Below the pieces are notes generated by a model. That model ran no database searches and was not told where the DNA came from. It saw only the letters and a list, made by a program, of their open reading frames with translations. DNA of 64,000 bases from Dicyema japonicum (taxonomy: Eukaryota; Animalia; Dicyemida), in the NCBI GenBank assembly GCA_011109175.1, contig RDEW01000010.1:62001-126000 (forward strand). The letters run 5' to 3'. Numbering within the stretch: position 1 is the first letter of the stretch; each line of letters starts with the position of its first letter. Positions 1-64,000 of the stretch are shown here, in pieces. Position numbers and translations under genes: made by a program.

Positions 1-99
1 CAAGATTTTTTCTGGTAAAAATATCTTCAGAATCTCCCAAAAGCGAGCTTTTTTATGAATCTTCACTTTAAGCATCTGTTCAATCGATGTCAGCACACT

Positions 100-620
100 T
101 TTTTCTTTGTTAATTTTCAATAAAAATCAAAAATATTTGTGTCTATGCACAACTTAAGAACCTCCACATCGTCGGACACAAAATCTATATCGTCCGCATA
201 AATTAGTCAAATAGACGTTCGTTTAGGTAACCCAATTATTTCCGACAATCACTCAAAGCAGCTTAAATAACAAAGAATTGGAGATAGTGAGTCACGTTGA
301 TGAGTACCAATATTCGTTGTGAAAGTTTCCGAATAACTTTTACCCACCTTCACCTTCAGACAAGTATCTTAAAGCAAAAATTGTGTAATTCATAGGCAGT
401 CTTCGTCAATAATGTTTTTGAGAACAACAAGTCGTTTATTTATACAGATAAATTCGAAAGCCTTTGACAAGTCAATTCCCAGAATTTATATCATTTTTCT
501 GTTCTTTTCGCATATAGCGGTGAGCCAACGATGACTTTAGACTACATCAGCGATCGATCTCCCCATCTAAAGCTACTTTGCGATAAATATAGATCAACCG
601 AACTTGATGTCTAACTCAGA
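100..620 (-). mobile_element. Degenerate RTE-like non-LTR retrotransposon RT fragment
   Basis: The minus strand reads RSIADVV*SHRWLTAICEKNRKMI*ILGIDLSKAF and LIYADDIDF with stops and frameshifts. It is homologous to the copy at 42068-42286. Confidence 0.8.
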
Positions 621-1859
621 GTTATTATTAGGGCGTTTTTTTGACTTTATAAATCAGAAATTTTAACCTAAAAAATTGACTTTATTGACATTAAAATTTC
701 AAAATTTTGACCTTTTTTGACTTTATGATAAATTTGTCTAGAATAAAAATTTTAATACAAAAAATAATCAAATTCTTTATTAAAATACAGAACGTTTTCA
801 GGTTTAAAATTTAGGTCTTTAGATAGTAATTTTCCAAATAAAGAAAAACTTATCTCAACAAATGATGTTCTTCAGATAGACACTACATTCCTATGCGGCC
901 TTCGGCCACTGTTTTTCAGGTAGAAACAACGTTCATCAAACAAAGTATGATTTTTCTATTGGAAATGAGGTATTTTTAGTGAACAAATTTAGATACGAGT
1001 TTTAAAGGATTATGGGACAGATCCATCGCTAAGGTTGAGCAGATTTGAATCTCTATATGAAGAGCTAAGTAAAATTACTCAAATTTTGTCAAACAACCGA
1101 ATAGAGGTTTATTTAATTTTTTATCACAGATAGCAATATCAGGAGAATTGAAAATAGTCAACATGACTCGAGTCAAGAAAATATAGACTTAAGAAATACA
1201 TTCTTTGATTAGAAACCAATTAGTGTTGATTTGATGATAGGTGACATGTCGTAAATTCTTTGATTTTTGATAAGAAATGACATGTGAAATGTAATCAGCA
1301 GTGGATGGGTAACCCGTGCGGGACGCGACATATTAAAAATATTTTATTGGGATCAGAAATTCTAGTAATGAGTGTACATACTTCTGTCCCGAATATCAGT
1401 TTCGTCAATCATAACAAAATTTTTTAGATCTATATATATGACAATTCTGTCAAGCTGCTTCTGACCATCTGCCCACACATGAATCGAGAAAATAAGTTAG
1501 TTTTTTTAGTATTGACACCTGTAAAATAGTAATAAAAATAATAAACCTGCTAATTTGATATGCTTCTTAGACGATCTATGTCAATAAAAATTGTTTTTTT
1601 TCGCAGTTAAAATGTCCCATTAATTACAAAAGAGATTTCCTTGTGAATGATAGAAAATTCATTGGGATATTTTCTAAACAACAGACTTATTCTTTTCAAT
1701 TTCATTCTTGGTTGAACGCGGCATCACAGTAAATAATTATAATTGATACCACGCTAGTATTTTATGTAAAACTTGAAAAAAATAAAAAATCAATAATATT
1801 TTTGACTTTATTGACCTAAAAAAATTAATTTTTTCACCAGTGAATTGTATAAACGTATC

Positions 1860-2190
1860 CGTGTTTTTACTCAATCCTTTACGCTTTATCCAGTTTTCCT
1901 TTTAGGCACCGTAGTGTACTGTTTGAAATGTGTTTTCCGCATAATTACGTCTTGTTCATCTCCCAATAACGAGTTTCTTTACTTTTCTCCAATGTTCATC
2001 CAGCTTGGATTTTTTTCTGACTAGTTCAGTCAATTCTGTTTTCTTCCACATTTACATTTGAGGAACCACTAGGCAAGTTTATTTAACATCACCTCCAATA
2101 GGCTTTTAAGAGCATTCATGTCTAAAGAAATGAAATCCGTCATCCGCATAAGCCACCACATCGATTTTTGCTTCATAGTATAGTTTTAGC
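1860..2190 (-). mobile_element. RTE-like RT thumb-region fragment
   Basis: WFL..NVE(K)TELTELVRKKSKLDEHWRKVKKL motif, matching WFLTVNPDKTE...WRKCKKLGSLLG in the 25011-25640 ORF. Confidence 0.7.
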
Positions 2191-2199
2191 TCTTTCAAT

Positions 2200-3830
2200 G
2201 CAGCTTCCAAGTATTTGACAAATAGTATGGGAGATAACGGATCCCCTTGAGGTGTCCTGGATGTTGTTTCAAATGGTTTAGAGCATTGTCTCGTACCTTG
2301 ATCGATAGGTAAGTTTCTGATACCCCGACCATCAGGGTAGAAGATTCGTCAAGGAATTGTGTAAGGATATCCATCAATTTCTGATCGCGTTTTTGAATCT
2401 ATGAATAGTGGAACAACGCCATCTATGGCTCCACATTATGTCAGAAGTCGACTTTCCTTTTCGAAAATCGCTGTGGAACTCGGATAAAAATTGTTCCGTA
2501 CAAGACTTTGTAAAGTAATAATTGCAAGCACTTGCCGTATGCTGTTTATAAGAATTACTTGCCTGAGGTTCTCCACTTTTCCCTTAGCTTTGTTCTGTTT
2601 TGGACAGGGATCAGCATTTTTTGTCCAAAAGGTATTTGGTTGTTCGTTTTAAACATTCAATTGAAACGGTCCGCTATGAGGGTATGTAGGTTTTTCACTT
2701 CCATACTTTAGTAGCTCTGGTTCTAGCCCGTCTTGATCCCGGACTTTTGTTGTTTTTATGCTTAAAACAGGCTTGTCGCACTTCTGCGGGAGTTATTTCT
2801 ACCTCTAATTTCCTAGAATGAACAGTAAATGTTGCAATTCTGTTGCTGTCTGACTTAAACAATTTCCTGAAGTGATCGGAAATTAATTCTACAGCTTCTG
2901 CAGAGTCTGCTATCCGTCTGCCATTTTCGTCGTTCATGATTAGAGGTTGTCAGCTTTTGTGCCTACGGAGTAATCTGATCGCCTCATAGTACCTTCCAAT
3001 GTACTTCAGATCTCCAAGTGCCTTGATCTGTTCCTCAGTCTCGTTCCTTTACATAGTAGAAACGTATTTTCTGATTTTCTTCTTGATATTTGTTCTCTCA
3101 CGACTACGCTCCTCTTTGATATGCTTGTCTTCAGTGGTTAAGTATTGAAGCCAAATAGATTTTTGTTTCTTTACAAGGAGTGATATCTCTGTTGTCCCCC
3201 TTGGTGATGTGCTGACCATTTCTGTGTCTAGAAGCTGTTTGTCCGCTGCCCCTCGTATTGATTCTTGCAGTTGTTTCCAGAGTTTGGGGATTTGTTGATT
3301 TGTTTCCACACTGCTCAACTTCATGTCGAGGCATCTCCTTTTGTTGTAATGATAGTCCGTTTAGGTAAAGTTTTCTCCTGTTATGTGTATCGTGTGGCCC
3401 TTTGGTATTTATCTTCAATCCATCCACTGTGGGTGCGTACACGTTTATGATGGATAGTAAACTTTTAGATGGGTAGAGCTTGTTTATACAAATTCGGTCG
3501 TTTATGCTCCAATGGCCTCAGCTCTTTCTTTATCATAAATCCTTGGCCAAAGTGTCTGCTTCCACTTCGAAATGAAATGATAGACCAATAGTTCCTCTTC
3601 TAAACCATAGTGCAGTTTTGTTTCCTGAAAGCATCCAACTGTAACTTTGTATTTTATCAGATCGTCGCATAATGCTGTTCTTTTCCATGATTGTGTGAGC
3701 CCTCTGACATTAAATGTGAGTAGCGAGAAAAATGAATCCACGAGTTTCTTGTGCTTTTTAGACATATTGTAAAGAGCCACGTCACCAGCTCAACCAAAAA
3801 ACAGCTGGTCTATGTGAAAGGATTTCAGCT
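2200..3830 (-). mobile_element. 5' part of a degenerate RTE-like LINE (5'UTR, APE endonuclease, start of RT)
   Basis: ORF 3502-3780 has the APE N-terminus LLTFNVRGL...GCFQETKL. ORF 2695-2937 has the pre-RT NNKSPG motif. Multiple stops. Confidence 0.8.
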
Positions 3831-3849
3831 TTCATATTTCTTTCTTGTG

Positions 3850-5010
3850 CAGGACCAAATGCCCACGTTTCAGTACTTTGACTTGTATTAACATCGAGCT
3901 CTTTACGGCAAACCAAATTTTCTACATTGCTACGTTTACTAAAGTTTTCCTCCTTATGTCTTCGTTGTCACCGAGAAGGGAGCCCGCTTTTTGGTTTTAC
4001 GCCAATACTCCCCCGTCCTCGCCTTCTCCCTTCTGAATTCCGTTACTTCAGTTTTGTGGATTTACAGTTAAGAACCATTTGGCCAATCTGCCCAGAATTT
4101 CCTTCAATAAAACAGTGAATGCTTCACTGTCATTTGAAATTAAGTCCACGTCATCTGCGTATGCTATTGTGCTCTTCTTCTCTTCAAGGAGCAGCTCCAG
4201 GGCTGCCTGATTAAAAACAAAATAGGGGATAGTGGATCTCATTGGGGGTTACCAATATTGTCTCGAATTGTCTTGAGCAGGTTCCTCTGATCTTCACATT
4301 CAGATAAGTGTCCGTTAGGAGTGTCGTAATCAGTCTAACTGTGGAACTATCAAGGAAGCATTCAAGGACTTTTGACAATTTCCACTAATTAAACGAGTCT
4401 AAAGCTGATCTAAAAATGGACCATTCCGGACTTCTACTTGGGACTCCACACGACATCCGAGGTACCCTTACAGAATCTGATATAGTAAAAAGATAGATAT
4501 GAGTCTAACAACTCTCCATTCTCTATTGGATTATATTTTCAAATATTTTTCGAAGCAAAATAACTGATCTGAGGTTTTTTTCAGCCATTGGTTTGTGAGC
4601 CTTCTGAACAGATATCATGGTCCCCTCTCCGGGGTGCTGCCGGTTCTGTACATTCCGTTTAAGATGCGAGCGATGCTTTGATGCAGTTTTTTGTGTTCCA
4701 TATTTTAAGAATTGGCCATTGAGACCGTTCGGGTACGGATTATTGTCATTTTTTAATTTTGAGCTTACTAACTGTAATTCTTGTGGAATTATTTCCTCTT
4801 GAAGTTCGCCCCCTTCTGAAGCAGTTCCAATGCTACCGTGATCGTTCGATTTAAATAAATTTTCGAAGTGGTCAGCAATAATTTCCGCCACTTCCAATTT
4901 ATCCACAAATTGTCTCCCTTGCAAAGTTACTGACTGTTTTAATACTTTGAATCTAATTTGTCTAAAGATCATAGAACCTTCCGTTGTCCTTGAAGCTTTC
5001 AATTACTTTA
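3850..5010 (-). mobile_element. Degenerate RTE-like RT fragment
   Basis: IAYADDVDLIS and RLAKWFLTVNP in ORF 4048-4242; pre-RT region in ORF 4523-5002. Confidence 0.8.
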
Positions 5011-5336
5011 ATCTGGTCGATTATCTAATTCTTTGTTCTCAAACGTACGGCTTTTCTTATTTTTTTGTTATTTACTCCTTTGTCTTTTGTGTGTTGGTCA
5101 TCTGTGTCTAGGTACTGTATCCATATTTTCTGTTCTACAAATCTGGAACGGTAAGTCCATCAATATCCCTCGGGCTCTGTCTAGGTATTCTCTGAACTCC
5201 TAGCCTATATTGACACTAAAATTATAAATCGAAATTTTATTATTTCTAATAAATTAATTAAATTAAATTAATATTTAAACTTAAAAGGCGGTCAATTTAA
5301 TTGAACTTCAAGTAATTTATGTTGTTTATTTGTTAG

Positions 5337-8300
5337 ATGCGGGGGACTGTCAAATATCTAGAAATAGAAAATTTCAAATCTTTTAAAGGAAAAAATTTCA
5401 TTGGTCCGTTTAAAAACTTTACAGCCATAATTGGTCCGAATGGTTCAGGAAAATCAAATTTAATGGATGCAATCAGTTTTGTACTAGGTGAACGAGCATC
5501 CACTCTTCGTGTGAGAAAATTGAGTGTACAATTATATGTAACTCATAGGAACTGATTCACGGTGCACAAATATCTTGTCCAGTTTCTAATCGTTCCTCGG
5601 TCAGAATGATGTTTGACTATGACAGCGTAGAGACTCTCTTTGAGCGAACAATAGTGGAGAACTCCTCTTACTACAAGATAAATGAAAATTCCGTTTCTTG
5701 GATAATATATTCCGATACTCTTTTTCAGGTCGGAATTCCACCCAAAAATAAGAACTTTTTGGTTTTCCAAGGGAGTGTAGAGAGTATAGCAATGAAAAGT
5801 GCTAAGGAAAGGACTGAGATATTCGAGAATATAAGCGGGTAAGTCAGTATAATAAAAAAAGTTCCCGAGAATTGAAAGACAGCTACGAGTCAGCAAAACT
5901 AACAATGGTGAAGGCAAATCAGGAAGCACAAACTCATTATTTGAAGAAACAACTGATTACTGGTGAACGTAGAGATGCCATTATGAAAAAAGGGGAAAAT
6001 GAACGCTATAGACAACTCTTATATGATCACGTGGCACTTTGTTTTTAATATTTAGGATTTAAAGAGAGTTCAAATCCATTTGCTCAGACTTTATATTAAC
6101 GAAAGATCTATTCAGGAGTTAGATGGTGAGTTTGCTGAAAGAAATGCAAAGCTGGAAAATATTACACATGAAATAGCTCAGGCTGAAGAATTGATTTTGT
6201 CTAAAAAGAAAGATTATGCTAAACTTGGAAGAGATGTTGATAAGATCGAGCAAAATAGGAGAGAATTGGTGAATTATTAATTTATTGGTTGAAGAAGTTG
6301 GATTTACAAAAGTTGAGACCCGAATTTCTTCAATCGAACGAACAGAGCAATCATATGGAGAAAAAATTGGAGATGGCTCAGTTTGATTGGTTAATTTTAT
6401 TGAAGGAAAAATCTGAAAGCTGCGGAAACACAAGAGAGAACTAATCGAGATGAAATTTTTGGATTAGAAGAGGCTTTGAGAAATGTGGATTTGGCCCGCC
6501 AAAACTGGAAAGATTGTTTGCTCGAAAAGGGCTTTGATTTGGAGGATTCACAGATGAAGGAATACAGGAGATTACGGAAACAGGCAGATCGAGAAACTTC
6601 AGATATTTGTAGACAACAAGAGTCTGTGATGATAGAACAGAGGATGAACGAGGCTGCTTTATTAGAATTTACTAACCGAAAAAATGACATTGAGCATCGA
6701 CTTGAGCAAAAAAAGGGGTCACTTAACAACAACATTGCTCGTATTGAAAAATTAAACGAATTCTTGGAGTTTATGTACTTTATATTTGTTTAGAACATCC
6801 AGAAAACTTTTGGAGGACGAGAAAAGGAAACTAGTCGAACTATCCACTTTTATTGAATGTGTTCAGTCTAATATTACGAAAATTAAAGGAGAAATGGCAA
6901 ATATTGACGATGAAATAAGTCAGGCTAATGTAAGTCTATTATTCGAGCATAGACTGAATTTAATGATTCTTCCAATTTACGGAAACGTACAGAAATCGTA
7001 CAAAATTTAAAGAAACAGTTTCACGTAGTTGTAAGAGTTATTTTGACACAACAGTATGGGAGAATAGCGGATTTATGTCAAGCCACACATAAACGTTACC
7101 AACTCTCCGTCACCAAGGTTTTTGGGGGGCATATGGACTCTATCGTATGTGACACAATGCAGACTGCACGAGACTGCATTGTATATCTGAAAGAGACAAT
7201 GCTTGGACCAGAGACGTTTATTCCTCTCGATTCTGTGACGACAGAACAAATCAACGAAAAATTAAGGTTTCGCTTTTATTTAATAGTAGGGACATTAAGA
7301 GCCCCAAAAATGTTAAATTATTATTTGATGTTCTCCGATTCAGCCCTTCAGAGTTGAGAAAGGCAATTATTTTTGTCTGTGGAAATACTTTGGTATGTGA
7401 AACAACGGAAGATGCTAGAACGGTAGCTTTTGATCTTGGGGATCGAAAGAAGGCTGTATCGTTGGATGGAACTCTTTATCAAAAGTCGGGGTTTATTTCT
7501 GGAGGAGCCAGGTTCGTAAAACGTCTCATTGAAGCAATTTAAGAGCAAAGGTGAGGAGATGGGATGAGAGGGAACTCACAAGGCTTAGAGAGAAGAGAGC
7601 CAAACTTACAGAAGACTTGAATTTACAAATATCTGAAAATCAAAAGGAACTTTACCTTTATAACTTGCGGATGCAAATCCATGGATTGGAAACTAGAATT
7701 AAATTCTCCCTTACTGAGAAAGATACCATGGTACTTGTTTTTATCACTGAAGGAGAACAAACTTATCCATCACAATAAAGTAGATTTAACTTCACTAGAG
7801 TGTGAATTGAACAGCTTAAAGGTGTTTTTATATTAATTCAGCCTGCTTTGAATGATCTACAGGGTCGTGTTGATTCTAGTAAAGAAGTATTGGTGAATCT
7901 TCAAAGGAGGAAAAACGAGATTGACGATAGAGTATTCTCCAACTTTTGTCTTAACTTAGGGATTGAAAACATTCGGTTATATTTATAGTGATTGCAGACA
8001 ATTTGAGGAGGAAGAACTTGTGGCGTATAAAGAGAGAATGGCAAAAAATGTGGAATTTGATAACCAAAGAGTCGCATCTTAAATCAACTTGAATGTGGGA
8101 AAGCAAGGGATACAAAAGGTTATTGCATGATTAATGTAGATAATATTACAAAATGGAGAAGAATTGCAGCAGACAATCAGTCGGAATTAGATGAACTAAA
8201 AATGAAAGAGAGTGAACTGGCAAAGGTTTGTAAATTATGTTATTGTAGACGCTTGATGATATTGAAAAGAATATTGATGGTCTTGGAGTTGTAAAAAATA

Positions 8301-9459
8301 AAACTATTTCTGACATGGAAGCTCTTGATTGCGAAATTATAAATCTCTCAAGGACTAAGGACCAATTTAAGAGTGATTTGGATGAACTGCAAAGGATGAC
8401 CATCAATGCGGAGAATAGTTGTGATCAGAAACGATACGATCGACATTCCTTAATAAAGTCATGCAAACATGCAAGAATTGAGATTCCTTTGGTTAGTGGA
8501 AGTATTGATGATTTTACCTCTGTTCCAATCGATGACTCACAGCCTTCTTCACTCAACACATTTATAACTCCTGAAGTACTTGCCATATACGAACGAGAAA
8601 GAAAAATTGTAATTGACTATTCGTCATTAACTGAGGAACTAAAAGCAGTTACTGTTAATTCAGAGGATGATGTGGTTGACAAACTGCAAACGGAATTAGA
8701 TGAACTTGCTTCCAAGTTGGATAGTTTCGTTAATCCGAATATGAGGGCAGGAGAACGGTTTTAGTGGTACTTATTAATAGACTGGATGAACTGAGTGAAC
8801 GCTTTGTTGCGGCTGTATCTGAATTCGATAATGCAAATGATAAGACACAAAAGGCTAGGGAAGAGTTTGAAAAAATAAAAAAGAAACGACTAGAGTTGTT
8901 TCAGACTTTCTTTTCTCACGTGTCAGCTGTTATCGATACTATTTATAAAGTACTAGTTTGACAAATTGAAGGAACTTTCAGGGAATATTGGTGCCCAGGC
9001 AATATTAAGCCCAAAGAACACAAAGGAGCCTTACCTTGAAGGAATCAGTTTTAATTGTGTCGCCCCTGGTAAACGATACAGAGCAATAGACAATATGTCT
9101 GGTGGAGAGAAAACTCTCGCTGCCTTAGCTTTATTGTTCTCAATGCATTGCTATAAACCCTCTCCATTCTTTGTGCTTGATGAAATAGATTCTGCCCTCG
9201 ATAATACTAATATGAATAAAGTTTAGCCTTACTATAATTTTAGTTGGCTTCTTATATTCGCAAACAATCCCTTGATAGTTTTCAATGTATTGTAATCTCC
9301 CTTAAGGAAGAGATGTACAATCGTGCAGATTCTTTGATTGGAATTTATCCTCAGGTCACTAAAAGTCATGATTCTTAGACGAGTGAAATATGTATGCGAA
9401 GTAACTTACTCACTCTTGACCTAACATCATATAGGGATGACTTTGTTGATGATAATTAG
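5337..9459 (+). CDS. SMC1: Structural maintenance of chromosomes protein 1 (cohesin SMC1); 20 exons, 19 introns of 20-26 nt; one apparent frameshift near 8070
   Basis: Walker [22 protein letters not shown], hinge YGRIADLCQ...[16 protein letters not shown], signature [15 protein letters not shown] and Walker [13 protein letters not shown]. Removing GT-AG micro-introns (e.g. 5526-5548, 5839-5861, 6031-6055, 7822-7841) restores the frame. Confidence 0.97.
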
Positions 9460-9525
9460 TTTGTTTTTCCTAAATGTTGGATTTCTGAATATTAATAAAT
9501 ATTATTGTAAGATTATAGTTTTTTA

Positions 9526-10395
9526 TTAATTTGTCTCATCAGATGATGAATCTGAGTTTTGCACTAAAAATACCATAAAATTTTTCTTTGAGATATCCCA
9601 CTTGATTTGACTGAGGAAATGAGAATTCAGATAATTTTCCGTTTTTTATTTTTCCATTCCGGTATCCTGCATTCATCTTTTTCTGTCGAGCTCTTGCATT
9701 TTGAAACCAAACCTTTAAATTTAAGTTTAAAGTCGACCTGAGATACCCTTTTTTGAAGGTTTACCTCCTGCGAAATCCTTTCCAGTTCCTGACTGTCTGG
9801 ATTTGGGTCGTGTTCAAAGTAGTATTGGAGCGTTTGGATTTGATCCTCAGAAAATGTGGTTCTGATCCGTTTATGTCTATTTCTAATATCTTGTTGTTAT
9901 CATGTAAATTACAATGACTGGAACCATTTTCTTCAAAATAGTCACTTTTACACAGGACTTTGTTATCTTTGAAATAATACTCCTCCCCCGTTGATAGTTG
10001 TCTTTTACATATCTCACAGGAAAAGCAAGCCAAATGGTAAAGGTTATCTTCAGCCTTGCGGACCCAATCTCCCGCTTGTAGTTCCCGTCCACATTTTGAA
10101 CACTTTTGAACTTCAAATCTAAAATAATGTAAGCATATTACAATTTGTAGTAATCATCCCAACAGTAAATTTTATTATTTGTAATGTAACATTTGGTAGA
10201 GTTTTCAAGTGAACGTTTGCACTTGTGACAGCACAGACAACTCCCATGCCAATATTCATAATTGACTTTCATTTTGTAATTTTCCATAATAAATTGTCCA
10301 CATCCCTTGCAGATGTTTTCCATATAATTAATTATGCATCCACGTCCGAAACAAAAATGTGAAAATATCGTTAATAAATAGCCAAATGACGCCAA
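9526..10395 (-). CDS. Awh: LIM-homeodomain transcription factor, Arrowhead/Lhx6/8 family (start may be 10323)
   Basis: Two LIM domains (CKGCGQFI...WHGSCLCCHKC; CSKCGRELQAGDWVRKAEDNLYHLACFSCEICKRQLSTGEEY) and a spliced homeodomain KRIRTTFSEDQIQTLQYYFEHDPNPDSQELERISQEVNLQKRVSQ|VWFQNARARQKK. Introns are 23, 23, 25 and probably 22 nt. Confidence 0.9.
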
Positions 10396-10814
10396 TAATT
10401 ATGATACTAACAAGTGCATTGTTATTGTTTATATATTAATTAACACATTCACATCTAACAAATACTATGTAATTAAATTATCATTGTTAGCATGTCGTTA
10501 TTTACTACAGGTTAAGTCAAATTACTGCACTACTATTTAAACTGCCAAGTGTTGAGGGCGACACATGTTCACACAATAGACTGTCTGTATTCTTGAAATA
10601 TTTATTCAATCCAATAATAAATCCACTTTCTTTAGTTTAACACATTGGAATAATATACGTCTGACTTTTAGACATAAATAGTGGGCATGGAATACCATTA
10701 GAAAATACAAAAGATCCGTAGGTATATCTGGGGTGGCACTTATTTTTTCTTGAAAAATTGAGAAAACAAAAAAACTTGTCCAATTCTCCATTAAGTGCTA
10801 CAGAATGAGAAAAC

Positions 10815-10856
10815 CCCTAAGAAAATTGTCGAATTCCCTAAGAAAATTGTCGAATT
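10815..10856. repeat. Perfect 21-bp tandem duplication
   Basis: CCCTAAGAAAATTGTCGAATT occurs twice in tandem. Confidence 0.9.
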
Positions 10857-10936
10857 GTTATTTCTTATTATTTATTGCCAAAAATCACTGGGGTTATGAC
10901 AAGGAAGAAAGCAGAAAGGAATCTTTCGAATAAACA

Positions 10937-10992
10937 GTGTGTGAATCGAACCCACAGCCAATCGTCACAGCAATAACCACTATGTTACCTTT
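10937..10992 (-). other. tRNA-like A-box/B-box remnant (possible SINE head or tRNA pseudogene)
   Basis: The minus strand reads GGTAACATAGTGGTTATTGCTGTGACGATTGGCTGTGGGTTCGATTCAC. The box spacing is too short for a full cloverleaf. Confidence 0.35.
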
Positions 10993-11649
10993 TCTAAAGA
11001 AATGTAGAATTTTGACAGCTTCTCTTCCATTTCGACTGAACCCAATGTTTTTTTTCAACTTAACTCTTTATTTGAATTCTCGATTAGAGTACGCACATAT
11101 ATTGACAGTCCATCTATAGCTTACATAAATTGCTAGGAAATCATACCATATTAGTATTCTATACCCATACTCTCTAAGGACCACTGACTAAATGCTCGTA
11201 TATGGCCCTCCACAATAAGCATGTAATGGCCGTAGAATTGTCTCACGATTTAGATTTTATGTTGATTTAAGTGTTTGTGATATAATGAAACACAGCAAAT
11301 CTACTTATAAAATTTCATCTTCCAAGTATCCTATTTCTCACGATTCCATTAATGAGAATAAAAACGATCCGATTAAACGTGTACAATCCGACCCCTGTTT
11401 AAGGTAAACCATGCCATTGATAAAGTTATCATTATGTAAGTAAACACTAGTTAAATAATACGAAGTTTTCTAATCAAACCCACCAATCTGGGTGAGTAAT
11501 CAAAGATTTATTAAAAATCATGAAAATTACCATATATTATTCATTTTATGCCACATGGCACTAAAGTTAGTGTGGTGCTATGTGGCTACATGAATTGAAG
11601 ATTATTTGTTTGATTCTTCTGTTCCTCCTCTTCCTTTTTGTCTCCAAAG

Positions 11650-11872
11650 ATCTTGAATTGTTAGCGTGCATCATGTGGTTCACCATCTCTGGTGGCGCCA
11701 GATATATTCCTAAATTATATCCAAAAAGAACCATTAGTCAACAACCATCCAGAGGAGTTCCCTCCGGACGACACTTCCTTCAAGTCCGAGCATGCGAAGA
11801 CTGCTGAGGGAGGCCAGGATCCTGAATTTTTTTCATTCTGGCTATGACGGTGTTTTTGGTTTAATAAATTTA
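11650..11872 (+). mobile_element. 3' end remnant of an I/Jockey-group LINE
   Basis: Shares GAAGACT..GAGG..GGCC.GGA.TC.CCTGAA..GGCTATG..GGTG.TTTTTGGTTT.AATAA with the LINE 3' end at 36095-36180. Confidence 0.5.
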
Positions 11873-11889
11873 AATTTAAAATTTTATGA

Positions 11890-14800
11890 AATCAAATTTA
11901 AAATTTTATGAAGATATCCACAACATAGGGGCTCTCCGCTAAGGTTTATGTGAATTAAACTCTTTAGCACGCTAGAGCTGTCCGAGCGTGATAATATCCG
12001 ACTCATAGTCAGAACAGGGAGGTCTCTGGCTGATATAATGTGGCGAAATAGTTGGCATATTCATCAAAGAATTTTAAACTCCACAACAAACCTTGGATCT
12101 CACCAGAGCTTTGACACTTTATGTCTGAAAAACTGAGTGAAGTATTCAAAAGTTTTCACGATTCAGTCCCCTTGATACAAACTCTATCTCCAAAACGGGG
12201 CTGAGGGTTCGCAGTGGAGAAACTCCATCTCGGGAAATCACGACAACGGTGGGAACATCACAGGGAGATTAACTATTTGGCGTTTATTTGGAATCAGCTC
12301 TTATTGACCTCAGATACCTCTTGGACTACCTTCAGGAGATGGCTCTCTCAGTCACGAAGGTTACCCGAATGACCAGATGATCGCAGGCCATGCCATTGGC
12401 GAAGGTCACGATCAATATGAAGTCGGAGGCTACATTCGATGTGGCTTCTACATCGGGACGAACAAGATTTCTTGTGAATGGACCACTAATCTGCTACAGC
12501 TGTCAGCAAATCAGCCACTTTGCATACCAGTGCACGGGAAAGAAAAAATGCTTCCGTTGCGCGGGAGAACACGACACCACCAAGTGTGATGCGGATCCAA
12601 CTCTTGAACGAAAATGTATTAACTGCGGGTCAACACGGCGCAAGATACGAAGGATGCCCTGTATTCATGGAGGCCAGACGAAAGTTAAATTTCTGAATCG
12701 ACAACAGGGAACAGAAACAGACGGATATTATAACCAAGAAATTGGAACCGCCAGGCCAAAAAAGGGTAATTGGCCCAAGAACTAACAAGTACGAAGCTGC
12801 ACCTCTTCCAACGAGAGTCGGCCTACCAAAGGAAAAGTTATCAGGGAGTATTACAAAAGAACTAAAGGAAATAGTATCAAGACTGAAGGAACTAAGCAAC
12901 ATACTCGGGGTGGATTTACACAATATGGTGGACCTGGCCATGGAAAGCTCGGGCCACCAACAAGAAAATTGAAAAGAAACTTGAAGATAGTACTGGTGAA
13001 CGCCCGATCTCTAAAGAAGAGGAATCATGACCTGGCACTACTACTATCGTCCACCAAGATTGACATCCTGGTGGTCAACGAGACCAAAATGAAAAAGACC
13101 AACAACACAATGCTAGAGGGATACAATTCTATAGAAATTCCATGGGTCGAGGTGCAGAAGCTGGTACTGGAACCACATTGTTCTACAGTGAAATTCTACA
13201 GATACGTGAGCCAAAAATTATGAATACACACTGTGAATTTGTTTCCGTCGAGGTGAGAGGCCGTTGGATACACGTCGGTGGAATGTATTCAAAAGACCTT
13301 AGCAAGAGATGTTATTGAACCTAGCTCCAGACTCCATGGACTCTGTTTACAGGTTACGACCTAACATTGAAGAAGGAACAAGACTATCTCAAGAACAATG
13401 TTTGAGGGTAGAGGCAAGCAAACTAAATACCAAAGACCCCTCGTTCTGGAAGTTCTACAAAAAAATAACTGGCCAGAAAAGGAATGACATAAGCCAGAAG
13501 GTGGACTATGTTCTATGGAAGAAGCCCCAGATATTTTTAAGAAACAACTGGACCGCATTCAGGGGGTCAACCCGATGGAGCTTATTTCGAGGGAGATGTT
13601 AGATTTTTCACGTGAAATTTTAACCTACTGTTTGGACGATCTTAAAGATACTGAAATGAAAATAACTACGGAAGAAGTCATGACTGCAATCATGAAATGC
13701 AAGGCTAACGCTCCTGGACTTGACCATCTAAGCATGAGATTGTTCAAAGAAGCCCTAGAGGCTCTATTTCCCATACTGAAGAATTTATTCAATGCAAGCA
13801 TTCATCATGGTCATGTCCCAAAACGCTGGAAATCTTCCATTGTCAGAATGATACTGAAACCGGGAAAATCGAGGGAGGGACTCTCAGCTATAGGCCAATA
13901 AGCCTCATCTGTTCGATCTCCAAGATTATCGAACGAATTATCTTCAGAAGGCTTAACGACCACATAGAAGAAAGTGGTTTCCTCCTCGCAGAACAATGTG
14001 GCTAGAGACCTGGAAAATCATGCACGGACTGCATCTACCAGATGCATTCAACGGTATTGAGAGGTCTGGAAGTCAAAAGACTAGTCAACCTGGTATGTTT
14101 GGATCTGTCCAAGGCTTTTGATAGTGTGTGGCACGAAGCACTCCTATCAAGGCTAGCAGCTACTCAGATCAAAAGAAACTTTCATATGGATAAGGACTTC
14201 CTAACAGGACGGATTTCCCAAGTACGTGTTGGACAAATATGTCAAAAGACATCATACTGAAGAGGGGAGTTCCTCAGGGTTCCGTCTAGAGCCTTCTGCT
14301 ATTCAACATATTCCTCAGACTTCCCAACTCCACCGGATATAAACACAGACTATTGATATACGCCGATGATATTCTGATCACGGATACATCTGGAAATCAA
14401 CTCTTTCGGAAAAAAATATGTCATTCATTGGACAAGTACAGGACTGGTGCACAAAAAGAGGGATGAGATTGTCACGGAGAAGTCCAGCTTCTACGAGTCA
14501 GTCGCCTAAGGAGGCATCATAAGCAGCCTTACTCATTAGAGATTCCTAAAGTAAACTCAATGCGCTACCTCGGGATAGCAATCGACAGGAATGGTTCCTT
14601 CATGGAGGACATAAGACGAAGAAGGAAGAAGGAGCTTCAAGCACTCTTATGCACAAAAAGTTGTTTGTAAGCCTGGAAACCTTCTTGTTCATCTTCATGA
14701 GGATCATCTACCGGAACTGCTATATGGATGCGAGGCATGGTTTTTCTCTTGCCAAAGAGAAAGAATAATGTTACTCATGGAAAAAACCAAGGTCGGCAAT

Positions 14801-14900
14801 AAAGTTGGCTTTAGGGAATAGGCTCTGGGATGCTCTCAGTACTGAAGAAGACATGATTCTAACACCTGTTAAAAACATTGTAAAAAAAGGATCGATGGGA
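11890..14900 (+). mobile_element. Degenerate I/Jockey-group LINE with gag-like ORF1 and APE-RT ORF2
   Basis: Three CCHC-type knuckles (CYSCQQISHFAYQC, CFRCAGEHDTTKC, CINCGS), APE VLVNARSL...VVNETKM, and RT CLDLSKAFDSVWH, GVPQGSV, YADD. Many frameshifts. Confidence 0.88.
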
Positions 14901-14929
14901 TGCAACGATAAAAGGTAACTAAATGGAGT

Positions 14930-16230
14930 GTGGATGCATCGGAAGTGTCCAGGCCGCATAGGCGGACACGGGACAAACTAGTATCTTCCCTTCCATTTCA
15001 AAAATCTGCTCAGAAGATATGGAGAGAAATTAAACAACTTGGTCCAAAAGGAAATTTTAAAAGACAACAGACGGATCAGCACAGTCTTAACAAGCTCATG
15101 AAATATTACGCCAATATAAGCACAAACCTTTCAGGAAAATGGATGGGCCTTCTTTATCCTCAATAAGACCGAAGAGAACACAGCCGATTAACTTTATCTC
15201 TCATTCAGATGTCAGTGAGGGATTTAAGAAAATAAATTCTTCCCTTTCACGTGGGCCAGATTCTATCCCTGGTATTTTACTAAAACACCTTGGACCTATT
15301 GCGATTGATGCAATCACAGTGATATTCAACTATTCAATAAACTTATAACCCCGTTCCTTCCTTTTTCGACCTCACAACATGGATTTAGAAGTAGGCATTC
15401 AACTTCCACCCAACTAACTTCCCTCAACCAATTTATCATTGAAGGTTTTAACACAAATCCTCGTCACCTCAAAACAGTCGTCTGTTCGATCGATTTACAA
15501 AAGGCCTTCGACTCTGTCTCAAAGAAAATCCTAACCCGGAAATTATTTACTCTCTCCGTCAACCCCAATACAAAACTTTGGCTTGCTAACTTCATAAATG
15601 GAAGAAGGGCCCGTGTATACATGGATGGGACCAAATCAATTTCAAGATTACTACCCAATGGTGTCCCACAAGGTTCCCCTTTATCACCCGCCTTATTTAA
15701 CTTATACATGTCCGATTTGCCGAAACCCGATAATAAAGACGATTTCATCCTTTCATATGCTGATGACTTATTAATCGGATCCCGCGACCAAGATATCCCA
15801 AAGGCATCAGAAAGACTACAAGAATACCTTCACAAGATTCAAATTAGCTAAATTATAACCGGCTTGATAGATCTACTGAAAAATCTTCTTCGTCTTTATT
15901 TACCTCAGACAAAAGACTTGGACAAATGACAGTGGATATTTATCAACCAGACAAAAATACCTTTCACGAAGAAACTGAAAATCTTGGGGATCACCTTCGA
16001 CACACACATGTCTTTTCACCTCACGTCGATGCGGTCTCTGGAAGCTGCTCAAGAAAGCTAGGGATAATCAAAACTATTTTCGGTAGCATTAAAACTTCTA
16101 TCCCAGCTTTGAAATTGTTGTACAAACAATTCATTGAGCCTTCTGTCAGCTATGCCTGTACGTCATGGGGAATCAATCTGTCCTGGACGAACAAACAAAG
16201 AATCTGGACATTCAGGCCTTAACAGCCACT
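14930..16230 (+). mobile_element. I/Jockey-group LINE RT fragment
   Basis: SRGPDSIPGILLKHLG, IDLQKAFDSV, NGVPQGSPLSPALFNLYMSDLP, SYADDLLI. Confidence 0.88.
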
Positions 16231-16319
16231 ACTATTAGTAATCTCGGGAAACTAGAAAAACTAATACCCTCATCACTTGAAGAGCTTATCCGACAAAATG
16301 GAAAAGGATTTGCAACCCT

Positions 16320-18480
16320 GTGCAAGCAGTGCAACTCTCAACAATACGCAGCCACGACGTGGCAAACAAATTGTTTTTGTGCAACACTGCATTCTCTGGT
16401 CGTGCATGCAACATAACCACTTGGATGGGCGAACGAAAAAACCAAGATGTAAAACTAGTCCCTATATATAACCAAATTGTTATATTATATTCCGGATTAA
16501 CGACAAACGCTATCTTATAAACGCACGCTCATACAAAGGTTCAACAACTGTCAGCGATCACAGAATGGTTATTGTCCCCTTCAGCATGGCGAAACATGGT
16601 ATAAAACATAAGAAACATAACAACATTACAAACAATAATATTGAGAATACAAGAAATAACTACGCAACGGAAAAACTGATCTCTAATCCAGATGCAGTCA
16701 TAAATTACCAAAAATACATCTGCTCTCATCTGAAGGACCTAACAGTAGGAATTTCGTGGGATCGCACAAAGAATATAATAAACGAAGCAGCAAACCTGTA
16801 CCTCGGAACGCGGGAGATGGCCAGTAAGGGTCGGACGATACATACGCAACTAGCAAAGAAGTTCAAAGAAATCCATACAAAAAACTAAACCAAAAAGACT
16901 ATAACAAGAGAAAAGCCCTTCAGGGGCAGAAAGACAAAATCCGAAGAAAAATCTGGAGACTGAACAAGACACTCCATCAAGAAGAACTGCTTCGCAAAAT
17001 CAATGAAGTATCCAAACTAAATGATAATTTACAAATGTATATGGCCGCTTGTTTACTACGCCACACAAATCGGAAGGAACGAATAATCATCAAAGACAAA
17101 AATGGCAAGACATTACTGAATACTGAAAAGCAAACGGAGGTAATTGCACACATTTTGAAAAACTTTTAATGTGACTACAGCAATTCCCTCATTCAAAGAA
17201 AAGCCTAGACCTTTGAAAGGACCAATTACATTTTTGAAAGTAAAAACAACATGTCAAAAACTAAAAGATAACAGAAGCCCTGGATCAGATACGATAAACC
17301 CAGAATTACTGAAATACGGCACTGACCCCCTTTTTAAAAAAATCGCTACACTACTAAATAAAATGTTTTCAAATAACTCAGCCTTGCCCCTGGCAACGGG
17401 ATTACTAATACTTATACAAAAACCCAATAAACCCAAAGGACCGGTTGAAAACTTACGACCAATTATATTATCAAATTCTTTACGGAAGTCTTAGCTAACA
17501 TTGTATTGGAACGAATAAAAGGACCCGCCTATGAATACCTACCCGAAAGTTAAAGTGGGTTCAGAGAAGGAAGATCAACAGGTAGTGCAGTCTGGAGTCA
17601 CAGATGGAGATGTGCAACACATCAAAGATATTGCAATGCCACCCAAATTCTGGGAATCAAAAGCTTTTGATTCGGTTAACAGGAACAAATTGATGACAGT
17701 GTTGGAAGGGTTTATTGACGAATCGAGTCTAAGAATGATTCAAATCCTTCTATCTAATACAGAGCTCATTGTGAGAGTTGAAAAACCTACTCAAGAAAAT
17801 TTGAAACAAACACAGTCACTCCTCAGGGACTCCCTCTTTCCGCTACTATTCACAATATACTTGGAGGCCGCTATGAGGGAACTGAGACCATTATACCAAG
17901 GAAAAATAGAAGAAGTGATTTATGCTGATGAGGTCACCTAATCTCTGAAGACAAACAACTACTGGAGCATGTACTAGAAAAAGCACCAGATATACTTGGG
18001 AAATGGTTTCTCACCATGAACAAGGAAAAAACAGAACGGATAGAAATAAGACGAATGAATAACTCACTCGATGAGAAATGGAGACATACAAAGAAACTTG
18101 GCTCCCTATTCTTAGATAGTGAAGATATCATATGGAGAAAAACCATAGCATTACACAGGCTGAAATACCTATGGCTAAAACGGAAAGGGAATAACATAAA
18201 ACAAAGGATAATGTTATACGACACCTTTATCAATCCAATCCTCTTATACTACTCTGGGACCTAGGGCACCTCAAAAGAGGAATTGAAGAGGCTAGACTCA
18301 TTTCACAGGAATCATTTAAGAAACATAACTGGAATGTCCTGGCCATCCAAGATCTTGCGGAAAGGACTGTATAATAAGTGTGACTGTGCACCATTAAGTC
18401 TCGAGATCATTAGCTCTCGTTGGAGAATTTTGGACACGTCCTGAGGTTGGATCCTAGACTTTGAAGCTAGAGGGGCTAAA
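16320..18480 (+). mobile_element. Degenerate RTE-like LINE (APE C-terminus plus RT)
   Basis: LFLCNTAF...TTW, SDHRMV, SPGSDTINPELLKYG...NLRPIILSNSLRK, KAFDSVNR, IYADEV, WRHTKKLGSL. Confidence 0.88.
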
Positions 18481-18599
18481 ACTGAGAAAGAATCCATGCA
18501 TCAAAGCAGGATTTTTAATAAAACGTAATTCCCAATAACTATCGCTATGTCTTGGTCTTTAATAAAATTTTATGTCAACAACCCAAGACCATGGTAATC

Positions 18600-19190
18600 C
18601 AAACTAATTATCACATGATCCTGATACATTCCTAACAGCGACCTCATCTTTGCCCACTGTTCTTTCCTCGTTCCCTCGCATGAACGTACATGACTGATTT
18701 TTTCGCAACCTTTGCATTTTCCTCATATTTGTCAAGATATGGGTGGTACCAATGAGAAGCATGCATATGAGGAATACTGTTCGATATACTGTATGACACG
18801 TTTATCATGACCGGGTGAGTATCACTCTTCCATATTCCCGATAAACTTTTATACGTTCAGTCCGATAAACTTATAACTCATGGTTACTGTCTTCCTTTCC
18901 AATATTTTGTCCGAGGTAAAAAAAACGTAGTAGACGACTTCTCTGCATTAACCATGAGCCAATTTCCATTTTCAGGCGTTAGTCGGTCCAGATTAATTTG
19001 TATTCTTTCTGTGGCCTTCTGGATATCCCGATCTCCCGAAGCCAAATGAATATAATCCGCCTAAAAGAGTAGAATATCATTATCAGATTCAAGAGTCGGG
19101 AGTGAGACATTTAATCTAAAAGTAATATCAAAGCAAACAATGCCGACAGGGAAATCCAGACTTGAAATATTGGAGGTCTCTGGTCTGATA
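18600..19190 (-). mobile_element. Degenerate I/Jockey-group RT fragment
   Basis: DNDILLF*ADYIHLASGDRDIQKATERIQ...NAEKSSTT and QYIEQYSSYAC are homologous to the 15621-16222 RT. Confidence 0.65.
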
Positions 19191-19950
19191 GCCTTGTATG
19201 TACTCCCAGAGAAGTACTTATGAATACGAGAGGACAGATCAGTCAGATTACCTACAAATGATAAAGAACCTCACCAAATTTAGAGACAGGAGCCTTATCC
19301 CTCAAAATCGGTCTGATCTTTCTAATTCCTGTAAAATTCTCATTCCCAAGGAATGAATAGTCGAACTCGTCGTACCTAATGACTGCATCCCTTATCTAAA
19401 TTAAGGGATTATAATACTTTTCTTATAAGTTCAAATCCACCAGCATCATATGCTCCCAAATCCACGGAATCCTTGCATTCCTTATAGTTCTGACTTAGAG
19501 TACATTTTAAAACACGAGAAAACGCTTGGGGAGTCCGCCTTTGAACACGTGGGGATATCGGATGGTCCTGAGAATCATTTTTAGGGTATCTCCCTGCAGT
19601 TACATAAACAACTACCTTTTTGGGAGCAGAAAAATCCATTTCTACTTTGAGTTTCACGTGGAGGTGTTGTCTGTCAAACATTGAAGAATGAAGAAGTTGT
19701 TGTAGCATCAAAATGGAATCCGAGAGACTGAATTTTTGTGGGAGATACCAATTTCCAATGACTATTCGGCTATCCTTTGGAGCCTCAGTGAGGGCTGTGG
19801 GAATGTTGGAATCGATTTTCTTAACTCGTCTAAGATTTTTAACTTTTTTTTATCCTTAGGTCTGAATATTTAATTTTTGTGGATTTTCCTGCTTTCTTGT
19901 TTTTTATCTTACTGTTCCTTATAACTCATTCTTAAGGAATACTCTATTCC
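19190..19950 (-). CDS. Putative intron-containing host gene of unknown function; its 3' end runs into a LINE remnant
   Basis: ORF 19409-19711 is extended in frame by two micro-introns (GTATTATAATCCCTTAATTTAG, 22 nt; GTGAGGTTCTTTATCATTTGTAG, 23 nt). It has a Lys-rich upstream segment and no recognised domain. Confidence 0.4.
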
Positions 19951-20779
19951 ACCTGATTTCACTCAGAATTTACAAGTTTTTTTTGCTTTCCTAAGTGCGC
20001 ATTATAGATGAGGATAGCCAACGCCCTGGAATTGAACAGTATTGTCTAGATATTTTTGCTCAATTGAAATGTACGAATGTGACACCAAGATATTTTATCT
20101 TACATGCGCCGCTACGGAAACTTCACAAACGGCCACTCTGGGGATTAGAAATAATGACCCTTAAGGCGGATATTTGATATTGCCCTGGCACTGGCGGTAA
20201 ATTTAAGGAATTGCCAAGATATTATGAGGTGAATACACCCCTGATTAGTGGTTTTATCCCGAAATCTCTTATCTTGTTCAAAAGAAGAGATATGTGCTTT
20301 CTCTAAAGATATGTACCAAATACACTTACAAAAAATGTGAAGGGCATCAACCAGCAAAATGGGAATAATCTATCTTCCACATGGATAAACGTAGAAATGT
20401 TATGATTTGGTAGACCACTCTGTACCTCCTTGTGAGTTTTATAAATACTTAGGTTACATGGGAAAAATAATGGAAATTTTCTGAAAGTAGTCATGGATAG
20501 ACCGGATCAGACATAATGATGAAGGCAGTATACTTCTTTGAACATGATTCTGATAATCTGCTACTAATGTGCTGACTTCTCGATGGAATGAATGGTTATC
20601 GATACTCCGTGGAACTTGAAAATAAGTCTTGAAAGGCAATCTTTAATATTGTAAAACAAGGATAGATATCTGAGGAAGACTAATATATTCCAAGTTATCA
20701 ATGAAAATCTTCTATTTTTGAAAAATTATGATAAAGGCCGGATGACGTATTGACCATGCCGCGGAGCTAAGGGGGTGTC

Positions 20780-21040
20780 AAATCTGTTCAAGTCATCGTT
20801 GCTCGTGGGATCTGCAACGTGAACTGCTGAAGAATCGAAGTGGAGGAAGTACCGTTGCATTGGGAATCAGTTTGCATAGCAGAGATCTTTTAACAATTAT
20901 GGATTAATCAACGGTTTGCAAGAAGGTTAAAAATTTGTGGGCTATAAGGCTACTCGTATTAGAAATCCATTACACAAGGATCAATAAAGCGGCAGATGTA
21001 TACATTGTCGCAGAATGTAGCGCATCGTCAAGTCAGGGAA
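20780..21040 (+). mobile_element. CRE-like retrotransposon C-terminal remnant
   Basis: GSAT*TAEESKWRKYRCIGNQFA resembles AEERKMRKYQRISEEYLF of the 55818-58765 element. Confidence 0.5.
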
Positions 21041-22013
21041 ATTAAAAACATTCGTTAATTATATTATCACTACTCAGAGGGTCAAAATACACCACGCTAA
21101 TGACAGAGACTGACAGAACAAGTCTGATGTTTTTGAATATGACAAATTTTGATCATTAAGTTTGAGTCACATCTAAAGAATCACTTAAATGCACTCAAGT
21201 TGTGAGATTGCACAAATACTTTGTAATTGCTGATGAAATAAGGCTACTTTAGTGAACCTTAATGAAATCATCCCGATTGCTTCAACATGTGGCTAAACTA
21301 TCAATCTGACTCCAGTCTCAAGATGTTGAGAAAATTACAAAATTAATATATCATCTAAAAAAATTAAAAAAACCATAACACGCGCTCCTGTTTTATTGTT
21401 TGAGTGACATCAATCGATGTAACTGAGTCTTTCCGTCGGTTACCGCATGGGAGCAACTCAGCCAGGTACGGCACCACCTCAACCTTCCAACCAATTAAAA
21501 AATCGTTATATGCATGTCTTACTGTGAATTAGATTTTCGATCTCTACTAACTCGATGACAATTCTCTTATGGTTCTTAACTTGATATCAAGCATCATTTT
21601 CATTACATTTTCGAAATCCCAAACATAAATATTCCCTTATGGCAGTAGACACATTCAAATTTTCTATTTTATAAATGGAGTTTAGACTGATTGAAGAAAA
21701 TAGGAGTTATCGTCTAATTAAGGGACCCAATGTCTATGTATCGATCCATTATGTTTTGTATTGAATCCCGAATTATTCCTCATAAAGTTCATTCTCATAT
21801 CTTAGGAAGTATTCCAGGAATGAAATTACTTTCAACCCAAGTTTTCGAGATTTAAGCTGATTGTAGTAAAATTGCCTTTAAAGTAAATTAGCCCTGACTA
21901 AGAGGAACCTCCACCTAATTCAATTCTGAGAACTATTGCTAGCTGATCGTTTCAAGCTCCTAACAATATCCATATTTAATTAAGATAATCTTATTAGTAT
22001 TAAATAAACCAAA

Positions 22014-24514
22014 TTAACCGTAATTATTGTATTTCAGCGTGTTTTTCAAAAAATCGGAGTAATCAAAAGACTCTGGTTCTGTTGTAGGATATTCATATGG
22101 TTTCATGTTGCTCATACAATATTCTGCTGTTTCCTCTCCTAGGTTATCTATGAGGACTTGTTTGGTTATGTAGGACTGCATTCTTATAATCAACACAACC
22201 TTTCCATTGGCCAGCACACGGAAGCAGCTTGTCAGATTTTCATTAGCTTGGCGATTTAGTTCGATCATATATTGGAAGAATACTTGGAAGGTGACAAATC
22301 CCACATCTCCCTTGTCTAACTGTCTCCACAACTCATCAAAGGCTTGATCCTTAAATATTACAAATAGAATACATTCTCAACAACAACGGTATTGCAGCCT
22401 AGGGATATGAGACAACTCTTGAATTCATCACAATTGAGTCTTTTATCATCGTCTTTGTCAAAATAAGCGAAAGAGTTTTTATATTCAGTGATATTTTCTT
22501 GGGAAATCTTTGCAGAGGCAATTCGGCTATGTCTTTGTGTTTCTATTTCCCGATGAATGGAGGAGATATAAGAACGTAACTTTCCGTAATCCATCTTCAA
22601 TTTCTGGACGCAATAACCAATATTCCTGGCCTCAAACATTTTAGTCTCCACGAGTTTCTGTATTAAAACCAAACAAAACCTGATAATTTTTTTCAACGTC
22701 ATTAATCCGGGACTCAAACCCGGCAACCTCCTTTCCGCATTTCGCTAAAAAGTCAAGCTCACCGTCAAGCTTATCAGGGTCCAATAGTTGAAGTTTATTG
22801 ACCTCCCTAGTCATATTTTTAATCCAATCATTTGCTTCCACCACAGAGCTTTTGAATTCCTCCTTGATAGTTTGCATCTGAGAATATTGTGATATATTAC
22901 ATTTTTTTGTGTTTGGATTTGTTCTCGCAATTCGTTTAATCGTCTTGCACTGATTTCATTCAATATATTCTTCATCAACAACTTATCCCCCAAACAATCT
23001 CGTAGGCGGACATACTTCACTGCTAAGTCCATATTTAGCATTGGCTACAATAATGTAGTTCATCGTACTTTAACTCCAAGGTTGAGCGTCTTGTAATTCG
23101 ACTTAAGCCAATTTTTAATTGACTGACCTCCCCCATAAAATGAATTTAAAAGACGAGGAAATAAACCAAGTCTAAGCCTCACAAACAGAAATACAATTCA
23201 ATCAAAGGAAATAACCAATCCTCAAAGTCCTTTTCAGCGACACTCAACTTAATCCACTCTCTTTCAATGTCCTAGCGTGATTGAAATGAATTACAGAAAT
23301 GTGGTGTCCCCCCTCGGGAATAAAAGACGGCATCCTTGAAAGTTTGAGTCGCATTTGTAGTGTATAGTACAGGTTCTGTAATTCAATCAATCCCTTGTAA
23401 CGTTCAGGCTTATCAGTGATTCCATGTTTGTTGTAATTCTCCAATATTTCGTAACAATTTTCTAACGAATTTATATTCGGTCTCATTATGAGCCATTTGA
23501 TAGTCATTGGGACCCAATCAAATAACTAAGATCACATTAAGAGACAACGTCACTGCTAATACTTTGGTAGTTATCGATCATACGTTGACATTCTCTGTTA
23601 TTCTTTAAAGCTAAGTGGATGGTTTCCGTGGCTTTCACAGCCTAAAGTCAAGATATCATTTAACCTTCTCATTGGCAGTAAACCGGTGGTAAAACGTGGA
23701 GATGTAGACCATAACTGACAGTTCATCGACTTTTCCAGGTTTTAATAAATCTCGTATAAAATTATGGGGGAACACTCAATATCCAACATTTGTGGAATTT
23801 CAAGTTTGTGTTCGGCCACGTGGAAAGCGTCAGTTAGATTATTTCTGGGATTTAGTGTCTGTAAGTGATTATTATTGTTAACATTGTATTTGTTTAAATT
23901 TATTAAGTCGGGTCTGTGTCGATGAATAAGAGCTCCAAAGGCCATCCCGTCCTTAAAACTGTGTTGTATATAAATATAGACCTGGTGTGAAAATTCTGGA
24001 TGTCGACTCCCTTGTAACCAGCAGTTTTCAGTTGACACCATAACAGCAACCCTTCGTTTGAGGATTTTTCTGTGTTTGATATGATAAATACCCTCAATCA
24101 CAATGTCTTGGATGGCAAATCTGCGGATAATAGTCCAAATCATTCCCAAGGTCATTTTAACGTTTCCATCAACAATTTCTAACATAACATAATCTCAACC
24201 CTCAGCGGCAATGGACCCCACATTAACTCCCTTGCTTGCTATAAACTTCAAGGCAATGTTGAAATTGACAATTTTGTGAATTCTCATTCCCTTCTTGTAT
24301 GTTATGGGGATTCGTTCATTCGACAGAATTTCTAATAATTTTATTAAATTTTGTCCATCCATAAAATCTTTTTCAATATTTTGTATTTGTACGTTAATTT
24401 TCTTTAAGTGATTATTACACCATTCAGTAAAGGACTGGTTATTACATTCACTACCATTTTTTGTTGCTCCACCCATGCTTCATCAAGCAGTCCCTCTCGC
24501 TTATTTGAGGTCAT
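22014..24514 (-). CDS. ACTN: Alpha-actinin-like protein (~720 aa) with shortened spectrin-repeat rod; 15 introns of 20-25 nt
   Basis: [12 protein letters not shown]|[56 protein letters not shown] (CH1/CH2), spectrin repeats, and EF-hands [25 protein letters not shown] and FRVLANGK|SYIT. Confidence 0.93.
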
Positions 24515-24669
24515 TTGGGAGTGGGTAATCTATAACTGAATATACGGTTTTAACGAATATATTACTTATCAACCACGTCCAGAAAACAAGTTAAGCTGAT
24601 TTTTATTATAATCTATCACTACTTAATTTAATTTGAATACCATTGGTGTGTTCTCTTGCTTTTAATGAA

Positions 24670-24780
24670 AGTCTTCCTTTTCGAATCTCACCTGAAGATC
24701 CAAAAAGAAAGAAGTACCGCTGCATTGGAGACCGTTTTGCTTTCCAGCTAATCTCCGTTTATACGTCTGATTATTAGGGA
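24670..24780 (+). mobile_element. CRE-like retrotransposon C-terminal remnant
   Basis: EDPKRKKYRCIGDRFAFQLISV; about 50 bp align without gaps to 20827-20875. Confidence 0.45.
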
Positions 24781-24899
24781 GATTATTGTCAAATATTAAT
24801 CAAAAGTTATAAAAGTCAAAAAAGTCAAAATTTTTGGTAATGTCAAAAAAAATCAAAATTTAATTTTTAGGTCAATTTATTGATTTTTATGTTGATTAT

Positions 24900-26000
24900 T
24901 ATTAGCACTTATCGCTATGTCATAGGACTTGACAAAGCATGTGCAACACGAGTTAGCAAATCACTGGTTAGTTTCATCCACTTCCTCCTATTCAAAGCTG
25001 CAGTGCGCAACTAGTCAAGATCCTCTCCACTTTCAAGATGCCGTCCCATTTCTTTGAGGTCCACGTCGAGAAAGACTGCCAGTGTCGTCCTTGGGAGACC
25101 ACGGAAACGGGGGGCCTCCAACATGAAGTAATCCTCCATGGCTACGTTCGCGGGGGCATCTAGGTCCAGTCGCAAAATATGGCTGAAAAGCCTCCATCGT
25201 GTATCCAGAATCTCATTAGAAATTTCTGAGGTCTTCGTCCTCTTATAAAGAAGATTAGATGACATCCTCGTATCACTTCTTTCGAACATCACATGTCGTA
25301 GTTGAAACGCATTAAGCCTCTTCAGTTCATTTCTTGAGCAGACCCAGGTACCCGCGTTATACAGTAGTATGGGTTTCACTAGCGAGTTGTTGTATTTTGT
25401 TATAATGTCAAGGCCCTTTTTATGGAGCCAGGTGTTCTTTAATCTGGAGAGGGCAGTTTGTGCTAGGGTTTTCCTTCTTGTAATTTCTTCATGGTTTCCT
25501 AGGAGAGAGCCAAGCTTTTTGCACTTGCGCCAGTACTCCTCCGTCCTTGTTTCTTCCCTCTTGAGTTCAGTTACCTCAGTCTTGTCCGGATTTACTGTTA
25601 GGAACCATTCGGCTAGTCTTCCAGGCACTTCTTCCATCAAGCGGGTGAGCGGTATTTTGTCGTTTTAAATAAAGTCTATGTTGTCAGCATACGCAATAAT
25701 GTTTGTCTTTTCACCCATTATCGGTTTTGACTCCCGTAAAGCAGCTTCAAGGTATATGACAAAAAGTATAGGTGATAATGGATCTCCCTGTGGAGTGCCA
25801 ACAGTCGTATCAAATCGGCGAGACAAGGCTCCCCCGACTCTTACAGTGAGCCAAGTATCAGCTGTGCTTCATCTAAATATGCACTCTCAGCGTCGTCTTT
25901 ACACATAATCAGCATCTTACACGAGAAGACTCTACGAATTTTACGCAGTCGAACAGATCCTATCCTTGTCACTCCAATGTCGGAGTCGTCAATAAAAACA
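24900..26000 (-). mobile_element. RTE-like LINE 3' part (RT, thumb, C-terminus)
   Basis: GTPQGDPLSPILF, IAYADNIDF, and ORF 25011-25640 WFLTVNPDKTE...WRLFSHILRLD...RFRGLPRTTL. Confidence 0.9.
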
Positions 26001-27039
26001 AATTTCCGCGGATTCCTTCGTTCATCCCTGGTTAGCAGTTCCGACTTTGATTAGGGATGATGCTCATCAGTCAACCCTGGTCTCTGATAAAATTTTGTTG
26101 ATTTCATTCTTCTTCACTACGATTTGCCACCATGGTAATTTATTTGGTCGAGTTCATAGCTTGAAGTAACAGAAGTGACATTGGCTTGCTCTATTTTTTT
26201 AAAACATGCCTGTGTCTACTTAGCCTTCAATTTTTAGTCTTGAAACATGCATTAGGTCCGCGTATTTATGGCAAAATTGATGGTTAGTTTCATAATAAGT
26301 TGTACACTTTTGGCAATGCTGTTATTGCAAACTAAACAATGTATATTTGAATTAACCACAAAGTACTGTGGTTCACATTCTTATTGAAATACCCGCCTTT
26401 CTTCTTTTTTCCTTTCTTTTTAGCTTAAGATGCCATTCTAAATGGAGTCAGTTTGAGCAATGCTTTATAAAGACAATATAACTGATTCCACCAAATATAA
26501 TTTATTAAAATTTTTCAAAACTATCGCCATAAATCATCATGTTATGGACATAAATGTCCTGTACTCCGCAAAACACGTGGAAGCACCCACCTTGTTGTTC
26601 TGGGAACGTTCCTATATAAGGGTGACCGTATAGTTTAATCGTATGAACTTCTGACCACGTAAAAAGCTCATAACAGCAACCTGTCAATTTGAGGCATGAC
26701 AGAAATACACTGTTTTTCTCTGGTGGTCTCATTTTAAAACAGGAGGATAAGTGTCCAATATCATCGACTATAAAACAATTCTTTGTGTAGCATGTGTTTG
26801 ACATTCTAGGTAGTCGACTTCGAATCCGGTATAAAGACGTATTTAGTTCAATCTGTGTGTCATAAACTTAAATTCCTGTTCTGAAAGTAGATCTTTTCTG
26901 GGATTTCCTTTAAAACAGCGTATGGAGTCTCCTAATGATACTCGTTATTCAATATTAAGGGAATTGCTTAATAAATTTCGACCTAATAGCATAAAATCCA
27001 CCCAGGTTTGGTCTGCGAGGACTCCTTAACAATTAAGAC

Positions 27040-27480
27040 TATTCTTATTAAGCAATAAACAAAGTCACTTACTTCCATGTCATCGCTTCATTGCTGTCAA
27101 TAAAAATCTGTACCACAGCTTCTTTCACCTCGCTTGTCAGGAGTTTCTTTTCAATGCTGATCAAAGATAAACTTGATAGGCGCTGACATCAAAGACCTCA
27201 TGTTTTTATTGGTTTTAACTTTGAAAGAGAACGTTCACAAGTAGCAATTGAGTAGTTAACTGTGATAAAAATATGCGCAATGTTGGAAAAACATACCAGC
27301 CTAGCTAAACTAATAAAGCAAGAAAATCATTCGCAGTTCTGTTTCCACTTCATAAAAGACAGTAAACAATTTCCTCGTAGAGAGAAGATGAGTTCAAAAT
27401 GGTTAGCAAAATTCTGACAGTGTCATTTCAAAGTTTTAAAATGTTTCTTGTTTTCAACATCAATTGAATCCATCTTTACT
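27040..27480 (-). mobile_element. hAT transposase C-terminal dimerisation-domain remnant
   Basis: IFITVNYSIATCERSLSKLKPIKT*...QRLSSLSLISIEK matches the hAT dimerisation motif. Confidence 0.7.
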
Positions 27481-28089
27481 AAGAATGAAACCTTGTCAAC
27501 GAGCCTACGAACGCTGCATGAGCCTTCTTGGAAAATATAAAATGTTAAAACTCCCTGAAGATGAATCATCAACAAACCTCTTCTGATTTGGAAAATATAA
27601 AATGTTTAAATCAGAGAATAACAAAACTCATCAAAAAATAAAGATAGGGCGTGGAACCTCCTATTATCATCATCAAAAAAGAATCCTTTTTAAAAAAAAA
27701 AACTGAACAAGCTAACAACCTAATGAAATATAACGCATCCATAAGTCACAAGGATTTCTAGAAAACTCATTCTTGTTACCTTCGGAATTTAATACCTAAA
27801 CCAATTTCGTGGATCGATTTATTTACGCATGCCGAGGTCACACAGATCTTATACTTGTGGTCCTGACGGTATTTTGGGAATTTTGCTAAAACATCTTGGT
27901 AATATTGCAATCAATTCGATTACGTCAATTTTTAATTTGTCTTCTAACAAGAACGTCATCTATGCAAATGGAAGAACTCACTTATAATACCCCTCTTAAA
28001 ACCGAAAACCTTGCCTTCTTCCTACCGTCCAATTTTATTAACGTGCGCATTATCGCGCCTAATGGAGAAACTCGTACTCTAGAAAATTA

Positions 28090-28615
28090 AACCCCATTTG
28101 CCCGACTTCCACTTTCAATATGGTTTCAAATGTGAGCGTTCAACTACGACACATTTGACTTCACTGTCTCAATTTATATCAGAAGGGTTCAACGAACAGA
28201 TCTACGGACAATGTTGGTCTCCCTGGACATCCAGAAGGCGTTTGATTCTGTCCTGAGAACATTACTCACGAAAAAGGTTTTTGACACCACCATTCAGCCG
28301 GCTTTGAAAAGATGGATAGCCAATTTTCTTTCCGGAAGAAGAGGACGTGTCTGTATAGGCCATGGAAGATCGAGGTCCCATCTTCTACCAAATGGAGTCC
28401 CTCAAGGATCGCCCCTCTCTCCGGCGCTATTCAATTTATTCCTAAACGATTTACCCTGCCCTGGAAGACCAGATTCAATGCTTCTTACATATGCTGACGA
28501 CTTAATTATCGCTAGTAGGAGCAAATACGTAGAAATGTTAAAATCAGAGCTTCTGTCACATATTGACGACCTGGGAGCCTGGTTGAATTTGAATCGTCTC
28601 TCCATAAATTATTAT
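28090..28615 (+). mobile_element. I/Jockey-group RT fragment
   Basis: LVSLDIQKAFDSV, NGVPQGSPLSPALFNLFLNDLP, LTYADDLII. Confidence 0.9.
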
Positions 28616-28689
28616 TAAAAAATTATTAAAAAGCATTCACGAGAAAACATAAAATTAGTTAAGTTTCCCTTTTGCCGTATTCCGAACCA

Positions 28690-29090
28690 TCCTCTTAGCT
28701 TCGACCATGATCTTCTTTTGCGCACTAGTTCTCTTAGGTAGTTCAGGTCGTCCGCCATTTCCACTATAATATCAGATGCTGTCCACACCCTTGTAACGTA
28801 GTGAATCAGGTCCTGATGGACTGCAAATCCGAAATCATTATGTCGGCAGGCTGACGGGAGGAAAAGGTGGGATTTTCCAAACAGTTCTGTACATTCTACA
28901 GTCGTTTTTGTCTCTTGTAAACAGCAGACAGAGTCGTCATATTTGGTTAGATCGCATACCATTTGGTGTTTTTTGTAAGGTTGATCAAGTCCTCTGCAAT
29001 TGAAAGATACCAGAGTGAACGGAGAAGTTGGTAAGGAATACGAATAAGACATAGTGCAATAGAGGTGTCGTCACCATCTCAACCAATAAT
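28690..29090 (-). mobile_element. Internally deleted, probably non-autonomous RTE-like mini-element, copy 1
   Basis: The APE N-terminus (SFNCRGL...CLQETK) is fused in frame to the family C-terminal motif DDLNYLRELVRKRRSWSKL. The junction is the same as in the copy at 49445-49860. Confidence 0.75.
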
Positions 29091-30849
29091 CGATTGCCTG
29101 AATGAAATCAATCTTAGGATCTTGTAAACGTTTTGTCACGTCTGACTAATGAAAGAATAAAGAACCAAAAATTTAAGAGAAAACAAATGTAAAATTCTGC
29201 AATGAACGGAGAAGTAAATAGGCATCAGATTTCACTTGTAAATTTGGAATCTTCAAAATGCTCAAGATACGCCATATACGGGATATCCCACTCCCTCCAG
29301 AATTCTTTTCCACTGTTCGATCATTAAACATTTTTTATATTAACAGAGCATAACTCGTCGCATTTCAAATTATTTCTCAAGATCCTTAAATTACTTGTTT
29401 TTCAATGAATTCCCATATGTTTGTTGATTCGATAGAAGATGCGACAACCGAGATTTTAAGTAGCAATGATTTACTCAGTCACCAATTTTGGCAAGAAGAA
29501 ATTGGAGCTCTAAGGACCGTACCCATTAATGAAAGGGACCCTTATTTGTCCAATTATACCCTATCACCTATCGTAAATATCCATTACCTTTTTTTTCTTG
29601 GTTGGAAAGATACAGATTACTCTTACTGATAAGTTATCAGTGATATCTCGTAGATGATGTTTGAGACAAGACTCAATCGAAGAGTCATTGAGGAATTGAT
29701 GAACCACTACCGATCAAAGAATCAGAGATTTTGCCCCAATGTTGATAAAGGTATTCGAAGATACTGGAAATTAAGCAAAATAATGGCAGTTCTACTGTTT
29801 TTCGATTTAAAAATCAAAGCGAAGTCTTTTTAAACACTTACATTGAGCCGATTTCATTTAAATTCTCGAAAATTTTTTATTTGTTTTCCCTGTAGAGAAC
29901 AGGCAAATTATTTTACCAAAGAGTGAACGGTTTCTTGGAAAAACGTAATTTATTTAAATAAGTTTTGCTTTAACACCACGAATGGATTTTTCACTGGATG
30001 GTCGTTTTTCAGGTGGTGATAATGAAAATTCAGATAACTCATCCTCTAAGTAAGCATCAAATATGAAATTTAAGCAAAAATAGAATTACTGAGATGGTCC
30101 TTGAACGACTCAGTTCAAATTCTCCCGACAGAAAGTCATTCTTATTTTATGACGATTAACAGTCGTGAATATTTTAAATAAAATTATTTTTCTTAATTTG
30201 AGATCATAATTTCATGCTGCGCTTGAACAGATTCTCTAAGTTATATCACTCAACATTTAGTTGCGATTGGAAGGGGTTCATTTTGTAGGAGTTAGTGTTT
30301 TGGAACGAAACCGTTACATGATACTCTCCCCATTTATATATTGTTGTACTACCAAAACTGATTCTTCACAGACATCTTTCAGATTATTAGATTTATTTAC
30401 TAAACAGAATGGAAAAACCAAGAGGAAGGGAAGTAACTATGCTGTATCAATCGGGGAGGACCAGTGGGTTTACAGCCTGAGCAGCTGGTATTCTGACTGA
30501 TTAAGTTAATTTTCATGAAAGGACATATATTTAGCTCACATATTTAAATTCAGGCACAATAATTGCGCAAGTAGTTGATGCATGTGGTGGAAGGGGACTC
30601 TGACCCCTTGACAATTGTACTGAATTAAAGTACATTAAACTAAATGTAAATAAGAATATGTGAATAAATTCTATTCATTGTTTTAATTTCAAACTTCAAG
30701 TGTATACAGAGTAGATTAGTGGTAGGGTCTCATGACAATAATAATGGTCCTTGGGGGTATTTCCCCCACTGGTTACAAAGGTTTCTCTTTCCTTTTCTTT
30801 TTCTATTTCCTTGTTTTACTACAGTTGTGTCATGTGATCCCCCATATTC

Positions 30850-31910
30850 TGGATAGGAAACTATCAGAGTTTGGTAGAACAACTGCCAAGCTGCACGAAC
30901 ATGATGCTCACAATGCCCTTTTCAACCAAGAATTTCTATTCCTTTAATGTTTTTGAGACGCTCCTTATACCTCTTCAACAAACTCATTATCATTGAGGAT
31001 ATCCCAAATACCAAGTTAGATTATTAAAATCTTTCTTACCCGACAGATTTGGGAGATTAGCTTAACCTTTGTTGTGGACATTTCCTTGCCATCCTACCTG
31101 TCTTCAATATCATGCAACACGCATCTCATCCAGTCTATTCTTCCAGATAACTGAAAATAGGCTTAGGATGAGAAAATTCCTGCAGAGTTGAGGAGTTGGT
31201 CGACGGCCTATTAGAAAATCCCCTCTTATTCACACAAGTTGAGGAACTGATGAACATTAATTACAGGATCACTAAATCTGACTTTTTGGAAACAAACGAC
31301 TCACACCGTCTGGCATGTATTCTGTCACCTACTATTCTTCTACAGAGGCCCCAAGATGAATGCATTCCCTTCTCCGTCAATTGGATCCTATTTGGATCAG
31401 GAAACTCTTCGAATCCGTCTTTCAGTCCGTCTATGAGTCGACCTGTGTCAGCCTTATCCCTTTCGTTGTTGACCGCAAAGGACTTCACCACTTTTCTTGT
31501 CTGGGCAGAAGTGGCCAGTTCCCGAGACATTACGCAATTAACAAGATGGTGAAGCGCTTTCTTAAGGCCACTGGATTTCCGTCAGCTATGGAACCTTCTG
31601 TGGAGATGGAAAGCGTCCAGACTGCATTACGGCTTCCTTTTCCACTGCTTCTGGATGGACTTGTGTTACACTTGGAAGACTCTTTGCTTCTATAACCGTG
31701 AGAACTGTATTCAATTAATTAGTAGTATGTTCTTGAAGACTATGTCTGGAAAAGACGGAATTCAAGGCTAGAATTCTATCTCGCGCAACTGGCCATGAAG
31801 ACTACTTTGTTATAGACGGTCTTCGTTTTTGGCGATCGACCGAGGACAAGCCTACTGACTGTCCTTGATGAAGACCATAAAGAAATCAGGGGCGGAGAGG
31901 ACTATGACAA
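30850..31910 (+). mobile_element. Degenerate CRE-like retrotransposon 3' half
   Basis: LP.RFGRL, MNAFPSPSIGSYLDQETLRIRLSVRL, LHHFSCLGRSGQFPRHYAINKMVKRFL; homologous to 57900-58700. Confidence 0.75.
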
Positions 31911-32179
31911 GTTAAAGCATGGCTAAGAGTCCCAAAAATGAAAGAAGGTAACTGATTTGATTTTCCATGTGGTACATGCTTTGTCACGACCTACGACATG
32001 GGGTAACTATCAATAATAATACAGGTTCTTTTAAGTCAAGACTATCCCCTCTCAGAGCTGAAATAAAATTTATTTTTAATTAGCCAACGTGCGTATTAAT
32101 GTTTAAAATAGAATTTAATGTCATCATTAGTATATCACGTACACATTGGGAATATAAAGCTGTTCTGCCTTTGAGAACA

Positions 32180-33857
32180 TAATGAATTTTGTCCACGTGC
32201 TGTTTCTGTTGCAAAATAATATTGGAATGTTTGCCTGTGAAACTTATCAAAAATCCAGATATATTTGATCAATCTCAATATTTACTTACTCATTCCTTAG
32301 ATGGGGTACTCTACAAGAATCATTGGCCCTCAAACACAATACTGAAATGTCTCCCATCATTTACGTCTAAATGGTAGCTGTTCTACTGTCATTTCACAGT
32401 AAAAGAATCTGGACCAACGAGTTGACCGCCAAGTACTTATTCGAGAATTTATCAGTCGAACTGAACTTGTCCACAGTAAACAGGACAGTCACTCTTCCAC
32501 GTTGTTATATCATGAGTGACAGTAACACGTGCTTTGTGAGTCCCGCAGTCCCAATTTATAGGCCAGGTTTATGACGACTTTAAAGCTTTAGAAATTAAAA
32601 TCATATTTTCAAATAACAGTGAAATAGAGGCATGTGAGGATGAACCCTTAGTTTTGAAGATTTTGGAAATCCCAGACTACGCTCTACCGTTTACATCAGC
32701 CTTTAGAATGAAAATTCGACCACTGCAACATCCCAGGAACCCACTTGATTACTGGTTATCTCTCTAGGTATTTAAGACACCATGTACATTTCCAATGTGG
32801 GAAAGAATAGGAAAATCTGTTGCTCAATTTTTGACAAAAAATTAGTCCTCAAAATAAAATTTGTTGCAAACTGTGAGGGAAGTGGAGGTAAAATAATCTA
32901 TCCCCCGAATAACCACGTGTTCTACTTATATAAACACAACTACTTTGACAGCGAAATGACGGCAAAAAAGATGGGGCACATTTGTCTCTTGCAGATGAGA
33001 CTCATCAAGTGATACAAAATTTTCAATTTTTACAGAAATATCGTTTATAGAAACGAGGAGGGGGAGAAGATTCCAGAGGCGTCCCTATTCAAGAGATCAG
33101 CGGGAGCTCACAAATTGTCGTGCCAAGTCAATAACTTGGAGGGAACGAGAATCAATTTTACAGTTCTCATTCCCGGTCGCCTCGCTCGTATAAAATTAGA
33201 ACCACCGGAAATTCTGTCGAAATTGAAAGACTGCCAAAATATCAAAAACACGTGCAATTTCACCATCAATCTTTATCCTGGCAAATTCGGAAGTCCGGTC
33301 ATTGTCACGTGGTACCTTAATGGGGACGAGTTGATTGGTCTTCTTAGTAATTCCTGAATTCTAGAAAACGAAGACTTCCAAGTCATCGACAACTTCAATG
33401 TATCTCTGAATCTGAGGACCTGTAAATTCGGAAATATTTAGGCCATTATTAGCAACAACTTGGGAACACAGATGACATACGCCTACGCTAATTATACTGG
33501 TAGATGTAATCTGAATATGTAGAACCCCCTTATTTCGAAGTGGATCTCCCCCACTACGTCCATTTATCATTAACTGTCCCTACTCTTTCTTATACAGCAA
33601 AAGTCAAGTTTTCAGGAGTGGAAGAACCATCGATGTGGTGGACCAAAAACGGAATTATGTTGTATGATAACGCCTCAGAGAATGTCATCCACTCTGTTAA
33701 TCATATAACATGTGTCAAAAATCAATTAAAATCAGAATTTCGCCTTCAGACAATTTTAGCGGTTCTAGTCTTCTTTGACTGTCCTCCAAATATTATTACT
33801 TTGTACGCTCGCATAAATCTAAGATTGGGGAGTTATTTAGTATTTCGATATAATTGA
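32180..33857 (+). pseudogene. Disrupted multi-Ig-like-domain secreted or surface protein
   Basis: Fragments LSCQVNNLEG, VIVTWYLNGDEL and SMWWTKNG, many N-x-S/T sequons and a hydrophobic N-terminus. Several in-frame stops are not explained by micro-introns. Confidence 0.4.
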
Positions 33858-33867
33858 GGCCATTTTT

Positions 33868-34008
33868 ATCCACTCAGTCTCACAGTCTTACTTTACGATG
33901 CGGTTAAATGTCATCACAAAATAATTAAATAGACTTTTATTAATTTATATTTTTCGTTAAAATTATCTTCAAACGTTTTATTTGGAATATTGTCGTAAGG
34001 ACCTGATT
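33868..34008 (+). repeat. ~140-bp direct repeat, copy 1 (left of LINE)
   Basis: Near-identical to 36209-36348. Confidence 0.95.
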
Positions 34009-36180
34009 CAGAGGAAACCAATTGTTATCGAATCTGGATGACCTGATAATATTAAACAACCCTACATTCAATACAAGGACTCCCTATAGAGCGATTGACA
34101 GGACATCGTCCCCCGATCTCACTCTTGCCTCACCAAACATCGCAACATTAACAAAATGGACAGTGCTATACGAGACCAGCAGTGACCACAATCCGGTTAT
34201 GATTACGTTTGAAGGAAATTGTAAAGAAACCTGTTTTATTTACCGACTACAAAAATGTCGACTGGAAAAATTTCTCAAATTTTGTCGACTATTATCTACT
34301 TGACTTTCATTTATCCAATTTCAACACTATTTTAATAGAGTGGTACGAGAGGGAATGATAATTTGTATTAAAAGAAGGCCACTGACCTCAAGAAAGAATT
34401 CTTACCCCAGAGCCGATCCACTCATGAAGGAAAGAAATTACCTAAAAAGCCACCAAAAACAATCCTGGGAAAAAGATTGAGAATTCGTACATTAGAAAGA
34501 GAGATCAGGAACAATGCAAAAAAGAAACAAGAGAAAGTTTGGAAAATCCTCATGTCCAATTTAAACAAGCAAAACTCCCTTACAAAAATGTGTGAAAACA
34601 CTTAGAAACTTTAGTAACGCTGACAACACGGCCACACGTGATGAAATGGAAAACAAGATCTTCCTAAACAAACTTATGAAGTACTACTCCTCCACGAGTT
34701 TCATCCCACACAAGAAATTCGAAGGTCCATCAATCCTAGCCCTCAAACCTAAAAGAACCACCTCTCAGATTGTTCTCTCTGTGGAGAACGTGCAGAATAT
34801 GGTCAAAGGTCAAAAGTCGACTTATTCCGTGGTCCGGACGGAATTCCTGCAATAGTTCTGAAAAACATAGGCCCCTATGCTATCATGGCCCTCACAAAAA
34901 TTTTCAATCAACGAAAATTGTATTCCTTCCATATGGAAGCTATCAAATATACGACCAATCCTGAAACCCGGGCGACCAAAGGGATCACCAGTCTCATACA
35001 GACCAATATCTCTCCTATGTGTTACATCAAAACTTTTGGAAAAGCTGATTTTTGAACTAATCAAACCATACCTTCCTGATGCACCTTTTCAACACGGATT
35101 CAGAAAAAAACACTCCACAGAAACGCATCTTACATGCCTTAAAATTTCATTAAGGATGGACTAAAGCGCAAACCTCATCAGAAGTCTTTGTTATGCTCCA
35201 TCGATATAAAAAGGCTTTTGATACTGTCCCAAGAAAGCTTTTGACAAGGAAGATCTTTACGTCAAAAATTCCAAACAACCTGAAAATCTGGATCGCTAAT
35301 TTCCTAAATGGAAGAAGAGTAACTGCTGGAAAAACTAGATCAGTGACCAAGTTCCTTCCAAATGGAGTCCCTCAAGGATCTCCACTTTTACCACACCTAT
35401 TCGACCTATTCTTGAATGATATGCCCTCCCATACCATTGACGATATTCTGGTTATGACATATGCGGATGATATAATCGTCGCAGTCAAAGACCAGTGCGT
35501 TAATACTGCTGTTTACCGGATACAAGCTTTATTGGACGATCTGAACTGTTGGCTTGTTAAGAACATTTTACATACAAGTCCCGAAAAGTCTTGTACAACA
35601 ATTTTCACAACAAACAGAAGATTGACAAACTCCGCTCTATGTGTAACCATAAATGGAAACTCAATCCCCACGACCAACTCGGTCAAGATACTGGGCGTAA
35701 CTAACGACCCACTCTTGACCTTCAGCAAACACATCGACAACATCATCTCTTCGGCATAACAAAAGCTAAATTTTGTTGAAACACTCCTTGGACAATATAA
35801 TGGGTGTTTCAACTCAAATTTGGACTCGCTCGACGTGCAGTATATTCAACCGTCTCTAACTTACGGGTGTGCTGCATGGGGAACCAACCTATCAAACAGG
35901 AATATAGAAAAAATCAATACCTTCCAAAAAATGGCCAGTAAGGCTTTGCAAAGGTTTTCTTGGAAACCTCTAAACCCTACACCCTTTGAGGAATTAGTGA
36001 GGAAAACCGGAGCCTTACTACCCTCCAAAAAAGTTAGAAACCCCCGCCCCAATCCGGAAATGCGTTGGAACCCAAGAAGAACATCGAGCAAGAATGAGAT
36101 GACTACTCGAGGCGGCCGGAATCACCTGAAGGCTATGTGGTTAATTAATTTGTCGGTGATTTTTGGTTTTTAATAATAAT
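34009..36180 (+). mobile_element. 5'-truncated I/Jockey-group LINE with (TAA)n-like tail
   Basis: APE C-terminus (SSPDLTLAS...SSDHNPV), RT (YRPISLLCVTSKLLEK, HGFRKKHST, NGVPQGSPL, TYADDII), and a 3'UTR ending TTTTAATAATAAT. Confidence 0.92.
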
Positions 36181-36208
36181 TGCCTTTTTTTGGTATATTG
36201 TCGTAAGG

Positions 36209-36348
36209 ATCCACCTAGTCTCACAGTCTTACTTTACGATGCGGTTAAATGTCATCACAAAATAATTAAATAGACTTTTATTAATTTATATTTTTCGTTA
36301 AAACTATCTTCAACGTTTTATTTGGAATATTGTCGTAAGGACCTGATT
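36209..36348 (+). repeat. ~140-bp direct repeat, copy 2 (right of LINE)
   Basis: Near-identical to 33868-34008. Confidence 0.95.
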
Positions 36349-36359
36349 GCCTTCTTTGG

Positions 36360-36720
36360 TACCCTTACCTTTTCGCTAATAGACTACGTATAAGATTCAG
36401 GAATTTTTAACAGGTTACTTGTGGTTTCTGATTCAAGACAATTTCTTACCGTGATAATAGTCTCAATATCGAGATATTGGTAGGGCTGTGATTGTTATTC
36501 GAATCGTAAGGCCTGAACCAACAGGATAGTAGGACGATGTAGGGAAGGTAAGTGTTTTGTCGGAGGTCTATGTGATCATCGGTCTGTAAGAGTTTTTTAT
36601 TCATTAATGTGGAGTTTAAAATTACTAGGTCATCCAGTGAGTCAGTAAGAATTTTTTCTCATATCTGTCAATGGATTTTTGTGCTTCACGTTCGCATATC
36701 AAGTAATAGTAAATTTTGGA
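36360..36720 (-). mobile_element. Inverted I/Jockey-group APE fragment
   Basis: LTDSLDDLVILNS...NNNHSP resembles LSNLDDLIILNN...SSDHNP at 34022-34303. Confidence 0.5.
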
Positions 36721-36994
36721 AATCTACGACAGAACGTAAATTGAATAGGCCAAAAACTGGAAGAGGAATGTTTACATTGTGACGATTTTGATGTTCATCC
36801 AAAGAAGATTCTGATGTACTTTATAAGCTGGAGAGTGTTGTTATATCTAACGTCCAAACTGATCTAATTATAAGGACAATAACCAGGAAATTTAGAGAGG
36901 AGAAATCAGTAAGCAAATGTCAATTTTGTGTTTGAGTATGAATTAAATTATTCATGGTTACAAGGAAAGTTCATTGGTAAGCTAATACATATAT

Positions 36995-38397
36995 CAGGGT
37001 TGTTAAAAATCATTATTTTTATGAATTAAATGATTTTTATTCGGAAACAAAGTAAAATAAAAATAAACACAATGGAAATCGTATTTATTTAAAAGCTAAG
37101 ACAAGTTGGCAGCTTTTTCAATTCTCAGCCTATTTCGTACATTTGAATGTAAGAATCCAAAAGTCGAAAAAATTCGTTCCATTCCACTTGTGGAAGCAAC
37201 TGCTCCAAGAATTTTTTTTCCAAATTTCTACAGCATGACTAATCATCGTAGAATCAATTTGAATTTTGTCTAAAGCGACAACAATTGGTTTAATCAGCCG
37301 CAAATATAGTTTTAGGCAAATATTTTGTACTTTGGAAGCAATCTCTGTATCAATATTTGATATGTGTTCCCCACAAATTCTCAAATTATAGACCAATTAT
37401 CCAAATAAGATTGAAAACAGTCTGATAAAGTGTTCCAGCGAACATCAATCGGAATAACAAGTTTTTTTCCTCCAGCAGATTTGTACCATGCCGCTGGAAG
37501 ATGAACGATTCGAAAGTATTTATTCTTACGATGGTTTCTTTAACGTCAGCTACTTTGAGAGAATGTTGAGATAATGTGCGAGCAACCATATGTAATAATT
37601 TCATCGTCATTTTGGATTATTATCCGCCTCATTTTAGTCATGTTGGCAGCATTGTCCGTTACAAGACTCCCGATTTTACATCCAAACCGTTGCTCGGCGG
37701 ACTTTGCAGAGGCTAAAGCAACAGATTGAAGATACTTCGCGGTGTGGCTATATCCGGAGGTGTCCACAGTGTCAATTAGATAGATTTCTCCGTCCAATGT
37801 TACAACTGACACATAAATAACAGGTTCATTATGAATGTTATTCCACCCGTCAAACATCATAGACACTGTCTTGTCCTGGAGTCTTTGCCTACAGTCTTCA
37901 TGTATTTGGTCGTACACACCACCAACTTGATGGCGAGAGGGTAAACGATACCCAGGAAGATGCATTTGGACGAATTTGACAAATCCCGGATGTTCTACAG
38001 CAGCAAAAGGAGTGTTACTGGAATATATGTATCTAGCGAGTTGCATATCAATCAAATTTTTCTTCGATGACGTCGTCGTAGTAACGAAATTGATTAAAGA
38101 CTGGTCTCTCATCCTTGGGAGGAATTCGCTGATCAAATCACTTTCAGGTTTCGACGGATTTTCAGGGATATCAATATTAGTTCGACATAACAAATGATGT
38201 TGCCTCATCCGAGACCTTGTACCTCCTTCCCGCAATTACGGCATCTGGCTCGACTCCCGGTCTTTCCAGGAATAATACGTTTATCGAAGTGAACCCAAAA
38301 TCACCCTTTCTTCCAGACATTAAAAAAATTTAAATGATTTTTTAATTTAAATCATTGATTTTTTGTTGATTAAAATCAAATGATTATAGCAACCCTG
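36995..38397 (-). mobile_element. Non-autonomous hAT DNA transposon with intact termini
   Basis: TIRs CAGGGTTGTTAAAAATCATT / CAGGGTTGCTATAATCATTT, a perfect 8-bp TSD ACATATAT (36987-36994, 38398-38405), and transposase fragments (SSNTPFAAVEHPGF, FDGWNNIHNEPVI, VTDNAANM). Confidence 0.93.
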
Positions 38398-38718
38398 ACA
38401 TATATTAAACCAACTAATTAAGTTTTGGTTTTGAGACTCAGCTGTGCAGCATCATTCCCTCACATGATCCCCGAATGACCAGGAGTGAAGAGAATTTTAA
38501 CATAAATTATTGAACAAATATTTTATTGTAGTAGAGTTATCTAAATTATTTACACCAGGCCATTCAAGCGAAGGAAACCTAACACCTAAAAACGGAAGCT
38601 TCCAGAAACTCACCAGGTATATTCGATGTGGGTTAGAACTCGAGGGAAACTAGATTCGAAAAATGATGAAAAAAGTAATCTCACCCCAAAATTAACAAAA
38701 AAAGAAATCAATAAAGCG

Positions 38719-40305
38719 CTAATCTCTTAACCACTTTTTGATTAACGAGACTTCTATCTTTCTTGCGTCAATTAAACTCTGTGAATCATATTTAGAACTT
38801 GTCCTCAAATCCGAATGATGAGCTCCACCATAGATAAAGATTGAGACCACACTTTCATTTATGTCTTCGAGAACCCCACCTGACATCCACGGATCGAACT
38901 GTCCATTACTGAATATTATATTGCTGAAAGAAGACATTCCCTCAACATTGAACTCCTTTGGTATCCAGGAAGGATCAGGTATCACTCCATAGTCACTTAG
39001 ACAATTCTGAACATTCTCAGTCTTATTATACAGTTTAACTGGGAACATGTTATTATTCGAATCATCAGAACACAAATACATGCTCATTTCAGTGCAATAC
39101 TAAACTTATGCCAGTGAATACCTGATAGTCCCAGATATACTCAGGGATATTACCACTCACATTGGACAAAGAGAAACACTCATTTACATTACCTGTGTGG
39201 TTGAAATATGTATTAATAGAATTATATAGAGACTCCACGTAGTCCTCCAGAACCATGCTTTTCTTGGAGAACAACTCGGCAATCGTCTAAATAATTCATA
39301 AATATTTACTTTGGCAGGGAATGGGGGAAGTGGAACTAACAAATTTCCAGCAGTCGGGTAGTTCACCATTGTTATATCGAATAACATCTCCCCGAAGAAA
39401 TCAGTGAAATTGCTGACATTCATTTCGTGGTCACACAGCCTTATACTTTTCCACAATTGTCTCAACTCATCTGAATTACATGTACATTATACCGGGAGAC
39501 AACCTTTTAAGGATACCCCACATCTCCTTTATGTTGGTAGGAGAGTGCTCGTAGTATTCCTTGAACCTCTGAGTGATTATTTTATTTGGACCAGAACAAT
39601 CACTGAGATTTTCAAACTGATAGACAGGAGCTGAGGCAGCGAGTGCCCTTAAATAGAGGACTAGCATTAACCCTGTGATAAAGTTGGGGTATTTTTGCCT
39701 CAACCAAGCAGCCAGCATTCCCCCATATGACCCCCCGAAAGCGATGACCTTGCGACCAGGGAATAAAGTGGAGAGAAGGTCAATATAATCAGCCATTGCC
39801 TGTTCGACAGTCAAATAATTGAGCATATTTTTATCCTAAATAAGTTGGAGTTTAAACCTGACTGACGTTTTTATAAGGCAGGGATTCTCCGTAATACCTA
39901 TGTTCCGCAAATATAATCGTGGCGTCGAATTTAGGGGCGAATTCCCAAATGAAGCCCTAAAATAAACTATGAGTTAACTGTGTTTTTTGCAAAACTGGTT
40001 ATAGGTCCTTCATTTCCGGCGTAAAAGAAAATGGGTCCCCCCGGTTTGCTGTGTTCGTCTGAATGAAGGTACCTCAACCAAAATTTGTCATTATTTTTAA
40101 ACCCAAAGTGATCGACCTGGTGAATTATTATTTGACAAACTTTAGTCCTAAACCACTTCACTTGATAATTTATTTGAAGTTCTGTGGAATGCATTACCAT
40201 CCTACTTTTAGCAAAATGTAATGACAGCACGATCAAGATAAACATTAATGTAGACAAAAGAAGGAGATAATTGTGGCAAACTAATATATTTAAAGCTTTA
40301 TACAT
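38719..40305 (-). CDS. PRCP: Lysosomal Pro-X carboxypeptidase (peptidase S28); upstream in-frame start possible at 40389
   Basis: VDHFGF, PIFFYAGNEG, FAEHRYYGESLP, LTVEQAMADY, nucleophile AFGGSYGGMLAAWLRQKYP, NIIFSNGQFDPWMSGG, GGAHHSDLR. The frame is restored by ~22-31 nt introns. Confidence 0.93.
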
Positions 40306-40589
40306 ACTAATGTGCCAAACTGTGCTAGTTACACCACGATTGGGGGTTTGACTGTTTAACGAAATTCTCTTTGATACGGAACTTTTCATTATTTCAGAAT
40401 TAAAAGGACAAAGCGCAACTAGGTGAAAGTCGACTAATTAAACCGAAGTTTATTATATTTTTGAATTTATACAATATTTTTAAAATATTAAAATATAAAT
40501 GACAAATTGATGGAACTAATAATTTAAATTAACTCAAGTCAGCGGATACCGCCCTAAATTAAAGTGATTCACCTGGTTGAAAAAACACG

Positions 40590-40750
40590 ATAATTGGAGG
40601 TGATCCAAACGCGAAGAGTTCTCAGTGGTATGCTAACCAACAACTGGATCAACGGAGAGCTCTTATATCCGACGGTTTTGACGACCTGATCATTCTCAAT
40701 AATCCAGGCAAACACACATGGATTCCTTCCCGTCGAGGCGACTCCCCTAT
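40590..40750 (+). mobile_element. I/Jockey-group APE fragment
   Basis: IIGGDPNAKSSQW...FDDLIILNNPGKHTWIP. Confidence 0.65.
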
Positions 40751-40789
40751 TTCTTTTGCCCCTCCTTCTCTTGCGGCTGTCATTTCATG

Positions 40790-42340
40790 GGATTTATATA
40801 CGACTTACTGACCATGTTTATATAGGACTTCTCAACTCTTCGTCCACGCTAATTTTTGTTACGGGAGACTGGAATTCAAAGGCAGGAATTAAAGCAGAGT
40901 TGTATGTTGCATTGGTATTCACGGAAGGGGATATCGAAATTCTTTTGGAAATTTTATGATCGACTTTTGTAATACCTACGATTTGTTTCTGTGCAACACG
41001 GCCTTTCAGAACGCCGCCCGACACAAGACCACCTGGGTAGGTTGTAGAACAAACAAAAATGGATAGGAACAAAAAATATTTAATCAAATAGATTATATTT
41101 TGTGCAAGCAGTCAAACAAGGGATTATTAGTGGACTACCGTTCGTATGGAGGAGCACTGACAAATAGCGATCACAGTCTGTCGGTTGAATCTTAGCAAGC
41201 TTTATGGAATGTTATATGCGAATCATGCACGTCCCAGAAAAGCACAGATGATAGCGGAGAAGAATTAGTAAAATAATCATGCACTCCTCACGAGATACCA
41301 GCAGCTAATAGATCAGTATCTATCCAATATTTCTATGGATGGCCTACTCCACATCGTGTGGAGAAGAATCTCTGAATCTGCCGAAGAAACAGTTGGGATT
41401 ACTATGAAAGGAAGATATAAAGGAGCATATAACTCGACAATGAATTGTCTATCCGTCAACGAGATATATGACTTCAAATTGAAATTGTGTTCCTGAACAA
41501 AAATCCGAATTAAAAAAATTGCGGAATACAATCCAACACGAAATTAAGAAGAATGTGCTCCGATCATGGTCGGACTTTTTGGACCAACGAGTATTGGAAT
41601 TGGAAAGATTACATACATGTGCAAAAATGTTTATGGCTGTGCGTTTACTCAAGCGAGGGTCAGCTAAAACCAATTAAAAAATTCAAGATGAGTTCGCTCA
41701 CTTTGTATTAGACGCTAACCGTTCTGCTAAACTTAGAGCCCAACACTTTAGCAAGCAGTTCAATCGGGAGGATACTATACCCCTCACACAATTCGAAGGA
41801 CAGCCTCGTTCACTTAATTGTGTTTACGGATTCCGAGATTCGCGGAGCACTCCTTCGCCTGAATAAAACAGATCAGCTTGCTATGAAATATTTTTGGGAG
41901 TTGTTAATACGCACCAACCCAGCTAGCAGAGAAGATAACTTTCATATTCAACGAGATATTCAGTTGACATCGCGATGGGAGTTCTATTTCCTTTACAAAA
42001 CCCGACAAACCTGCAAATCCAATTGAAAATCTCAGGCCGATCGTGCTTTTGACCACTGCGAAAAACATTGTCGATTACAACATTGAATATCAATTCAATT
42101 GACCAATACTTGTCACCAAGTCAAAGCGGATTCAGACCAGAAAGATTAACCGCTGATATAATATGGACTCATCGGTGGCTTACGGCAATATGTCAGAAGT
42201 ACAGAAAAATAATGTATATTCTGGGAGTCGACTTATCGAAAGCATTCGATAGTGTCTGCCAAGATAAACTATTGCAAGTTCTCTAAAACATAATTGATGA
42301 GGACTGTTTGAGGATTATGCGTTTTTTGCTGGCTGACACG
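40790..42340 (+). mobile_element. Degenerate RTE-like LINE (APE C-terminus plus RT N-terminus)
   Basis: VTGDWNSKAG, IFNQIDYILCKQ, NSDHSL, ENLRPIVLLT, QSGFRPERLTADIIWTHRW, GVDLSKAFDSV. Confidence 0.88.
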
Positions 42341-43199
42341 AGCCTTATAGTGAAAGTGAGGAAGGGCTATTCGGAAAATTCACGACCGGGATTGGTTGGC
42401 TATCGCAGCATTCAATCCATTAAGCACATCACAATTTAAACGGGACCTTTCGAGTAGGAACTCTTGCATCCCGTGGAATAGAGCTTACCTCTGATTGAAA
42501 ATTCATTGCCTCAACACATTTTCATTAAATACAGATTTCGCTCACTGAGCTTTTAGGAAATTTTGAGAACTCATCATCTTTTACATTCATCCCTCCCTTC
42601 TCTGCCTTAAGCAGTTTCTTGACATTATATATGCCTTTATTAGTAAAGAAGCGGGAATTGAGACTAAGCGATAACTTTCCATCCTCCACAAGGAATCCTT
42701 CCTAACCTGGCTTTGGAACATTAACAGCTTCAGTCACCAACTCGCATTTGCCTGAGTGGTCAACACTACGATCACAGCCTTAAGAGGAAGGAGGTGATTA
42801 GACACAGGTCGTACTTCAAGGTCCTTACAAATCTCACGGGGTTCATGCAGTTCTGAAGCCAGTCGTCCAACTTCGGGTACTGTATTTTCATTAATTGCTT
42901 CAGAAGGAGGGCCACCAGAATTTGTTTTGCTTTTGCGAAAACTTACACACAAGGTGCCACGTGAAATTCAAATTTTTTAATTAGAAAATAGTTCAAATTA
43001 TTAATATTCTGATTCGTTAAGAACAGCATGTTCGACAATTTTGGATACTACGTTTTGGCTTAACTAGTGACGTCATCAGTGAACTGCGGAACTGTACAAA
43101 AGGATATATTATGCAGTCTAAAAGTCTCAAGAAAATGAAACTTAAAAATTAATAAACTAGACTCACTGGTTCTGAAAATAATTCATAAAGTTTTTTAAA

Positions 43200-45450
43200 G
43201 AGTTATTCATGCTTAAAATTATAGAAATTCAATTTCGTGTGATTTTAGAGCAACGTTTCCCAAATACTAAAAAAGGATTTTGTGTGGCATGCTGCTATTT
43301 TACAATTTGATTTGTCTTCAATTGGAAAGATTTTCAATTCATAGTCAAGATGATTTATTGGGGTTGATTTGAAAAATCCGATAATTGTTCTGAGTGGGAT
43401 GTTTTGATTTTTTGTAGTTTGTAAATGGAGCCGCCGGGGACTCCGTCGTGTAATAAACATAACATCAATTCGACCAAGTCTAGCATAGAGGGAGTTTGTT
43501 AACAAATTCTAAGATATTGAAAATTCGAGACAAAAATTTTGTTACAAAGAACCCTTCGTGATCTGCCAAATGCTTTGTTCGTGTGCAAATATAGTACGTT
43601 GGGGAGAAGTGGAGTTAATGGAAGTATTGGAGTGTCCCAATCTGGAAGCTGTTCTATTATGCGTGTTTTTTTCATTGGATGACATGTTCAAGTTGTAATA
43701 GGATCTGAAACCACCTATCATTCCATTTTGATCAGTCAGCAAGTGAATCTTTGGCGTTTAGGTCTCCACAGATTATGACATTTTGAATCGTTTGTAATTT
43801 TGCCAGTTTGGGGGAATAGTGTTTCATATAGGTACTGGTGGTGGAATGTAAATATTTACAATTGGAGGTTTATTTTGGAAAAGATGGAAATAAGGTCAGT
43901 GTGATTTTTAGATTCTAGTGGATTTATCACAGAAATAGACATGTTGAGAAGGATGATTACATCCCCCAATACTTGAATTAGGTCGATCATAGAAGACAAG
44001 TGAGTAGTCTTTGAAATTAGGAAGAATTGATTTCTGGATAGTTTTGTTACTGTAAGAGGGTAATATCGATTTTGTGGATGGCAAAAAAGGCAATCTGTGT
44101 CAAGGTCGTTTATGTTGAGTTGAACAACACTGAGAAATTTCCTATTTTTGTGGGCCCAGGGTGCTGTTTCAATTCGATCTTGAGGAACGAAAACTTCGCC
44201 CACTCACTAGCACCTATCATCCATTTATACTTCCCAAAGTTTGGAGAACAGGTTGATAAAGAGAATTGCGGTTCTTTTAGTTGCCAAAATGAAACAGCCA
44301 CCAATTTTTGCAACATGAAGGTGATCCAAATTGAAAATTAGGTTAATAAATAAATTAACATATGAGTTAATTTATTAATTCCGAAATCACGAGAGGACTA
44401 CAGTTATCGTCTATTTAAGTGATCCCCTGTCCATACCAGTCTTTTTCCTGCGGTTAGGTTTAAAATTTTGCATTAATCTCCACAACGGGGAAGGTTTTTT
44501 CTCATATCTCGGCAAGCGTACAGTTTGATGGTCGGCCTGAGGGGATGGTCTGGAGCCTTTGCTATCTTGAGGAAGTTCCGGTGGCGTTTCGTAAGGTATT
44601 TTATGATTATAGGAGTTTTCTCCGTAGTAACGATGTGGGATCTCAATAATATTATGAGACATCGGTTTTGTAACAATTCCGGTTTGCTCTGTGCCGATAG
44701 TGATAGCGGAGCAATCCTTGCAGCAAATACGTACTCAATACTCGGTAGAACAAATTGTTTGTATAGAAGCTCTAACAATGGCCGGAAGATACTGGGGAGC
44801 TCTGAGAATTACAATATTCTTTTGGATCCTCGTGGTTACCAAGTCCACTTGATGAGTTAATGAATGGAGAGGATCCAGGATGACTCCAAGGATTGAAAGG
44901 GTATTCTTAATGGGGAAATGGGAATCATAAAATTTTATTTCTGGCGTTGCCAGTATTTTTTTCGTGACGAGATAAACATCGTTACATGAACTTTCTTGGT
45001 GATATATTTAGATGGTTCTTCAAGAACCAAAGACCCATCAGGTTTAATATCTTTTGCAAGTACTGTGTTGCCTCATCGACTGTTCGCTGTTTCACTGCAA
45101 TCACGGATTATCCAATATGATTAAATATTTTAATTTTTGTTATTGGGATAGTGATTTTTGGTTGTTTGTCACAACTTGGACCATTCGACCGTTGATGTAG
45201 TTAGCCAACCATGACTTGAATTTAGGGTGGATTGACGTCATAAAAATTTTTGCTGAAGGATCTTCCGGGAACTGAGTCAAAAGTCTTCTCTATATCCACT
45301 GAGACCAGCACGGTTATCTCGTGTAGATTTGGGGTTTTCAGGTTGTCCGAAATTAATTGAACCTGTTTTGTTAAATGAATTGTTGTTGAACCCATGACTA
45401 ATTAACTTTATACTTTCCAGAAATGGACTGTAAAAATACTGTAATTCACC
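43200..45450 (-). mobile_element. Patchwork of I/Jockey-group LINE fragments
   Basis: RT (VSVDIEKTFDSV, WFLKNHLNISP), C-terminus (LYKQFVLPSIEY...LLQNRCL), APE N-terminus (VVQLNIND) and a second thumb fragment. Confidence 0.75.
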
Positions 45451-45744
45451 ATAACCCATTCCATGAATTGACTCCAACCATCATAATTCATAATCTATTC
45501 CATAAATTGACCCTAACCGATTGTCTAATTCACCTTAAACATTCCAGAAATCGACATTAACCTCAATTCAACTTTGTTTCATGATTGACAAGAGCCTTGT
45601 CTTTAGTGAATATGGATTAGGCTACAGATTCATTGACATCTGAAACTACGGTTTTGAACAGTGGTGATGGACTAAAAATTGAAAAAAAACTAAATGATCA
45701 TCTGTCGGAGGAATAGATGTCTTATTAGTAATCATCGTTAATTG

Positions 45745-47366
45745 TTAAAAGTTAAGTTTTGTGTATTGAGAGACTGTACTCCAATTATTCAAAGCAACAG
45801 AATTTTCATAATAAGTCCTATCTTTAGTTTCCGGCATGAAGATGAAAAGAAATATGAATCCCCCAATGCACATTGAGACGAAAACGAGCAAAATATAATT
45901 CTCAAGGGAAACCTGCAGAAATTATAAAGCATAAACATTGCTAAGGGCTGGTCTGAATATCCAAAAACAACAAAGTTTGCAAAATTTCCAACGAGAACCC
46001 CACCAGAGGCAGCCTTACCCCTGGAATCTTGCGTAAAGTACTCAACCATAATAGTCTGAGGGACAATTCCATATGAAACAGCAAATGCTATAACGAAAAT
46101 GTATATTGATATAATGGACAAGATTGTTATATTATACACCAGAGATATGACTTCCATAATTAAACATAGGATAATTATTAGGGTTGGCCATAATAGTAGA
46201 AACCTTCTCCCACATTTTTCAATTAATGGAATCTTAATGTAACATTATTAATTACGGCGAAAATTGTGGCAATGCAATTTACTGCCCCAGTGCCGATTAC
46301 TACATAAGGTATTGCCCATTTTTTAACCCCAGCTTGGTCATAAATGGTTCCGGTAAATGATAAAACCTTAATTAATTGTAGTATTTACAGCATTAATTCC
46401 CGTGAATTGGACCAAAATTAGAGAAACAAAGACAATTGTGAGAGGTCTGCTAAGTGATTTACGAGTGAACAGTTCTATCCATGAAATTTCAATCGTTGAT
46501 GTATTTTCTAGTTCTTCTTTCATTTCTGAAATCTCTTCCTCACAAATTTCTTCAGATTTCCTTAACTGAATCAGTGCTAAAGTGGATAATTTTAGTTACC
46601 ATTCATAGTTTGGAATTCATCATTTGTTTTGAACAAAATATGACGAGGGCTGTCGGGAAAGAAGATAAACAATGATGTGAACACCACTGAAATTATTCCC
46701 GGGATTGTTAATGAAATGTGCCAATAAGATTCATTTCCTTAAATGTAAATGAAGAATACTGAAAATTGGAGGAATATTCAATGTTTGAGCTATTAATATC
46801 CCCAATGTAATGGCGAACTGATGGATTGCAATTACTCCTCCACGGAATCCCATTGGCGTTATTTCGATCATGTACATTGTTACAATGGGCACCAGAATTC
46901 CTACAAACTAAGCAATGCTTCCTTACCCACACTTAAACCCGAAAAAAAGCGAGAAGGAAACAAAAGCTCGAAAGAATTTAATGGTTTAGATAGTACCCCA
47001 AAAAATGACCCAATGATGACAAAGGCGCTATTATAAATAAGTGCCATTTTCCTTCCAACTCTATCAGCGATAAATGGTGCCATGAAAGCCCCAATAATTG
47101 CTCCAATTAAATATATGCTGGCAATTCCAGCCCAAATAAGAGAAAAAACTTTATCTAATTCTATTCTGGTAACAATATGACCATATCTATAATTTAAGAT
47201 AGTTGACATTAATTCTTTAGCTTGCTATGGATAAGTCATAAACTACCTCTTCTATGCCTTCCAATACCCCATTTCCATGTCCATATATTATTGAGCAACC
47301 AAATCCGGCAATGAATATTGCACCATAATATTTCAAAGATACTGAGCTTAACGCTTTTATTATCAT
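45745..47366 (-). CDS. MFS sugar porter, GLUT/SLC2A-like facilitated hexose transporter; apparent 1-nt homopolymer indel near 45965
   Basis: ADRVGRK, MYMIEITPMGFRG, FFPDSPR, QFTGINA, IEKCGRR, EYFTQDSRG and MPETKDRT motifs with hydrophobic helices; 22-26 nt introns. Confidence 0.92.
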
Positions 47367-47639
47367 GTACTGTTGTGACGATAAAAAATTATTTAAGCAA
47401 ATTCTAATCAGTTCTAGGAAATATATATTCCCGAGTCGTTTTTCGTCACAAATAGTTTTTGCAATTCCAACTTATGATTTTTAATCAATTTTTCACAATT
47501 ATGACTCCTAATTACGGTAGTAATTACAATTGACGTATTCCAGAACTCCTCTAGTCACTTTAGTATCTCTTAATAGTCGGACTGCTTTTTATACGTGACT
47601 TATTAACTTTTTTTCACTTAGTTAAACTTTTGTTTTGGT

Positions 47640-47960
47640 CAAAACATAAGTTAGTTAGTTGCCGCCCTCACAGCGTGGCTGTTCCCTCTCAGAATTGCGA
47701 GCGAAATCCGCTCAAATAGCCTGCGGTGTTCACGGAGATCTCCAGTGCATGATGTGATCCGGTTTCCAAGACCTCCAAAAAACTCGATTGTAGAAGGGGA
47801 GTAGGATCCGTAAGTCTCCATTGCAAAGGGAACAAATTTGACATTATCGGGAAGGTCGACGTATTTTTCGAGTTTGGCCTTCTCCGCCTTGACGGCTGCA
47901 GAGCAGGCCTTTGAAGAGCACTCGTGAAGATTGTTCGGGTCGAACGTGTCTGTACATGTA
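47640..47960 (-). mobile_element. CRE-like retrotransposon 3' end fragment
   Basis: AAVKAEKAKLEKYVDLPDNVKFVPFAMETYGSY...LFERISLAILRGNSHAV*. Confidence 0.85.
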
Positions 47961-48370
47961 GGCCCATAATTGGAAATATAATTCGAATCGTCTAACTAGT
48001 TCCTCTGTGGTGTTTATACAATTCGTCATTTCAAGTCTTTGGGATTTAGTTGAAATGGCTAACATGATTTTTTAGAGTTAATATTTGCTTGCTTCCCCAT
48101 TTCTACGCACTTTTTCAGTCGACAAGCTGAGCAGCAGTTTTTTGTTTTTTTCTCAATAAAGCAGTCATTATTTTGCTTACAAACAAAATTGAAATTATTT
48201 TTACTGCACGACGGAAAAACCCCTATGTTCAATTCATTAATTTACCTTGCAGAATTTGCAGGAGATTATTTAATAAAGATCCCCGGAAGAAACGTCTCCA
48301 CAGACTTTACAGAACTCAGGATTTTCAAAATCAAAATACTTGCGATAGTTTCGTTTTCCTATATATAGAT

Positions 48371-48480
48371 GAGAGTTGTGTGTTAGCGGGACAATAATTT
48401 ATAGACAATAGATTATACAAAATATAAATTTCATGATAATTAGAACCAAAATAAGGTTGTCCCGCTAACATACAACTCTC
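48371..48480. mobile_element. 110-bp MITE with 24-bp TIRs (GAG...CTC termini, Sola-like)
   Basis: GAGAGTTGTGTGTTAGCGGGACAA (48371-48394) is inverted at 48457-48480 with 1 mismatch. Flanks are AGAT / ATAT. Confidence 0.8.
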
Positions 48481-49444
48481 ATATATTTAAGGATAACGTG
48501 AACTCGTAAATAGTGAATGAAAGCAAGTTAATAAGTCAATTTGATGTAATAAGTTGCATTGCATAATGAAAATGTACCACAGTTATATTGAAATGGCTAA
48601 ATGACCTGCCTTAATGACACGTTGGAAAGTTGAAACACCTATATCATTCTCGCATCTCTGTTCCTTCCCCTTTTCTGCTTGCTGTTGCGTTTCAACTGAA
48701 GAAGTCAAGTGGTTTTGAGTACTCATGTTAACTTGTCCATCTTCGGACATATTGCGTTCTAGCGTATTTAATAGTGTTATATAAGGTGTCGTTATAATCA
48801 TAAGCATTCTCTAATCACTAAAAACCTAATTTGGATGATAATGATCCTAACGCTGTTTAACAATTAACTAAAATTTAAAATTGCAAAAAACAAATTTTTT
48901 AACATAACATATCATTCCTTTGATATGTTAAGTTTGCAACATATTATTTTAAGTTTGTCTTTTTTGGACTAGTGACACCATGAATGTTTTAATACGGAAC
49001 CGGATCGTCAGCAAAGGACTCACATACAACAAAAACAAGTTAAATAACATTTCTTTGCTATTTCTTTTCAACGATTAGCTAGTATAACTATTTTTTTCAA
49101 AAAGTGTGAGTCCTTCCTATGCGGAGCTCTCATGAAATATTTACTAAAACAAATGGTATTATTTCCAACATAATGATCCACTAACGTGTGAAAAATTGAC
49201 GTCTACAAACAAATGTTGACCAGACTTTTCAATAAATTCGACAATCAAAACAGTAAAATGACGATAGTTAACCCAGAATCACCTAATGATCCTCCAAAGC
49301 ATTTTTCTTGCAAAATAAAAAATGAGTTTCAATTGACAAAATCTTTTTGGGTGCTGCACGTACAAAATTTAAATTTATGCTAATGTGTAATGTAGCTAAT
49401 AATACAAAAAATATTGGTTTTATGAATTTCATTTAATTTAATGG

Positions 49445-49860
49445 TCTGGTTGATTTGTAGAGGTTGTACGACACTTCTATTACACTATGTCTTATTCGTA
49501 TTTCTTAGCGATTTTACCGTTCACTCTGGGATCTTTCAATTGCAGAGGACTTGAACAACCTTACAAGAAACACCAACTGAGATGCGATCTAACTAATTAT
49601 GACGCCTCTGTCTGCTGTTATCAAGAGACAAAAACGACCGTACAATGTACAGAAAAATCCACCTTTTTCTCCAGTCTTCCAACCAAAATTATGGTCTCGG
49701 ATTTGCAGTCCATTAGGACCTTATTCACTACGCTACAAAGGTGTGGACATCATCTGATATTATAATGGTAATGGCGGACGACCTGGACTATTTAAGAGAA
49801 CTATTGCGCAACAGTAGATCATGGTCGAAGCTAACGTTGAGGATGATTCGGAAGAACGAA
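49445..49860 (+). mobile_element. Internally deleted RTE-like mini-element, copy 2
   Basis: GSFNCRGLEQPYKKHQL...CYQETK, then VWTSSDIIMVMADDLDYLRELLRNSRSWSKL. Confidence 0.75.
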
Positions 49861-49989
49861 TCAACCTTTGGGGAAACAATTTTCTAATTAACAAATTGAT
49901 TATTACCACTCAAATTTGTAGGATACTCCTGATCGAGACCACTGGTTTAAAGTTTTAAAAAAGACCCATGGTTTAATGTTTTAAAAAAA

Positions 49990-50800
49990 TTACTGAAATT
50001 AAAAAATCAAAATTTATTCGAGTAGCATATCTCGTTCTGATTTTAGTGGTCCGATATTCAAGACTCACTATCGAAAAAAGTGCAAATATTGTTTTATAAT
50101 GACGACAACAGCTTATTCTCATGCCAAAGAAATGTCGATAAATTTTCTTTTTTACAGTGAACATTTCCGGACGACAGTTGACGCTATTTTGAAGAGCCTT
50201 GAGTCAATTTTGGAACGATTCGAAAACTAAAATTCCTTAATAAACACATTCAAAAAATTAAAATTCCCTCAACTTGATAAAAACTTGTTGAATGGATGGA
50301 TTCGATGGAATTAGAATGTATTCTTAATGTTTTTACATTTTATATCCATTTTTGAAAGATGCATTAATATTTAGTAAAGCAGAATTTTTCGCTAAGCAAC
50401 TTTTTTTCAACAATTTCAAAAATTCATTTATTTTTATCTATATTTACAAAAAACATAGAATTCGGATGAGAAATTACATCGGCAAATGCGCACTGATAAA
50501 AATGTCGATATTGAATGGTTTCTTAAAGAATTTCAAGAATAACCTGTATGAAACTGTGATTTAAAAACTTTTTCCTTTGAGAATTATCTGCAAAACTCCA
50601 TTCTAATTATACAAGAACTTCAAAGATAGAGCATCTGTGCTGTTATGCACAAATATGTTTGGAAATCATAAAATAAAACCTTTATTGATGGAAAATCAAA
50701 AATGCAAAGTGTACAAAAATTATGATTCTGTTTCGTATTACAGTTCAAAAAGAGATGACCGGATTTATTTTAATTAACTGGATGACAAAATTCTACAACC
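49990..50800 (+). mobile_element. Degenerate pogo/Tigger-type transposase
   Basis: CENP-B-like HTH (KLVEWMDS, IFSKAEFFAKQL) and DDE_1 motif KDRASVLLCTNMFGNHKIKPLL. Confidence 0.7.
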
Positions 50801-50949
50801 TTTTGATGGCAACACACCTTAATTAAATGTGAAATAAAAATATTATCTAATACGGATATTAACGTTCCGATTGAAATCGAAGAATTTATGTATATAATTA
50901 TTCTGAGTTTCTTTTCTGTATAACGGTTAAGAAAAATGTCTGAAAAACA

Positions 50950-51420
50950 CTCATTACACAATCGAGAACTCAGCCTAATGACGTTCAACGTACATGGAAT
51001 ATCGAAAGATTGTACAAGGAAAGTACTTTGTGAAGATCTCGAGAAATACAAAATATTTATTGGCTGCCTACAAGAGACAAAAATCGAAAATGGACGCGAT
51101 AAGACATGAAACAACTACCGACTGATTCTATTCTCAACTGAATGCAAGCACTACGGCATGGGATTTGCCATCACGTGGATTACTTCAAAAAATTACATCG
51201 CTATTGGAGAGTTAACGACCGAATATGTGTCCTACAAATCAAACTAAATGAACTTGCCCGTCCAAGAGTCTATTGTGGAATGACTAAAGACAATTAAAGG
51301 ATGTTTGTGGCTGATACGGAGAAAGAAAGGACAAAACATCCTTCACCTGGGCCAGACAAAATAAGCCCTGAGCTTTTAAGATATGGGCCAAAAAAACTTA
51401 GCGAAACAATTGCAAAAACC
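50950..51420 (+). mobile_element. RTE-like APE and pre-RT fragments
   Basis: LMTFNVHGISK...IGCLQETK; SPGPDKISPELLRYG. Confidence 0.75.
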
Positions 51421-51489
51421 CAGATGACATCTTTGTAACCGATACCGATCTAGGACTTGGAAATAGATTATTAATACCAAAATACCAAA

Positions 51490-52170
51490 ATCAAAAATTC
51501 CAAACAACCTGAAAATCTGGATCGCTAATTTCCTAAATGGAAGAAGAGTAACTGCTGGAAAAACTAAATCAGTGACCAAGTTCATTCCAAATGGGGTCTT
51601 TCAAGTATCTTCACTTTTACCACACCTATTCAACCTATTCTTAAATGATATGCCCACCCTTACCAGTGACGATACTCTGGTTCTGACATATGCGGATGAT
51701 ATAATCGTCGCAATCAAAGACCAGTGCGTTAATACTGCTGTTTACCGGCTTCAAGCTTCATTGGACGATCTAAACTGTTGGCTCGTTAAGAACATTCTAC
51801 ATACAACTCCCAAAATTCTTATACAACAATTTTTACAACAAACATAAGATTGACAAACTCCGCTCTATGTGTGACCGTAAATGGAATCTCAACCCCAACG
51901 ACCAACTCGGTCAAGATACTGGGCGTAACTTACGACCCACTTTTGACCTTCAGCAAACACATCGACAACATCATCTCTTCGGCATAACAAAAGCTAAATT
52001 TTGTTGAAACACTCCTTGGACAATATAATGGGTGTTTCAACTCAAAATTGGACTCACTCTACGTGCAGTATATTCAACCGTCTCTAGCATACGTGTTTGC
52101 TGCATGGGGAACCAACCTATCAAACAGAAATATAGAAAAAATCAATACTTTCCAAAAATGGCCAGTAAGA
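51490..52170 (+). mobile_element. I/Jockey-group RT fragment, close copy of 35263-35942
   Basis: Long near-identical stretches with the 35 kb copy, including a shared in-frame stop (GCA TAA CAA). Confidence 0.9.
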
Positions 52171-52251
52171 TAGTTAATTAATTTTAATATAAATGATGAA
52201 ATATTTTTATTTGAAAATTAATATAATTATAAATTTATATTTTGTTAGAAA

Positions 52252-53340
52252 ATGGAAATACCTTCTTTATATGCTCATTGCATTAACAAAAATCGAATAA
52301 ACTTTTACGAGAAGAAATATCAAGGATTATGCGAAAAATCTAAGAAAATGGTTTTCAGCAGATTGTTTAGAGAACTGGAATATTTGACAGATTTCCGTTT
52401 AAAAGAAGTTATGAATTATTCAACCTCATATATATACAAGATTTCAGATGTAGTACAGAAGAATATCTTGTGCGTTGAATTGACTGGGGAAGTTGACATA
52501 AAAGATGTTCTTAAGATGATTCAAGTTTATCCGAATTTATCGAATATTAAAATAAGTAATATTTTTTCATCAGAGGAGAATCCTTTATTACCATTTTCAC
52601 CTAATAACATCAAATCATTCTCACTTTTAAACTATGATGACCCAGATTTGCTATATGCTCTATTTATGACTGGATTTAGCAAAATAACATTCCTTGAACT
52701 TTTTGTTGATAGTTATTATGAGCCAAAAATTTTAAAAAACAGCACATTGAAAATAATGGAGAAAGTGGAACACATAGAATTTTATAATGTTTCGATTACC
52801 GACTTTGAAGAATTTTCTGCAAACTTAAACTGTCCAGAGTCTTTGCGGTTTATTTTTTTGTAAAATTCAGTTATTTTTCGTTCATGATTATTGCAGATGA
52901 TAAAAAGAAATATTTGGATACAAACATTATCAGTTGTTTTATCAAAAAAGCAAAGAATCTTACTTTTCTGAATTTATCGGGGTATATTTTCGACGTAGAG
53001 AATGTCACAGAGTAATTGATTAAAATAGTTTTAGCCAAGTCGAAAGAAATGGATTGAACAAATTTAATAATGATTGTTCCATAATTTTCATTGAGGATAT
53101 AAACGAATCGGTAAATTTAATAGACTAATATAGAATGACCAAGAATCGACATTAAATAACTTAGTCAGGTTTATCTCTGTAGGACCTCCCAAAATATTGG
53201 ATGAAACTCTCTATAAGTTTAGAAATATTAAAATTCGAAATATCTTTTTAAATCGATATTTGAAAGTATTTTGTAAATATTATTATAGCATCTCTTATAC
53301 CAATATAAGGATTACTACTATGAGTTGGCAGAACATATAA
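52252..53340 (+). pseudogene. Lineage-specific LRR/RNI-like protein, frameshifted after codon ~200
   Basis: A 203-aa intronless ORF with LxxLxI-type spacing (NLSNIKIS, NIKSFSL, KITFLEL, KVEHIEF). It continues in another frame after a T7 run (KNLTFLNLSG), then hits stops. Confidence 0.4.
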
Positions 53341-54799
53341 TGTAACTTAAATTTATAACTTTAGCTCAATTCTCAAAGGCATCACTGAAAAGCACCATAT
53401 TTCGTATTTTAATCGTTGGTAGGAGTTGACCTTATTCTTAGTTTAATGTATGAAATCTTTCTTTACGGTACTATGGATACCATGTATTTTTATAAAGATT
53501 ATGTACTATTATTTTAAAATTTTAGTTTGTCCCTAATTGTTTAAAGTTATTAAAATTTTTAAAACCATGGGAAACATCAATTTTCGTTTGCTAATTTTTT
53601 AATTTAGTTGCCTGCACTGTCATTAACGTATAAAGGAATATTTTTATTAGACTACCCCGAACATGAAAATTTCCATAAATTTCACACTATTATGAATTCT
53701 ATGAGCATAGAATTTCTGACTTTTCTTGGGTACTCCGGAGTTATCAAAGTTTGTAATTAATGACAGGATAATTTAGCAATGCGTTGAATGTCTTGAGACT
53801 TGTAATTACAGAGGCTCTTACATATTAAATATTTTGGAAGATCTTCTAGGTATCCAAAATATATTTAATTAGATGAAAATGAAAAAAATTTGGATTTATT
53901 TGTTGATCTGGGTGGAATTTATCATATTCACAATATGTTTAAAAATCTTCCATTGGATTACATAATCGAAATGGATCATATCTTGATGCCAACAATTTTT
54001 GCATTGGAAACTATTGCTAAATTTCCAAAAGCTAGAAGATTACTAGCAACGTATGGAGTAATAGAAGATTTATTGTAAAATTGATGTATCATTAAAAGGA
54101 ATCTTCGTTACAACGAACTTAATTTTTATGACCAGTATTTTATATGGAGTTTCATGTGTCACATATTGGGGGATCCAAATGATATTTGTCCTACACTTGT
54201 AAATTTGGATATCGGCAATTTGAGTCCAAAAGAATTTATTCTAAATGAGATTTTTGAATTTATAAAAAAAATATCCGTATAAAGCAAATTATGATAATAT
54301 TCATAGTGGGTCGTCAAGTTATATATTCCGAAGGTCATTGATATCAACAATAAATTTATTAAATGTGAACATGGATGAGCGAATTTGGCTTTGGGTTGTC
54401 TGGGAATTTGCTAATTTAACCACCAAATGTCGTAAATCTAAATTGTAATAATAGCAAGTGAATTAATTGGGTTGTTGATTCCGCATAACATTATTCTAAA
54501 AATTGAGAATATATGTGTGCAATCCAACATGGAAGAGATCCATTACTATGCTTCGATTTTTAGAACAAATTACAATGTTGTTATTTTTATAATTTTAGAA
54601 TTATATTAATTATCAATATTGAAATCTTAAGTTAACTAATCTCCTTATTAACAAATTATTAAAAATAAGTATTTATTACTTTAGTCGTCATTACAGAGGT
54701 TAAAGGCTTAGCCCTCCGCTAACTTATTTTCTGCTCAACTTAATTTTATTTTCAAAGTATGTGTTCCCACAAAACTCAGATATTAAATTAGTAATGTCT

Positions 54800-55700
54800 G
54801 ACAATGGAGAAGCTTAATTGCTTGTACGATTTGGGCTAAAGATCGGCTTTTCCAATGTAAAGGCCGAGTGGTACAGAAAACCGAAAGTTCAGTGCTATCG
54901 ATGCCGAGGCTTCGTACACATAGCCCGCTTTTGTAAAAATCAGAAGTGTCTATTTTGTTCGGGCACACATGCTAGCATGGATTACAAAGACTCTAACAAG
55001 AAGAAATGTGTCAATTGCGGCTCTACGAGCCACTTGGCAAATTATCGGGCTGCCAGAAGGCAAAAGAAGCCTCAAAGCTGAAAATGAGAAATTATTGGCG
55101 AAATGGATTGTTAAAGATTTATGTAAGAAAACCAAAATTCAATTTTTGTTGGAGATTGCAGTGGTGAGCACAATATCTATGGGTGCGTAAAATCTAATCT
55201 GGAAGGAAAATGTTTACTTGAGATTAAGGAATCTTCAATTTTTCACATCTGAAGAGTTGTTGATGCATCTGGATCTTTCAAGACTCATATAATTGGCAGA
55301 AAGAAGAAAGCTACCGCAATACTGAAAGCCCTTATACGATTTCTGTTTAAACCGGAATCCTTTCTATGCGTATACTCTGCGTTTATAGAACCTTTCCTGA
55401 TCTATGAAATTCAAAGATGGTTCGAAAGCTAGGTGAGAAATAAACATTTGGAACTCTTAAATAAAATGCGGAGATATGCCATTAAACTGGCGTATGGGGT
55501 GGATCTGAAATCCAAATTATCCCCAAAGTTAGAGGGATCTTTACGATTCATTGAAAGATTGCTGCATCGCTTAAACATATATTAGTGCAAGGATCAATAT
55601 TTTCGAGGAAGCCCACTATAGTCAACACCAACAGACTACAATCTCACCTCCTTTCTTTTTCGGCTTCGATTTCTTATTTGGCGACTTAATCTTATCTCAT
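54800..55700 (+). mobile_element. Internally deleted I/Jockey-group LINE (ORF1 zinc knuckles joined to RT C-terminus)
   Basis: QCYRCRGFVHIARFC, KCLFCSGTH, KCVNCGSTSH, followed by ...VYSAFIEPFLIY... Confidence 0.7.
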
Positions 55701-55817
55701 AATTAGTAAAGAGTTTGTTTTTGTATAATAAACTGTTATGTTCTTTATGTTCAAAATAAAAGTATTTTGAACTTTTTGCCTTTGTCACATTTTCAATTTT
55801 TTGATAATTTAGCAATT

Positions 55818-58765
55818 ATAATTTCCACGTCGTTGTCGTCGTTAATATATACAGTTCTCTCTCCTATTATCTATTCATGTCTGTTTTTTATGATGTACTA
55901 CACGAAGACACCTCATGCAAAGGGTGCAGAGTATCCAATTCTCGCAAGTGCGGGATTCGATGTTCTGTATGTGTTGGTTACTTCCACATAGGTTGTGAAA
56001 AACTATCCAAGAAAATTGCTCGATCACTTCCCTCGTGGTCGTGCCATCTGGAACTCACTAAAATTGAACCTCATGATCATTTTGTGTCATCTTCTGTATC
56101 AGACCTTCTGGAAGCCATGTCTCCGGAAGATTTTCTGGTTTTATTATCAAACACGCGACAAAGGAGGATTATCCCTGTCAGGATCCCCAAGGCTTCCGGA
56201 TCTCAATTGCTTCTGCCCTTTTTCTTGCATTGAGAAAGCTGTGTCCAATGGCTCGAAAAAGGATTGGATGGTTCTTTTCTCTTTCCCTGTCCTGGCTATG
56301 GGGTTAGAGCGTAAGCCTGCCCCATCTTCTCGGAAACCCTCTCTATCCCATGTCCTGAAGAAGCGCGTGAGTGCCTTTATGGATTCATGTGAGTCCTGGC
56401 TGAAGAATTATTTGTTTCCCCAGTTGATTACTTCCCAAAGTCCAACAATCCAGTATGGCTCCTGAGAGGCTTCGCTCTCGTGTCAGGAGGAAATTAATGG
56501 AGGACGATCTTACTGCTGCAGTTCGAACTGTTTGTACGGATTCTGACCCGGTGAAAGCCACTCAGGAGACACTCTGTATATTGGGACAGAAACATCCTCC
56601 AGAACCAGAAGACTTTTGTAAACCTGTTCGTCCAGAACAATCTATGCATGATATTTCCACTTCAGCCATTTACAACGCTCTTCGTTCTTTCCGAAGAAGT
56701 AGCAGTGGAGGAGTTGACGGTCTCAAACCTGGCCATCTGTCAGACTTGGTGTCCCATTCTATCGGCAGCCCTGGATCGCTACTCTTGGAGCGAACCCGGG
56801 ATCTCGTAGCTCGCATGCTTTCCGGAAACGTTTCCGATTTTGGTCGGAATCTCCTCTTTTCGGCGAATCTAACGGGCCTTGGAAAGAAAGATGGTGGTAT
56901 TCGCCCCATTGCAATTGGAAACGTATTTCGACGTTTATCCGCAAAAATGGCTTGTCGTTTTGTTATCTCCCGAATTTCAGCCGAATTTTGTCCTTCGCAG
57001 CTTGGTGTCGGAATCAATGGCGGCTGTGAAGCTGGGATCCACGCAGTGAGAGAATTTGCGTCACAATCAGCTGAATTGAATGTTGAGGACAGAGTTTTAT
57101 TCAAATTGGACCTCCGGAATGCCTTCAATTCAGTCAGAAGGGACACCGTCCTTGATACCTGTAGGAGGAGGATTCCTCAGATTTATCCCTTTGTATATCT
57201 CGCGTATTCGGATCCATCCCCTCTTGTTTTTGGCAGTGCAATTATTTCATCCGGATCCGGAGTTCAACAGGGGGACCCGCTCGGTCCTCTTCTATTTTCC
57301 TTGTCTATTGACCATATTGCCCAGGACCGTTGCACTCCACTAAACGTCTGGTATCTGGACGATTGTATTCTCGGTGGAAGTCCCGATGATATTCTCTCCA
57401 AAGTTGCATCGATCAGAAGTTTGTGTGGAAAAATCGGTCTGGATTTTAACAATGAAAAGTGCGAAGCAATTAATCTGAATTTGAGTTCCGATTCATTCTA
57501 CCTTTTTCATCCCAGGGGTTAGGGAGACTCATATTGATTCTCTCGACTTCCTTGGGTGTGGGATTTTGGTAAACCGGGTAAGGGAGTTATTGGAAGGCAA
57601 GAGGACTAATTTACGTCAGTATGCCGACAGGATGAGTTTTTTGGACCGTCATGTCGCCTTTTTTATGCTGAAGAATTGTCTCCTTCTCCCAAAACTCCTT
57701 TTTATTCTACGGGGATCCCCATGCTACGCCGAAAAAGACCTTCTATCGTTAATTGATATGGATATCCGGTCAACGATGGGGTCCATTCTTAATGTTCGTT
57801 TTGATGATTTCGGATGGGCGCCTCTTTATTTTCGTTCGGCTCGTCAAGGCGTTTAGTGGATACGGTCCTTCACTCTACTTCCGGAGTAAACGTACCGCTG
57901 ACGCCGTCGGGAGCCTGGGATGAATGGATGAATTTGTACCTGAATGCTCCGGCCAATTGTGATAAGCAAAAGTCCTATTTGTTTTGTGTCTTCGAAAAGA
58001 AGAAAAAGTCCATTGAAAAGACGGAAGATGTAAGAAGGCTTGCCTGCCTCAAAACAGCCAGTTGTTACTCGACGGGGGACTGGATGAACGCTTATCCATC
58101 TGCCGAAATTGGAAACCTGTTGGATGATGAGGCTGTGAGAATAGCTACCTCGCTTCGTCTTGGTCTTAATTGTGTGCCGAAAGAAAATGCCGCTGTGGAC
58201 GTTGGATCGATCCTTTTGGTTATCATCCCTTGTCATGCAAGATGAGTGTGGGTCGTTTCCCCAGGCACTCCTGTCTTAACATGACATTAAAGAATTCCCT
58301 TGCCTCTGATGGACACCATTGCCTGTTAGAACCTGCTGGTCTTTCCTGAAACGATGGAAAACGCCCTGATGGGATGACGACTTTTCCATTCGCCAACGGA
58401 CGAAACCTGATCTGCGACGTGTGTTGATACTGATTTCCCGTCTAATTTGGTTGCTTCTGCTTCAGACCCAGGACATGCTTCAAAGCAGGCCGAGGAACGA
58501 AAGATGAGGAAGTACCAGAGAATTTCGGAGGAGTATCTTTTTGTTCCATTCGCTGTGGAAACGTCAGGAATCCTTGGCCCCCAAGCAGATGAGTTGGTTC
58601 GTAAGATCGGCTCCATGATTCAAGCTGTGACCAAGGATCCGCGAGAGACCGGTTGGTTCCGAGAACGTATATCGTTGGCTATTGTTAGGGGAAATAGCAT
58701 GGCCATTCAGATGCCTTAATTTAATTTTTATTCATTTTAAAATATTAATAAAGTTTTTTTTTTTA
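55818..58765 (+). mobile_element. Full-length (inactivated) CRE-like REL retrotransposon: PHD-like finger, RT, zinc finger, restriction-like endonuclease
   Basis: 12-bp TSD AATTTAGCAATT (55806-55817, 58766-58777). Motifs RIPKAS, GGVDGLKPGHL, GGIRPIAIGNVFRRL, DLRNAFNSVRRD, GVQQGDPLGPLLF, WYLDD, DGKRPDG and FVPFAVETSG...ISLAIVRGN. Confidence 0.93.
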
Positions 58766-59259
58766 AATTTAGCAATTGTTCAATTTTTTTGGTTATCATG
58801 GAAATACATTGTGATCCTTTTGGTTTCATCAATGACTTTTGTAACCATATGTTTTGGAGTGATAAGTTTGGCTTATCACCCCGGAGCGAAGATGTGCTCG
58901 GGTTCTCATGCTATACGACAATAAATAAAGATATCTTTGAATAACTACCGCAATTCCTCTTTGAATATGGGTTTGATTTGAAAAAGCACTGTGGTTTAAC
59001 GACATGCTGGTGTTGCTACCAATTTTCAAGCTGAAATAGACAAAAATCATTGCTTGTTTTGGTTTGACATATGTGTGAACAACTTTTTTCATTTATGAAA
59101 TTAAAAAAAACTGCTCAAGAACAATAATTAAATTTTATCCGCTTTAATAAAAGTTGGAACTAAGCGAATAGCTGAGTCCGACATTTCAAAAATTGTATCC
59201 AAAACAGATGTCAACCTCTGGAAGTAGCAAAAATTAAAGAGTGGTGATTAAATAATTAA

Positions 59260-61140
59260 GTTTCTCTTATTTAATAAATAAAATTACAAAATTAATTACT
59301 AAAACGAGTAAATTAACTAATTAAGCTAATTTTAATCCAGATCCCTCTACTTTTAGAAGAATGCGCCATCAACTTCATGTTATTCCCCATCTCCACATCT
59401 GAGTAAGTCGAAATATCTTTGTTAGAGTGAACTGGGCTATCCTCATGGCATGCCAGTTCCACAAGTTGTGAGGTAGTTGAGGCGTACTTTTCATCTTATA
59501 CCTTCATCCAATGCTTATGTTCAATGAGCAACTTTCGATCGTTCTTTTCAGCACAATCGATTGGATGTAAGTCCTCGTTGATTCTTCAGATAATTCATCC
59601 ATATGATTCTTGAAGCATCTTTAGACAACTCCATCCCATGTCAACACCACGGGAATAATCTTCATTCATAGAGCAGCGAAAGTTCATTTGCAAACAAGTC
59701 ATATTTGTTAAGTTTTCTTCAACTTGCTTTAGTCGGTCTTATGAGGTAATGCTTACTTCAATTAAGATTATTTCCTTCTTTATTTTATCGTAAACAAAAA
59801 TATCAGGTTTATTGAATTGGACTTTTGTTTCTGTCATAATCGACATGTCAACAGTGATTTCGACATTTTGAGTCGTCAATATTGACTGCACCGAATATCC
59901 TTTCATTTTGATTCCATAAACTCTATGAAGATGAAAATGGATACACTTTACCACTTCATTATGTCTTCGGAGATAATCACTGTTTAGCATTTTACCACAC
60001 TGAGTGGCCCAACAGTTTCTTGCTTTTTTGCAATGGTTGCATTCCTATATTGCATAATGACCCCGTGCGAAAAACAAATTTCTATCTTGCAGAAAACAGT
60101 ACAATGCTTCGCTCCATGGGCCGTTATTTTTCTTTGGATAACCATTCTGAGTAAGTAGATAGGTCGACATTTGCTTCATCCATACATTTGAACATAATGG
60201 ACTATATTGTTTTGCAATAAATTTTATTTAATAAATATTTTCTCTAAGTGTCCTTGAGGGACTTAATATCCATGCTTTTCCTGTCGGCAATAACATATTT
60301 AAAGGTAAAAAATCCTGCGATTGTAGCCAGGTGCCATTTTTTTGTTTTTATTAGTCGCAGAATCCCCGACCTTCGCAAACATACAGTCGACTGTTTTTCA
60401 AAACTTTTAAGGAATTGAAGGAATATTAATTCGCCATTAAACGAAATCGATTAAGCCCTCTTAGAAAATTCTTCCTGTCCAAATACAGCCTCTCTTTATT
60501 TGCATGTTTGGGGTGCAACTTTAGTGACGTAAGCAGTTAGCTTATTTGTTGGTCAAAATCAACAAATTCATAAGGTTCAATAATAATTAGTCCAATATAA
60601 TAGTTAGGGAAATTGCGTATTCGTTTATTGCACGAAATAAGTTCGCAGAATTTAACTTAGTTTTTGAAAGCATAATTATTATTAACATTTAAAAGTATGA
60701 ACTCTATAATTTTTTTTGATAACATTACTTCCCTCGTCTTCAAAATCACCCAAATATCGATATCCATTAACTCCTTCCAAAATCTCACAGCATGATAACG
60801 ATTTAACATTAAAGGATGACTTTTCCGAATTCATCTCCAAGCCGGCAACATGAAAGAAATTGCAAACAACTATAATCATTTTAATGATAGTATCTTCATT
60901 TAGCCCAAATATCTTTGGATCGTCAATGAACAACGAATGATTTGTAGAATAAGTCAGAGTATTAGGATCTTTCTGATTAATGTGGAGTCTTGGAAACATA
61001 GAGTTAAGGGTCCTGCTCAAGGGTTTCATTGCCATAACAAATAGTTGAGAGGATAATGAATATCCTTGCAGAATTCGTACAGCTTTACATAACCAATTCT
61101 TCTTCCATCTAAGTGGAGATTTACAGTCCACTTCTTAATT
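59260..61140 (-). mobile_element. 3' part of an R4/Dong-like REL retrotransposon (degenerate)
   Basis: RILQGYSLSSQLFV, TNHSLFIDD, GLEMNSEKS, YRYLG, ERLYL, RRHNEVVKCIH and NKPDIFVYDK...LIEV (PD..D/E-K nuclease). Confidence 0.88.
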
Positions 61141-63237
61141 ATGTATTTACAAAGTTAACAATCCAACGGGGTATACCTGAACAGTCCAAACTTCTTGATT
61201 ATGTTATTTACAAAGTTAACAATCCAACGGGGTATACCTGAACAGTCCAAACTTCTTGATTATGTTATTTACAAAGTTAACAATCCAACGGGGTATACCT
61301 GAACAGTCCAAACTTCTTGATTATGTTATTTACAAAGTTAACAATCCAACGGGGTATACCTGAACAGTCCAAACTTCTTGATTATGTTATTTACAAAGTT
61401 AACAATCACACGGGGTATACCTGAACAGTCCAAACTTCTTGATTATGTTATTTACAAAGTTAACAATCCAACAGGGTATACCTGAACAGTCCAAACTTCT
61501 TGATTATGTTATTTACAAAGTTAACAATCCAACGGGGTATACCTGAACAGTCCAAACTTCTTGATTATGTTATTTACAAAGTTAACAATCCAACGGGGTA
61601 TACCTGAACAGTCCAAACTTCTTGATTATGTTATTTACAAAGTTAACAATCCAACGGGGTATACCTGAACAGTCCAAACTTTTGATTATGTTATTTACAA
61701 AGTTAACAATCCAACAGGGTATACCTGAACAGTCCAAACTTCTTGATTATGTTATTTACAAAGTTAACAATCCAACGGGGTATACCTGAACAGTTCAAAC
61801 TTCTTGATTATGTTATTTACAAAGTTAACAATCCAACGGGGTATACCTGAACAGTCCAAACTTCTTGATTATGTTATTTACAAAGTTAACAATCCAACGG
61901 GTATACCTGAACAGTCCAAACTTCTTGATTATGTTATTTACAAAGTTAACAATCCAACGGGGTATACCTGAACAGTCCAAACTTCTTGATTATGTTATTT
62001 ACAAAGTTAACAATCCAACAGGGTATACCTGAACAGTCCAAACTTCTTGATTATGTTATTTACAAAGTTAACAATCCAACGGGTATACCTGAACAGTCCA
62101 AACTTCTTGATTATGTTATTTACAAAGTTAACAATCCAACAGGGTATACCTGAACAGTCCAAACTTCTTGATTATGTTATTTACAAAGTTAACAATCCAA
62201 CGGGGTATACCTGAACAGTCCAAACTTCTTGATTATGTTATTTACAAAGTTAACAATCCAACGGGGTATACCTGAACAGTCCAAACTTCTTGATTATGTT
62301 ATTTACAAAGTTAACAATCCAACGGGGTATACCTGAACAGTTCAAACTTCTTGATTATGTTATTTACAAAGTTAACAATCCAACGGGGTATACCTGAACA
62401 GTCCAAACTTCTTGATTATGTTATTTACAAAGTTAACAATCCAACGGGGTATACCTGAACAGTCCAAACTTCTTGATTATGTTATTTACAAAGTTAACAA
62501 TCCAACGGGGTATACCTGAACAGTCCAAACTTCTTGATTATGTTATTTACAAAGTTAACAATCCAACAGGGTATACCTGAACAGTCCAAACTTCTTGATT
62601 ATGTTATTTACAAAGTTAACAATCCAACGGGGTATACCTGAACAGTCCAAACTTCTTGATTATGTTATTTACAAAGTTAACAATCCAACGGGGTATACCT
62701 GAACAGTCCAAACTTCTTGATTATGTTATTTACAAAGTTAACAATCCAACGGGGTATACCTGAACAGTCCAAACTTCTTGATTATGTTATTTACAAAGTT
62801 AACAATCCAACGGGTATACCTGAACAGTCCAAACTTCTTGATTATGTTATTTACAAAGTTAACAATCCAACGGGGTATACCTGAACAGTTCAAACTTCTT
62901 GATTATGTTATTTACAAAGTTAACAATCCAACGGGGTATACCTGAACAGTCCAAACTTCTTGATTATGTTATTTACAAAGTTAACAATCCAACGGGGTAT
63001 ACCTGAACAGTCCAAACTTCTTGATTATGTTATTTACAAAGTTAACAATCCAACGGGTATACCTGAACAGTCCAAACTTCTTGATTATGTTATTTACAAA
63101 GTTAACAATCCAACGGGGTATACCTGAACAGCCAAACTTGATTATGTTACAAAGTTAACAAATCCAACGGGGTATACCTGAACAGTCCAAACTTCTTGAT
63201 TATGTTATTTACAAAGTTAACAATCCAACGGGGTATA
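61123..63237. repeat. Tandem satellite of 61-bp units (~34-35 copies) with a 9-unit higher-order structure
   Basis: Consensus ACAGTCCAAACTTCTTGATTATGTTATTTACAAAGTTAACAATCCAACGGGGTATACCTGA; no spacers, so it is not a CRISPR array. Confidence 0.98.
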
Positions 63238-63339
63238 ATGGACATGTACAACACACAACAACTTCCAACAGTATAATAAATAAATATTTTCTTTAAAAAA
63301 TAATATATCACAAACTATTTTCTCTTGAGAAATTTTTAT

Positions 63340-63378
63340 AAATGCGGCCCTCATAGCGAAATGAGTTTGACACCCGTG
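63340..63378 (-). mobile_element. Single hAT (Charlie/Buster-like) terminus
   Basis: The reverse complement CACGGGTGTCAAACTCATTTCGCTATGAGGGCCGCAT resembles CAGGGGTGTCAAACTC...GGGCCGCA hAT ends. No partner end was found. Confidence 0.5.
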
Positions 63379-64000
63379 ATTTAGATCAAGTCTGGACATT
63401 TCTACTCAGAAATGTCCTTCGTTAGAAAATCCGAATTTCTAATACCTCCCAATTCTGTCATTCCATCCATGCTCAGGAAAAAAAATAAGAGAATTTTTCA
63501 TTCACCATAAACCAGATATTCCATGCTCAACCTTTGAACAAACAACCAATCATATTATTAACCCGGGCTTACAATCTTTGGTTGTTTTTCTTATGGTTAG
63601 GTAGTGGCGTCCCTAGTGGGTATAGGGCCAACAGATCCAAGTCATGGAGTTCACATTATTAAATTATACTAACTTTTTTCTCGATTTTTTTCATCATAGA
63701 CAAGATCGACTCCTAGTGATCACTGTGTCTATTGACAGCACTGAAGACTTTGAACGTACTTATTTTAATCAATGGCAGATGCGTGTTCGCTGTGAATTTC
63801 CTTATCGCTCTTCGTGAAGCGCGGTCAATGACCTTCTTTTTGTTATTACGACGATGTCACGCTTGCGCAGAATAACGTGGCGACAGTTGTTTTTTCCTTG
63901 CTGCAGTCTTCTTTTTGATTTCTTGTGTGTATTAATTTCCTCTACTTTTATCCGACAAATAAAGTGAATATAACCAAGCGGGGCTCAAAATTGCCGCGAG

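Follow-up and report, generated by a model that had tools for sequence, protein, structure and literature searches.

We here found that a tandem array of 61-bp units in the window, by which we mean the whole 64,000-nucleotide stretch of DNA from the octopus parasite Dicyema japonicum that was analyzed, has as its unit a segment of reverse transcriptase (RT) coding sequence from a retrotransposon copy, and that other copies of the same family in the same genome still carry that segment once, bracketed by two occurrences of the 8-bp word TGGACTGT. The array was probably born at the DNA level between these words, after insertion and within an already decaying copy, and then grew by unequal exchange.

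Analysis with TRF gave a single array at exactly 61123–63237, having a period of 61, 34.9 copies, 97% matches and 1% indels, which corresponded to a locus of 2,115 bp as assembled and lay, in the sense of the element, on the minus strand. The features discussed below were as follows.

59311–61122, minus strand: rest of the host copy, comprising the latter half of the RT, then the C-terminal domain and, at the 3′ end, an AT-rich (TTA)n-like tail.
60682–61131, minus strand: longest surviving RT frame of the host copy, with motif B (RILQGYSLSS) and motif C (FIDD), matching RVT_1.
61123–63237, minus strand: tandem array of 35 units with a 61-bp consensus, from TRF, the unit table and the ORF list.
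61123–61130, minus strand: ancestral 8-bp direct repeat, downstream occurrence, reading TGGACTGT in sense with the codons W-T-V, from the alignment of 19 paralogs and from 75 copies.
61123–61180, minus strand: terminal unit 1, 58 bp, adjoining the rest of the element, complete but divergent.
61181–63127, minus strand: interior units 2–33 (n = 32), homogeneous.
63128–63237, minus strand: decayed 5′-side edge, consisting of unit 34 and partial unit 35, from the unit table.
63238–63584, no strand: single-copy DNA bordering the array at its 5′ side (in sense), without similarity to the element's 5′ part.

When the array was split into its 35 units, 19 of the 32 interior units were identical to the consensus and the pairwise divergence among the interior units was 1.0–1.3%. 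Every join between units carried the junction CAAGAAGTTTGGACTGTTCAGG, in which the downstream flank of one unit is followed by the upstream repeat TTGGACTGT. Unit 1 retained the ancestral boundary, AAGAAGTGGACTGT followed by AAATCTCC, with the reverse complement of AAGAAGTGGACTGT at 61123–61136 forming the end of this terminal unit. Its length of 58 bp instead of 61 bp was accounted for by the lack of the two T's of the junction and by one private 1-bp deletion, next to which it had one private substitution, and it shared the copy-specific substitutions that were common to all units of the array. At the other end, unit 34 was 54 bp long and partial unit 35, lacking its first five bases in sense, was 56 bp long, whereupon the array ended directly against unique DNA; the edge units were 4 and 9 edits away from the consensus, with the nine edits found in unit 34. 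In its present state the array is non-coding, since its 61-bp period is not divisible by three and its ORFs do not exceed 55 aa.

A weak 9-unit periodicity could furthermore be seen, with a T variant in units 12, 21 and 30 and an A variant in units 6, 15 and 24. Units nine apart were more alike than neighbors, as in a higher-order repeat, with a mean unit distance of 0.35 at lag 9 as compared to 0.56–0.76 at the other lags when homopolymer deletions were ignored (permutation p = 0.0015, or ~0.008 as corrected for the 15 lags tried), a statistic that depends on the order of the units in the assembly.

The translation of the minus strand identified the source of the unit, reading ...SRSLDCSGIPRWIVNFVNNIIKKFGLF... 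within the array and ...YIIKKWTVNLHLDGRRIGYVKL past the last unit; the unit comprises residues LDCSGIPRWIVNFV..KKW, located between RT motifs A and B. The sequence RILQGYSLSSQLF was also present, in a different frame, with one frameshift separating it from IKKWTVNLHLDGRRIG; apart from that frameshift, the translations of the unit and of the continuing element were those given in the initial annotation, which had also proposed that the monomer is an internal RT segment of a retrotransposon. This was confirmed, as the unit mapped to residues 197–217 of the RT ORF in an intact paralog, was colinear with the RT ORF of the paralogs and had single-unit matches of 88–92% identity in >40 copies of the element. 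The ORF at 60682–61131 on the minus strand matched Pfam RVT_1 with an E-value of 1.3e-08, above the curated cutoff, and the ORF of the intact paralog did so with 3.3e-30. The best solved relatives of the paralog RT were human L1 ORF2p, to which it aligned with an E-value of 7e-20, and R2 proteins (6e-12).

The host copy is, judging from these alignments, a member of a LINE-like non-LTR retrotransposon family, and a decayed and seemingly old one. In pairwise comparisons of element copies, 24 indels and many stops were seen in it; its identity was 86% to the best paralog and no higher to any scored paralog among >500 candidate places, whereas the paralogs were 94–98% identical among themselves. 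It had 133 window-private substitutions, amounting to ~8% of ~1,600 scored coding positions and distributed as 53:32:48 over the codon positions, and part of its divergence may reflect a distinct source lineage instead of age. C328, tried as a closer relative of the window copy owing to one apparent shared variant, was 84% identical to it but 94% identical to L031, and was thus rejected. Copies of the family were 5′-truncated at many different points, several of them beginning 20–55 bp upstream of the unit, and L031, L032 and L033 had a common end at the (TTA)n-like tail together with differing start points. By eye, the sequences CNHCKKSKKTVDHLATQC and KPDIFVYD...IEVGIT...EKLHKY were seen in L031:7950-9149, which may correspond to the C-terminal CCHC motif and PD-(D/E)XK (restriction-like) nuclease domain of the R2/CRE clade, a clade that lacks an N-terminal AP endonuclease. 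This C-terminal ORF and two N-terminal ORFs gave no Pfam match and the C-terminal ORF gave no PDB sequence match, its Atlas neighbors carried zf-RVT/RVT_1 labels only, and a single-sequence AlphaFold model of the C-terminal domain was unusable (pLDDT 34).

On the far side of the array, sensitive blastn and tblastn searches revealed no 5′ part of the element within 10.7 kb, and the absence of this part, as noted initially from the letters alone, thereby held true. A different, distantly related element with 31–35% aa identity was found ~0.9–2.5 kb away, and a different dispersed repeat began at ~63585. The AT-rich flanks had a weak TTATTTATTA-like similarity that, taken as a target-site duplication, was indistinguishable from chance.

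The state that preceded the array was directly visible in the paralogs. A single unit was present in 75 copies of the 67.5-Mb assembly, with the upstream boundary retained in 62 and the downstream boundary in 75 copies genome-wide, and TGGACTG[T/C] and TGGACTGT bracketed the unit at a distance of 59 bp. All of the 19 aligned paralogs read ...CATGTA TTGGACTG[T/C] TCAGGAATACC...CAAGAAG TGGACTGT AAATCTCC, the unit being present a single time in each of these intact copies, with a short direct repeat on either side, as the initial annotation had anticipated for intact elements of the family. The ancestral microhomology is hence the 8-bp TGGACTGT, or 7 bp in the TGC variant, which occurs twice in the RT coding sequence of the family, once as the codons L-D-C and once as W-T-V. 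That annotation had also seen a microhomology seed in an AAGAAG-containing echo of 14–16 bp. Short direct repeats indeed flank the unit, but the longer echo was not an ancestral repeat, since it merely compares the array junction with the terminal boundary, and the upstream repeat partner is preceded by TTTCATGTA and not by AAGAAG.

The ends of the unit coincide with this pair of repeats, and a direct repeat of 5–10 bp at both ends of the unit in the unduplicated sequence is what the minisatellite birth model of Haber and Louis calls for. The unit length was however not equal to the repeat spacing, with a period of 61 bp against a spacing of 59 bp and a junction reading AAGAAGT+TT+GGACTGT. With these two extra T's the unit is not accounted for by a clean slip in register, and an in-register 59-bp dimer or junction was absent from the whole assembly. 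Only ~0.5 pairs of ≥8 bp at 57–63 bp spacing are expected by chance in an element of this size, which speaks in favor of a role of the pair, but 8-bp pairs in general occurred at chance frequency (12 per element versus 12.3 in shuffles). None of the 74 other copies had a duplication at the site, and the pair is thus no hot spot; considering also the chance-level frequency of such pairs, a causal role of the repeat rests on one positional coincidence. Slippage assisted by a hairpin was considered and rejected, because neither the ancestral segment nor two units folded better, as single-stranded DNA, than shuffles did (z 0.1–0.6).

The junction CAAGAAGTTTGGACTGTTCAGG was found 32 times in the 67.5-Mb assembly, always within the array, and elsewhere in the assembly the monomer occurred as single units only. 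The array is therefore, as assembled, a minisatellite at a single locus of 2.1 kb and not satellite DNA, as it had been called initially, and the additional genomic arrays of the monomer that could have been expected for a satellite were lacking from the assembly. Classical satellites form arrays that extend over tens of kb at least and mostly occupy several loci or heterochromatin, whereas the array as assembled covers 2,115 bp at one locus. What appeared to be a second such birth, a 137-bp segment of RT sequence present twice in L023, had NN at its junction and was dismissed as a scaffold-gap artefact. The array might instead be an incipient true satellite, or the assembled tip of one, with a centromeric or heterochromatic role on the chromosome and with a much greater length or further, unassembled loci in the real genome; this is in our judgment very unlikely. 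LINE ORF2 coding sequence has given rise to known satellites such as PROsat, Pvc20 and HinfI/CR1 (PMC9659126), and the depth of a generic array contig was 2–4 times that expected from 26 assembled copies, which would hint at under-assembly had depth not been unreliable for copy number; against this stands a single locus of 2.1 kb in a contig free of gaps, bordered by unique DNA at one end and by the host element at the opposite end.

The same depth value could also suggest, with the same reservation, that the array is largely an assembly product, inflated or collapsed and with erroneous copy number and unit order, whereby the ~35 copies and the higher-order pattern would have no biological meaning. 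The assembly is a hybrid one from Illumina and PacBio RS II data, in which Platanus and Falcon contigs from pooled, 1.24% heterozygous material were merged (PMC6736024), and the artefactual 137-bp duplication arose in the same family. The recurrent G4-to-G3 changes, of which there were four, and the messy unit 34 with its four indels resemble long-read consensus errors, and may indeed be such errors. The window, however, contained no runs of N, a 90-bp contig from independent short reads matched the unit-to-unit join exactly and another spanned the variant units 5–6 (both from Logan, covering one sample that probably is the assembly's own), and a junction found 32 times is impossible to obtain from scaffold overlap. 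Errors would alter the count of units and not the existence of the array, and we consider this explanation rather improbable.

With regard to age, the ~1% divergence of the interior units is to be compared with the ~8% private substitutions and 24 indels of the host copy, which suggests that amplification was recent relative to that copy. The initial annotation had described the array as recently amplified and caught at birth; it appears young in relation to its host, but the decay of its edge units, at 4 and 9 edits from the consensus, shows that it is not newborn. The scenario that we find likely is that an old, 5′-incomplete, LINE-like non-LTR copy was decaying at this site when, late in its life, the segment between and including the TGGACTGT words would have been duplicated at the DNA level, through slippage during replication or through unequal exchange between sister chromatids, following the models of Haber–Louis and Taylor–Breden. 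The junction may have formed two bases out of register, or may have gained two T's soon afterwards, giving the 61-bp unit. From at least two copies, unequal exchange would then have expanded and homogenized the interior to the ~35 assembled units, partly in blocks of ~9 units, while the two edge units remained outside this exchange and continued to decay. Upstream of the array, sequence would have been lost by deletion, or 5′ truncation may have left no more than a few bases of it. The low interior divergence together with copy-specific substitutions in all units fits amplification after most of the decay, and the 9-unit lag of shared variants together with the decayed edges fits stepwise growth at the DNA level. 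It speaks against this reading that a period of 61 bp where 59 bp is predicted needs an extra event or an out-of-register join, and that the location of the array, at the very 5′ end and with a partial unit against unique DNA, would also fit with an origin at insertion.

Such an origin, with the array made at or before insertion and homogenized later, could have taken two forms. While copying the RNA during target-primed reverse transcription, the RT may have jumped back time and again, leaving the upstream TGGACTGT for its downstream counterpart, before it dissociated within a unit. Alternatively, the array may already have been present in a source element, the present copy then being 5′-truncated inside the array. 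The position of the array coincides exactly with the 5′ end of a copy that has no 5′ part, the partial unit abuts single-copy DNA, and the non-LTR copies of this family show 5′ truncation at many points. R2-type RTs can add extra nucleotides when they jump templates, which is one way in which the two additional bases per junction could have arisen. Some tandem repeats of transposable elements have moreover been suggested to be triggered during retrotransposition (PMC3389668). An origin at insertion would on the other hand need sustained homogenization to reconcile ~1% interior divergence with the decay of the host copy, and unit 1, which clearly was outside homogenization, nonetheless has the copy-specific substitutions of the array. 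In addition, the junction or a dimer was found in no other copy (at least 75), leaving neither an array-bearing source nor a sign of RT stutter, and the 9-unit variant periodicity points to multi-unit exchanges of DNA. We thus hold an origin at or before insertion to be unlikely, and the specific proposal that the element's own RT wrote the array, by template jumps between the TGGACTGT words with two bases added per jump, to be quite improbable. If true, it would constitute an RT-driven birth of a minisatellite, distinct from replication slippage, and such a route could help to explain the majority of tandem repeats in transposable elements left unexplained by both birth models (PMC3389668).

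Those models (Haber and Louis 1998; Taylor and Breden 2000) have been applied to repeats derived from transposable elements by Jurka and Gentles and by Ahmed and Liang 2012 (PMC3389668). The present array agrees with them in that a 7–8-bp direct repeat brackets the future unit in the ancestral sequence, a transposable element copy contains the array and growth probably occurred by local duplication of units. Its 58-bp terminal unit may correspond to the terminal unit, a few bases short, of the Taylor–Breden model, although two of its three missing bases are the junction T's and the third is a private deletion, and the other end of the array is truncated and decayed. The array differs in having a unit 2 bp longer than the repeat spacing and an upstream flank that was lost, and in that its ancestral state is documented by 74 paralogs of the same genome and not from an orthologous locus. 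PROsat of Phodopus, Pvc20 of Phoca and HinfI/CR1 of chicken (reviewed in PMC9659126) similarly have as monomer a fragment of non-LTR RT/ORF2 coding sequence in which the capacity to code is gone, but are abundant and either multi-locus or chromosome-scale, in contrast to the single locus with 35 assembled units found here. Diagnostic variants every nine units recall the higher-order repeats of young tandem arrays, although here about three periods are seen, other variants break the pattern and the statistical support is modest (p ~0.008).

We regard the array as a minisatellite with no apparent function, and as a clean but ordinary example of how a minisatellite originates between short direct repeats. 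Minisatellites derived from transposable elements, satellites derived from ORF2 and seeding by direct repeats are already established, and the array opens no new question in that respect; a period two bases off the repeat spacing nonetheless provides a caveat for the standard model. It is the first case described in a dicyemid, with 49% of the dicyemid genome consisting of repeats. Both the state before and the state after are preserved in one genome, as 74 unduplicated paralogs with the two 8-bp words and one decayed copy bearing the array, whereby the source segment, the breakpoints at base level and the relative timing are fixed in a manner rarely possible for tandem repeats.

The window contained one large tandem array, at 61123-63237, with a period of 61, 34.9 copies and 97% matches (Tandem Repeats Finder), and no runs of N were found in the window. 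By cutting at the recurrent GAACAG we delimited 35 units, read here on the minus strand in the sense of the element that carries them:

59311-61122, minus strand: decayed non-LTR retrotransposon remnant carrying the array (the window copy)
61123-61180, minus strand: unit 1, 58 bp, four edits from the consensus
Units 2-33, minus strand: interior units, 60-61 bp each
Unit 34, minus strand: 54 bp, nine edits from the consensus
Unit 35, minus strand: partial, 56 bp, adjoining unrelated DNA at 63238

Among units 2-33 the mean pairwise difference was 1.0-1.3%, with 19 of the 32 identical to the consensus. Variants returned every nine units (T in units 12, 21 and 30, A in 6, 15 and 24; permutation p 0.0015, or 0.008 corrected for the lags tried), which fits growth through multi-unit unequal exchange. 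As 61 is not divisible by three, the array lacks a long ORF, the longest within it being 55 aa.

The initial annotation had read reverse transcriptase (RT) peptides in the monomer, and minus-strand translation agreed: SRSLDCSGIPRWIVNFVNNI and IKKWTVNLHLDGRRIG were found together in one frame, with RILQGYSLSSQLF in another and thus separated from them by a frameshift. The adjacent ORF at 60682-61131 (minus strand) matches Pfam RVT_1. When four units were used as a query against the 67.5-Mb assembly (G000; 67,542,437 bases in 377 pieces), full matches were confined to the array, while other contigs gave over 40 single matches, about 68 bp long and 88-92% identical, at loci that remain colinear with the window minus strand for up to 1.6-1.9 kb, starting at the unit. 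The reference copy of this family (L031:5659-9224, in a longer stretch of the assembly) gives an element length of at least 3.57 kb, with an intact RT ORF (L031:6680-7792; RVT_1, E 3.3e-30) whose closest solved relatives are human L1 ORF2p and R2 proteins, followed by a C-terminal ORF of 399 aa and a (TTA)n-like 3' tail. Family copies share the 3' end and vary in their 5' truncation points, a hallmark of non-LTR retrotransposons. A CCHC motif and a PD...ExK-like motif, seen by eye in the C-terminal ORF, together with the finding of no AP-endonuclease match for the element, suggest a putative R2/CRE type. The unit corresponds to RT ORF residues 197-217, LDCSGIPRWIVNFVKTIVKKW, between motif A (VDVKKAFDSV) and motif B (GILQGDSLSP). 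In place of poly(A), copies terminate with a short (TTA)n/(ATT)n tail (window 59200-59330, L031:9200-9230, L032:9215-9240 and L033:9280-9310, the last three in other stretches of the assembly), recalling elements that target TAA-type microsatellites. Directly upstream of the reference copy, long ORFs (L031:1615-5212; G000:C179:647614-651211) appear by eye Helitron-type Rep/helicase-like, with PIF1-like motifs.

The unduplicated state was found in all 19 of the aligned paralogs, which read, on the sense strand, ...TTTCATGTA TTGGACTG[T/C] TCAGGAATACC...GTCAAGAAG TGGACTGT AAATCTCC..., a single unit flanked by two TGGACTGT 59 bp apart, the first coding L-D-C and the second W-T-V. Genome-wide, the upstream boundary is kept in 62 copies (TGT in about one-third, TGC in about half, the remainder GGATTGT) and the downstream boundary in 75, the window copy counted, so that the single unit between two microhomologies predicted for intact copies is indeed present. 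Pairs of 8-bp repeats at 20-200 bp spacing are not special in themselves, being as frequent in the element (12) as in shuffles (12.3); only about 0.5 would be expected at 57-63 bp, however, making a pair that coincides with the unit ends meaningful. The echo originally put forward as the seed, AAGAAGTTTGGACTGT / AAGAAGTGGACTGT, instead sets an array junction against the terminal boundary and is not the ancestral pair; as the upstream partner lacks AAGAAG, the true microhomology is 8 bp.

Each internal junction reads AAGAAG-T-TT-GGACTGT-TCAGG, giving a period of 61 bp against the direct-repeat spacing of 59 bp. The two surplus T's cannot come from exchange inside the repeat; the first join would have been shifted out of register, or two bases would have been inserted ahead of the expansion. 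The 61-bp junction occurs 32 times in the assembly, always within the array, and the in-register 59-bp junction nowhere in it. With amplification in one of 75 copies, the two repeats do not form a hot spot. What had been called satellite DNA is thus by size and distribution a minisatellite, a single locus of 2.1 kb as assembled; the array itself was confirmed as described, its interpretation borne out in part, with seed and class corrected.

The published assembly (67.5 Mb, 377 scaffolds, 49% repeats, 1.24% heterozygous) combined Platanus Illumina with Falcon PacBio RS II data (PMC6736024). Read support came from short-read contigs of one 2019 sample, probably the source of the assembly, none of which spans the array; one of 90 bp is an exact match to a join between units, and variant units 5-6 are covered by another. 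In run X3, a generic-array contig (window 61146-61235) with 31-mers found 26 times in the assembly reached a depth of about 2073, whereas contigs specific to the window copy were at about 16-22; under-assembly of the array by a factor of 2-4, or further unassembled arrays, may be the reason, although depth is ill-suited to such counting. Consensus errors from the long reads may account for the G4-to-G3 variants and for unit 34. Elsewhere (L023:1584-1857, G000:C310), what looked like a 137-bp x 2 RT duplication was rejected, having NN exactly at its junction; two overlapping contigs probably went unmerged there at a scaffold gap, and small tandem-duplication artefacts do therefore occur in this assembly.

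Around the window copy (58750-59272 and 63585-64000) lie at least three other families of dispersed repeats with at least 150 candidate places each, fitting the published repeat content. A 2.3-kb stretch from the interior of the element (L031 element positions about 685-3028) is repeated head to tail, at least three times over, on another contig (L036, G000:C325:73000-82999, from about 3508 to 10000), the period being about 2.36 kb and the 35-bp joints identical and free of Ns. Since these copies lack the element 3' end, tandem duplication at the DNA level seems likelier than repeated insertion, which would make the locus a second, macro-scale tandem repeat arising from the family.

None of the paralogs scored, among more than 500 candidate places, exceeds 86% identity to the window copy, whereas paralogs are 94-98% alike. 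Compared with three of them the window copy has 133 private substitutions, nearly uniform over codon positions (53:32:48), and 24 indels, most not multiples of three, which together indicate an old copy decaying neutrally. Interior units differing by about 1% place the expansion, or the last homogenisation, much later than the insertion. The amplification is thus recent relative to the insertion, as first proposed, but the array is not newborn, since its edge units have decayed.

As had been noted, the element's 5' part is missing beyond the array; none was found within 10.7 kb, and the first 347 bp are single-copy. The junctions include TTGGACTGTTCAGG, so the progenitor copy once continued 5' past the current array end, by at least 14 bp; either these bases were lost later or the array is older than the insertion. 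The chief competing explanation is an array predating insertion, produced by template jumping of the RT or inherited from a source element that already carried it, which would explain both why the array lies at the 5' end and why its junctions have extra bases. We nevertheless consider it improbable, as it poorly fits the age contrast between array and window copy, the absence of the junction from every other copy, and the array's substitutions in unit 1: four substitutions set the consensus unit apart from the family, all of them common to unit 1, as expected if they are older than the amplification. A minus-strand stretch right of the window (L034:149-1721, G000:C2:126149-127721) proved not to be the missing 5' part; it is a different, distantly related non-LTR element in the same orientation, 0.9-2.5 kb past the array, with 31-35% amino acid identity to the family RT and C-terminal domain.

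Transposable elements (TEs) account for 23% of human minisatellites and satellites (Ahmed & Liang, PMC3389668), and satellites derived from LINE ORF2 coding sequence are listed in a review (PMC9659126). Initiation has been modelled from 5-10-bp flanking direct repeats (Haber & Louis) and from noncontiguous repeats with an incomplete terminal unit (Taylor & Breden; both in PMC3389668). Both models may apply to the present array. The same has reportedly been shown for Alu by Jurka and Gentles. The array is another case of the already known TE-derived tandem repeats, anomalous in a period two bases over the repeat spacing and unusually well documented, in that its unduplicated state survives in 74 paralogs.
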